Source: Mobula hypostoma (lineage: Eukaryota). Taken from it: DNA of 64,000 nucleotides. The stretch lies in contig NC_086108.1 of assembly GCF_963921235.1 (NCBI RefSeq), positions 72,604,001 through 72,668,000 of the forward strand. The letters are read 5' to 3'. Both the position numbers and the translations under genes were made by a program. The notes beneath the pieces were generated by a model. The model worked only from the letters and a program-made list of their open reading frames with translations. It made no database searches and was not told the DNA's origin. Numbering within the stretch: the stretch's first letter is position 1; every line of letters begins with the position of its first letter. Of this stretch, positions 1 through 64,000 are shown in pieces.

Positions 1-1619
1 TGGTTGAGAAGGAAAATAAATCAGTCATGACTGGTTGAGGGGAAGTAAATCAGCCTTGATTGAATGGCTCTCAAACGGTCTTATGGAACTACTCTGAGCA
101 CAAGTTTCAATGCATTTGCATCAAACTCCCGTGCACTACTTTAACTACATCATTATCTTGCAGAATTCAAATGAATGGATTTGCTAAAGCGATGCATTTG
201 GAATATCAGCTGTGTGCTTTGCTCAAGGAAAAAGGAAGTTATTTCATTGAGTAACAAAGTAATTCAGAGAAAGACCTGGTATGAAAAAACGGAATTTTGT
301 TCTGAAAAGGAGAAGATTGTTTCAGAAATATAACTGGGCAAGAACATGTCATTTGAGGTCTGAAGCAGGTATCATGCAGCAGCTGAATATCTTTGTTTTT
401 ACAGGGGTGAACGGGGTTTCTGCTTGAAATGGAGATTTCCTTCAGATGCTCTCATCTCCCTCAACTGCGTCAAATATTAATTGGTTTCTTGTAAATATTT
501 GCAAAATACGCCATTACTACTCCAGGCGTATTGCATCATAATGATAAACAATGATTAATTTCTTCTGGAGTTGAGAGTGATTGTAGATGTGTGTTCCATT
601 AAGCCAGATGGTATTCAGCGTCACTATTTCAACTGTTTATGTAGCAAAACTGATTGTGAAATGTTGGAAAAGCAATTGGCAGTAACGAATACTGATTTAA
701 ATTTTGTTGATTCTTATAGGTTTAGAGACTAAAATAGCCTATCATTATGCTTTGTGGTAAAGTGATTTTGCCACAGTATATTTTTTTTACATCTAGTATA
801 AGAGGAGATTAATAGTATGGTTTATAGATAAACACGCGGAAATTCCAAAATTCATGTGGTCTTGATCTTGCTCATTAAAGTATTGTATCACAGTTTAAAT
901 AAATGTACTTCATTGAATTTTAAATTTTGTCACTGCTCACCTGAATGTGTCACATGGACAGCATGGTCACCTACTGCCCTATGTGAAGTGTTAATGCTTA
1001 TTATTCCTCCATAAACACACTTAGATTGTGACGCTGACTGCTGTATCCTAAAATTAATCAAACTGAGGTCATATATTGAATACCATAATCATGTAAGTCA
1101 GTATTGTATTTAAATTTAAGATCAGGTGGCAATGTGAACTTGAGACACAGTCTGCACCTTGTGGAACAGCTTGAAGGGCTTTCACGCCCAATGTTGGTTT
1201 CTTCGTTTTATGTTTTTGTTGAAGTGCCAAAAATCATCGGAGTAATTTGGTAACAACTTTGCAGTGATACTGCTTGCAGCTTCAGAAGCTAAAGTACACC
1301 ACAGACAGTGTGCTCCCATCCCGTCTTGTATTTGTACACCAAGCCTAATGGAGGTGGATTGAGAGGTGGATTTTCCATGATCTCTTGAGTAGAACTGAGC
1401 CCTGAATAGCCCATCTGGAAATGGAGTCTTGCCTTCATGCTAAGGCTCTTATCCATTGTTTTGTGGTGCATAAATATCATGTCAAATTGAATAGCTTCAG
1501 AACATATCTAACAATGCAAATTTGGGCACCCTTGAAGTGTTATAGAACAAGAATGTTTAATAGCACCTTCTCTTCTGCAAACTCATGGTTTCATACTGTT
1601 GTTGTATTCCATCCATAAT

Positions 1620-3100
1620 GCCAACCATAGTCCAATAGGGGTGCAGAAAGGCAGGAGCAACACCGGGCAAACTTTAAAAATGAGGCAGCAACCTGGAATA
1701 TAGCTGCATGGGATTATGAATATGTTAAAAAGGAAGCAGTTTGCAATAGACAGAGCATAACAATCTCACAGCCAACAGTTCAAACTGAAGCTATACAGTC
1801 CTGCCATATCAGGTTGTGAGCGGTGTTGAACAATTACAGAGATAACGAAAAGCGGAGGCTCCATGTACTTTCCCAGTCATAACAATGGTAGGCGGGAAAA
1901 TACTCAGCGGAAGCATTTGCAGCCATATTTAATGTAAAGTACTAGATAGGTGATTCAACTCAACTTCCTTCTGCAAAGTCTACCCCAAAGCCAAGTGTCT
2001 CAATTCCACGTGGTATGTAGAAACGTCTGAGAGCATTGAATACAACAAAGCTATGGGACCAGTTAGTATCCCAGCTGTAGTAGAGCGCTCCAGATCTTAC
2101 CAAAAGCCAAGCTTTTCCAGTGCAGGTACAGCACAGGCACTTACCAAACATTATTGAAAATAAACTGTTCTGGTATATCCTTTTCACAAAAATAATCTTC
2201 TTAGCAATCTGTCTGTTCCCAGTCTTCAGTAAGCTCAGAGTCATTGACCCTTTGTCAGGACTGCATAGGAAGTGGGAAGAAGTGAGAATAAGAAGGTGGA
2301 GAGAAGGAAAAAAGTACAAACTAGCAGGTGACGGGTGAAACTAGGTGAGGGGGAAGGTAGCTAATGGGGAGGGGGAGGGGGGACGGGGTTGAAGTGAGAA
2401 ACTGGGAGGTGATAATTGGAAAAGGCTGAAGAAGAATGAATTTGATAGGAGAGAAGAGTGGACCATGGAAGAAAGGGAAGGAGATAAACCACCAGAGGGA
2501 CTGTTGAGAAGAGAAGGAGTAAGAGAGGAGCCAGAAGGGGAAAATAGTGAGTGGAAGAAATTACCAGACATTAGAGTAATCAATGTTTGTGCCATCAGGT
2601 TGGAAGCTCCCCAGATGGAAAATAAGGTGTTTCTCGTCCAACCTGAAAATAGTCTCATTGTGGCCGTACAGGAGACCATGAACTGACTTGCCGGAATGGG
2701 AATGGGGTGTGCAATTAAGTGGTTGGCCACGGGGAAGTCCGGTCTGTTGTGGACAAAGCAAAAGTATTCAAAGGATCCCAGTGAGTTCCTCCAGCAATTT
2801 TAGCACCTGCAGAATCTCTTGTGTTCTTGTTTTTATTTATCCACATTTATCATTTTAAACAACTTGAATGATTCCGCTGAGGAGTTGGATGCCATATCTA
2901 AGCAACCCTTCAAGTCAGTACGTTTGAGTTCCACCAGTGAGCTCATCAGAGGTTCTATCAGTAGAGTGGAAGGTGAGATATGACACCCCTCTGTCCTCCT
3001 GTTTGAACTTGACTTTCATCTTGCAACGCACAGCATGTAAATTTGCGGCAAGCTGACAGAAAGTAGGCGGTGGCTGTCTATGGAACCATCAGTGACAGTT
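1620..3100 (+). mobile_element. Highly degraded LINE RT fragment (CR1/L2 group), interrupted by a Penelope fragment at ~2240-2830
   Basis: Remnants such as 'aaagctatgggacc...gctccagatctta...cttttccagtgcag' resemble the KAxGPD region of LINE ORF2; similar decayed sequence resumes after 2890. No intact ORF. Confidence 0.45.
2240..2830 (-). mobile_element. Penelope-like element 3' fragment with short inverted end
   Basis: Minus-strand peptide 'RLDEKHLIFHLGSFQPDGTNIDYSN' matches the endonuclease C-terminus at 21930-22030. Purine-rich tract; hammerhead remnant at ~2244-2262; inverted terminal piece at ~2782-2825. Confidence 0.8.
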
Positions 3101-4379
3101 GAACTTGACCTCAACTCAACCCCTCATGTGTTTTCTGCTTTGAAATGCATGGGAGAGCAATGGTTAAATGTTCTGCAAAGCGTTGTGCGGATTGTTGTAT
3201 CTTGTTGCTAATAATAGGTAATTTCTGTCCCAAACCAGTCTGATAGTCCTTGAGATATTTCTGCTATCTCAGCTTTAAGGAGTCAAAATCATATCTAGTT
3301 TGCTAAATACAGTAACTAGGCTTATTGTTTGATCACCAGACATTGACACATTAGAGCTGAATGTACAAAGTCACAGCCTGGAGTCCGAGCAACCAAACGT
3401 CAAATATAGCCATCGTTTTTGGCATAGGACATGAGATAAGTATTTAAAGAAGAAACATCTAATAAAGAAGGATTTTAGGAAAGTATTTTAATATTTTAAT
3501 CATGAAGATAAAGAAGTAGAGAAATAACTATGGATTTTCGATTTTTGACTTTCACATTTCTGAGCACCTTTTACAAATACTTTGTCAGTAGTAGGACACT
3601 AGGAATGAATGTTATTAAAAAACTAACATTTCTCAATTTGTTTATCCAAGTGGAAGTCTTTATTTTTAATATGACATACAGTACATCAAGTAGTTACATT
3701 TTAAAATCAGTGTGAGCGACTCACTGTTACTGATTGGCATGAATGTGTGACAGAGGCAGTAGATAACTGGGCCTGGTGCCTGGCTTGGCAGAAACCATGG
3801 AACAGATTGCCTTTGTTTCCCCATCAAACAAGGAAATTGGGTGGGATGGAGACAGTGAAACAAAGAGTTTTTTTTTTCATTCTCATCGCACAGCTCTTTG
3901 TAGGGAGAAATAATTTGGTAAACTACAGCTGCCCTTGGGATGAGGAAATAGTCACTTGGCTTCTCCTAGATCCAGCTGAGGAGATGCCAAGCATGGGGAA
4001 CAATCTCACAACAATGACACACCTTTGGGGTTCCAAGTCACAGTTAATTGTGTTCATCCTTGATCCAGCCGAGTAGCCATCAAAACAGTCAGAATCTTTT
4101 GTTAACATCTTATATTAGAAGCTCTGCAACATCCTTCACTTAGAAACCATGAAGGTGAAATGAGGCAGAATTTATCACTGCATCCATTGCCATTTCTCAG
4201 TAGTGCGAACAATGTAAATGATGGTAAAACAGGCTCAGAGGCCTGTGTGCTCTGCTCCTGATTCTATGTTCCTACCGTACTTATAGCTATCATCTTTGGT
4301 TGCTGCAAATAAATTATAATTTGCTTACAATTAAGGCATTCAAAACTTTGCTACTACCTTGTGTGTCTGAAACAACTAC

Positions 4380-4506
4380 AAACAAGAGAAAATCTATAGA
4401 TGCCGGAAATCCACTCATCTATTTTTCTCTAGTCCTGCTGAAGGGTCTCGGCCCAAAACGTTGACTGTACTTTTTTCAATAGGTGCTGCCTGGCCTGCTG
4501 AGTTCT
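4380..4506. mobile_element. Small Penelope-derived fold-back remnant with mutated hammerhead (4431-4466, +)
   Basis: ~33-nt terminal tail followed by an inverted segment agtc-CTGCTGA-agggtctcggccc-AAAAC-GTT-gact. Confidence 0.7.
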
Positions 4507-4564
4507 GAGAGAACTACTGTTTTTTGAATGAGAGAAAATCTGCCGATGCTGCAAATCCAAGCAA

Positions 4565-4567
<3 letters not shown>

Positions 4568-4598
<31 letters not shown>
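4568..4598. repeat. (CA)n microsatellite expanded inside the Penelope terminus
   Basis: About 15 CA units where other copies have a short 'caacacac'. Confidence 0.95.
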
Positions 4599-4600
<2 letters not shown>

Positions 4601-5744
4601 GCTGGAGGGACAGAGCATCTATTAGAAAAGAGTACAGTTGATGTTTCGGGCTGAGACCCTTCATCAGGACTGGAGAAAAATCATGAGGTCAGAGTAAGAA
4701 GGTGGGGGGAGTGGAGGAAGACAACCAAGATAGTAGGTGACAGGTGAAACTGGGAGGGGGAGGGGTGAAGTAAAGAGCTAGGAAGTAAATTGGTGAAAGA
4801 GATAAAGGGCTGGAGAAGGGGGAGGATAGAAGGCCATGAAAGAAGGGGAAGGAGCACCAGAGGGAGGTGATGGGCAGGTAAGGAGATGAGGTGAGAGAGG
4901 GAGATGGGAATGGTGAGGGAGAGGTAGGGGCACATGACCAGAAGTTCAAGAAATCGATGTTCATGCCATCAGGCGGAGGCTACCCAGACAGAAGATAAGA
5001 TGTTGCTCCTCCAGCCTAAGTGTGGCCTCATTGTGGCAGTAGAGGAGACCATGGACTGACATGTCAGAATGGGAATGGGAAGTGGAATTAAAATGGGTGG
5101 CTACTGGGAGATCCCACTTTTTCTGGTAGATGGAGCGTAGGTGCTTGGTGAGGTGATCTCCCTACCTACTTTGGGTCTTATCGATATACAGGAGGCCACA
5201 CCAGGAGCACCAGATACAGTAGATGGCCCAACAGACTCACAGATGAAGTGTCACCTCACCTGGAAGAACTGTTTGGGGCCCTGAATAGTAGAGAGAGAAG
5301 AAGTGTAGGTGCAGGTGTAGCACTTGTTCCACTTGCAAGGGTAAGTGCCAGGAGGGGAGATCAGTGGGGAGGGAGAAGTGGACAAGAGAGTTTGTAGGGA
5401 GCAATCTCAGCAGAAAGTAGAAAATGGTGGGAGGAGGGAAAGATGTGCTTGGTGGGATCCTGCTGGAGATGTCGGAAGTTAAGGAGAATTAGGTGCTGAT
5501 GCGGAATCAGATGGGGTGGTAGGTGAGGTCAAGAGAAACCCTACCCCTGGAGGGCTGGTGGGAGAACTGGTTGAGGCAAAATGGAAGAGATGCGGGTGAG
5601 GGTAGCATTGATGCTGAGGAAGGTAAGCCCCTTTCTTTGAAGAAGGAGGACATCTCGTTAGTTCTGGAATGAAAAGCAGATGAGGCAGAGATGGAGGAAT
5701 TGAGAGAAGAGGACAGCATTTTTACATCTACCAGGGTGGGAAGA

Positions 5745-6047
5745 CCATAAGACATAGGAGCAGAATTAGGCCATCTGGCCCCTCAAGTCTGCTCTGCCAT
5801 TCGATCATGGCTGATCTTTTTTTTCTATCTCCTCCTCAACCCCAGTTCCCGGCCTTCTCCCTATAACCTTTGATGCCATATCTCATCAATCTCTGCCTTA
5901 AATACATCCAATGACCTGGCCTCCACAGCTGCATGTGGCAACTAATTCCACAGATTCACCACCCTTTGGATCAAGAAATTTCTCCATATCTCTGTTTTGA
6001 AAGGGCGCCCTCTATCCTGAGGCTGTGTCCTTTTGTCCTAGACTCTA
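5745..6047 (-). mobile_element. CR1 (HER1-like) LINE 3' fragment inserted in the Penelope copy
   Basis: Tail 'cataagacataggagcagaattaggcc'; peptide 'ESRTKGHSLRIEG'; GAAGA at 5740-5744 and 6048-6052 is a candidate TSD. Confidence 0.85.
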
Positions 6048-8681
6048 GAAGAGGTATAGTCCAAGAAGATGTGAGAATATCAGTAAAAGATATCAGTAGA
6101 TAAGTTGTCTCCAGAGATAGAAACAGAGAGATTGAGAAAGGGGAGGGAGGTGTCGGGAATGGACCAGGTAAATTTGAGGGCGGGGTGGAAGCTGGAGGCA
6201 AAGTTGATGAAGTTGATGAGCTCCACGAGGGTGTAGGAAGCAGCAGCTATGCAATCGTCAATGTAGCGTAGGGAAAGTTGAGGAGTGATACCGGTGTAGG
6301 CTTGGAACATAGATTGTTCCACATAGGCAACAAACAGGCAGGGAAAGCTGGGACCCATGCAAGTATACGTGGCTACACCTTTTGTTTGAAGGAAGTGGGA
6401 GGAACTGAAGGAGAAATTATTGAGAGAGTGGATCAGTTCTGCCAAACAGAGGAGAGTGATGGTGGAGGGGAACTGGTTGGGTCTGGTGTCCAGAAAGAAA
6501 CGGAGAGCTTTGAGGCCTTCCTGGTGGATGATGGAGGTGTACAGTGAAAACAAGTTGATCAGGCCAGGGAACTTGAAATCATTGTAAAGATCAAGAGTGT
6601 GTGTGAAGTGTCATGCATGCAGGTAGGAAGGGACTGAATCAGGGGGATAAAACTGAGTCAAAGTATGCAGAAATAAGTTGGGTGGGACAGGAACAAGCAG
6701 AAACAATGGGTCTACCTGGACAGGCAGGTTTGTGGATCTTGGGTAGGAAATAGAAATGGGAGGTGCAGGGTGAGGGAACTATGAAGTTGGCGGTAGCGGA
6801 TGGGAGATCCCTAGAATTAATAAGGTCAGTGATGGTGCGGGAGACAATGGTCGGATGCTCCTTGGTAGAGTCCTGTTTGAATGGTAAGAAAAAGGAGTTT
6901 TCTGACAGTTGTCAGCTGGCTTCAGCAAGGTCAGTCAGCCAGATTACTACAGCACCCTGCTTACCTGGGTTTGATAGTAAACTGAAGCCCATATGCACTA
7001 ATACCCGAACTCGGCTGGAAGCCCAAGAAGAGTTTATTTGTCACAGACACTGGGAAAGCACTAGATCCTTTTTGACTATACGCATATGTTTAACCTTTCT
7101 GTAATTCTGAGCATCTACCCATTACCAAAAGAGATGATTTGTTTAATACAGATCTGCTGATAACGTCAATCAGTAGCCATTGTTGATGCATGAGTATGGA
7201 TCTACAAGAAGGTCTGTACTGCCTGACCCTGTCGTCAGATAGTGTACAAGTGCAAATTCTGTCCACTTACCCCAACTGTAGCATCTGTTTCACTGATTCC
7301 ACTGAGAATAGTTAACATTGATTTTTTTTCAACAGTTTGCCAATGAGCCAAGAAGAATTCCTCTTCATGCTGCTTATTTGACATTCTCCACAGTCAGTTG
7401 CCTGAATGTCACTAAAATGTATGTGAAGGTGGCTGTAAATCTGGAATAATGCCATGGCCCCTAAACCCTTCTTTCTTCCCCTCATGTTTTCATAAGAGGG
7501 GGCTATTAAGTTTAGATTGTCTATCAGACTATTCTTACTTTTCCCTTTTCTCCCACTTATTTTGTTCTATACCCTACTAGAAAACCATTCAGAGTCTTCT
7601 CCAGCCAGCAGCCCTGAATGAACGATGAGATCTGTAATCTGCTGAGAGCCAGATCAAAAGCATTCAAGTCTGGTGACCAAGAAAGTTATGAGAGGTCCAG
7701 CTAGAATCTCCGGAAGCCACCTCATTGGTAAAGTGGCAACTCCGGACTAAACTTGAATCAACCAACGGTTGTGGCAGGGCTTGAATTCTTCCACCTCTAA
7801 TAAAGTAAAGTCAAGCAGTTTAGACAACAACAGAACTTCCCCTCCAGATGGTCTCATCGCCTTCTATGCTTGCTTTGACCACCAAATCATGGAGGGACCA
7901 TCATAAACTCCCAGTTCCCCCGATGGTTCTGTGATTTCAGTCTCTCCGGCTGACACACGAGCAGCCTGCAAGAGGGTGAACCCACAAAAAGCAGACCCAG
8001 TCAGGGTACGGACCAAGTACTAAGGATCTGTGCGGATCAGCTGGCTGGGGTGTTTACCGAGATCTTTAACATCTCAATTTGGTAGGCTGAGGTACCCAGC
8101 TGCTTCAAGCAGGCTTCAGTTGCTCCATTGCCTAAGAAGAACATGGTAACCTGCCTTAATGTGTATCACCTAACAACTTTTACATCCTCAGAGGTGAAGT
8201 GTTGGGGAGAGGTTGCTGTTGACACCTGCCTGAGAACTGACTTCGAACTACTCCAATGTGCCTACTGGTGCAACTAGCCACAGTAGATGCCACCTCATCA
8301 GCTCTTCACTCAACCCTGGAACATCGGGACAGGAAAGATACATATGTCACGATGCTCTTTTTCAACTACAGATTGGCATTCAGTACCATCCTCCCCTCAA
8401 AACTGATCAATAAGCTTCAAGACCTTGGCCTCAGTACCTTCCTGTGCAAATGGATGCTCAATTTCCCCACTTGCAGTCCACAGTCAGTTCAGACTGCAGA
8501 CAACATCGTCCACAATCTCCATCGGTACAGGTGCACCACAAGACCATGTGCTTATCCTCCTGCTCTACCGGCTTTACATTTATGGATGTGTGCCCTAAGC
8601 ACAGCTCCAATGCCTTTTTCAAGTTTGCTGACAACATTACTATTGTAGGCCGTACCAAAGGTGGTGTTGAATCACCATATA

Positions 8682-10243
8682 CAGTGGAAGGTTTGTGAAC
8701 CCTTTAGGATTTTCTCTATTTCTGCATAAATATGGCCAAAAATGTAATCAGAACTTCACTTTTCCTAAAACTAGATAAAGAGAACCAAATTAAATAAGCA
8801 GCACAAAAACATGATACTTGTTCATTTATTTATTGAGAAAAATGATCCACTATTACATGTATTTGTTGAAAAGTATGTGAACCTCTAGGATTATCAATTT
8901 ATTTAAAGGGGAAATTAGAGTCAAGGGTTTCAATCAATGGATGACAATCAGGTGTAAGTGTGGGAGGCCTTGCCCTATTTAAAGAACATAAACCAAGGTC
9001 TTCACTGTCAAAGTCTGATCTTCACCACATAGGGTTTTGGTAGTGTGCCATGCCTCGATCAAAGGAGATTTCTAAGGACCTCAGAACAAAGGTGTTGTTG
9101 CTCACCAGGCTGGAAAAGGATACAAAACCATTTCTAAAGAGTTTGGGCTCCAACAATCCACAGTTGGATGGAACTCAGCACTGTTATTACCCTCCCTAGG
9201 AGAGGTCGACCAACAAAAATCACTCCAAGAGCAAGGTGTGTAATATTCCAGGAGGATACAAAGAATTCCAGGATAACATCTAAGGAGCTACAGGCCTCTC
9301 TTGCATTGGCTAATGTCAGTGTCCGTGAGTCTACCATCAGACAAACACTGAACAACAACGGTATGCATGGCAGGATTGCAAGGATAAAGCCACTACTCTC
9401 CAAGAAGAACATTGCTAACCTTCTAAAGTTTGCTAAAGGCCACGTGGATAAGCCAGAAGGCTATTGGAAGAACTTTCTATGGACGGATGCGTCCAAAATA
9501 GAACTTTTTGGCTTAAATGAGAAGCATTATGTTTGGCAAAAAGCGAACACTGCATTCCAGCATAAGAACCTTATCTCATCTGTGAAACATGGTGGTGGCA
9601 GTTTCATGGTTTTGGGCCGGCCTTGCAGCCTCTGAGCCAGGATGATTTGCCATCATTGATGGAACTATGAATTCTGAAATGTATCCAGAACATGTCAGGA
9701 TATCTGTCCGTGAACTGAAGCTCAAAGTGGGTCATGCAGCAAGAAAGCGACCCTAAGCACACAAGTCAATCTACAAAAGAATGGTCAAAGCAGAAGAAAT
9801 TTCGCACTTCGGAATGGCCAGTTCAAAGTCCTGACCTTAATCCTATAGAAATGTTGTGGAAGGACCTGAAGCAAGCAGTTCATGCAAGGAAGCCCACCAA
9901 CATCCAGAATTGAAGCAGGTTTGTAAAGGGGAATAGCCTAAAATTCCTCCAAGCCAATGTGCAACACTGATCAACAGTTACCAGAAACATTTGGTTGAAG
10001 TTATTGCTCTACAAGGGGGTCGCACAAGTTACTGAAGGCAAAGATCCACGCACTTTTCTGAAAATATATAATATTGGATCATTTTTCTCAATAAATAAAT
10101 AAATGAAAAGTATAATGTTTTGTGTAGTTTATTTAATTGAGATCTCTTTAGGACTCGTGTGAAGATCTGATCACATTTTAGGTCATAATTTATGCACAAA
10201 TAGAGAAAATTCTACAGGGTTCACAAACTTTCTAGCACCACTG
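8682..10243 (+). mobile_element. Tc1-family DNA transposon, IR-DR type, near full length, defective
   Basis: TA TSD (8680-81, 10244-45); CAGTGG...CCACTG ends; ~200-bp imperfect TIRs with outer and inner direct repeats (gtttgtgaacc / gtatgtgaacc). The left TIR has a small deletion near its tip. Confidence 0.95.
9050..10035 (+). pseudogene. Tc1 transposase pseudogene (DD34E spacing)
   Basis: Starts MPRSKEIS...; contains 'RRGRPTKITPR', 'WTDASKIELFG', 'VKHGGGS' and 'QQESDPKH...WPVQSPDLNPIE'. 34 residues lie between the mutated second acidic site and E. Frameshifts and stops present. Confidence 0.93.
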
Positions 10244-11199
10244 TAAGAGGGAGATTGAAAATCTGGCTGATTGGTGCCACAACAACAACCTCTTACTCAA
10301 TGACAGCAGGACCCAGGAGCTGATTATTAACTTCAGGAGGAGGAAACCAAATGTCCACCAGCCAGTCCTCATCAGTGGATTAAGAGGTGGACGGGGTCGG
10401 CAACTTTAAATTCCCGAGTGTTACAATTTTGGAGGACCTGTCTTTGGCCCAGCTTGTAAGTGCAATTATAAAGAGAGCATGGCAGCGCATCTAATTCCTT
10501 AGGAGTTTGCAAAGATTTGGCATGACTTTCTAACACCTTCACAAACTTCTATAGATGTGTAGCGAAGAGAATATTGACTGGCTGCATCACAGCCTTGTAT
10601 GGAAACACCAATGTCGTTGAATGGAAAATTCTACAAAGCATAGTAAATCAGTCCACCATGGACAAAGCTCTCCCCAACATTGAGCACATCTACACAGAGC
10701 ATTATTGCAGGAAAGCAGCATCTATTGTCAGGAACCCCCACCACTCAGGCCATGCTCTCTTCTTTATTCTGCCATCAGGTTCAGGAACAACCATCAGTCT
10801 CTTGAGATAGCTTCACTCAACTTCACTTGCCCCCATCACTGAAATATTCCTACAACCTATGAATTCACTTGCACGGTCTCTTCATTTTATGCTCTCGATA
10901 TTTTTTGCTTGCTTGCTTATTTATTTATCATTATTGCTATTATCATTATTATTGTTGTTATTATTATTTCATTCTTTTGTATTTGCACAATTTGTTGTCT
11001 TTTGAACCTTGGTTGAACACTCACGCTGGTGTGATCTTTCATTGATTCTATTATGGTTATTATTTTATGATGGATTTGTTGAGTATGCCCATAAGATGAT
11101 GAATCTCAGGGTTGTATATCATGACACACGTACTTTGGTAATAAATTTATTTTGAACTTTAAACTATTATCTCACACCCCAACTCACCAACCAACCACT

Positions 11200-11410
11200 A
11201 AGATTAGGGGGCATTCATAATTGGCCAACAAACCTAACAGCACGCTGCCTTTCGTTCAAGGAAGGAAAGTGGAGCACTCAGAGGGAAACCATGCAGTCAC
11301 AGGGAGAATATGCAAATTTAACATAGACAGCAGTCGAGGTCAGAATCAAACTTGTGTCATTAAAGCTGAGAGACAACTGCACCACTTGCAGAACCACCAT
11401 GCTGCCTAGT
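11200..11410 (-). mobile_element. V-SINE (HE1-like) fragment
   Basis: 'ggaaagtggagcactcagagggaaaccatgcagtcacagggaga' is homologous to the cores at ~26950 and ~44715. Confidence 0.65.
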
Positions 11411-11569
11411 CTATAGTAATTACAAATGAATAATTTATTTTGTATATCTGCTCCCTTGACCTTGCTCGATTCTTGGTTCTACTTTCCTCATAGAAGCAGG
11501 CCAATTACTCCATCTTGGATCAATAATTCATTGTGTATACTTGCTGCTACATTATATTGCTAAGAACTG

Positions 11570-12050
11570 GGAAATAGAAACAGGAGTCCTTTGTACTGTT
11601 CCACCATTGAATGATCATAGCTGATCAACATTAAATACTTGTTTCAAGCCCTTTCCCTTGATTCTTTTCTCTTCCTATATCCATTGATTCCTTGAATATT
11701 CAATTTTCATTGCTTTGCCATTTGAGATCCCAATAGTAATAGGAATTTCAGAATAAATCAGAAAATTGACATTTAGAAATGTGAAAAGTACTGTCTGGGA
11801 ACTGGCCCTCTTGCCCACCATGTCTGTTCTGACCATAATACCAAATTAAACCTACTCCTGCATATGGTCTGATTCCCTCCATTACCCACCCTATTCATGT
11901 GTCTGTCTAAATACTTCTTAAACATTGCTGTCTTATCTGCTTCTGCCAGCATGTTCCAGACACTCGCCACTCTCTGTAAAAAGAAAGTTCCCATGCAGAT
12001 CTTTAAATTTTCATCCCTTCACCTTATACTTATGCCCTCTAGAATTTGAT
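11570..12050 (-). mobile_element. Two CR1 3' fragments
   Basis: Peptide 'FFLQRVASVWNML...FKKYLDRHM' is a CR1 ORF2 C-terminus; tail-like sequence near 11575 and 11770. Confidence 0.75.
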
Positions 12051-12694
12051 ATTTCATTTTCTCCTTTACTTGGTGACTGCTATCAGGACGATTCTCCTTC
12101 AGTGCCATTAGCTGTCTTTCTGATGTCACAGTTGTTGATATTGCCCCCGCCATCAGCAAAGTTCATCCCTGCTTTGAAAGGCTGCGCAGCCTGTGATCAT
12201 TGTAGCTGGTGTTGGCTACCCACCTATATCTGCAACAAGGCTGTAGTTTGCATTCTGAGTCAATACTGCTAGCAATCTCCAGTGGGCATCTATCACTTCT
12301 TTTCCTCTTTCTGAATGCAGTCAGATTACCAAGCATTTATCCTTCTGATTGAACACAATGATTCTTACAACCCACTAATGTTTAATCATGTGATTATTTG
12401 TAAAAACACTTTACAAATTCCTTTTTTCTTGTCTTCTTAATTATTTAACCTGTTAGTTTCAGGAAAATTACAAAGTAACAATCCATAAACTATAGCTAAA
12501 ATGTTGCACCAATCTAGCACTGCAATAAACTCTAATCAATTGTTAGCACATTACTATAGTATTATCCATTTCAAATTTAAAGGAAAACTTCTTAATGGAT
12601 ATATTCAGTTTTGAACATATTTCTTCCTTTACACATGTTCTTCCCTCTTATACAATTTTTATCTCATGTGATACTGTACCAGATCTCCAGGACT

Positions 12695-13130
12695 ACAGTT
12701 GTAGCAGTGTATTAAAATATTTACTCTCTGGAATGTGAATTTAAATCCTTCTCAGGCTAATGGGATGAAAGTCTCCCTTTCTTTGTCACTGCAAGAGTCC
12801 CTAGTGAAATGTGTTTTGGACCAGTTTAGAGCAGTTACTGATAAGTTTGACAACACATTTCAAAAGAAGTTGAAATATTAGATTTTAAGCTACATTTGGC
12901 TGGGAGCATAATGATGGTTGTAAATGTGGTTATCACAAAGGATATGTGATAATGACCGTTTCCAGGTCATTTTGTGTCATTATGGAAAATCAACAATTCG
13001 TAGCATGTGTTGCAATTGTGTATTGATGTCATTTCCATGCAATGTTCCTTTCAGAACAAAGCAATTTTCTCCCACAAATGAGCACTGTTGAGAAATGCCA
13101 AGATGGCTATGCCCTTGGAGTGCTGATATA
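12695..13130 (+). mobile_element. Ancient LF-SINE-like remnant
   Basis: 'aaatccttctcaggctaatgggatgaaagtctcc...ccctagtgaaatgtgttttggaccagt' resembles the LF-SINE body as I recall it; strongly decayed. Confidence 0.35.
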
Positions 13131-13771
13131 GTGAAAAATCAAGTGAGTTCTATAAAATCTAAAAAATTGTAAAAAAAATTAAATTGAGTCCTATAGTTAC
13201 ATATTATGCATTGGTTCAATAGTTCATTACTATAAATTGCATATTGCACACTTAGATGGAGATGTAATGTAAAAATTTTTATTCCTCATGTATATGAAGG
13301 ATGTAGGTAATAAAATCAATTCAGTTTAGTTCAGTTCAATTCATTTTATTGTCGAAGTATGCATGTATAGTACAACTCTGATATTCGTCTTCTCCAGATA
13401 GTCATGGTTGCCCCCTCAAATTCTGCTCTGGCGTTACTTCTCCAAACCACCCCCTCCCTTCCCACCACAGGTCACTGATCTCCCTGTAAGGTATCAGATC
13501 AATATAGACACTTCTTCATCTACTAACTGGCCATGCCCCAAACCCTGACTCAGTTGTTTCCTCTGAGGTCCCTGATGAAAATCCCAATATTCATTCATAG
13601 TCTTGACCTCAACTGACTTCTGCCCAAAATTACTCCAGACTTAACCCCAGCAATGTGTCCAATCATCAACTTAGACTAGGCTCCAGACCATTACCACTGG
13701 CCCTTTCTCTTTGACCTCAGTCCCAGGCAGCAGACTTCCAGCCCAAAATAACTGCACATCTAATTAACAAT

Positions 13772-14293
13772 GTTGGTGAAGTTGCATATGGAATATTGTG
13801 TTCAGGTTTGGTCACTGTTCTATAGGAAAGATGTCATTAAGCTGGAGAGAGTACAAAGTAGATTTATGATGTTGCGTGGCCCTGAGGGACTGAGTTAGGG
13901 AAAGAAGTTGAGAAGATTGGGACATTTTTTAATTAGAGTGTAGGAGGGAAAAAGAGGTAGCTTATAAAGATAACTAGAATCATGCAGGCATAGATAGAGT
14001 GAATGCATTGGGTGGGGAATTGAGAGCTAGAGGGCAAAGGCTTAAGATGAAAGAAGAGATTTAATAGGAACCTGAGGAATAACGTTTTCACCCAGAGAAT
14101 GGTCAGAATGACCTGCCAGAAGTAGTAATTGAGTCAGATACAATAACAACATTTAAAAGGTATTTGGACAAGTACATTCATAGGAGAGATTTAGAGGGAA
14201 ATGGGCCAAACGTAAGCAAATGGGACGAGGTTAGATGGGAATCTTAGTTGGGACAAAGGGTCTGTTTCTGTACTGTGTGACTCTATGACTCTA
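13772..14293 (+). mobile_element. CR1 LINE 3' fragment
   Basis: 'gaatattgtgttcaggtttgg...aggaaagatgtcattaagctggagagagtacaa' (EYCVQxW...RKDVIKLERVQ) ending in the tail 'gactctatgactcta'. Confidence 0.85.
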
Positions 14294-16102
14294 ATAACAC
14301 CTGAGCTGAATCGTTGACCTTTTTCATTTTGAAACAAATTAGAACGACTATTTAACTTAAAGAGTAAAGAATTTTAGGCCAAGTGTTAAATATTCACATT
14401 AAGTAACCTATGACATTTGTTCAGTTCTTTTTCATTTACTACCTTGTTTGTACTGTATCTTGAGATGTCTCAAGAGTCAACAATATATGATGTCCAAAGG
14501 TCTTGTTCACTGTGTCATGCTTATATTCATCTGTTAAGGAGAGAGTTCTACACATTTCTGTGGAAACTAACAAGACCACTTTGAGAGATAAAATGTCTTT
14601 TGAGCTCATATATTAAAACCAGCTGTCTTTTATTGGTGGACATCCAAGTTCAAAAAGACAAAGACAGTGATATTTACGGAGAGCTAGGGAGTGTATGGGG
14701 GAGGGAGGAAAGCAAATGGCCAAGGAAGTTGCCAAGGCAAGAAATGCTTAAATCAGCAGCAGGACCAGATTTCTATATTTTCCCCTTGTTCCCAGTTGCC
14801 AACAGCTAGAGGTGACATCCTATTGGAAATTTGTTTCCCTTTTTCCTTTCCTTCCCCTGTTCCCTATGCTCTCCTGCCTGTTAATAACGAGGCCGAAGCT
14901 CATTTTGAATCGAAACGGAGATTGTCTTCTTCCCCCTCTAAAGGGTCAGTGTGTGGGGATAGAATTCATAGCCTTCACTATAGCAGTGGCACATTAAAGA
15001 GCTAATCCTGGGAGATGATGCTTTGAAATTCCAGTCAGCTGTTACGTTTTTTTTCTTAAACTGAAAACCCATGGTTGGAACTTTAGAAATTGAAAAGGGA
15101 TTTGCTGAGATCTGCTTAGATAATCCGCCTACTTTGTAACAGATACATAATGCACATGATCTTATGTTGAACAGGATGATTTTTTTTTATAGTTAAGTAA
15201 ATTCTGCATGATAATTCTAAGCTGAGGTAGCTGCAAGCTAACTTCAGGATAGCTCCTCTGAGCTTATGTTGTCTGGGCCAGCTCCTATAGTTGGTTACTG
15301 TCGGTCCTGACTCCGACTTGACAGGAAGCAATAAAAGACTTGTGGTGAAACCCTGCACTAAAACAAATGGCCTCGAGTTGTAGTTCATCCTATGTTCAAT
15401 ATGCTAGGAATGTCAGTTAATAAACTAAGCATGAATTCCATTTACCCAAGATGACCCCTGACATACTTCCTAACTATAGATTTTGATGTCTCAGCTGATT
15501 TGCTTCAGCACTTTTCCATCTTTAAGGTAAATCTTTAGTGAGTTTTATACAAGTGCCCCTGAAGATACAACTCTCCATTGAAATCTGGAGTCACCCTTAC
15601 TTACAGAGAACACGAAGACCTCTATTCTACTCAGCTGCATCCATTAGACGTGATGATAATTAAATGAACAGTGAGGTAGCACACTGTGCAATCCATGTGG
15701 ACATTTAGACTTCTTCTGAATTGGAATCCATGTGGATGTGTCGTGCATATCTGAATGAGAGGCCTAAAGCCTGGTTTAGGTGTCTATGCTACAATTAGCC
15801 GATGATGAGCAAAGCAAGGCCTGGATTTTGTATTCACCTATTGCCTTTACCAAAGCGTTGATATGCTACCCTTTGTTGCCACCTCATCCCAGGGCAGGTC
15901 TTGTGCATTCAAGACAGTGCTAGTGATTAAATAGGCAGAGAATTATTGAAGAAAGAATGATCTCTCCATTGATTGTGTATGTGGTATTACTTATAGATAC
16001 AGATATTGGATATTTCCAGTCAGGTTGAAAGACACAATTGCCACCATTTCTATTGCTCACTCACCTTCCCCAACCAACAATTATGTAATAACAAGTACTG
16101 TA

Positions 16103-16653
16103 CACTCAGTGGCTACAAGTACATCTGCTCACTAATGCAAATATCTAATCAGCCAATCATGTGGCTGTAACTCAATGCATAGAGGCATGCAGACATGGTC
16201 TAGAGGTGCAGTTATTGCTTAGATCAAACATCAAAATGGGAAAGAAATGTGATTAAAGTAACTTTGACCGTGGAATATTCATTGGTGCCAGGTGGGGTGG
16301 TTTGAGTATCTTAGAAACTGCTGATCTCCTGGAATTCTACGCACAACAATCTCCTGAGTTTAGAATGAGTGGTGTGAAAAACGATAAAACATCCAGTGAG
16401 TGGCTGCTCTGCAGGTTAAACACCTTGTTAATGAGAGAGGTCAGAGGAGAATGGCCAGGTTGGTTTAAACTGACTAGAAGGTGGCAGTAACACAAATACC
16501 TATATGTTATAACAGTGGGGTGCAGAGGAGCATTTCTGAATGCACAACGCATCTAACCTTGAAGTGAATTGGATACAGCATCAGAACTCCATGAACATAC
16601 ACTCAGTACCTAATTGGGCACCTCCTGCAACCGATGAGAGTGGCCACTGAGTG
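16103..16653 (+). mobile_element. Internally deleted non-autonomous Tc1 element
   Basis: TA|CACTCAGTGGC...GCCACTGAGTG|TA; transposase N-terminus 'MGKKC...GLSILETADLL'; no catalytic domain. Confidence 0.9.
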
Positions 16654-19600
16654 TACATTAGCATTAAACAGTGAAAGCCAGTACCTGCTTTATAATAACA
16701 GACCTGTGCCCATCTGGGTCTCAGCCAAGTTATGGATCTGGACCAGCTCTGGGCCCTAGAGATAAGGCCAGACCCAACATGTGCCCTGGATCTCTCCTCA
16801 GTAGGTGCCTCATCCATGAGTACCTGGTCTCTGGCTCAGTCCGTTTCCAGATCAGGAGCCTACTATTGAACCAGACTTGAGATTTGGCACCAATAGAGTT
16901 GTGGGAACCTGGCTTCAAAATTGGCAGAATTACATTACTCCTTTGTCAGTGGTTCCAGGGAGCCAAAGTCGGACATTGGGTAGCCTAGGATCCTGATTTC
17001 AACTTTCAATTGGACTATACGAACCTGAGCTTACTTTGGGTTGCAAGAAACTTGTGTCCAAGAACTTGCAGAATCCAGGAAGCTGAGCATAATATTGGGT
17101 GCCCCTTGAGGTCCATTCATATTTTGGGTCCCTGGGATCAAGATGGTATCAGATAGTCTCCAGGCACAAGGACCTGGTGAAGTGTAGCCCAAAGAGGCTG
17201 AGGTTCTCTCTCAGGTGAGCTCTGGAGAGTTTGGCTTGGGATTGGATGGGCCAGGGACCAAGTCAGTATTGGGCATGTTCAAAGAATAGGTTTAGTTGTT
17301 GGTTGGTGTAAGGTAGACTATTGGAAACTGGGTTTGGTGTAGTGTGAACCAATGGGATTTTCGACCTGACCTTGCTGTTCTGTTGGCTCTGAAAGCCTGA
17401 GCTTTGTTGTTTGGTTCCCAGAAACGTGATTCTGTTGTTCTGTTGGGCTCAGGAACTCGCCCTAGTTCAGAGATCCCCAGGCTCAAGGCTTAGTGTCGGG
17501 TGGCCCTACAAGACCTGGATTTGTGCAGATTGGGTCCCAGAGACTATGGTACAGTATTGGGCACTAAGATTATGTCCCTCTGGCCCAGCAATGCTTTTAG
17601 GGATTTTTAAGGGAAAGTAACAACATATAGGATATTAGCTGATAATGTTGTGCTTGTGTGCTGTGTACAGTCCTCTCCACAGAGTTCCTACTTATCTTGA
17701 TTTTAAAACAGGCTCATTTGAAAACATAATTGTATAAATATTTTGTGCTTGGTAATTTAAATGCCATGTAAAAGCAGGCATGAGGGAGAGATATTTATGC
17801 AATTTCCTAGGATACATTCAAGCCCAGCTGCCAGATGCGAAGGACATGAAAGCACTTGTGCTTTCACGTCAATGTAACAGAGGCAGAGTCAAGACAAGAA
17901 TTATTATTGTGTTGAATGCCTTGTTTCAGTCACTTTTCTTTTACAATGCCTATGATGTAAGAGTTGGCACCAAACACTGGGAGGGGAAGGGTAATACATC
18001 TTAAGCAGGGTGGAACAAAGAATTCTTGTGGTTCAGTTGGTGACATCAAGGTCTAAATTTGGTAATGGTCTCCAGGGTGTTTTGTAAGATCATCTGTTTA
18101 TGTTATATTCCTACATGGCATGCATGTCAGAGGAATTATTGGTTTTCATGTGTATCTTGGTAGTTCTGCACATTATACCATTTGTACTTTTACCACTTTT
18201 GTTTGATTCTCTCCATGGGATAAAGCTGTCACGGGCAAGGCCAATATTTGCTTCCTAACCCAAGAGTACAATTCCTTCAAGGTAGAGTTGGCGAATGACC
18301 ACCAAAAGATGATGCACATGATTAACCTCCTCAATATTTCAGCCGCTAATTGGAATGTTTGCTCCTGGGGTGAAGCTTCTCTCCTCTTTCCTTAGCTCCT
18401 CACTGCAGTCTGTAGTGGCATCTTTTGGGTTGCTAAGAGATTAGTGGAGAGGCTAAGTGGAGTTCTTGGCTACGACTTCTCTTTCTGAATTGTTGAAGGA
18501 ATATTTATTACGAACTACCCTGCAGATAGGGGTTTACTTAGACATGAAAACATGAACTCTTTCACGTCCTTTGACATCTGGCAGTTGTTGAATGTAAGTC
18601 AGCAAAGTGCATAAACATCTCATTAATGAGAATGCTGCTATAGCAATTAGTAGAAAGAGAAGAAATAAGATGGCAGAAAGTGACCATGTCATGCTGTTAG
18701 GCCATGCTCTACATCCGTACTATCTACTTTGGACTTGTCTCCACTAATTCCAAACACGGGCAAAGATGTAACTAAATCTAAATGTGATAAGGCTTTTGCA
18801 CATATTAAACTTCCAGCAGCTTACAGTCACATCATACCTGCACTTGGGAATGTTGGCTTACTCAAGTGGAAATGTTATCATTTCTCCTTGATATTCACTG
18901 ATATTACCATTGCTCAATTCTTCAAATTAACTACCCTGAGAATCACTGATGATCAGAAAATAATCTGAAGCAGGCACTTAATTGCTTTGACTGCAACAGT
19001 ATACTGGAAATGAATAATGCACTGTACAGTCTTCTAGTAGTTCATGATGGTATAAAAGTGAAGCATCTACCGTGGGGGCACTTATTACTTTATAATTCTT
19101 TTATTATCAACACTAGTCTTTGGAAACTAAAGCATCAGAGAACGGCAACCTTACTCCGAGTGTGTCTATTAATGCATCAGGTAATGGTTCTGTTGTTATG
19201 TAACCTGATGTTAAACACAAGGCTATTTGCAATAGAAACTATTTACATCAAATACTTGGGATTAGGTCTTCTTCTTAATCAATGCTCACCTTGTAAGTGA
19301 CAGGGAATCAGAAAGTACTCAGTTTATGAGAATTATTTGAGTTATTACCTTTCCTTGGCAATTACTCGAAGGAAATATATGGCTACTTTTTTGTTAGCAA
19401 GGTGAACAGGTACTCTCAGGTCCTAATGAAGGGCCTTAGTCCAATTCCTATCCCATAGAAGATGCTGGAGCTACTTAGATTCTCCAATCCGTATTTCTAG
19501 CATCTGCAGAATTTCTTGTTTACTCTCAGATTTCCACAATAGCTCCCCGGTGGGGTCTCAGCTGCGTGTGTAAAGATCAGTTCAAGGAATTTATTTCCCA

Positions 19601-21605
19601 ATTCAACTTTAGTCTCTGTGCTATCTTTTCCCAAGCTAAAATTCATATTAAGAATGCTGGGAGATTGACGACACAGGCCTTGACCCTTTCTCGATGTATG
19701 CATATGGGTGTGTGTGGACGTTGATGTGTATGTGTCTGTGTAACTGTGTGTGATCATGAGTTTAATCCATGTTTATGCTTATGCGAATATCTGAGTCTCT
19801 ACATGTCTGTGTATAAATAGTTCATTCAATCTAATATTTTATTATTACCCCAACATTTCCATTCGGTCAAGAAGCTGTTTACATCAGTAGCCCAGCACCT
19901 GGTGTGGTATTTAGCTTGATAGATTAGAAGTTCCATATGTGTGTTGATTGTACCTTCCTTCAACCCTGATCCCAGCTGCTGCGCTAAAATTGGTCTCCAT
20001 AAACAGAATCATTCTTGGCTGCGATAGGATGCAAGGTCAAATAGCATAAAAACATGAATAATGGCAGCTGAAGGACCATCGCTTCAGTGTGGCAGCAATA
20101 TTTATTCCTTTTGAAGATAAGTGACACTATTGAGACAATAACAACAAATTGGATATTCCAGAATGATCGTTGCTGAAGTTTGTTCGTTGTCATTTTTCAA
20201 ATTAGAAATTGTCACTCTTGGCCATTAGAAGAGAAAGATGCCACATTGTTGGAACAGCAAAGGTTAGTGCATTGTCCAGTTCCAGGTCACCGTCTTTCAT
20301 TGGGAAGCCCCATAATAAGAGTATAGTCAGTTAATAGCTGTATCTATCATTAAGGTGGTGGAATGATGATAAGTTTTTCAATGTAAAATGTCATTTAAAG
20401 ACAACTGCTGAAACAACAATAATATGGTATATTGAAAATGAACCAGCACTTTGAACCTGAAATCAGACCCCGCTGAGCTGCATCATGACCCTGTCACTTC
20501 ATGATGCTACAAAAACTACATTGGCTTTGACTAAAGTATATAGAAATCGAGAAATTACATTAAAAATAGAGCAAGATTTGTCAAACTGGGGTGCTTTCAA
20601 ACTTTAATCTCCAGGATGAAAACCTTATCATTTCAAGTCTACTACTAATGTTGATATCTGGTTCCCTTAATTCCAATTACAATAATCACAAGCAACATTG
20701 ACATAAACACATCTGGATGCTCCGTCATTATTGTCAGAGTTAGCATTATGATGGTTTAAGCTCTCCACTTTCTAAATGCCCAGAACTAATAGAAATATTT
20801 TTATACTATACACACAATAATGATGTATTATGAATCAGGCTCACTGTGCCTCTGATAGATAAAATAATTTACTTGTTATATAGTTTCTAATTTTAGCAGG
20901 TGTAGGTCCAAATGATATGTAAACCTTATAACAATATAATGGAATTCCATTACCTTTTGTGTGTCAAAATAATCTTTAGTCAATTGGTTTGTGAATACTT
21001 TAAGATAGTGAAATGAAAGTTAGTACATTGCCTGTTGCCTCCATCCTTTTAAAAAGGCCCGAAACTCTATAGTAGAAAGGTTAAGGCGTTTAATTCCTTG
21101 TCCCATACTAGAAAATGGGACAAGTTATCAGTGAGTATTGGAAAGATTTAAAAAGAGAGCTAAGAATGAATGTTTTTAATCAAGAAATCACTGACTGGAG
21201 AAACTGTTTTCACTAAGACAAAGCAGCCAGAAGAGACAGCTACTGTAAGATAGTGAACAAAATAAAGTAAGGTCTTGATTAAAAATATCATTGGCTGGCT
21301 TCTGAGTCAGTAACTAAATAAAAATAATATCATCAAATAAAGAGACTATTTAGGAAAATTATCAGTTTTATGCAGCAAATTAATAAAATTGTACTATCTG
21401 AAACAGTGAAAGCAGACTACTTTTGCAACAGATATGGATAAATATTTGTAAAACAGCCATCTTAAGAGCTGCAGAAGAAAGACTAAAAGATAGCAACTTC
21501 CTTTCTAAAACAACAGGAATTCTGCAGATGCTGCAAATTCAAGCAACACACATCAAAGTTGCTGGTGAATGCAGCAGGCCAGGCAGCATCTGTAGGAAGA
21601 GGTGC

Positions 21606-21641
21606 AGTCGACGTTTCAGGCCGAGACCCTTCATCAGGACT
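21606..21641 (-). ncRNA. Minimal type I hammerhead ribozyme motif (intact core)
   Basis: Minus strand reads AGUC-CUGAUGA-AGGGUCUCGGCCU-GAAA-C-GUC^-GACU: stem I AGUC/GACU, a stem II hairpin, and helix III reduced to palindromic ACGU. Confidence 0.8.
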
Positions 21642-22881
21642 AACTGAAGGAAGAGTGAGTAAGGGATTTGAAAGTTGGAGGGGGAGATCCAAAATGATAG
21701 GAGAAGACAGGAGGGGGAGGGATAGAGCCGAGAGCTGGACAGGTGATAGGCAAAAGGGGATACGAGAGGATCATGGGACAGGAGGTCCGGGAAGAAAGAC
21801 AAGGGGGGGGGCACCCAGAGGATGGGCAAGAGGTATATTCAGAGGGACAGAGGGAGAAAAAGGAGAGTGAGAGAAAGAATGTGTGCATAAAAAAGAGTAA
21901 CAGATGGGGTACGAGGGGGAGGGGGGGCCTTAGCGGAAGTTAGAGAAGTCGATGTTCATGCCATCAGGTTGGAGGCTACCCAGATGGAATATAAGGTGTT
22001 GTTCCTCCAACCTGAGTCTGGCTTCATCTTTACAGTAGAGGAGGCCGTGGATAGACATGTCAGAATGGGAATGGGATGTGGAATTAAAATGTGTGGCCAC
22101 TGGGAGATCCTGCTTTCTCTGGCGGACAGAGCGTAGATGTTCAGCAAAGCGGTCTCCCAGTCTGCGTCGGGTCTCGCCAATATATAAAAGGCCACATCGG
22201 GAGCACCGGACGCAGTATATCACCCCAGTCGACTCACAGGTGAAGTGTTGCCTCACCTGGAAGCACATCTTTCCCTCCCCTCCTCTCTCTGCATTCTGCA
22301 GGGATCGCTCCCTACGCAGCTCCCTATGCAACTCCCTTGTCCATTCGTCCTCCCCATCCCTCCCCACTGATCTCCCTCCTGGCACTTATCCGTGTAAGCG
22401 GAACAAGTACTACACATGCCCTTACACTTCCTCCCTTACCACCATTCAGGGCCCCAAACAGTCCTTCCAGGTGAGGCAACACTTCACACACTCAGGTTGG
22501 AGGAACAACACCTTATATTCCGTCTGGGTAGGGTCCAACCTGATGGCATAACCTTCGACTTCGCTAACTTCCGCTAAGGCCCCACCTCCCCCTCGTACCC
22601 CATCTGTTACTTATTATTTTTATGCACACATTCTTTCTCTCACTTTCCTTTTTCTCCATCTGTCCCTCTGAATATACCTCTTGCCCATCCTCTGGGTCCC
22701 CCCCGCCTTGACTTTCTTCCCGGACCTCCTGTCCCATGATCCTCTCGTATCCCCTTTTGCCTATCACCTGTCCAGCTCTTGGCTCTATCCCTTCCCCCTC
22801 CTGTCTTCTCCTATCATTTTGGATCTCCCCCTCCCCCTCCCCCTCCAGCTTTCAAATCCCTTACTCACTCTTCCTTCAGTT

Positions 22882-22917
22882 AGTCCTGACGAAGGGTCTT
22901 GGCCTGAAACGTCGACT
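22882..22917 (+). ncRNA. Minimal type I hammerhead ribozyme motif (intact core)
   Basis: AGUC-CUGACGA-AGGGUCUUGGCCU-GAAA-C-GUC^-GACU. Confidence 0.8.
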
Positions 22918-23988
22918 GCACCTCTTCCGACAGATGCTGCCTGGCCTGCTGCGTTCACCAGCAACTTTGATGTGTGTTGCTTGAACTTCCTTTCTAAGCT
23001 TATTTTACCAGTTTTAAAGCACGATCATTTAGGAAACATAGCAGAGCATTTGCACACAACAATCTTCCAAAGAGAGAAATATGATCACCTTATTATGTGA
23101 TTTTTAAAATGATAAGTCGTACTGATTGAAGAGAAAAGATTAGTGAGAGAATTTGGAATGATCCCGAAATAGCACCATGAAATATACAAATTAAAATAGA
23201 TCAATTATTGATACGATTAGCATGTTACAGTGTTCAGTGAGAGAGAGAAAGAGGTCCAAGGAGTTGGAGATCTGGCGTAAGTCAAGGATTAATTGAAATT
23301 TTAAAGTCAGGATGGGCAGAAAATGTTTGTGTGTATTTGTATTTGGAGGGTGAGCTGTTTAGTGGCAATAAGCTGCAGGTAGTAGGATCAGGCTTGCTTT
23401 TAGATTGGGGGCACGTGTAGCATCTCAGCTGGATTCATCACAATTGGGTTTTGTGACCAGGTGGGGAAGGGATGGGGAGCAGTTGAGGCCCTCAGGAATG
23501 AAATTAAAATGGGTCTACCTGAAAGAGACTAGGTCCAGGATCTTGTTGGGGAGAGAGACCAGAGATCATAGACGGCAAGATGAAGATATGTATGAGGGTT
23601 CAGATACTGTTCAGTGATGAGGAAATGGTGTGCATGGGAAGATGGGAGTTCTGTCTGATGTTAGACCAAATGATCAAAGGTTTATGTGATCTCGTCTTGA
23701 GGTGGTGTTGGATGATTCGGGCTTGAGTTAATGAAGGCTTTGGGTCAAAGGATTGGGGCTTGAAGGTCGGGTGAGAAAGGTTCAGTAAATTAAGGTCTAA
23801 GGGTTTAAGGTGCCCAGGGGTCAGGTAGACAAGGCTTCAGAGATTCAAGTCATTAGGGCATGAGAATTACATTTAGTTATATATGGGGCTCCTGAAAGAG
23901 GTTCTCAGTTTCAGATCCCTTTTACCAGCATTGAAGCAAGCTTCATGTAAGGTAAAGGGCTATTTTTGCATGGTTCTCATGAAAACAG

Positions 23989-24226
23989 TGCAGTGTATTT
24001 AATGTTGTAGTAATATTTCAGTAATATAGTAAATATATTGTTTGATTAAGTGTTCTTTGTTATTTACATAATGCAGTACAGATTATATGTAAAAGTACTT
24101 AAATGGCATATGGCATTACATTGAAGGGTGATACATATGTGTCTCACTAAAAGTTAAACTCATGTTATGGACTCTCCATTTTTTCTGTTCGATTAGTTTT
24201 ATGTTTTGGAGTTAGAAGGCATAACA
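23989..24226 (+). mobile_element. Probable solo LTR (unrelated to the 30435 element)
   Basis: TG...ATAACA ends, 238 bp, flanked by AACAG (23984-88) and CACAG (24227-31), a 4/5 match. Confidence 0.4.
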
Positions 24227-24485
24227 CACAGTACCAGCAGGACACATGTTAGTGATGTAGTATTCATGGAGTGCTCTTAGGCATCACAGTTTCTGTCCTG
24301 ACACCACAGATGTACAGAGGACCAGAATAGATATAATTAAGGTCTTGAATTTCTTTCACAACAGTATTTGTTTTAAAAAATGTTAAAATGTAGTGCCCAT
24401 TAATGTTTGTTACATAATAGAATCTCTAGGCCCCTTTCTTTACTTTTCTCAAATTACGTCGCTCTATATGACATTACGTCTGAAA

Positions 24486-24702
24486 CACAAAATACTCTGC
24501 AGATGCTGGGGTCAAAGCAACACTCACAACATGCTGGAGGAACTCAGCAGGCCGGGCAGCATCCGTGAGAACGATCAGTCAACGTTTCGGGCCGGAACCC
24601 TTCGTCAGGTTCCAACGAAGGGCTCCAGCCCGAGACGTTGACTGATCGTTCCCACGGATGCTGCCCGGCCTGCTGAGTTCCTCCAGCGTGTTGTGAGTAT
24701 TG
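24486..24702. mobile_element. Penelope-derived palindromic miniature element
   Basis: ~95-bp inverted arms centred near 24610, each ending in a hammerhead motif (intact core on minus at 24577-24610, mutated on plus). 9-bp TSD CGTCTGAAA at 24477-85 and 24703-11. Confidence 0.9.
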
Positions 24703-24729
24703 CGTCTGAAATCTACTTGACCAATCTAC

Positions 24730-24856
24730 TAACAAAAAGAGGAAATCTGCAGATGCTGGAAATCTGAGCAACACACACAAAATGCCCAAAACGTCGACTG
24801 TACTCTTTTCCTAGATGCTGCCTGGCCTGCTGAGTTCCTCCAGCATTTTGTGTGTG
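24730..24856. mobile_element. Second Penelope-derived fold-back miniature (different subfamily)
   Basis: Tail + 'caacacacacaaaatgc' joined to an inverted segment. 13-bp TSD TTGACCAATCTAC at 24717-29 and 24857-69. Confidence 0.88.
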
Positions 24857-25447
24857 TTGACCAATCTACCCATCTGAGTTTATGCTCATGTTGTCATGGC
24901 TGATCTGCTTCAGTACCATTTTCCAACAATATCCCCAAAATCCTTGAATCTCTTAATGTCTAGAATATTATTCCTAAAAAAACCAGTCTGGCCTTAGCTA
25001 ATTCACATCTTATTTTTAATTTTTTTTTCCTTTAGGGCATATTTAGGTTTACAACTACTGGTGTTAGTTTTACCAGTTGAATTTCTCTACAGAAGTACTA
25101 AAGTAAGGGTCTCAAAGCCCTAGTATGAACCTCAATTCCTCCACAGTGTCTCAAGAGAAGGGTTGTACTTGGGATAGCCTTGTCCCTTGTATAGCTTACA
25201 CAGAAATGGCATCAGTTATAAGTGTGACTCAGTCGGGAAGTATCTGGAAGGACATCCAGATGGCACAAATAATTGGGGAATATCCATTATTGTATTTCTG
25301 CTTGGGTAAAGTTAATTTATAATCTAAAAGAACCAAGCAAGTCACTTTGTGACTTACTTGGCTTTAATTTCTACACAGCCCTTTGTTAACTTCCATTAAT
25401 ACGACAAAAAAGTAGGCTAGTGAGCTTGTAAAAGCATAGGGTACTTG

Positions 25448-25541
25448 AGCAAGACACACAATATGTTGGAGGAACTCAGCCAGTCAGGCAGCATCCATGG
25501 AGGGGAATTAACAGTCAACATCTCAGGCCTTCATCAGGACT
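25448..25541 (-). mobile_element. Degraded Penelope terminal fragment
   Basis: 'ggaggaactcagccagtcaggcagcatc...ccttcatcaggact' is homologous to the other terminal copies. Confidence 0.75.
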
Positions 25542-26767
25542 GTTAAGGAAGGTTTTTATGTAGTACCTGATCCCAAATAATTTGTAGCTACAGAACTGCG
25601 GATTATAGTGGGCTTCATAGATAGCCTAGTTTTACACCAAGAAGCTCATCTACAGTCCAGACAAAGCAGAACTATAAATGTAGTAATCAGGTTACTGTCC
25701 CTGATGCTCCAAAAGTCTAATCAACTAGTACAATAGAGCAGAAAATAGATTAGAGTAGGGTGTTTTTCAGCTGATTTTAAAAAGGTCAATTAATCTGAGC
25801 AATTCTATCTGCACTGTTAGTGGTACAGCATACAGTATGTGAAGGAACATTAGTTAACCCATTCTTGCTTCTCTGTGTGAACAGCAGATCTAGGAACAAT
25901 TATAAAGAACTGGCCAATACACTGTACTGTAAACAAAGTTTCTCACACAAAGATTGAAAGTGACTATAAGCTGCAACAAGAGCTAAACGTACACCACCAT
26001 ATTTTGTAATCATGCCAAAATTGTACTTTTGTGTAAGAAATGAACTATTCTTTAGAGTAAGGAAATTCTCAAGGTTTATGATCAATGTGCCCATGTGGAG
26101 TGTTTGGAGGGCTGCACGAGTCACTGGGTTTTCGGAGATAGAAGATCCTGGAAACTATGCTGTATTTAATGTCAATGGAAAACCGAATTGGTAATAAAAC
26201 TGCCAAGAAGTGTATTTATAAAATCTACTCATAAAGAAATCAGTAGCAGAATTATGTTATCAAACTAACAAACTTTTGTTACACTGGTAACTGCTGGGAC
26301 ATCCGCTAATCCAGAACAATGACTTCTGTCCAAGAAATGCAAATCAAGGCATTTTTTGATATCTATTTCCACAAATCACTGAAAACTGATGGATGTTCAC
26401 AAGGCACCTACAACGGCTAATATCTGTCTTTTTCTCATGAGGGTTATAATATAGAATGGAGAAAGTAATGCTCTATTGATAGTTTTGATGAAGGCCCACT
26501 TGTCTTTATCCGTTTAAGATTAAAATTAAAGATCCCAAAACTCTATAGGTTCATTGTTGGACCTCAGATTTTCTGCTTGGAATCCCCTTGTAACCTACAA
26601 AGTATGTCAATCCACAAGGGGTTTAGTTAATTCCTGGTAGGTTGGGGCAAATGTCTATACAAAGAGCTAACTGTAGTCATACAGCAAGCTTAAAGTTCTG
26701 ATTGAATGTGGAGATCCCCCCCCCCCCTATCAGATCGACATTAATTATCAAGCCCTGATCAACTGAT

Positions 26768-27070
26768 AAAGATTAGCTTTATTTGTCACATTAATGTCAA
26801 AACGTACAGTGAAATGCATCGTTTGCATCAAATCAAATCAGTGAGGATTGTGCTGGGCCGCCCACAAGTATCGCCATGCAACCGGCGTCAGCAGAGCATG
26901 TCCACAACTCACTAACCCTAAGCATCTGCCTTTGGAATATGCAGTGAAACTGGAGCACCTGGAGGAAACCCACACAGTCATGGGGAAGAGCGTAAAAACT
27001 CTTTACAGTTTGGGAATCGAACTTCGATCTGACAGCGTGGCACTAACCGCTATGCTACTGTATCACCCCT
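26768..27070 (-). mobile_element. V-SINE copy
   Basis: Core 'aaactggagcacctggaggaaacccacacagtcatgggga', a B-box-like 'gggaatcgaact' on the reverse strand, and tail 'gattagctttatttgtcaca'. Confidence 0.75.
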
Positions 27071-27639
27071 CTGCGGATGAAATTAAGACATTTTGCAAGT
27101 AGGATAGGCAGCATTATAACAGCAGGATTTAGATCAAATAAAGAGACGCGAGGCTAGGATATCACTGGTAAAATTAATTTACCATTAAAGGTGGAACTAA
27201 CCTCAAGGCGCTTTAGCGAAGTTGGAGGCCAAAGGAAGGATCCCTAAACCGGAAGCAGGATTCTTTTCCAAATATTGGTTTCTTACTGGTACACCAGCTG
27301 CTTTGTGTAACTGTTACATTAAGGTTGGTGAGGTCACATTATCTTAAGCTGTCACACGTTAACTTAACAACATTGTATGTTCAATGCTTCCGTTCTGAGT
27401 AGAGAGTCTGCTGTCACAATAAAACAGGTTCCTTGATGCTCCCTGGGAGTTCACTTTATACTGTCAGCATAGTTACACAAATAACCTTTTCCAGGAAATA
27501 CCCAGTTGAATTTCATTAATAGTATCAACTGATCTGAGAATAATTGTTTCACTCTGGGTAAAATAAGTTTTAATTCAGGCAATGCTGAAAATAACAATGT
27601 TATGGATCAAATATTTAGGTGGCTGAATCTTTCTAACAC

Positions 27640-28230
27640 GAACATGATTCAGGCCATTAAGTCTATGTAGAGCTCCAATTCTGCTCTCTCCCAATAATCC
27701 TGTAAATATTTTAAATCTAAACATTAATCTATTTCCTTTTTGAAAGTTATAAATGAATCTCTATCCACCATACTTTTGGGGAATTCATTCCACATTATAA
27801 ATGTTTGCAGCATAAATGATGTTTTTGTTTCCCTCATGTAACCCGATCTCTTGCCAATTGTTATAAGTCAATGTTCATTAGTTCTTAACTCTTTCATTAC
27901 TTGGAACTGTTTCCCCCCCCCCCCCCATTTATCCTATCTAAACCCATTATGATTTTATATCCCTTTATTAAATCTCCTAATTTTCTTTGTTCCAAGGAGA
28001 AGGTCACCCCCCAACCCCACCCAAATGCAGGAACCATTCTTCCTTGAATTATTCTGATGAAATTTTGTTCATGAACTCTGTGAAGGACTGTCATATCCTC
28101 CTTGAAGTGTGGCATTCAGAACAAGACCAATGCTTCAATATTGGCTAAGGTACTACAAACTATCGATGCACTTGGACTGCATTTATTTATGAAGCCCAAG
28201 ACATACATGCTTCACTAATTGCTTTCATAT
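27640..28230 (-). mobile_element. Degraded CR1 3' fragment
   Basis: Peptide 'PHFKED...FSLEQRKLGDLIKGYKIIMGLDRI'. Confidence 0.75.
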
Positions 28231-28419
28231 TAGAAAAGAGCTGATACTAAAAAGAGTGTAACTGATGTCGATATCAGCCATTGGCATTGCGGCTTTGAAC
28301 CAAAGTATTAACTCGTTATATCACAAGGTTTGGGATGCCATTGCTAAAGTTAACAAATTTCACGTCACATGCCGGTGATAATAAACTTGCTTCTGATTCT
28401 GAAGCTGGAGAGATGGAAT

Positions 28420-28955
28420 CTGGAACAGTGCACACAGTTCTGGTCACCATACTATAGGAAGGATATCAATACACCAGAGGGTGAAGAAAATATTCACAAG
28501 AGTATTGCTGGGATTGGAGGACTTGAGCTATGAAGAATGACTGGATAAGCTGACATTGTTTTACCTGCAGAGAAGGGGGCTGAGAGGTTGCATTATGGAC
28601 ATATATACATTCATGTTTAGCATATTTAAGGTGAATGGTCACTGTCTTTTCCCAGGATTGGAAAGTCTAAAACTAGTTGGTTTAAGAACAGGGGAAATGT
28701 TTAAAGGGCATTGGAGAGGCATTTAATTTTTGAGAAAGAGGGTTGTGGGTTTATGAAACAAGCTGCTAGAGGAAGGGATAGAGGCAGATATAATTAAAAT
28801 GGTGAAAAGACATTGTGACAGGTACAGGATGGGGAAGGGTTATGGGCACATGTGCTGACTGTAAGGCAAATGATACTAGCTCAGGAAGACAATTTGGTCG
28901 GCAAGGACAAGTTTGGCCTGTTTCTACACCATCCAACTCCATAGCTCCATGACTG
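28420..28955 (+). mobile_element. Degraded CR1 3' fragment
   Basis: 'cagttctggtcaccatactataggaaggatatc' (QFWSPYYRKDI) through to a CR1-type 3' UTR. Confidence 0.8.
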
Positions 28956-29846
28956 TAATGCAGTGTGTCCCTAATAGCAGCATCCATTTAAAAGGAGAAA
29001 TAAAGCTGCAGTAAAACAATAATAATTGAATTTAACAACAATGTAGTTTTGAGATTCTAATAATACTGACTAGGACAGAACTCTGATCTATTATGGTGAC
29101 TATAATTTGCTTATATTTTGTCTTTGGACTAAGTCATCACAGTATCTTCTCTAATAAGGAGTCTAGCTGGTAAAGCATTTCAAAATTACTTACAACTGAA
29201 AACTACTGAATAGCAGCTACTTCTAATGAAGAGAACACAAATCACCCTAATCTGTCGACCTAACTACATTATATAGTCTTGTGGTCACATGTATATATAA
29301 AATCTTTACCAACATTCAAAAGGACTTCAAATATTCATTTTCTGAATTTTGATGAACTGCATCGAACATTAGACTTGTAAAACATCATCAAAACAATGTA
29401 ATTTGATAAGCTAAACTGTGATTATAAATCGACCATTCCCAGCAAATGCGTTTTTATGTCTGTTAATCCTTGTTAACTGAGATGTAAGAGAACTCCAAAT
29501 ATTCAAGAAACAGCAAATGTGCTGACTGATATGTTCTCTCATTAAGCTCAAGTAATGTGAGCACCACTGGATAAACATCCCCTTGGTCATGTTCAGCTGA
29601 AGATCAGGCAAGCCTATGCAGGTCCGAAAGTTTATCCAAAATAGCTGAAACAAAAATATTTCTTTTCGTATTTAGCTCCTTTGAGTAGATGCTTTTGTCT
29701 GTCTTCTGACAGGCTTCACAGATCTTTACTTGTGATTAGCATTAATCCACTGACTTTTTTCAACAAATTCCAGGTTTGTTTGAATTACTTTTCACTCAGC
29801 CTATGGAAGGGAAACCAACAGAATGACTGTGCTCTCACTTCTGCAG

Positions 29847-29911
29847 AGTGTTTCTACTTTTTGAGAAAAGCAGCCACAGTGTTTTACTTTTTGGGAAAAG
29901 CAGCCACAGTG
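29847..29911. repeat. Two-copy ~30-bp tandem duplication
   Basis: 'tactttttgagaaaagcagccacagtg' recurs as 'tactttttgggaaaagcagccacagtg'. Confidence 0.9.
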
Positions 29912-30434
29912 GGGAAAATATTGAATATTTAGCTTCAACATTGACACTGAAGTGTCTTTAAAACCATCTGCCTCACTTGATGATTGCAGTTTGCTGAATC
30001 TGGCATTGAAACATGTGTTCTAAGTGATTACTAGCGGTGGCTGAATCTGCATTTGTGCTGCACATAATCACAGAGATTTTCCCCGTGCAAAATCAAATGC
30101 CAGCACTACAGAGAGAAAAACATGTTTTAGTTTCAGTGTGTTCCAAATTTTTCATGGATGCATTAAGCACATGGGGGAAGGGTGGTGGGCTTATTTGATA
30201 AAACAAAGGCACAGAGTTCTGGAAATTCCTGGTCACAATTTGGGAGTTCTTCAAAGAATCCACTTTCTGAAATATTTTCTGAGTGTGCCAAATGGGTAGA
30301 GGAGTCAGCCTCTGAGATGGGGGGTGGTAAGGGAGGTGAAGAATAGGGAAAGAATGGGAAGGTGTAGTGGGAAATTATGGCATGCTGCAGAAAAAAAAAC
30401 TGCAGTATTGAGAAAGCACTGCACTTGAAGCAAT

Positions 30435-30685
30435 TGTGGCGGCCTGCACACGCAGGACTCGACCCACCATTCGGAGCCACGGGCAGACACGCAGTAGTGT
30501 GTTTGGAACTGCCTGCTCGGGGCGGACCTTCCGGGGACAGTCTGACATCATGTCCGCCCCGCGGGTCGCAGGGGCTCATGGGAGGGGAGTTCTAAGCGCG
30601 TGATTTTGAATCAGTAAAGGCATTCTGAGTTCGGCTCTCTCTGCCTCCGTGTGTTTCTTCAGTAGCGCGTTTGCGCGCGACTACA
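30435..30685 (+). repeat. 5' LTR
   Basis: TGT...ACA; colinear with 34472-34722 without indels. Confidence 0.97.
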
Positions 30686-30686
30686 T

Positions 30687-30701
30687 TGGTGACCCCAACG
30701 T
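30687..30701 (+). promoter_or_regulatory. Primer-binding site, tRNA-Trp
   Basis: TGGTGACCCCAACGT, 1 nt after the LTR. It differs by one transition from TGGTGACCCCGACGT, the complement of the tRNA-Trp 3' end. Confidence 0.85.
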
Positions 30702-30740
30702 TCCAGACGGCATCTGGAGCCGGCGACTCAGCGACCAGCC

Positions 30741-31422
30741 ATGAGTTCGAGCAACTCACACAGCGAGGTCTCTCTGAAGCTCCCTACTTCTGGGCCACTC
30801 AGCCCCACGTTTGGTTCGAGCAGGCTGAGGCCCAGTTCAATATCAGCGACATTACAGCCGATGCCACGTGGTCAGCACGCTCGACCAGGAGACGGCAGGC
30901 CAGATCATCGACTTCCTACGCCAGCCACCAATGGAGGACAGGTACACTAAGCTTAAGGTGCTCCTGATCCGTACCTTCGGACTCTCCCGCCGTGAACGGG
31001 CCATGCGGCTCCTACACATGAACGGCCTGGACAACCGCATGCCATCCGAGCCGATGAATGATATGCTGGCGCTCATGGACGGCCATAAGTCGTGCCTTTT
31101 ATTTGAACAGTTGTTCCTCGAGCAAATGCCAGAGGACATTCGCCTCCTCCTCGCGAGTGAGGATTTCCGCGACCCACGCAGGGTCGCGGCTAAAGCAGCC
31201 GTCCTTTGGCAGAGCAAGCAACGTGGAGCAGCCTCCATTGGCCTAGCCACGATCACGCGCCCCAAAGCCCAGGCCCCGCAACTGAAGCCGTCGAGACCCA
31301 CGGGGGAAAAAGATGAAAGTTCGGAACAATGGTGTTTCTACCGCCAAAGGTGGGGCTCAGGCGCGCGCCGCTGCTGTCCACCATGTGCTTTTCCGGAAAA
31401 CGCTGGGGCCAGCCATCACTAA
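30741..31422 (+). pseudogene. gag (frameshifted)
   Basis: 'VSLKLP', 'FWATQPHVWFEQAEAQF' and 'LFEQLFLEQMP' lie in three different frames. C-terminal 'CFYRQRWGSGARRCCPPC' fits C-x2-H-x9-C-x3-C with H replaced by R. Confidence 0.88.
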
Positions 31423-34400
31423 TGGCTACGACGGCTGGCCATCGAGACTACCTCTGGGATCGACGCTCCGGGCGGCGCTTCCTGGTAGACACGGGGGCCA
31501 AAGTCAGCGTACTCTCCCCCTCGAACATGGACACTCGTAACGCAGTCCCAGGCCCCGAACTCACCGCTGCAAATGGCACCAGTATTCGGATGTACTATCT
31601 CAAATACAGCGAACTATCTCACTGCATTTCGGGTCCAGCCATTTTACTTGGACGTTAACGTTGGCAGCGGTGTCACAGCCACTACTAGGGACAGATTTCC
31701 TACAAGCCATCTGCCTCCTGGTTGACGTAAACGGCCGGCGTTTGGTCTACGCCGAGATGTTCCAGACTTTCCGGCTCAGAGAAGCCAAGCTACTGGCCCT
31801 CCACCTGGATTCCGTGACCCCCTCGGGTAACGAATTCGCCAGGGTGTTGGTGGAATTCCCCTCCGTAGTAACCCTGCAGTTCTCCACGGCCGACCCCAAG
31901 CATGGCGTGCAGCACCACATCCCCACGCAAGGACTGCCGCTGCACGCCCGAGCTCGCAGGCTCCCACCCAACAAGCTCTACCTTGCCAAGGAGGAGTTCT
32001 GTAAAATGGAAGGGATGGGAATCGTACGCCGCTCAGACAGCCCGTAGACATCCCCGCTGCATATGGTGCCCAAGTCCGCAGGAGGATGGAGGCCCTGTGG
32101 AGACTACAGAAGGCTCAACAATGCCACAACCGCTGACAGATACCCAGTACCCCACATCCAGGACTTCATGGCGAACCTGCACGGAGCGACCATCTTCTTG
32201 AAAATCGACCTGGTCAGGGGAAACCATCAAATCCCAGTGCACCCTGACGACGTGCCCAAGACAGCCCTCATCACCCCGTTCGGCTTGTTCGAATTCCTGA
32301 GGATGCCTTTCGGTCTCAAGAATGCAGCCCAAACTTTCCAAAGGCTCATGGACTCGGTGGGATGCGGCCTGGATTTCATTTTCATTTACTTGGACAATAT
32401 CCTGGTGGCCAGCTGTTCACACCAAGAGCACGTGGCACATTTGCGCCAGCTCTGCCAACGCCTGAGTGACCACGGACTGGCAATCAATACATCAAAGTCC
32501 CAGTTCGGGCTGATGGAGATCGCCTTCTTGGGCCACAGAGTCAACCGACATGGCGCAGTTCCCCTACCGGACCAGCTCCAGGCCATCCGCCAGTTCCCCA
32601 AGTCCAGCATGGTCAATGGCCTGCAGGAGTTCGTAGGGATGGTTAACGTTTATCATCGGTTCGTGCCGGCGGTGACACGCATCATGAGACCCTTGCTCAG
32701 CCTGATGGCCAACAAGGCCAAAGAGGTGGCATGGGACGCGGAGTCCACGCAGGCGTTCGAGCAGGCCAAGGAGGCGCTGGCAAAGGCGGCCCTCCTAGTG
32801 CACCCGAGAGTCGATGTACCCATGGCACTCACAGTCGACGCTTCCGACACGGCAGTCGGCGGAGTCCTGCAGCAGCTCGTCGAGGACCAGTGGCGACCAC
32901 TCGCTTTCTTCAGCTGGCACCTATGGCCACCAGAGGAGAAGTACAGCACTTTCGACAGAGAGTTGCTAGCATTCTACCTGGCTGTCCAGCATTTCCGGTA
33001 CTTCCTCGAGGGAAGAGAGTTCACCTTGTATACGGACCACAAGCCCCTCACCTTCGCACTGGCCATGGTATCGGACCCATGGTCGGCTCGGCAGCAGAGG
33101 CACCTGTCCTTTATTTCAGAATTCACCACGGACGTCTGCCACATCGCAGGGAAGAACAACGTCATCGCCAACACACTGTCTCACCCCTGCCTCCACTCAG
33201 TAGGCGTATCGTCCTCAGGAACAGACTACGCAGCACTGGCGGAAGCATAATGGTCGGACACCGAGATCCCGGCTTACCGCACCGCCGTTGCGTGGCTCCA
33301 GTTGGAGGACGTCTGCATCGGCCCAGCAGCGGATTGACTCCTGTATGGCCGGCAAACCCCGATCTATGGTACCAGCAGCATGGAGGCGCCAGGTGTTCGA
33401 GATGCTGCATGACCTGGCCCACCCGTCCATCCGGGTGTCCATCAAGCTGGTAGCGGACAGATTGCATGGTTTGCGCAAACAAGTCAGACACTGGGCCAGG
33501 ACCTGCGTACACTGCCACACCGCCAAAGTCCAGCGACATGTGAAGGCTCCCCTCCAGCAGTTCCAGCTGACGCACAGGAGGTTCCATCACATCCACGTGG
33601 ACATCGTCAGCCCCCTGCCAGTCTTCCGGGGCGCCAGGTATATCTTTACCATGGTAGGCAGGTTCACCAGATGGCCGGAAGCCGTACTGCTCAGACACGT
33701 CCACTGAGTCCTGTGCCAGGACGCTCATTACAAACTGGATCGCCAGGTTCAGCCTCCCAACGGACATCACCTCGGACAGAGGGGCGCAGTTCACGTCTGG
33801 TTTGTGGACAGCACTGGCGCAGCTCCTGGGCACCCAGCTGCATCACACCACAACATACCATCCCCAGTCCAACGGTTTGGTAGAGTGATTCCACCGGCAT
33901 CTCAAATCGGCCCTGATGGCGCACCTCAGGGGCCCCAACTGGACAGATGAGCTTCCCTGGGTCCTACTGGGCATCCGCACAGCCCCCAAGGAGGACCTGG
34001 ACACCTCGGCGGAATTGGTCTATGACGCCCCCCTGACGGTCCCAGGCGAGTTCGTACCAGAGGCCCGAGGTTCGGAAGAAACTCCAGCAGCAGTGCTAAC
34101 AAGGCTAACGAGGCTGCGGGACAAGGTAGGGACCCTTGCACCGGTCCCGACCTCCAGGAATGGTCCCACGCCATCCTTCACCCCTAAAGACCTCCGAGAC
34201 TGTGAATATGTTTTTATTCTACAGTGGTGACCAGTACAGCGGCCGTACAAGGGACCCTTCAAGGTGATCCGGCACAATGGAACCACGTGTGTCATGGAGG
34301 TGGGTGGCCGGGAAGAGACTTTTACAGTGGACCGCCTCAAACCAGGGCACTTGGACATTGAGCAACTGGTGAGGGTACCTGCACTGCGCCAGCGAGGCCG

Positions 34401-34455
34401 GCCACCCAGGCAAGCCATACAGACTGGGGGCTCCACTCCCCCGATGGACATTTCT
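31422..34455 (+). pseudogene. pol (protease, RT, RNase H, integrase), disrupted
   Basis: Protease 'FLVDTGA'; RT 'WRPCGDYRRLN', 'MPFGLKNAAQTFQR', 'YLDNIL' (YxDD mutated); RNase H 'VDASD', 'YTDHKPL'; integrase 'HDLAHP..CVHC', 'HIHVDIV', 'ITSDRGAQF'. Several stops and frameshifts. Confidence 0.95.
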
Positions 34456-34471
34456 GGAGGGGGGGGCGGGA
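34456..34471 (+). promoter_or_regulatory. Polypurine tract
   Basis: GGAGGGGGGGGCGGGA immediately before the 3' LTR. Confidence 0.85.
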
Positions 34472-34722
34472 GGTGGCTGCCCACACACACGGGACTCAAA
34501 CCGCCATCGGGAGCCGCGGGCAGACACACGGTAGCGCATTTGGAACTACCCACTCTGGGCGGACCTTCCAGGGACAGTCTGACGTCACGTCCACCCCGCG
34601 GGTCGCAGGGGCCCATGGGAGGGGAGATTTAAGCGCACGATTTTGAATCAGTGAAGGCATTCTGAGTTCAGCTCTCTCTGCCTCCGTGTGTTTCTTTAGT
34701 AGGGCGTTTGCATGCGACTACA
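34472..34722 (+). repeat. 3' LTR
   Basis: Colinear with the 5' LTR; first base changed T>G; ends ACA then CAAT. Confidence 0.97.
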
Positions 34723-34782
34723 CAATGATATTTAAAGCAGTTATTTAACCGGCAATAATTCTAAAAAACTAGATAGCTGTTA

Positions 34783-35716
34783 TAGAAACATAGAAAATAG
34801 GTGCAGGAGTAGGCCATTCGGCCCTCTGAGCGTGCACCGCCATTCAGTATACATGGCTGATCATCCAACTCAGAAACCTGTACCTGCTTTCTGTCCATAC
34901 CCCCTGATCCCTTTAGTCATAAGGGCCATATCTAACTCCCTCTTAAATATAGCCAATGAACTGGCCTCAACTGTTTCCTGTGGCAGAGAATTCCACAGAT
35001 TCACCACTCTCTGTGTGAAGAAGTTTTTCCTAATCTCGGTCCTAAAAGGCTTCCCCTCTATCCTCAAACTGTGACCCCTCGTTCTGGACTTCCCCAACAT
35101 CGGGAACAATCTTCCTGCATCTAGCCTGTCCAATCCCTTTAGGATCTTATACGTTTCAATCAGATCCCCCCTCAATCTTATACATTCCAGCAAGTATAAG
35201 CCTAGTCAATCCAGCTTTTCATCATATGAAAGTCCTGCTATCCCAGGAATCAATCTGGTGAACCTTCTTTGTACTCCCTCTATGGCAAGAATGTCTTTCC
35301 TCAGATTAGGGGACTAAAACTGCTCACAGTACTCTCGGTGTGGTCTCACCAAGGCCTTGTACAACTGCACTAGAACCTCCCTGCTTCTGTACTCAAATCC
35401 TCTTGCTATGAATGCCAGCATACCATTTGCCTTTTTCACCGCCTGCTGTACCTGCATGCCCACTTTCAACGACTGGTGTACAATGACACCCAGGTCTCAT
35501 TGCACCTCCCCTTTTCCTAATCTGTTTTCCTGTTCTTGCCACCAAAGTGGATAACCTCACATTTATCCACATTAAATTGCACCTGCCATGAATTTACCCA
35601 CTCACCTCACCTATCCAAGTCACCCTGCATCCTCTTAGCATCCTCCTCACAGCTAACACTGCCACCCAGCTTCATGTCATCCGCAAACTAGGAGATGCTG
35701 CATTTAATTCCCTCGA
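34783..35716 (-). mobile_element. CR1/HER1 LINE 3' fragment, relatively young
   Basis: ORF 'RLRGDLIETYKILKGLDRLDAGRLFP...RTRGHSLRI...FFTQRVVNLWNSLP'; tail '(tagaaaca)n'. Confidence 0.95.
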
Positions 35717-36330
35717 ACTTAAGAACACACCTTAAACTATAATGTACATGGCCCTCAGAGTGATGGAATGTGTAGTTTTAGGATTCTAAGAATAATGCAG
35801 GAAGCTGGCACAGAATAGTGCAAAGAAAATCAAGAACCTACAAACTGTACAGAGCCTCCTATGTCTCCTTGCAGATAATTGTAGAACAGCTTTGTCAGAG
35901 ATGTGGGAATAGATCATTGGGCCATTTTCTGAGACAAATAATGGATGGTGTTATGGGTTTGGAGAGACAGGGTAGGGAAACTAATAACTTGAGAGTGGAG
36001 AGAAATACACTTTCAGAATGGTTTATAGAGATATAAACATTTACATGCACATTCACGGTATATGTAACCAGACATTCAACATTTAGCAGTTTACCTCTGT
36101 CAGTCAACTTGATAATGACTTAAGCCAGACTCGGGAAAAGTCCCTGCTCATCAGTGAAGATATATCAACTTTACATTATCATTAGTATTTGCCGGACATG
36201 TGAACAAGCTGGTTGAAGATACAAACAAAATGAAGTTAGTTACTCTCCCAAAATGGGAACACAGGAGAGACTGCAGATGCTGAAAACCTGGGGCAACACA
36301 CACAGTACAATGGGAGAACTCAGAATGTCG

Positions 36331-37145
36331 AAGTTCAAAGTAAATTTATATCAAAGTACATATATGCTCAGTGGCCACGGAGTATCTGTTCATGGTCTTC
36401 TGCTGCTGTAGCCCACCCACCTTAGGTTTTGATGTGTTGTACATTCAGAGATGCTCTTCTGCACACCACTGTTGTAAAACATGGTTATTTAAGTTACTGT
36501 CACCTTTTGTCTGCTTGAACCAGTTTGGCCATTCTCCTCTGAAGTCTCTCATTAACAAGGTGATTTTGGCCACAGACCTGCAGCTCACTGGATTATTTAA
36601 TTTGTTTTATGCACCATTCTCTGTAAACTCTAGAAACTGCTGTATGAAAAAACTCCAGAAAATCAGCAGTTTCGGAGCTACTCAAACCACCCGGTCTGGC
36701 ACCAACAATCATTCCATGATCAAAGTCACTTCGATCACATTTCTTCCCCATTCTGATGTTTGGTCTGAACAGCAACTGAACCTCTTGACCATGCCTGCAT
36801 GCTGTTGTCACATGGTTGGCTGATTAGATATTTGCATTAACGAGCAGATGTACAAGTGTACCTAATAAAGTGGCCACTGAGAACCTGTCACCATATACTA
36901 CCCTGAGATTCTTTTGCTTGTGGGCATTCACAGTAGGTACAAGGGAACACAACAGAGTCAATGGAAAACCTCACACAAACAGAGACAGACAAACAACCAA
37001 TGTGCAAAGGATGACAAATGATGTAAAATTCAAAAAGAAAATCAGAAATAATAATAAAAAATATCGAGAACGAGTCCTAGAGTCCTTGAAAGTGAGTCCA
37101 TAGATTGTGGAATTGTTTCAGTGTTGGGTTGAATGAAGTTACAGT
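36331..37145 (-). mobile_element. Rex1/Babar 3' tail hosting a Tc1 derivative
   Basis: 'aagttcaaagtaaattta...aaagtacatatatg' resumes as 'tgtcaccatatactaccctgagattc' after the insertion. Confidence 0.7.
36367..36881 (-). mobile_element. Non-autonomous Tc1 element, same family as 16103-16653
   Basis: CTCAGTGGCCAC...GTGGCCACTGAG; peptide 'MGKKCDRSDFDHGMIVGARPGGLSSSETADFL'. Confidence 0.9.
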
Positions 37146-37899
37146 ATCCACTCTCATCTCTGGAGGGAAATGGATTATTCATCTTTCAGGTTGAGACAAA
37201 TGGGACAAATTTCCCTACAGTTTAGATAGTCATATTCTTAATGTCCCACGCAAAACCTTATTTCTAAGTCCAGATCAGTTATCTTCATAATCTTTCACTT
37301 TCATTTTCTTTAGGAACAGGATTAGCCCACTGTTTGATACTGCAGAAATCATAAAGGTTTCTGAAATACTCTTATCATCCTATACAACTATTTGTCTCCA
37401 CCACAGTATATATAAAAAAAATCAATGTGTATATGTAAACTTTGTCTTGGGTTGAAGCCAATCTTGATTATAAATCCAGGTGCACCTGCAAGAGATTAGT
37501 AATCAAGGAGCACCTGCAAGAACCTTTAAAGCTCTTTGGAGAATTTCACATCCTAACACAGGGACAGTGGGTATGTATAAACAGGATTTCAAATTGTGCT
37601 GTCGGGCTGCAGTAGAGCTTTTAAGTTGCATCATGAGTTAATTTATTCTGTGAAGGGGATGCCATGCAAACATATTAAGGTGATGACAGCATTACTGGCC
37701 AGGGAATTAACTTTTATAATCCTCTCCAACTGTTCTGCTCTAGGATTTAAAGTAGGAAAGCTAAAAATAGAGATGGTGTAACTGTGAACCCTATACAAAT
37801 ATCATCAGAAGACAATACGGTGTTATTTTCATGGCAAGTTATGGGCTTGGGTCTCATTCCCCCACTTGTAGTTGAAGTTGGATAGAAAACTAGGCTATT

Positions 37900-38825
37900 A
37901 CTTGTCAAGTCAAGTTTATTGTCATTTAACTATATACATGTAGACAACATATGATGTATGCAGAAACAAGACAATGTTTCTTCGAACCACGCTGTTAAGC
38001 ATAGTAGTACACATAACACACATAGCACATGATAACTTATGAAGGTAAGGATAAAATCTATAGAAGATCACACATAACTAACAAAGTGCATTAATATTAA
38101 ATATTGTAAGGTACGGAACAGATTAACCAGTGACACGTTGAATACTATGCAGCAGGGAGTTCAGAAGCCCGTACTTGTTTTTATGCATCGGAGTCTCCTG
38201 CCTGATGGTAGAAAGTCCAAGAGGATGCTGGATGGATGGGCAGGATCCTTAATAATATTAAGGGCCCTGTATATGCAGTGCTCCTGATAAATGTCCCCGA
38301 TGGATGGTAGGGAGACCCCTTATGATCCTCCAAGCTGTTCTCACCGTCCTTTGTCGGGTCTTCTGGTCCAATGCTCGACAGCTCCCATACCAACTTATCA
38401 GGATGCCTTCAATGACGAGGGGTGTGTAATCCATGTCTCAACATTGAACCTCTGATTCACCGGCACACTTCAATTTCACTGCGCTGATAACTGTTCCTGA
38501 ACCTGGTGATGAGGGTCCTGACACTCCTGTACCCACCTTCCTGATGGCAGCAGCAAGATGAGAGCATGGTCTGGGTGGTGGTGGTCCTTAATCATGGATG
38601 TTGCTTTCCTACAATAGCGCTCCATCTAGATGTGCTCAACGGTAGGGTGGGCTATACTCGTGATGGACTGGGCCATATCCACTATTTTTTGTAAGATTTT
38701 CTGTTTAAGAGCATTGGTGTTTTCATACCAGGCTGCGATGCAACCAGACAATATATTCTCCACCACACATCTGTAACAGTTCATCAAAGTTTTAGATGTC
38801 ATACTTCAGAAACTTCTAAGGACGT
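37900..38825 (-). mobile_element. Two adjacent Rex1/Babar 3' fragments
   Basis: Tail 'caagtcaagtttattgtc' at ~37905; ORF2 C-terminal remnants; a second fragment spans ~38480-38820. Confidence 0.75.
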
Positions 38826-40079
38826 CTGTCTAATTCCATTGCTAGGCAATGTTTCATGCCTTAGACAGATATCTTGAGACTCCAGTCTTTATCAAACACC
38901 AATGGCATTAATTGCTAGCCTTATGCCATTTGATATGTCAAAAATAATATTCCGAGTACACAGGCAGATATTGGAAATTTCATCACTGTGATTTGCCTTT
39001 CTTGATTGAAACATGTTTTATTTGGACCAACCAGCTCTTTGCCATGCATCCTTTTTCTATTCAGAAAGCAGGGCAGGCAGAACACCTTTTCTCCAAGCCT
39101 CATGACAATGCTTTATAAAGCTGAACCATCCTCTGAGAATGTGTGCTTCCATGTGGTTGGCAATAGTAAAAAGTCCTTCTCAATTTTCCAGATTGTTAGT
39201 GAATTATGCTGTTATCTAACAAGCTTAGAAGTACTGTTGCAATCCCAATAGCAACAGAATCAGCACTGTGCAGTTGTTAAAATCTTGAGATAATACTTGA
39301 ATTTATATAGCATCTTATCAAATCCAGCTGTCACAAACCTGCTATTGAAACATCTTGGTGTAGTTCTCCATATTTAAGGTTCTGTGTGCCTGAAAGTTGT
39401 TTTTATTTCTGATGCTCAATGACTGTTGTTTCAAGGGAGTAATTTCTTCTACACGTGTTGATATATGCAACAAAAGAGAATGTTACTTATCAGCAAGGTA
39501 AAACACTTCATCATATCCATATCCATATTTTTGCTACAAAATATTCTAGTCAACTTTACAATGTTGGAAACCAGTTCTGCTATGATTCCCCTGTCCAACA
39601 GGATGACTGTATATCCATACACACAGGTACACAGACCACTGATCTAAGACAGCTATCCTTCTTCCCTTAAAAGGAAAATGTACAGTTTTCACAGTTATAA
39701 CCAGCTTTCCCTTTCAGATCAAGAACAGCAATACATCTAGTTTAGTAGTTACAGACTTTGATTGCACAAGTTTTTGGACTTTTTTGTTCTGGGTTTGAAC
39801 TCCCAGAAGCTTATGTTTCCTCCTTTGTGCTTGCTTTTGAATTAGTGTTTTACTTCCCAGAATCTGCACTAGTTCCAAATCAAACACAATTTCATGATCG
39901 TATGGCTCACTATTCAGACTAGTTTCCCCTCTGGCATATACAGTCACAAATTAAAATTCTCAGTTAAATTGATCAAAATTCCTGGTTGTAATCTTATTTA
40001 TGTGAACGAAGGGTTTGGAGCTGAATACTTTTTAAGGCACTGTATATGAACACAGAAGAGAGAACAGTTGTCTTTATGT

Positions 40080-42690
40080 TCAGTATACCCATGATGACTG
40101 TACCAAACATGATGACAATTTAACTAATCACTTCTACTTGGATATGATCCATATCCCGCTAATCTCTGCATATTCACGTGCCTACCTAATAACTCCTTGA
40201 ACACCACTAATCTATCTGCCCCTGCCGCCACTCCTGGCAGTGCATTCCAGGCACTTAACCATCCTCTGGGTAAAAATAATTACCCTACATACACTCATAT
40301 TTCAACCCCCCGCCATCCCCCCCCCCCCCACATCTTAAAGCTATGAACCTACGCCCTTTAGTATTCGGCATTTCTACTCCGGGGCTAAAGAATCTGGCTA
40401 TCAATGCCTCTCCTAATTTAACAAACCTCTATCAGGTCTCCCCTCAGCCTGGAGAAAAAATCTGTGTTTAACCATTCCTTATAGATCAGACTTCCAATCC
40501 AGGTAGCTTCTGGATAACCTCTTCAAAGCCTTCACATCCTTTCTGTAATCGAGTGACCAGAACTCCCGGTGATATTCCAAGTGCATCCTAACCATAATTT
40601 TCATACATCTTCATGGCTTTGTGACTCTTGTATGTTATGTTTCTGACACTTAAAAGACAATCGTATTATATGCCTCCTCTACCTCTCTATCTCCTTGTGT
40701 TGCCACTTGTTAAGAGCAATGGACTTGAACCCATGATCCATCTCTACGTCAATGCTGTCAAAGATCTTGCCGTTAACGGTATACTTTTCCATTGCATGTG
40801 ACCTGTCAGAGAGCAACTTAGCCATATCAAACTCCAACAAATATTTTTCTGCTCGTATCTATGTCCTGTTGTATACTTTGACGATGATCTTCATTCTCTA
40901 CAACTCCACCTCTGCAAGCTTACTAACCAACTCATTACATTTTCATCCAAGACTCTGGAGATCCCAACAATGATCCCTGCAGAACACCACTAGTCACATC
41001 TATCCAACCAGAATAACACTTTTCCGCAATTAACCTGTTTTCTATGGACAAGTCAATTTTGTCTAAAATATCTAGTCACCATGCATCCTAATGCTTCTGA
41101 TCAACCTTCCATGAGAGTCCTTGTCAAATACTTTAGTAAAGTCCATGTAGACAATGTCCATTTCCCTCACCTCATCAAGCGCATAAGGCTTCAAAGAAAC
41201 TCACTCAAGTTTGTAAGACATGACCTGCTCTGTACAAAGCCATGTTGCTTGTCCCTAACAAGTCTATTTTCTAACAAGTTTGATTCCTAAGAATCCTCTC
41301 CAAAAGCTTCCCTACCACTGATGTACAGTTTACCAGCTGATAATTTAAGTTCCCTTCTTAATCAAATGAATATTGGTGACTCTCCAGACTTCCAGGACTT
41401 TACTAAAGCTAGAGAGAAAATAAAGATCTTCAGAAAGCCCCAAAGATTTCCTCATTTCTCTTCCTCAATAATCAGGATAGATCCAATCAGGCCCTGGGGA
41501 TTTATCCACCTTAATACTCTTCAAGAAACCCAACACCTTCTCCTTGATATCAAAATGCATTTGTGTATTAGAATACCCCACTCTGTCTCACTGTCCTCCA
41601 TGTCCTCAGTGAATGCCAACTTACCTGGTGCCTTGCTGGCATCCTCCGAGCCTAAGTGTAAATTCCCTGCCTTATTCTAGAGCAGTCCCACCCTCTTCTT
41701 AGTCACCCTCTTGTTCCTAATGTATGTTAAAAAAAAATGCCTTGGAATTCTCTTTAATCCCACTTACCAAGAATATTTCTTGACTCCCGTTGTCTCTTCT
41801 AATTCCTTGCTTGAGGTCTTTCTCACTTTCTTTATGTTCTTCAAAGGCCCTATCTAATTTCAACTTCCCGAAACTTACCAGAATCAGGTTTATAATCACT
41901 GCCACGTATCATGAAGTTTGTTGTTTAGTGGCAGCAGTACAGTGCACAAATAAAACATTTCTACAGGTTACAATAAGAAACAGTAAGTAGGGAGAGCAAA
42001 AAGTGCAGTATGTTTCCTTTCTCCTCGTGACAGAATTTACAACTTCGCTGGTCATCGGTTATCACTGTTGTCCTTCCCCCCCAAGTGGAGCATCAGTGTC
42101 CTGAACTCTGATCAGCAGGCCTTTAAATGACACCCATGTGTCAGATGTGAGTTTACCAAATAACTGCTGATGAATGCTGTGAGAGCACCTGCCCCCACTA
42201 GTTCCTCAAGTTGTGTGTTTAAGATTGCAACCATTGAGGGGAAAAAAGTTTTCCTCAGAGCCCCTCTAACCCTCTTGCCCCTCACCTTAAACCTATGCTC
42301 TCTGGTCTTAGACGTCACTACCAAGAGGAAAGTTCATTGCAGTCCACCCTCTCCATGCCTCTCACAATTTTGTACACTTCTATCAGTCCACAACCGCCCC
42401 CCAATGTGGAGTGTGCATTCCACACACTTATAACCATATAACAATATAACAATTACAGCACAGAAACAGGTCATCTCGGCCCTTCTAGTCCATGCCGAAC
42501 TTACTACTTACTACTGTCTGTTTTTTAAAAAAAATTACATCTGACAACTCCCTATACTTTCCTCCATTTATCTTAAAGTTATGCCCCCTGGGATGTGCCA
42601 TTTCCCGCCTGGGAAAGAAAATATCTGGCTATCCACTCTATCATCTTATATAGTACACCTCTATCATGTCTCCTTTCATCCATGTTTATT
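40080..42690 (-). mobile_element. Cluster of degraded CR1 fragments with a short Rex-type tail (~41880-42010)
   Basis: CR1 RT remnants ('gactttactaaagtatttgacaagg' on minus), peptides 'IKENSKAFF' and 'SKTREHRFKVRGKR', and a tail at ~42432. Confidence 0.8.
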
Positions 42691-43009
42691 CCCCACATAG
42701 ATACTGCCCGATTTACTGAGTTCCTCCAGCATTTTGTATGTTTTGATCTTTAAGGAAAGCCATTCATGGCACATGAAGATATGTTCATTTCCTCTGGCCC
42801 AGTCTTCATCATGACTATTATCTTCTTACAGTCACATTGTTTTTGCCTGCATTATGTCTGTTTCTCCTTTAGCCTCCAGGATATTGGTCACTCTAAATAA
42901 CATATCTGTTAGTTTGACGAACTGTCAAACATGTTGGTCATTTCATGCACCCAGTCAAGATAATTATATTGTCCAACTCACACATTTATATATGTCATTT
43001 GATTGATGG

Positions 43010-43543
43010 GTCCATTGGAACACAACTGCCTTTGAACAGAAAATCCTACAAAAAGTAGTGGATTTGGCCCTATACATAACGGGTAAACCCCTCCCACCCA
43101 TTGAGCACATCTACGTGAAATGTTGCTGTAGAAAAGCAGCATCCATCATCAAATATCCTCACCACTCAGGCCATGCTCTTTTCTCAGTGCAGCTATCAGG
43201 TAGAAGGCAAAGGTCCTCAGGACTCACACCACCAGGTTCAAGAACAGTTACTACTCAACCATCAGGCTCTTGAACAAAAGAGAATAATTGCACACATCAA
43301 TTGAGATGTTCCCACAACCAATGATCTCACTTTAAAGACTCCTGATCTTATTACTTCATGCCCTCATTATTTATCACTATTTATTTATATTTGCATTTCA
43401 CCAGTTTGTTGTCTTCTATGCCCTTGCTGTTCATTGATCCTGTTTACAGTTACTATTCTATAGATTTGCAGGTAAAGGAATCTCAGGATTGTATGTGGTG
43501 ACGACATGTATCCAACCTGATAATAAACTTTACATTCAACTTT
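43010..43543 (+). mobile_element. Rex1/Babar 3' fragment
   Basis: Peptide 'LPPIEHIYVKCCCRKAASIIKYPHHSGHALF'; same family as 10574-11165; tail 'aataaactttacattcaacttt'. Confidence 0.9.
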
Positions 43544-44088
43544 GCGTCCCTTGCCATTATTGGTCCTTGTGCTTTACACTCTAGTTACATGCCTAAGACA
43601 AGCAAGGTTCCATCTGAGTAGTTGCAGAAAATCACCACAGAAACTTGATGCTACATTGTCACTTAAACCCAGCCACTGTGAATTATGAGTGTCCTTCAAA
43701 ATTCCTGAAAAACTCACACGGGATCCATTGCTGTTGACAATTTTATTTGCATTCATGAAACACATGGAGGCTTAGAATGCTGCTATCTAAAGAGGTCATT
43801 GTTTATTTGTAAGGTAAAACATTTGACCTATGTACAGGCTGAAATTTCAAGCTTCTGTTACAGACTTAGTATTCCAGTCGTTGTTACTTTGTTTCAAAGC
43901 AGGATTTCCGGAAGATTTTGCAGAACCCACAGGATGCCCATATGCGTCGATACACAGATAGATACACTGTCATAGCAAGATATTGGATGTATACAATGAA
44001 GCTAAAGTCAAATAGGAAAGTTAGCTAGCACAAGAGAGCACTGTTGATATTCTTGGAGTACAATGCCAGAATGTGATAGAGAAATTTC

Positions 44089-44370
44089 TTTTTTTTTAAA
44101 ATTTTATTTTTATTTGGATAAGGAGTTCACAATTATCATGTACTTTTTTCACACATATAACCTTTTCCATTTTTTTATATGTATAAAACTACAATTATTT
44201 ATACATTCTTAAGTACACATTGAGATGATATAAAAGCAAAATAAACATTTAAATAGATAATTATGTACTGTGGTAAATCTAACCTATTAGGCTAAGTAAT
44301 GAAATTAGTTGTTAAGAAAAATGGTAATAATAGTTTCCATACAACCCTTCTGGACCATTTCCACTGGTTC
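44089..44370 (-). mobile_element. Poly(A)-tailed retroposon 3' end (L1/Tx1-like?)
   Basis: T-run at the left end with AATAAA just upstream on the minus strand; AT-rich UTR-like body. Confidence 0.5.
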
Positions 44371-44562
44371 TCAAGGAGACGTTGGATTGTGCATTATTAG
44401 GCACATGTCAAGAGCCAATAAAAAGAAGTTAAGTTTAAGCAGAGTGGCCATTGTGTGAGTGGGCCAGTGTTAGAGTGGAGAGGTTGAGCTTTGGTTCTTA
44501 GAGACTTCAACGAAGAGAAATAGAGGCTTTGTAGGTAGATTTTATTGGTTAGGATGTTACGT

Positions 44563-44862
44563 TTGTTTATTTATTTGGAGATACAGCATGGAATAGGCCT
44601 TTTCGGCCTTTCGAGTTGCACTGCCAGCAACCCGTGATTTAACCCTAGCCTAATCATGGGACAATTTACCATGACCAATTAACCTACTAACTGGTACGTC
44701 TTTGGACTGTGGGAGGAAACTGGAGCACCCAGAGGAAACTCAAGTGGTCACAGGGAGGACATCCAATCTCCTTACAGAGGACACTGGGATTGAACTCTGA
44801 ACTTCCCTCTGTCCTCCCCCCCCCGCCCGAGCTGTATTAGCATTGCGCTAACCGCTACGTTA
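44563..44862 (-). mobile_element. V-SINE (HE1-like), near full length
   Basis: V-domain 'gtctttggactgtgggaggaaactggagcacccagaggaaac', tRNA-like head at the right end, and an A-rich repeat tail. Confidence 0.85.
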
Positions 44863-44899
44863 CTTGCATAAGACATAGGCCCAATTTGGAGTTTCTGAG

Positions 44900-45150
44900 C
44901 AGTTAAGGGTAAAAGATGAAACGCTTAAGGGGAACATGAAGGGAAACCTCTTCACTCGGAAGATGGTGATGGTGTGGAACCAGCTGCCAGTAGAAGTGGC
45001 GGATGCAGGTTTGATTTCAAATTTGGAGAGGTACATGGATAGGAGGGATATGGAAGGTTGATGCAGGTTAATGGGACGTGGGAGGTTAATAGATCAGCAT
45101 GGACTAAATTGGCCAAAGGGTCTATTTCTGTGCTGTAATGTTCTAAGATT
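44900..45150 (+). mobile_element. CR1 3' fragment
   Basis: 'ttcactcggaagatggtgatggtgtggaaccagctgcc' plus a CR1-type 3' UTR. Confidence 0.75.
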
Positions 45151-46721
45151 CAAATTTCAAACTAAGTTCAAAATGTAATGCCAAGACTTTGCTTCAGCTG
45201 GAGCAAGTTAAAATGAATATAGCTCCCTATAAAGAAATATTCTCGTTCCACTAATGTGGATTGTCTGACTCCTGCTAAAGCTTTCCTTTTCGCCCATTTA
45301 GCTCTCTTGCTCTAATTTGTACACTTGCCATATTGTCCTTTGAAGGCAAGAATGCTAGGAATTCAATTAATGTGCTTTGCAGCAAAATTTGGATATTTAG
45401 ATCTCTTCTTCATTGCGGGCAGAAAAGCTGGAATCTGGAGAGTTTAAGCCTTAGGAGTGATGAAGTTAAATGCACTGTACGTTCCGTCAAGCAGAGAACA
45501 GCCAGCTCTGAAGAGCAAGGAGCAGGGTCATTATGGAGTATGCGTCACTACTGAGTACAGTTTGAACTTCTGTAAGAACACTCAGGCATGTTCTGTTAGA
45601 TACTCAAGTTATTGGTGCGTACCGAGTACAAACTGCTTGTTAGTTCTTGCCACCATCTTTCAAGTAACTTCCCCTAAAATGACAGACCTTTTTTTCTTTG
45701 AGAGGTCACAATAAATATTCCCAAAAATCTGTGTTTTACATTTTTGCCACAAAACTGTTTGCTTCACCTAATCAAATTCCTGAAGGAATTGGGTAAGTGT
45801 CTTAAATGATGCATCCAGTGACATGACAGTGAATTCACTAGGATGTGATAAAGCTTTGGAAAACATTGCAAGCATACAAATACAACACAGAAAGAGCTCG
45901 TTCGGCCCTTCAGTTTATCCCATGCCTTTATTACTTGTATTTGCACAAACCTCTATTGTGTTAAATTGTTTCTCATTTGTTCCCAGAATGAATTACATTT
46001 GATAATACTGGTTATTTCTCTACATTTATGGAGTTGTTGATATTTAATGACTTATTATCCAAGCAAATCATAAAGTTTCCCAATACTTGGCATTGCCTTC
46101 GACGTCCATAAAGTTTGATGCCAGTGTTTTAAACTGACTGTAAATTTTAACCACAGACAACCTGTTTAAGTTTGTGTTGGGGTTGGTGAAAGAACATTAG
46201 CAGGAGTGTGAGAATGTTTATAAACTGAATAAAATTTGTCTTGTGTTCCCTCTGCCATCTCCACTCTAACACCTGCTTTTTCCAGTCAAGCACCTGATGT
46301 GGTTTGAGGTTGCTGTGACATGTGTGCATGGAACATAAGGAGCATTATTTTTCACCGGGCATGTGTAAAGTAAAAACTTCATAATGTATGTTCTCTCCTG
46401 GTTACAACAGGGTTTGGTCCGTGACAGTGGTATATAACACAGACATTTTGCAGACTCCCAGCATTATACTTAAATATAAAAAATAGGCCTTCCAAGTACA
46501 ACATGTCAGTTGAACCGCGAGATTTTGCTCATCCTTTCTGATTACTCTGCAAGATGCAATGATGTTGCTGAGAACTGAGTGTCCACATGTCAGAAGATGT
46601 TTGCAGCTCTACAACAGCAGGCAACTGCATCCCCCCCCCCCCACCCCCCGGTTCATATGTGTGGGCTGTCCATAAGTTAGGCAGTCATAAAATTGAGAGA
46701 ACCAGTAAAAGCAAAGGTTTG

Positions 46722-47375
46722 TTAGAAACATAGAAAACCTACAGCACAATACAGTCCCTTCGGCCCACAAAGCTGTGCCGAACATGTCCTTACCTTAGAA
46801 CTACCTCAGCTTACCCATAGCCCTCTATTTTTCTATGCTTCATGTATCCATCCAGGAGTCTCTTAAAAAATCCTATCGTTTCTGCCTCCACCACTGCCGC
46901 CAGCAGCCCATTCCATGTACTCACCACTCTCTGCATAAAAAAATTTACCCCTGACATTTCCTCTGTACCTACTTCCAAGCACCTTAAAACTGTGCCCTCT
47001 CGTGCTAGCTGCTTCAGCCCTGGGAAAAAGCCTCTGACTATCCACACGATCAATGCCTCTCATCATCTTATACACCTCTTTCGGGTCACCTCTCATCCTC
47101 CATCGCTCCAAGGAAAAAAGGCCATGTTCACTTCACCTATTCTCATAAGGCATGCTCCCCAATCCAGGCAACATCCTTGTAAATCTCCTCTCCACCCTTT
47201 CTATGGTTTCCACTTCCTTCTTGTAGTGAGCCAACCAGAACTGAGCACAGTACTCCAAGTGGGACCTGACCAGGGTCCTATATAGCTGCAACATTACCCC
47301 TCGGCTCTTAAACTCAGTCCCATGGTTGACGAAGGCCAATGAACTGTATACTTTCTTAACCACAGAGTCAACCTG
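46722..47375 (-). mobile_element. CR1 LINE 3' fragment
   Basis: Peptides 'LQLYRTLVRSHLEYCAQFW...IERVERRFTRMLPGL' and 'RGDPKEVYKMMRGIDRVD'; tail 'tagaaacatagaaaac'. Confidence 0.95.
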
Positions 47376-48147
47376 AATATCAAAGAACAAATGGACAATT
47401 TCATTATTATGGATTGTGGCTGAAAAAACTGCTCGTGTATTCCATGCTTCTCTCCTTCCCCCTTTAAGATCACAAAGTTCAATTTGCATTCAATGTAATT
47501 CCATCTCCCGGGTTTCAATAGCCACTCCACTAGCCTCTCTACCCCACAGCACCATCACCATAGCCTTCTCAACAGGTCTGTGCAACAGCCTTGACATCGT
47601 TCTGATGTTTGTTTGGATTAGTACAACAGGTTTTACTAGGCTGTTGAGATTGTTTTAAATAAAAAATCAAACAGCAGAAGACTTGCATTTACAGGAACAG
47701 AAATCATTAATTTCAGTATTCCATGATGCATTAACATTAATATACAGTCATTATTGTCTGCCCATAACAAAACACAAATCAGAATTCAAGTTGCAACCAT
47801 CCTGGTTTCTATCCACTGGTATAACCAGCCAGGTATATGATGAAGGATGCAGCCTTCAAGCACAAAAATAACTTGAATTCAAATTTTTCAAAGTTTTGCT
47901 TACATAGAAAGTTATTTCACCAAGTATGACCATGAAATTTAAACTTGTGTGTGAAGTTTTTAAATCATTTTGTTGAATGGCAGTCCTTGAAAGCTAAATA
48001 CCAGCAGAGACTACTGGAAATATAAGGGAAATCAGGGAAAGGATGGAGGGAGGTGTGTGCGGACAAAGAGTGGTGGTAATGGGACAGAAGGAAAGTGACT
48101 CTAGAGGTGTGGATGGATGCAGCAGAAATATTGGCTTAAATCAACCA

Positions 48148-48214
48148 GGCCTCAGACTTTCAGTCTGTAGCTACATGTATGCTGCTTGTAGCTACAGACT
48201 GAAATTCTGAGGCC
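48148..48214. repeat. Near-perfect inverted repeat (28-bp arms, 11-nt spacer)
   Basis: GGCCTCAGACTTTCAGTCTGTAGCTACA / TGTAGCTACAGACTGAAATTCTGAGGCC; 27 of 28 positions complementary. Confidence 0.95.
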
Positions 48215-48729
48215 AAGTCATTTCCTGTGCCCTCTCTCTGGGCTATCCTTCACTTCTGGATCTTGTCACTCAGATCCTGCATTAGATTAGATGCTGACCC
48301 CAATTATTTCAGTGGGGATTGTTGACCTGTAGATTGAGGTGAAAGGGAAAGTTTCTACTTTCATTTACTTTGGTTTAGTTTAATGTTTTAATTATTTCTG
48401 TGCTTTTCCATGTGTTTAAACGTTTTTTAAATGTTTGCAAATTGTACCTTGATTATTTATTTCAATTTTAGTTGGTTGACGTGTCTCTGAAAGTCATGTA
48501 ATGAGAATTAGTGGTAATTTTGACAGAGGGCACAGATTTGCTCTCAGACATGGGTATCAGGAGCAAGAACAAAGTCCGCCATGTTGTTGCTCCGTGCTCC
48601 ATGCTGCTAGAGAAAAGGTTACAGGGGCAGAGGGCCAGTGTGCTTGGGCTTCCACATCTGGCTCAGGTAGGCATGGAGACGCAAAAACAGTTGGTGATAA
48701 TTCTGAGCCACCGACCTGTCCATCTATTA

Positions 48730-50020
48730 TCTGACATATTTGACATCTCAGTGTTGACTTTGGATGGCTGTATTGTGCAGGTTTAGAAGGTGAGGTACTG
48801 TTTCTAGAACATCCATTGAGCTTCTCTGGAAAAGTGCAGAAGACTGGGAATGTAGTTTAGAATTCATCTGTGACTGAGCAGAGAATCAAGAATGAATGGT
48901 GGTTGTAAGCTTAGGGTCATACTTAGAGACTAAAAGGTGATATTCTGCAAAAGAGTTGTCCAGTCTCCAATTAAAGTATCCAAAACAATGACTATAGCAC
49001 ACTAGGCTGAGGAAGCACAAGGAAGATAAGGAGGGAGGAGAAGATGGTGGCGCAACGAAGCACGCATGGCCGTTCTGAATTGATATCGATCGGATTTGAT
49101 GGAGACAGCCGTGAGAAGCACAGAGGAACATCTGGAGTAACTTCTGAAATGCCCGCTTTGCTGCCGCTGCTACTGTGCAATCGAGAATCTCTGGGAGGAA
49201 GGCCCCAAATCCTTGGCTTTGCCTATTGCCTGTTGCCGGGGTCGGGGTCGAAGCGCTCGGCAGAGATGGTGCTCAGTGCTCGGTGTTGGAGAGCTGGTCG
49301 GAGGCTTGGAGTTTTCGGACGGACTCAGGGTCGGACTGTGGTCGGATGCTTCCAGGATGCTGCATTGGCAAGTTGGCGGCGTTGGAGGTTTACCGTCTGC
49401 GTGAGATGATGGGACTTCCAAGAGACTTTGAGATTTTTACCGTGCCATGGTCTGTTCTTATCAAATTATGGTATTGCTTTGCCCTGTTGTAACTATATGT
49501 TATAATTATGTGGTTTTTGTTAGTTTTTTAAGTCGGTTTGTCATGTGTTTCTGTGATATCATTCTGGAAAAACGTTGTATCATTTCTTAATGCATACATT
49601 ACTAAATGACAATAAAAGAGGACTGCGTGTCCTCATAATCTAATCTAATGGTTAATTCATCTGTACATAGTGCTTAGAGCCATTGGGAGTAGGGGAGGAG
49701 AGTCAGGAAGTGAATAGAAAGACTGGAGATGCTTGACAAGAGACAAGCATGATCAGCACTTCGGTGGGATGTGTTGATGTTGATTATGAAATCAGTGTCT
49801 CTATGGTGAAGAGGGTAGCTTTCTGCTGCAGGAAAGGAGACATGTAGGTACCATGCCGGAGGTGGAGAAATTACAGAGATCAGTCTGTTGCATGCGGCAG
49901 AAGATGAATGGTGTGTAGTGAGTACAAAAGGAGCCCTTTTGCACTTGGAGAGAGAGTGAGGAGTGGAAGCAGACGTGTGTGAAAAGAGGCTGAAACTATT
50001 GAGGGTTTTGTCAGTCACTC
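48730..50020 (-). mobile_element. Old Penelope-like fragment, interrupted at 49030-49649
   Basis: Minus strand at ~48750-48830 resembles the 'EAxxxLEEQHLIFxLxxLQP' region; related sequence resumes after 49650. Confidence 0.55.
49030..49649 (+). mobile_element. Non-coding CpG-rich retroelement with LINE-type tail
   Basis: Starts 'ggagggaggagAAGATGGTGG'; CpG-rich body; ends 'gacaataaaagagg...cataatctaatctaat'. Confidence 0.65.
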
Positions 50021-50558
50021 ACTTTAGCTGAAATTAGATCCATCAGCCAGTTTTAAACTGGAAAAGCACGGGCATGCAGCCAGAGGAGGAATGAAATCCT
50101 CCAGCCCTTTGTGCTGTGGAGTTGATGGTAATCAGCACAAGTAAAATAAAGCACTGACAAAGTCTGAACGCGTCAGGCTTAAGTGCTTTGGGGTATTACT
50201 CGAAAGCACTTTCCCACAGCTCTGAGATTTGCTGATGCAGCCAGAAGCCATTTGGTATTGGTATTTCATGTTTATCAACAGAAAACGTTAAAGAAAGGAC
50301 AGGATACTGGGAGTATGGATGGGGAAAAGTTAAACAGTAATATTTGCAACCAAAGGTCCTTTATATAAACTGTAGAAGATTGTGACAATAGTAAACAGTT
50401 CGGCCTAATGTTTGATTTGGAGAAGTATTTGCTCGTGGCAGGGACAGTGAGCAACATCTGCTTTCTCTTCGCCCACATTTACTGTAAGCCTCCATGAAGC
50501 AGACTGCTGAAGGCATCGCCTGCACATAAACCAAATTTCCCTCGGGATTAATAAAGTA

Positions 50559-50584
50559 TATCTATCTATCTATCTATCTATCTA
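50559..50584. repeat. (TATC)n microsatellite, tail of a short Rex-type 3' end
   Basis: Follows 'aatttccctcgggattaataaag'. Confidence 0.85.
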
Positions 50585-51571
50585 TATATGGGTAAATAAT
50601 TTATAGCATCCAAGTTAACATTTATCAAACTGAAATGAAAGTCAGAATTACAGTCATCCACACCACAAAGGGGGATATCTTTAACATTTTAACATCAACT
50701 ATTTTAGTGATGGCACCAAGGATCCTTGATTGATATTAATCCCACTGAAATACCTGATGGTGAACTGACTAATGCATGTATATACTAAAACATACATAAT
50801 AGGTAATTCTGATCATTATCAGCTCCTTTTCAGTCACTAGAAGAGCCATGGGGATTGAAGATAAGTGCGGGTGGGACTTTCTTGATGAATCGACATATTG
50901 ATAAAGGTAAGGGCAGTCCTTGAGAGTTTTGCTGCGGCAAATAATGTGGTGAAATAGGCCACCTAAGTACTGAAGCAGCACTTACGCCAGCTGGCCCACT
51001 CTGGAGGAGCCCTCCCATACCTTACAGAGAAAGGGTCGAATATTGGATGGTCTGCTGCGTGCTACACAGTCTCATTATTGTGGGGGCTCTGCCCTTGTCC
51101 CCAGCAGATTAGCAACGGCAGGGTGAAGGGGAGGGAGAGGACAAGGAACAAAGCACCCAGCTTCCTTTCTGGTTGTGCTATCCATGTGCAAGCCTCACTG
51201 AGACATTCATAAGTACAAACCCAGTTCCTTGTACTGTAGCTTCATAACTTCCCATAGACACCAAAGACAAAATCAGCATCGGGTTTAATATCACCAGCAT
51301 ATGACATGAAATTTGCTGTTTTTGTGGTAGCAATGGAAAAATAGACACCTCCCTAAAATAAAGCATCTACATTACAGCTATGGATGGAATCATGCCAAAC
51401 AGCATAAAACAGTTGGCCAAACACACTTAATCCCATTCTCCTCTGTGCCTTTCTCTGTCCTGGTGTTCCATAGCAATGCCATACTAGTGAATGCAGAGTA
51501 GCAGGTGGAAGGCTGCTGACTTCCAGTCGTGGAGACTGTAGAATAACTTTGAATCAAAATCAAGTTTATTA

Positions 51572-52296
51572 TTCAAAGTTCAAAGTATATTTATTATCAA
51601 AGAATGTATAACCTTGAGATTCATCTCCTTACAGGCAGCCACAGAAAAAAAAGAAACCCAATAGAACCCATTAAAGAAGGCCATCAAACACCTAATGTGC
51701 AAAAAAAAACCAAATAGTGCAACAATAAAAAGTTAGTACATCACATTTAGAACTGAAGTTCCTGAAAGTGTGTTCACAATCACAAAGTTGGTCAATGCTG
51801 CAGCTGATCTAGGAGCTTTTTAGCTGCAGACCACAGCCTCAGTTCAGCGCAGAGAAAAATAAACCTTGCTGAGCAGCAAGCTGAACACCAGCCCTTCCTT
51901 CACCTCTGACCTTTTCAAACTGGCCCGGTGTTTAAATCTGCCAAATATCATGTCATTCCTTGCTCTTGGACCCCGGGCCCTGCCACCTTGATGCAGCCCG
52001 TACAGACCTTTCCAATTGCTTAAATCAGTCAAAGTTTGGCTCATACCTCACTCTGTCAGGCTCAGGACCCACCACTTCCATTTGGCCCATACATGCCACA
52101 CCACAGCCTTTGAGACTTCACACTGCAAAAATGCCAGGTCGTACAGGCAGTTTAAAAGCCCAACTCCAAAAGGGAAGTTACAGGATATTGATTGCAGTGA
52201 TCTTAAATCAGAAAAAATGTGATTAATAGAATAATTAGTAATTTTGTTTGCTGCCAGCAAGGCTTTGCTGTGTTTCAGCAGTGCCGTCTTAAACCA
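51572..52296 (-). mobile_element. Non-coding retroelement with Rex-type tail, nested in a Rex1 tail
   Basis: The minus strand starts 'ggtttAAGACGGC' and ends 'gataataaatatactttgaactttgaa'; no ORF homology recognised. Confidence 0.55.
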
Positions 52297-52304
52297 ACAG
52301 ATGT

Positions 52305-53160
52305 CATACACATTGATATATGTCATAAAATGTGTTGTTATGCAGCAGCAGTACAGTGCAATACATAACAATTGCTATAAAATAACATAAAATGTATTAA
52401 AAAGTGCAAAAAGAGAGCAAAATAGCCAAATAAGTTTGGGACCATTCAGAAATCTGACGGTGGAGGAGAGGAAGTTGTCGCTGAAATACTGAGTGTATGT
52501 CGTCAGGCTCCTGTACTTCCTCCCTGATAGGAGTAATAGGAGGTGAACATGACCGGGATGGTGAGAGTCCTTAGTGGTGGATGCATACCAGATAGTGATG
52601 CAACCACTCAGAATACTCTCCATTGTACTTCTGTAGACGTGTGCTTCTCTTTGATAAAGTACCAAATCTCCTCAAACTCTGGCTCCTGCTGTGCCTATTT
52701 CATGATTGCATCAATATGTTGGGCTCAGGATAGATCTTCTGAGATGCTGACACCCAGGGACTTGAAGCTGCTGACCCTTTCCGCAGCTGGCCCCTTAGTG
52801 AGACGGAGATAGGGCCTCTGCCCCTTTCCCCTTCAGTCCTGACAAAGGGTTCAGGCCCGAAACGTTGACTGATCATTTCCACGGATGCTGCCCGACCTGC
52901 TGAGTTCCTCCAGCGTGTTGTGAGTGTTCCCTCGCTGACCACTGCTGAGCTTTCTTCTGGCTTGCCCGTCCTGAAGTCCACCATGAATTCCATGCTCTGA
53001 CTGATACTGAGTGCAAGGTTGTTGCCACGACATTACTCAACCAGTTGAGTAACCATCAGTTGTGTCATTGGCAAATTCATGTATGGCATCTGAACTGTGC
53101 CTAGCTACATAGTCATGAGCTGGGCCTATGTTGATTGTTGGTGAGGAGGAGATGTTATTG
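52305..53160 (-). mobile_element. Rex1/Babar fragment containing a Penelope terminal insert
   Basis: Peptides 'YRSTMESILSGCITIWY...HHPGH..LLLSGRKYRSL' and 'MVDFR'. The Penelope piece at ~52803-52928 has a hammerhead motif at 52835-52870 (+, core CUGACAA). Confidence 0.85.
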
Positions 53161-53679
53161 GAGGATGACCTCAAGCAGACAGCAATCTGCACTAGCAACA
53201 GCAAGGGTGTTGGCAAGTGGCAGGGGAGGGAATTTTCAATATTGTCTTGTTGAGAAATGAAGGAAATTACTATACCATAGAACTGCTGATATTTCTGAGA
53301 TGTTCTAGTTACCTGCCGGAGAACTGTTTGTTTACACTGAGGTACTGCAGACCCTATGATAATGTGTAATCTGCTGTCTCAATGAATATTATGGTAAACT
53401 GACATTGCTTATGAGATATATGTGCTTCAAAAAGCTTTCAGGCATTGAGAGGTTGCTGTTAGTGCTGCAATGAATGCAACAAAATGACTGAGAGCCAGAG
53501 TGAGTGATTGGAGATGCCTGCTTCAATGGAAAGAATGGGCACCTGTGCAATGTCAGATGCCAAATTGTTTTCAGCGCCTTCTAAACAAGATAACGTGCTT
53601 TGATAACTATTGCCTGGGTAGCTCTGACATTCAGCATCATGAGGCTGGTCATGGCACACATTAACTCCAATTTCCCAGG

Positions 53680-54962
53680 CAACATCAACCCATTGCTGTT
53701 TGCCTACTAGTGAAACAGGGCTGCAGAAGATGTCATGTCCCTGGCCCTACACCTGTCTCTAGTGCAGCTGGATAGTAAAGTCAGCTACATTAGACTATCA
53801 TTTACTGATTACAGCCTGGCCTTCATTACTATAATTTCAAGCAAAACCATCTCCAAATTTCTCATCCTGGGACTGAACATATTGTTTGCAACTGGATCCT
53901 TGCGTTCCTGACCAACAATCAGTAAATATGGGCAGTGACACCTCCACCATGATTATTCTCAATGCTGGTGCCCCACAAGGCTGTATCCTCAACCCCTGAC
54001 TCTACTCTCTGTACACTCACGACTAGGTGGCCTAATTCTGCTCTAGCTTCATCTACAAGTTTGTGGATGATACTATCACAGTCACTATATCTCAAATAAC
54101 AATGAATCAGAGTACGGAAGACAGATAGAGAGCCCGGTGACGCTATCCTGTCTCTCAGTGTCAGCAAAAGAAAAGAACTGGTCATTGACTTCAAGAAGGG
54201 CTGAAGGTCGGGGTGTGTAGTGCTTGAGTCTACATCAAAGGTTCTAAGGTTGACATATTTAAGACTTTAAGTTCCTAGGAATAAGCACCACCAATAATCT
54301 GTCCTGATCCAACCATGTTGATGCCACGACCAAGGAAGCTCACCAATGCTTCAACTTCCTCAGGAGGACAAAGAAATTCAGCCTGTCCCCTTTGACCCTC
54401 ACCAATTTCCATTGATGCCTCATGGAAAATATCCTATCTGGATACATCACAGCTTGGCATGGCAACTGCTCTGCTTGAGCTGTAAGAAACTGCAGAGTGG
54501 TGTGACACTGCTCAGCACATCATGGAAACTAGCCTCCCCTCCAAAGAATCTGTCTACACTTCATACTGCCTTGGTAAAGTAGTCAGCATAATCCAAGAAC
54601 CCACCCATTCTGGGCATTCTTTCATTCCCCCTCCCCCACTAGACAAGAATCAGAAGCTTGAAAGAACATACAACCATGCTCAAGGACTGCTGCTATCCCA
54701 CTGTTATAAGGCCATTGAATGTCCCCAAGTATGATAAAATAAACTCTTGACCTTACAATCTGCTCTGTTTTGACCTTGTGTCTTATTATCTATCTGCATG
54801 CATTCTCCCTGTAACTGTAACACTTAATTCAGCACCGTTATCATTTCACCTTGGACTATCTCAATGCACTGTTGTACTAAATTGATCTGGAGGAATAGGA
54901 TGCAAGCTAAGTTTTTCACTGTACTTTAATACATATGACTATAATAAACCAATTTACCAACT
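53680..54962 (+). mobile_element. Rex1/Babar LINE fragment
   Basis: 'ggtgccccacaaggctgtatcctc' (GAPQGCIL) and 'tacaagtttgtggatgatact' (YKFVDDT); tail 'aataaaccaatttaccaa'. Confidence 0.9.
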
Positions 54963-55849
54963 TATGACTGGGTGCAGGAGTGAGTGACTGGAGATGTCTG
55001 TCACTCTGGAGTGAATGGGCTTTGACCTCCGTGCAATGCCAGGTACCCAATTATTTTCAGACCCCTCAAATCTCATTATAACTGAGAGAGAAGCTGAGCA
55101 GTTTTAGCTGTGAGGCCAGCTTTAACTGCTGTTACCCTTTCACAGTATTATTTACCCATTGATGTCTGCAGCCAATGAATAATGCAGTTAGCCCTGGCTG
55201 TTGTGCTACAGTTGTGAACATTAGCAGTCTGCATTGCACTCAATGGTCTTGGATTAAATGTGCTTCACGATCCCCAGATCTGTTTTCAGGGGCTATTGAA
55301 TTAAGCCTCCAGAGGCCATTAATCAAGTCAGCTGGAATCTTACCAATGTATGTTTTTTGTGCATCTTCTTCCATACCAAAGTCTCATAGGATAACATGGG
55401 TTGTTCTTTCCGGATTGTACATTTCTTCGGTCTGTTTATGAAGGCAGTATTATTTTATAAAATTGGTTTTAATGGGGATCAATGGGTTACAACTGTTCTT
55501 TCTCCTCAGGGATCTGTCTACAAATCTAATCCAGATAAATGGGGGAAAGTATCCTCCAACCACTGCTTTTATGAACTGTAAATTAAATAAGTTTGGACAT
55601 TCCAAGTTCTCAGCAGATGCCCATAATACAAAGTGCTATATATTAAATATCCTTTATATTACAATGATTTTTTAACATACTGACAATTTCATGCTGTGCG
55701 AACCAACCTTGGTCGCATTATGAGCAAATTCCACGACCCTTTGTGGTAACAGACCACAGGCTTAGTAAATAGGTGCTTTTGTAATTAGTTGGTGAGTTGC
55801 AGACTAAAGTTTCATTTCTGATCATGGAAGGAGTTGAGAGAAACCTACA

Positions 55850-56310
55850 AAATTTGCAGATAGCAAAAATCCAGAATAAAAACAGAAAATACTGGAGATG
55901 CTGAGTGGTTCAGACAGCTCCTGTGGAGAGAGTGAGATAGGTTTCGTATGTGAGATTGATGAAATCAGTTCTGTTGAAAGGTCATTAACCTGAAATGCTA
56001 ACTCTGCTTCTCTGATGTCTGACCTTTGGAATATCTCCAGCAATTTTTCTGTTTAACTTCTTGACAGGGTTTAAATTTCAATTTGAGAATTTAATACCAA
56101 CAATAAAAAGCTGTAAATGGTGGATATCTGAAATAAGAACTGAAGTTTGAAAACTCAGCAGGTCAGGTAGCATCTGTGAAAGGAGAAACAGAGTTAATGC
56201 TTCAAGTCTGAGAACTGACAGTGCATCTTGGACCAAACACTTCCACACTTTCTGTTTTCACAAATGTTGCCTGAACTGCCGAGTGTTTCTAACACTTCTG
56301 TTTTTGTTTT
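55850..56310. mobile_element. Two older Penelope-derived palindromic miniatures
   Basis: Inverted arms 'aaacagaaaatactggagat...atctccagcaatttttctgttt' (~55880-56055) and a second set at ~56100-56310; hammerhead remnant at 55967-56003. Confidence 0.7.
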
Positions 56311-56901
56311 GGGGTTCTCGTCCTCACCTGGACTGAGTCTACAACCAGATTAACAACAGCAGATGTATTTCCCACCAGCAGTCTCAATAACTTCAGAGGC
56401 ACCTAATGAAGGAATCTTTTAACAGTTCTAATGCTAAAAGCCCAACTGCCGTCCGTGGCAAAAGGTAATGTACAATGTACAAGTTTTAGAAACAGACTTT
56501 TATGGCCAGGTATAGTCAATCTTATTTCTAAATGTAATTAAATTATTTTGTAAATATGATGCACTGTTTGTTGTGATACATTACTTTCTACAAGATTTTC
56601 TCTCCTATGAAAAATTTGAAAGCTGTTACCTCCCAAATTTTCACATTTTATAACTTCTCCAATTAGTATTCTATCATATACAGCTGCACATTCCTTTATA
56701 CAAAATTCTGAAATCCAAAAAGCTCCGAAAACCGAAGTTTTTTTCGCCAACAGCTGACGTTACTCAGGTATGACGTGGCAGCACTAGCAGAGGCCGCCAG
56801 ACGTCAGCTGTGGCTCAGCACTCGTATTGGTTACACGTGCATTTGCTGTTCACTGGTATTTTGTGTTCACTGTTGACTTTGTGTTTAATTTCACTGTGGA
56901 A

Positions 56902-57147
56902 ATGTCAAAAAGAGCTGCAGATACCCCTATGGGTAACAATAAGAAAAAGAGAAGGAAGCATCTATCATTATCAGTAACGCAGAAAGTGGAGTTATTGCAA
57001 AAGCTTGATCGTGGTGTGTCTGTGCAGCGTCTTACTGAAGAGTGTGGTGTCGGAACTACCACTGTATATGATTTAAATAAACAGAAAGACAAGTTACTGA
57101 AGTTTTATAGTGACTGTGACAGTGACGTTCTACATTTATTCCAATAA
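56902..57147 (+). pseudogene. Truncated Tigger transposase N-terminal HTH (psq/CENP-B type)
   Basis: MSKRAADTPMGNNKKKRRKHLSLSVTQKVELLQKLDRGVSVQRLTEECGVGTTTVYDLNKQKDKLLKFY; no DDE domain. Confidence 0.85.
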
Positions 57148-57468
57148 CTCATTTACCATGTGTTTGATTCGGTTCATTTGAAGCTGTATATTTTTATGTT
57201 TTATTAGAAATAAATTTTTTCTTGTCATTATTCCCTAAACAATACAGTATAACAACGATTTACATAGCAGTTACATTGTATTAGGTATTATAAGTAATCT
57301 AGAGATGATTTAAAATATATGGGAGGATGTGCGTAGGTTTGGTGCGCTGCCGGGTCCTAAAGTCCACTGCACTGAGACAGGTTAAATAAGGGACTTGAGC
57401 ATACGTGATTTTTGGTATCGGTGGGGGGGGGGGGCCTCTAAAATCCAAAAATTTCTGAATTCGGAAAT

Positions 57469-58987
57469 AGTAGTAGTAGTCATACTCTTATTGATCCAGG
57501 GGGAAATTGGTTTTCGTTACAGTTGCACCATAAATAATAAACAGTAATAGAACCATAAATAGTTAAATAGTAATATGTAAATTATGAAATAAGTCCAGGA
57601 CCAGCCTATTGGCTCAGAGTGTCTAACCCTCCAAGGGAGGAGTTGTAAAGTTTGATGGCCACAGGCAGGAATGACTTCCTATAACGGTCTGTGCTGCATC
57701 TCGGTGGAATGAGTCTCTGGCTGAATGTACTCCTGTGCCCACCCAGTACATTATGTAGTGGATGGGAGACATTGACCAAGATGGCATGCAACTTAGACAG
57801 CATCCTCTTTTCAGACACCATCGTGAGAGAGTCCAGTTCCAATCCCACAACATCACTGGCCTTATGAATGAGTTTGTTGATTCTGTTGGTGTCTGCTACC
57901 CTCAGCCTGCTGCCCCAGCACACAACAGCAAACATGATAGCACTGGCCACCACAGACTCGTAGAACATCCTCAGCATCATCAGGCAGATGGTAAAGGACC
58001 TCAGTCTCCTCAGGAAATAGAGATGGCTCTGACCCTTCTTGTAGACAGCCTCAGTGTTCTTTGACCAGTCCAGTTTATTGTCAATTCATATCCCCAGGTA
58101 TTTGTAATCCTCCACCATGTCCCCACTGACCCCCTGGGTGGAAACAGGGGTCACCGGTACCTTAGCCCTCCTCAGGTCTACCACCAGCTACTTAATCTTT
58201 TTCACATTAAGCTGCAGATAATTCTGCTCATACCATGTAACAAAGTTTCCTATCGTAGCCCTGTACTCAGCCTCATCTCCCTTGCTGATGCATCCAACTA
58301 TGGCAGAGTCATCAGAAAACTTCTGAAGATGACAAGACTCTGTGCAGTAGTTGAAGTCCGAGGTGTAAATGGTGAAGAGAAAGGGAGACAAGACAGTCCC
58401 CTGTGGAGCCCCAGTGCTGCTGATCACTCTGTCGGACACACAGACACGTACTGTGGTCTGCCAGTCAGGTAATCAAGAATCCATGATACCAGGGAAGCAT
58501 CCACCTGCATCGCAGTCAGCTTCTCCCCCAGCAGAGCAGGGTGGATGGTGTTGAACACACTGGGGAAGTCAAAAAACATGACCCCCACAGTGCTCGCTGG
58601 CTTGTCCAGGTGGGCGTAGACAGGGTTCAGCAGGTAGACGATGGCATCCTCAACTCCTAGTCGGGGCTGGTAGGCGAACTGGAGGGGATCTGAGTGTGGC
58701 CTGACCATAGGCTGGAACAACTCCAGAACAAGTCTCTCCTGGGTCTTCATGATGTGGGAGGTCAATGCCACCGGTCTGTAGTCATTGAGGCCGCTGGGGC
58801 GCGGCGTCTTTGGCACAGGGACGAGGCAGGACGTCTTCCACAGTACAGGAACCCTCCGGAGCCTCAGGCTCAGGTTGAATACATGGCGAAGTACTCCACA
58901 TAGCTGAGGGGCACAGGCTTTGAGCACCCTGGTACTGACACCATCCGGTCCTGCAGCCTTGCTTGGGTTGAGACGTTTCAGCTGTCT
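57469..58987 (-). mobile_element. Rex1/Babar LINE, 5'-truncated
   Basis: Peptides 'KAAGPDGV', 'NDYRPVALTS', 'TGAPQGTVLSPFLF', 'QKFSDDSAIVG' and 'FLPVAIKLYN'; (TAC)n tail; GAAAT at 57464-68 and 58988-92 is a candidate TSD. Confidence 0.95.
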
Positions 58988-59489
58988 GAAATGCAACTGA
59001 CCGCAAGGATTTTGTATAAGGGATTGTGGGCCTGTACTAATGAAACTGGGTATTGAAACTGTACAAACTCAACTTACAAAACGGACTCTGTGGAACTACT
59101 TATGCTACAGCATCCTTCTTCATACTTTTCAACCTCCCTTCAGTTCTTGTGATGGTGGCATCTGACTTCAATTCCTTATTTCAGCCTTTGTTTTGTGCTC
59201 CATTCCACTACTGCCAATCTGTGGGTAACAGCATCTCTCGTTGCCCCTACACTTTTACTTCTGAACAATTGAAGATCCAATTTTGGCTTCAATGTCCTAC
59301 CTTTGTTATACTCCTCAATCTGTCAATATCCAGTCAGTTTTTAGCTAAATGTCTTCCAGTGAAAAGGGGTGAGGAAAGTTTCAGCTTTTGTCATAGAGTC
59401 ATAGAGCAATACAGCCCAGATACACGTCCTTCAGCCTAACCAGTCCTTTCTCACCCTTTTGCATTGCAGTTTGAGCCAAGAACATTTAG

Positions 59490-59850
59490 GAAGGAAAAGT
59501 TTCCATTTATGTAGCACCCAACATATCATAGAGTGCTTTTCAACCAATCATGTACTCGTTGATCGTAGTCTGCTAGTAATGTGGTAAACACAGCAGCCTA
59601 TTTGCACATAGAATACAATTAATGTTAATAAATAAATATTGGCAAGACAAGAGAAAAACAAATCCATTCTCTTTAAAATAACATCATGTGACCGTATAGT
59701 TTTATGTGAGAAAGTAGGTGGGCCTCTATTTTAATACTTACTATGAAATGTAGTACTGCCAACAAAGCAGTAATTCCCAAAGCATAATCACTTATAATTC
59801 TATATTTCTGATCCTTGAGAAGAACTGCTCCTAAAACTGTCAGTCATGAC
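59490..59850 (-). mobile_element. Ancient Deu-domain SINE remnant (SacSINE1/AmnSINE1-like)
   Basis: 'catttatgtagcacc...gtgcttttcaaccaat...cagcagcctatttgcaca...aatattggcaagaca...gggcctctattttaa' follows the DeuSINE layout as I recall it. Confidence 0.5.
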
Positions 59851-60126
59851 TTTGTTGCTTTAGTTTGTGACGATTCTGCTGAAAAAAAAACAGGAAAAGC
59901 TGCAGATCTGAGATAAAAGCAGCAAGTCAGGCTGCATTTGTGGAAACAATATTACAGGTTGGTCACTGACCTAACACATTGAATCTTACCTTCCTCCCAT
60001 AATAACAGCTCAATCTTCCAAGTGCCATCATAATTCTGTGCTCTTGCACCAGGTTCGGTCTGTTCTGCGACATACAGGAAAGGGTGGTTAACTGAAATTG
60101 ATGAATTCAGTATTGAACTCCAAGCA

Positions 60127-60313
60127 ATGCACATAGAAGTTGCTGGTGAACGCAGCAGGCCAGGCAGCATCTCTAGGAAGAGGTACAGTTGACGTTTCAG
60201 ACCGAGACCCGTCGACTGTACCTCTTCCTAGAGATGCTGCCTGGCCTGCTGTGTTCACCAGCAACTTTTATGTGTGTTGCTTGAATTTCCAGCATCTGCA
60301 GAATTCCTGTTGT
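60127..60313. mobile_element. Penelope-derived palindromic miniature (same subfamily as 21509-22985)
   Basis: ~70-bp inverted arms plus a one-sided tail; 14-bp TSD TTGAACTCCAAGCA at 60113-26 and 60314-27. Confidence 0.92.
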
Positions 60314-60768
60314 TTGAACTCCAAGCATGGGCTCGATGGAAGATGAGATGTTGTGCCTTGAATTTACCTTTACTGGAAAAACATAAGAGGGTAAGCAGCG
60401 ATGGCCCCATCCCACATGAAGTTAATACTTTCCTGGCCAGCCTCCTTTCCTCTTATCTGTGAACCTCACCTCATCCATTGACTTAATTACACTACTTCCC
60501 AACCGAAATCCACCTAATCTTTACACACATCCCACTGGCATTTGACTCCCAGTGCTCCACATTTCAAATTGTCTGTATTGTGTTGAAATTGTTCTTTACT
60601 TCAATTGTTTGCATGATTTGTATTTTTTCTTCCCCTTGGACATTGAGGGCTGGTCTTTTATTTATATTTTTATTCTTTTTTTATCAGGTTCTTTCTGGTT
60701 TCTTGCTTTGTCGCTACCTCTAAGCAAGCAAATCTCAAGGTTATATAATTCATACATACTTTCATAAT

Positions 60769-60984
60769 TTTTTTAAGCGTGTCGTACCAGACATTCAGCC
60801 ATTCTTGTCTGGCACGTGGTGTCAGGATTAACTGGTTCGCGCCTTTGTATTTTTTACGAGGCTGAGTGGCTAGCTCGACACTCAACCCGGCACGGATGGA
60901 GAGCGTGCTCGGGGATGGCCTGACCTGGATTCGAACTCGGGAACCTTAGCTCCGGCACCGATCTCACTGTGCCGCCAGCCGGCT
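60769..60984 (-). mobile_element. tRNA-derived SINE, full length
   Basis: Minus strand has an A-box-like TGGCGGCACAGTG, a B box GAGTTCGAATCC and a short oligo(A) end. 12-bp TSD TACTTTCATAAT at 60757-68 and 60985-96. Inserted in a Rex-type tail. Confidence 0.9.
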
Positions 60985-61687
60985 TACTTTCATAATGAAT
61001 GTACTTGAATCTTGAAATTCTTCGTCTCTTTGCTCCCTGGGCTTTGTTGTTCTCTGCCGCCATGAATCCTTCTCAATTTTCCTTTTCTACATCTCCCATT
61101 GTGTGCATTCTTCTCTCCACTCAAACTACCATGAATGGCCTTGTCTTCATTGACTCATCCCAGGATCTAAAACTCACATCCTACGTAACTCAACTTCTCT
61201 TATTCTTTACTTTATTCTTTCTAGAATCTTCCATAAAACTCACTTCTGACTAATTCTTCAATCATCACTCCTCATATCATTATTGGCATAGCTTCCACTT
61301 TCAGGGTTTATCTCTGTTAAGATTCTTGGGCTATTTTTCTGAGTTAAAATTCCATATAAATGCAAGCTGTTCTTATTAGTTCCTGATGAAAGACATGAAG
61401 TTAGACAGATGTATAACTGAGAAGTGCTTTTGGGCACATTAATAATATGTGGCCATACAGCATTACTTTGATAAAACGGATGATCAGAAACAAGGAGAGG
61501 TGAAAACTGCATCTTATTCAGCACAACTGACAATAAATTGCAAGTGCCTCGTAGGTCTCAAGTATCTAACTATGGGAATGGATGCTGTTCAATAGATGGT
61601 GTTGTTTTGGAACGGTGACTTCCTAACCAGTAAGTTCTCTCCATTCATGTATGACAACACAGGTTTGGTTCTGAACCATTAAAAGCT

Positions 61688-61714
61688 TGTGTGTGTGTGT
61701 GTGTGTGTGTGTGT
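61688..61714. repeat. (TG)n microsatellite
   Basis: About 13 TG units. Confidence 0.95.
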
Positions 61715-62786
61715 GAGAGAATTAGTCAATTTCAGCAGTAAGAATCACTCTTTACTGCTGTGTCTCAAGTTAAGCAAGACATCTGCTTCTCATTGATGTG
61801 CGATTGTAAGTGCTGGCAATGTGTCTGCTTCTGATAGTGGTATCATGTAAAGCACCAATCATTTTGCATGCAGTAGATAAGCAAAAGAAAATAAATTAAG
61901 GGGAGAGAAAGGAGAAAGAACATTACTTTGTACTTCACTTGTGAGTGCTTAATAACACCTATGTTTTGATTGCTTGGCTTAATTGCATTATTTCCCAGCC
62001 ATTTGTTGCATCAGCATGGCATATTGATTAGTTCAGTCAGTGAGAAAGTAATAATGAACTAATGAAAACTAAATGATCTCATAAGAATGGGTAATAATAC
62101 AGCCATCATAATTAGCTATAACTTCAGATTGCTGGCCACATGCTCTGAACTTGTTAATTAATGACTAATTTGTGTATATAGTATACAGTATTGAAACTAG
62201 TACATTTATAAAATGGTATGATTAGCAGCTTGCTCAGAGTTAAGGAGCAAAAGGTGTAGTTTATCAAAGAGGTGGATTAATACATAAAATGTTGATTCTA
62301 CCTTTACTTTCTTTTCTGGTTGTGTGTTTGATATTTGCCACTCCCATGTACAAAAGAGTTATCCACTGGAATCCAGCTAATGTGTTGGATCTATTGCCTA
62401 TACTTGAGAATGAAAGTCACCTCAACCTCAATAGTCCAAACTATAGTATGCAGACAGTGCTTGGTTATGTGTGTTTTCAAAGGCTAAACTGCAAGGCATC
62501 ATTTACCAGAGCAAAGAAGTTTGTGAGAGGGGTCTACCATTCTATCCCTTCTTGACAATGAAGATCTCTTGCAATATCCTGAAAGACATGGATCACTTCT
62601 GGTACCTCAGCAAAGGCAGACAGTGATTATGAAATTGGTGTCTCTAGTGCTTCTGCACTTTATCTCTCAAGAACAGAATCTTTGACAATCCAAGGAAAAG
62701 ATCCAGTCCTCAAACTATGTACAAATCTCACATGTCTACCAGGCAGCAGGTACTCCTGTCATCTTATCCGCTTCTGAGACCGGGTC

Positions 62787-64000
62787 TTTACTTTACTTTA
62801 TTACTTTATTGTCAACAAACAATTGATACTAGAGCATACAATCATCACAGCGATATTTCATTCTGCGCTTGGCGCTCCCTGGAGTACAAATCAATAGTAA
62901 ATATAATAAAAATTTAAATTATAAATCATAAATAGAAAATAGAAAATGGAAAGTAAGATAGTGCAAAAAAACCGAGAGGCAGGTCCGGATATTTGGAGGG
63001 TACGGCCCAGATCGGGGTCTGGATCCGTTCAGCAGTCTTATGACAGTTGGAAAGAAGCTGTTCCCAAATCTGGCTGTACGAGTCTTCAAGCTCCTGAGCC
63101 TTCTCCCGGAGGGAAGAGGTCCGAAAAGTGTGTTGGCTGGGTGGGTAGGGTCCTTGATTATCCTGGCAGCACTGCTCCGACAGCGTGTGGTGTAAAGTGA
63201 GTCTAACGACGGAAGATTGGTTTGTGTGTTGTGCTGCGCCGTGTTCACGATCTTCTGCAGCTTCTTCCGGTCTTGGACAGGACAACTTCCATACCAGGTT
63301 GTGATGCACCCTTGAAGAATGTTTTCTACGGTGCATCTATAAAAATTAGTGATGGTTTTAGGGGACAGGCCAAATTTCTTTAGCTTTCTCAGGAAGTAAA
63401 GGTGCTGGTGGGCCTTCTTGGCAATGGACTCTGCTTGGCTGGACCAAGTCAGGTCATTTGTGATATTGACCCCGAGGAACTTAAAGCTTCTGACCTGTTC
63501 CACCTACGCACCACTGATGTAGATGGGGTCATGCGGTCTGCTACTCCTTCTGAAGTCAACAACCAATTCCTTCATCTTGCTGACGTTGAGGGATAGGTTA
63601 TTGTCTTTGCACCATGCCACCAGGTTCTTAATTTCCTCTCTGTACTCAAACTCATCATTACCCGAGATACGGCCTACAATTGTGGTGTCATCAGCAAACT
63701 TATATATTGAGTTCGATGGAAACTTTGCTGCACAATCCTGGGTGTACACTGAATACAGCAGGGGGCTGAGTACACAGCCTTGTGGGGCACCGGTGCTCAG
63801 AGTGATTGTAGAGGAGAGCTTGTCCCCTATTTTTACAGCCTGGATCCTGTCTGTGAGGAAGTTGAAGATCCAGCTGCAGATCTTAGGATCTTAGTGCTAA
63901 GGCCCAGGTTCCAGAGCTTTGGAATCAGTTTATTTGGAATGATGGTATTAAAGGCAGAGCTGTAGTCAATGAAAAGGAGCCTTACATATGCGTCTTTATT
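62787..64000 (-). mobile_element. Young Rex1/Babar LINE, runs off the window end
   Basis: ORFs 63504-63749 ('[11 protein letters not shown]') and 62919-63503 are in frame, separated by one stop. An 8-bp duplication (gatcttag, ~63879-94) causes a frameshift. (GTAAA)n tail. Confidence 0.95.

Follow-up and report, generated by a model that had tools for sequence, protein, structure and literature searches.

The two hammerhead motifs in the arms of the fold-back at 21509-22983 are very probably intact copies of the minimal hammerhead of a young, very high-copy Neptune-type Penelope-like element (PLE), carried by a dead head-to-head insertion in an intron of a PI3K gene. The prediction is that they are masked there, and cutting of the host RNA by them is unlikely. 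The insertion lies in the window (the whole 64,000-nt stretch of ray DNA analysed) and is made up as follows:

21495-21508 (no strand), left target-site duplication of 14 bp, identical to 22984-22997
21509-22266 (-), left arm, comprising the endonuclease end, the 3' non-coding pLTR and the tail; 96% match to the element copy L062 over 763 nt
21509-21539 (-), PLE tail of ~31 nt, in the left arm only; the right arm ends at 22983, opposite 21540
21606-21641 (-), minimal type I hammerhead, intact by descriptor scan and core check; predicted cut 21610/21609; antisense to the host transcript
21930-22266 (-), coding end of the GIY-YIG endonuclease with CCHH residues (Pfam and translation); stop codon at 21930-21932
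22261-22983 (+), right arm, no tail; maps to L062 4850-5064 and 5284-5775
22393-22419 (+), remnant of a CX4CXXC zinc-finger linker (translations), with the second Cys replaced by Tyr here and kept as Cys in L063
22882-22917 (+), minimal type I hammerhead, intact by descriptor and folding; predicted cut after 22913; host-sense and by prediction paired with the left arm
22984-22997 (no strand), right target-site duplication of 14 bp, identical to 21495-21508

A sequence-only reading of the window had described the succession AGUC-CUGA(U/C)GA-helix II-GAAA-C-GUC-GACU in both arms, in the sense of the element and 3' of the endonuclease stop, and the sequence itself and a descriptor scan confirmed it at these positions, 288 and 304 nt beyond the stop codon in the two arms. 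On the plus strand, 22882-22917 reads AGTC CTGACGA AGGGTCTTGGCCT GAAA C GTC GACT, with C at position N7 and C17 at 22913; the left-arm motif (21641 to 21606, minus strand) is the same except for CTGATGA (N7=U) and the loop CTCG. The core (C3UGANGA9, G12AAA and NUH) is unchanged in both arms, and helix I (AGUC/GACU) pairs at 4/4 positions in each, within the 4-5 bp expected of the class. Helix III is, as had been proposed, cut down to the palindrome ACGU in both arms, which gives the palindromic 15.2/16.2 positions typical of these ribozymes; 15.2 can pair with 16.2 in all 14 intact motifs found in 600 kb of evenly spaced sampled stretches. The predicted register of helix II includes the extra A and closes with G-U, not G10.1-C11.1, and position 11.1 is U in 113 and C in 17 of 132 young copies. 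The descriptor search suggested earlier, run in strict form (full core, 4-bp helix I, 3-bp helix II and no more than one base separating GAAA from NUH), returned exactly two matches in the 64,000-nt window, both of them the arm motifs, against a mean of 0.005 and a maximum of 1 in 200 dinucleotide shuffles.

Five related motifs had also been listed in the window. They are present, but none is intact, all of them having core or helix changes:

4431-4466 (+), decayed motif with A6C, G12A and GUU, likely of the older A6C subfamily
4636-4671 (-), decayed motif with G16.2A and helix I 3/4, at the end of an older PLE copy extending to ~5300
24577-24612 (-), GUU-subfamily motif with helix I 2/4, in the short fold-back 24517-24703
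52835-52870 (+), GUU-subfamily motif with G8A and GUU
55967-56003 (+), old decayed motif with A6U and U16.1C

The second arm of the 24517-24703 fold-back bears a motif (24608-24643, plus strand) more decayed than that at 24577. This fold-back and another at 60115-60315 are both centred on the ribozyme; the latter has its starts 4 and 23 nt upstream of the cut and is without the CUGANGA core.

Mapped on the near-full copy L062, the insertion 21509-22983 consists of two 5'-truncated PLE copies placed head to head. It has no RT, its sole coding part being the endonuclease end (21930-22382, minus strand, matches Pfam GIY-YIG with E 3.3e-5), and a 219-nt deletion at 22487 has removed most of the endonuclease from the right arm. 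A search for tRNA found none. The arms (21509-22020 versus 22487-22983) differ by 4.6%, in part at sites that are polymorphic in the family, and six changes private to the right arm fall within 32 nt; the median difference in 28 other arm pairs is 3.5%, versus 5.5% for random pairs. A single-template model gives no simple explanation of these arm differences, and one insertion built from two different template RNAs is possible. An ADAR-type scar between the arms was not seen, the 22 arm differences being of mixed kinds. Genome copies fall into two 3' end classes, with and without the tail; among 124 young copies, 63 have the tail and 41 an inverted partner within 1.6 kb. Inverted truncated neighbour copies and a one-sided tail have been described for PLEs (PMC8557442). 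The insertion would have arisen through copying of RNA from both nicked strands by the endonuclease-RT of the element, starting at the two internal start sites.

For the family to which the arms belong, nine longer copies were retrieved from the genome, with frames of 588-936 aa and the same C-terminal residues. The longest frame (936 aa) matches both RVT_1 and GIY-YIG, in each case under the Pfam cut-off, and the single ORF with RT and C-terminal GIY-YIG that defines EN+ PLEs is found in the family, not in the copy at this locus. Among named proteins, the best matches carry the labels Mobula (88-95%) and Hypanus (79-81%), which makes the host a ray. Ahead of the endonuclease, L063 encodes the linker CKRNKCYTC, which conforms to the CX2-5CxxC motif between RT and endonuclease that marks Neptune and Nematis (PMC8557442); by this linker and the vertebrate host, rather than by a tree, the element appears to be a Neptune-type PLE. 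A pLTR organization like that of EN+ PLEs is seen in the partial tandem, the inverted arm and the one-sided tail. At 65 exact pLTR-ORF junctions genome-wide the tail continues into the next unit, and in most of the 30 junctions fetched the ORF opens at MPTPKKF after the tail, its ATG lying ~140 nt past the predicted cut and preceded by an upstream ORF of 16 codons. The junctions and the position of the ORF start past the cut place the motif in the pLTR, as published (PMC4209133), a source that also supports what the sequence-only reading had put forward, namely a PLE with a type I minimal hammerhead in its terminal repeat and a palindromic helix III implying a dimer. We considered readthrough or selenocysteine decoding from an ATG 21 nt past the cut and rejected it, the ORF being opened by an ATG of its own downstream of the tail. 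Source elements would carry the motif between the stop codon of one unit and the ORF of the next, that same ~140 nt before the ATG, and its cleavage would require a tandem dimer or the help of a protein. Short head-to-tail pLTR tandems with same-sense hammerheads 130-435 nt apart occur in L071, L072 and L051, and it is these, not the fold-back, that would be the natural dimer substrates.

Immediately 5' of helix I, 22864-22885 (plus strand) shows a branch-point-like CTCAC, a pyrimidine tract and CAG; in older subfamilies YYYYCAG runs into helix I, and the whole pLTR is pyrimidine-rich. The intron of Drosophila virilis Penelope ends at helix I (PMC4209133). A check for such intron ends, made on four contig runs whose RNA nature is a guess, gave GT..AG ends at 0/15 of the joints listed out of 132.

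The exact 34-nt form of the motif occurs 38,661 times in the genome (3.48 Gb) and the loop-free intact core 59,673 times, about one per 58 kb, the reversed control being 0 in both cases; a form with a one-base loop insertion gave 101 matches. By profile search, the window contains 13 related ends, compared with 31 over 200 kb of flanking DNA and 98 over evenly spaced stretches totalling 600 kb. As the counts in the window are like those in the flank and the sampled stretches, the window is typical, and the high local density claimed earlier is nothing special.

Folding was predicted at equilibrium, for RNA without protein, Mg2+ or tertiary contacts. In the motif alone, the GACG of the core is predicted to pair with the cleavage site (-10.0 vs -4.6 kcal/mol); the best predicted fold of the homodimer is inactive (-34.5 kcal/mol, vs -11.1 for the double hammerhead), and C at N7 favours the inactive fold. 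Hammerhead dimers have been reported to have low activity (PMC4209133), 8 of 9 Xenopus dimers gave no cleavage (bioRxiv 10.64898/2026.07.22.740005), and work on hammerhead dimers is cited in a review (PMC6765202). In the PLE PAc, cleavage requires the PLE protein, and hammerhead mutants leave in vitro insertion unaffected (PMC11167929).

We compared conservation within the single ray genome; a metagenome scan for hammerheads in distant relatives confirmed 0 of 137 candidates. Among 132 young motif-spanning copies, a sample that includes copies chosen by protein search, the non-CpG core differs by 1.2%, versus a flank median of 2.3%. Core CpG positions decay by 4-8%, like flank CpGs, and the CpG losses in inserted copies affect G8, C15.2, G16.2 and C17. 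Subfamily-diagnostic sites number 0 in the core and helix I, 1 at position 11.1 and 8 in the flanks. Because inserted copies decay near-neutrally, selection is visible between subfamilies and not between copies. The core-versus-flank comparison across genomic copies, proposed earlier as a refuting test, must accordingly be read with caution. When 185 of the 329 profile matches were clustered by flank, they fell into two young clusters and four older, small ones (4, 4, 4 and 3 copies). The majority motif of the older clusters is nearly unchanged, with divergence in the upstream flank and at +4..+17, and the full core and palindrome appear in the dominant family and in the majority lines of 3/4 older clusters (one with GUU). 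Column conservation is 0.93 vs 0.67 (p 3.5e-4, 145 rows) in a test biased by the presence of the motif in the profile, by foreign upstream DNA from truncated copies and by the inclusion of young copies. Four older clusters with different flanks agree with conservation in independent lineages, in a biased sample where a block downstream is equally kept. This 25-nt block, +18..+42 after the cut (e.g. 22931-22955), is conserved across subfamilies as much as the core and is a candidate binding site for the protein of the element.

We consider it unlikely, though worth weighing, that the motif has been retained for its fold or as a recognition site for protein or RT, with catalysis vestigial in the family. 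Cores without A6 number 1,193 (C in 64, G in 26 and U in 10 of the first 100), and of the 14 A6C loci retrieved, 9 have the flanks of the older family; to judge from these flanks, an older subfamily with the A6C core has spread. Such a spread would favour vestigial catalysis, A6C nearly abolishing Mg2+ cleavage in another hammerhead (PMC7151607), as would a second subfamily with GUU in 84 of the first 100 of its 1,218 matches. The replacement of the conserved G10.1-C11.1 pair through U11.1 in 113 of the 132 young copies, the inactive fold favoured by C at N7 and the block 18-42 nt past the cut, conserved like the core, point the same way. However, GUU satisfies the NUH rule, and the catalytic core and palindrome have been kept in the dominant family and in three of the four older clusters despite diverging flanks. 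A6C is, moreover, a known natural variant of low activity (PMC3088659).

With regard to the host, the entire window falls within one intron:

1-64000 (+), inside a single 138-kb intron, bounded by the exons L106:250-328 and L113:4330-4461, of a gene for a p85-type PI3K regulatory subunit

In a scripted exon scan, a RhoGAP exon 34 kb beyond the window end was matched (E 5e-9; p85-alpha 171-209, E 2.8e-9), and the upstream exon matched p85-alpha 117-144 weakly (E 0.006, designed helical proteins scoring higher). A 25-codon exon between p85-matching exons has AG/GT ends and fitting phases, and no PDB match. The exon matches, AG/GT ends and consistent phase place the window inside a p85-type PI3K intron, on the plus strand. 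The p85-type exons (L105:4532-4620, L106:250-328, L113:4330-4461 and L118:3115-3198) spread over ~190 kb, and the 138-kb intron falls within the RhoGAP/BH domain of the gene. An exon candidate at 40682-40858 was rejected, no relative having been found; it is presumably an old LINE remnant.

Only the motif of the right arm is host-sense, that of the left arm being antisense. In the predicted fold of the insertion, 35/36 motif bases pair with the other arm on either strand, and 35/36 bases of the right-arm motif are still predicted to pair with the left arm when the RNA ends directly after the motif. As the arm motifs are opposed in direction, the prediction is that the mirror copy masks either one. 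The left arm would be transcribed just before the right-arm motif, and the pairing would form as the host pre-mRNA is made. The nearest intact same-sense GUC motifs lie in other introns, one ~90 kb upstream of the motif (window coordinate about -66.9 kb) and one ~99 kb downstream of it (about +122 kb), and the 138-kb intron has no other intact sense GUC motif. Beyond both arms and the 4431 and 52835 copies, the motif list of the intron holds six more decayed or GUU motifs; with these and with two sense GUU motifs (helix I 3/4) 50-56 kb downstream, a weak partner remains conceivable. The motifs of the intron are 6 sense and 4 antisense, without depletion of the sense strand in this one intron.

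The earlier suggestion that intact copies could cut a host pre-mRNA if two same-sense copies pair is therefore unsupported for the fold-back locus, given the opposite strands, the predicted arm pairing, the lack of an intact sense GUC partner in the intron and the homodimer energies (-34.5 vs -11.1 kcal/mol). From the predicted folding, it is unlikely that the arm hammerheads cut the RNA of the host gene. More generally, that intact intronic copies cut host pre-mRNA, whether by pairing in cis or in trans with another copy of the same sense or with the aid of the protein of the element, seems to us very improbable. In its favour, the p85 intron does contain an intact motif in sense orientation, that of the right arm; the 59,673 intact cores are so many possible partners, and cleavage in vitro has been reported for dimers and for monomers assisted by protein (PMC4209133, PMC11167929). 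However, the motif is predicted to be buried in a long arm-to-arm duplex, its closest intact same-sense GUC counterparts are ~90-100 kb off in other introns, and the double-hammerhead fold lies 23 kcal/mol above the dimer minimum. The low published activity of dimers, including the uncleaved 8/9 from Xenopus (PMC4209133; bioRxiv 10.64898/2026.07.22.740005), and the 6 sense versus 4 antisense motifs in this one intron also speak against such cutting.

To see where insertions start, we located the 5' end of each of 124 young copies that had an anchor 3' of the motif, leaving out 18 others that were selected on the motif or too close to an edge; the copies come mostly from the first 3 Mb of one contig, and paired arms are not independent. 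None of the 124 starts within 2 nt of the cut. Starts number 11/124 at +9..-19, 37/113 at -20..-49 and 12/76 at -50..-79 (Fisher p 4.5e-6 and 0.011), and further up their rate drops to ~0.1-0.2% per base. Genome-wide, the nested counts fall from 119,404 to 104,972 across the 8 nt that follow the cut (a loss of 12.1%) and from there to 95,099 across the 8 nt that precede it (9.4%). The tail is found in 8/11 of the shortest-reaching copies vs 14/37 of those in the pile-up, and the -20..-49 pile-up may be a length effect. With no starts at the cut and no step in the nested counts, cleaved RNA is not the main template, as for PAc (PMC11167929). Cleavage would not be needed to make the template, since insertions run through the cut site, and both the upstream pile-up and the A6C spread fit a cleavage dispensable for insertion.

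Tentatively, the young insertions might record the in vivo role of the motif, the RT passing the cut site and stopping over or just before the 5' half of the ribozyme (37/113 at -20..-49, ~10 times the rate further up), so that the place where short and fold-back insertions end would depend on the fold of the ribozyme, or on a splice site or RNA start at its 5' edge, rather than on cleavage. The opposite idea, that cleavage creates the 5' end of the copied RNA and insertions begin at the ribozyme cut, is barely tenable: the starts of 4/124 copies do lie 3-5 nt ahead of the cut (window position 60210 being one of them), but none lies within 2 nt of it, the nested genome counts show no step there, and both arms of 21509-22983 extend >600 nt past it. 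Finally, it is next to inconceivable that the arm hammerheads are chance matches to a short motif: although the bare CUGANGA..GAAA pattern is not in excess in the window (8 vs 7.0 by chance) and an Rfam scan of the window matched no hammerhead family, the strict descriptor result (2 vs 0.005), the fixed place in the element and the reversed-pattern controls of 0 contradict this.

We retain the reading of the arm motifs as intact PLE hammerheads, probably masked, in a dead insertion. The window contains other mobile DNA as well: an LTR-type retroelement with DUF7041, RT and RNase H matches (~30800-33900, plus strand), LINE-like RT fragments with ends matching ALKBH8_N (57609-59068 and 62922-63890, both minus strand), a Tc1-type transposase piece (9138-9632, plus strand) and a CENP-B-type transposase piece (56788-57144, plus strand). 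Both the insertion pattern of PLEs and their hammerheads are already published, and the locus is an ordinary dead retroelement fragment with a known motif. What the ray adds is statistical power on the role of PLE hammerheads in vivo, from ~60,000 near-identical intact cores in one genome; the counts support the in vitro finding of cleavage-independent insertion and suggest that 5' ends concentrate at a hot spot next to the ribozyme. Cutting of pre-mRNA by intronic copies would, if it took place, be felt across the whole genome, a prospect to which the analysis gives no support.

Our literature search found no paper on ray PLE hammerheads; supplements of published work may list motifs from cartilaginous fish. 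The motifs at this locus resemble the minimal hammerheads of metazoan PLEs (PMC4209133) in being type I, with a 4-bp helix I, an extra base between 9 and 10.1, palindromic 15.2/16.2 and no helix III loop, and in occurring mostly singly, in truncated copies; Cervera and De la Pena (2014) had also described pairs on opposite strands, 100-700 bp from each other. The ray differs as a host unnamed in the first half of that work, in a short helix II (3-4 bp, usually with G10.1-U11.1) and in copy number, with 59,673 copies versus ~4,000 in coelacanth and ~9,000 in Xenopus, counted by a different method. With canonical EN+ PLE insertions of the Neptune/Nematis type (Craig et al. 2021, PMC8557442) the locus shares the C-terminal GIY-YIG with CCHH, the CX2-5CxxC linker, 5' truncation, the inverted truncated neighbour, the 30-40-bp tail at one end and the pLTR hammerhead. 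Unlike them, it has neither RT nor a tandem pLTR-ORF-pLTR and consists of two short opposed 3' ends.

Non-LTR retrozymes also have type I hammerheads derived from PLE pLTRs (PMC7229834; bioRxiv 10.64898/2026.07.22.740005). They are, however, head-to-tail tandems, which permit dimer cleavage, whereas the locus is head-to-head and coding-derived; with its inverted arms, it does not consist of head-to-tail units each carrying a hammerhead. PAc, the Poseidon element of Anolis (Frangieh et al. 2024, PMC11167929), has in common with the ray family the two 3' end classes, an AT-rich target, a hammerhead near the pLTR-ORF junction and no sign of ends at the cut. The clades differ by their linker, and the PAc ORF starts inside helix II, whereas the ATG of the ray ORF lies ~140 nt past the cut, behind its 16-codon upstream ORF.
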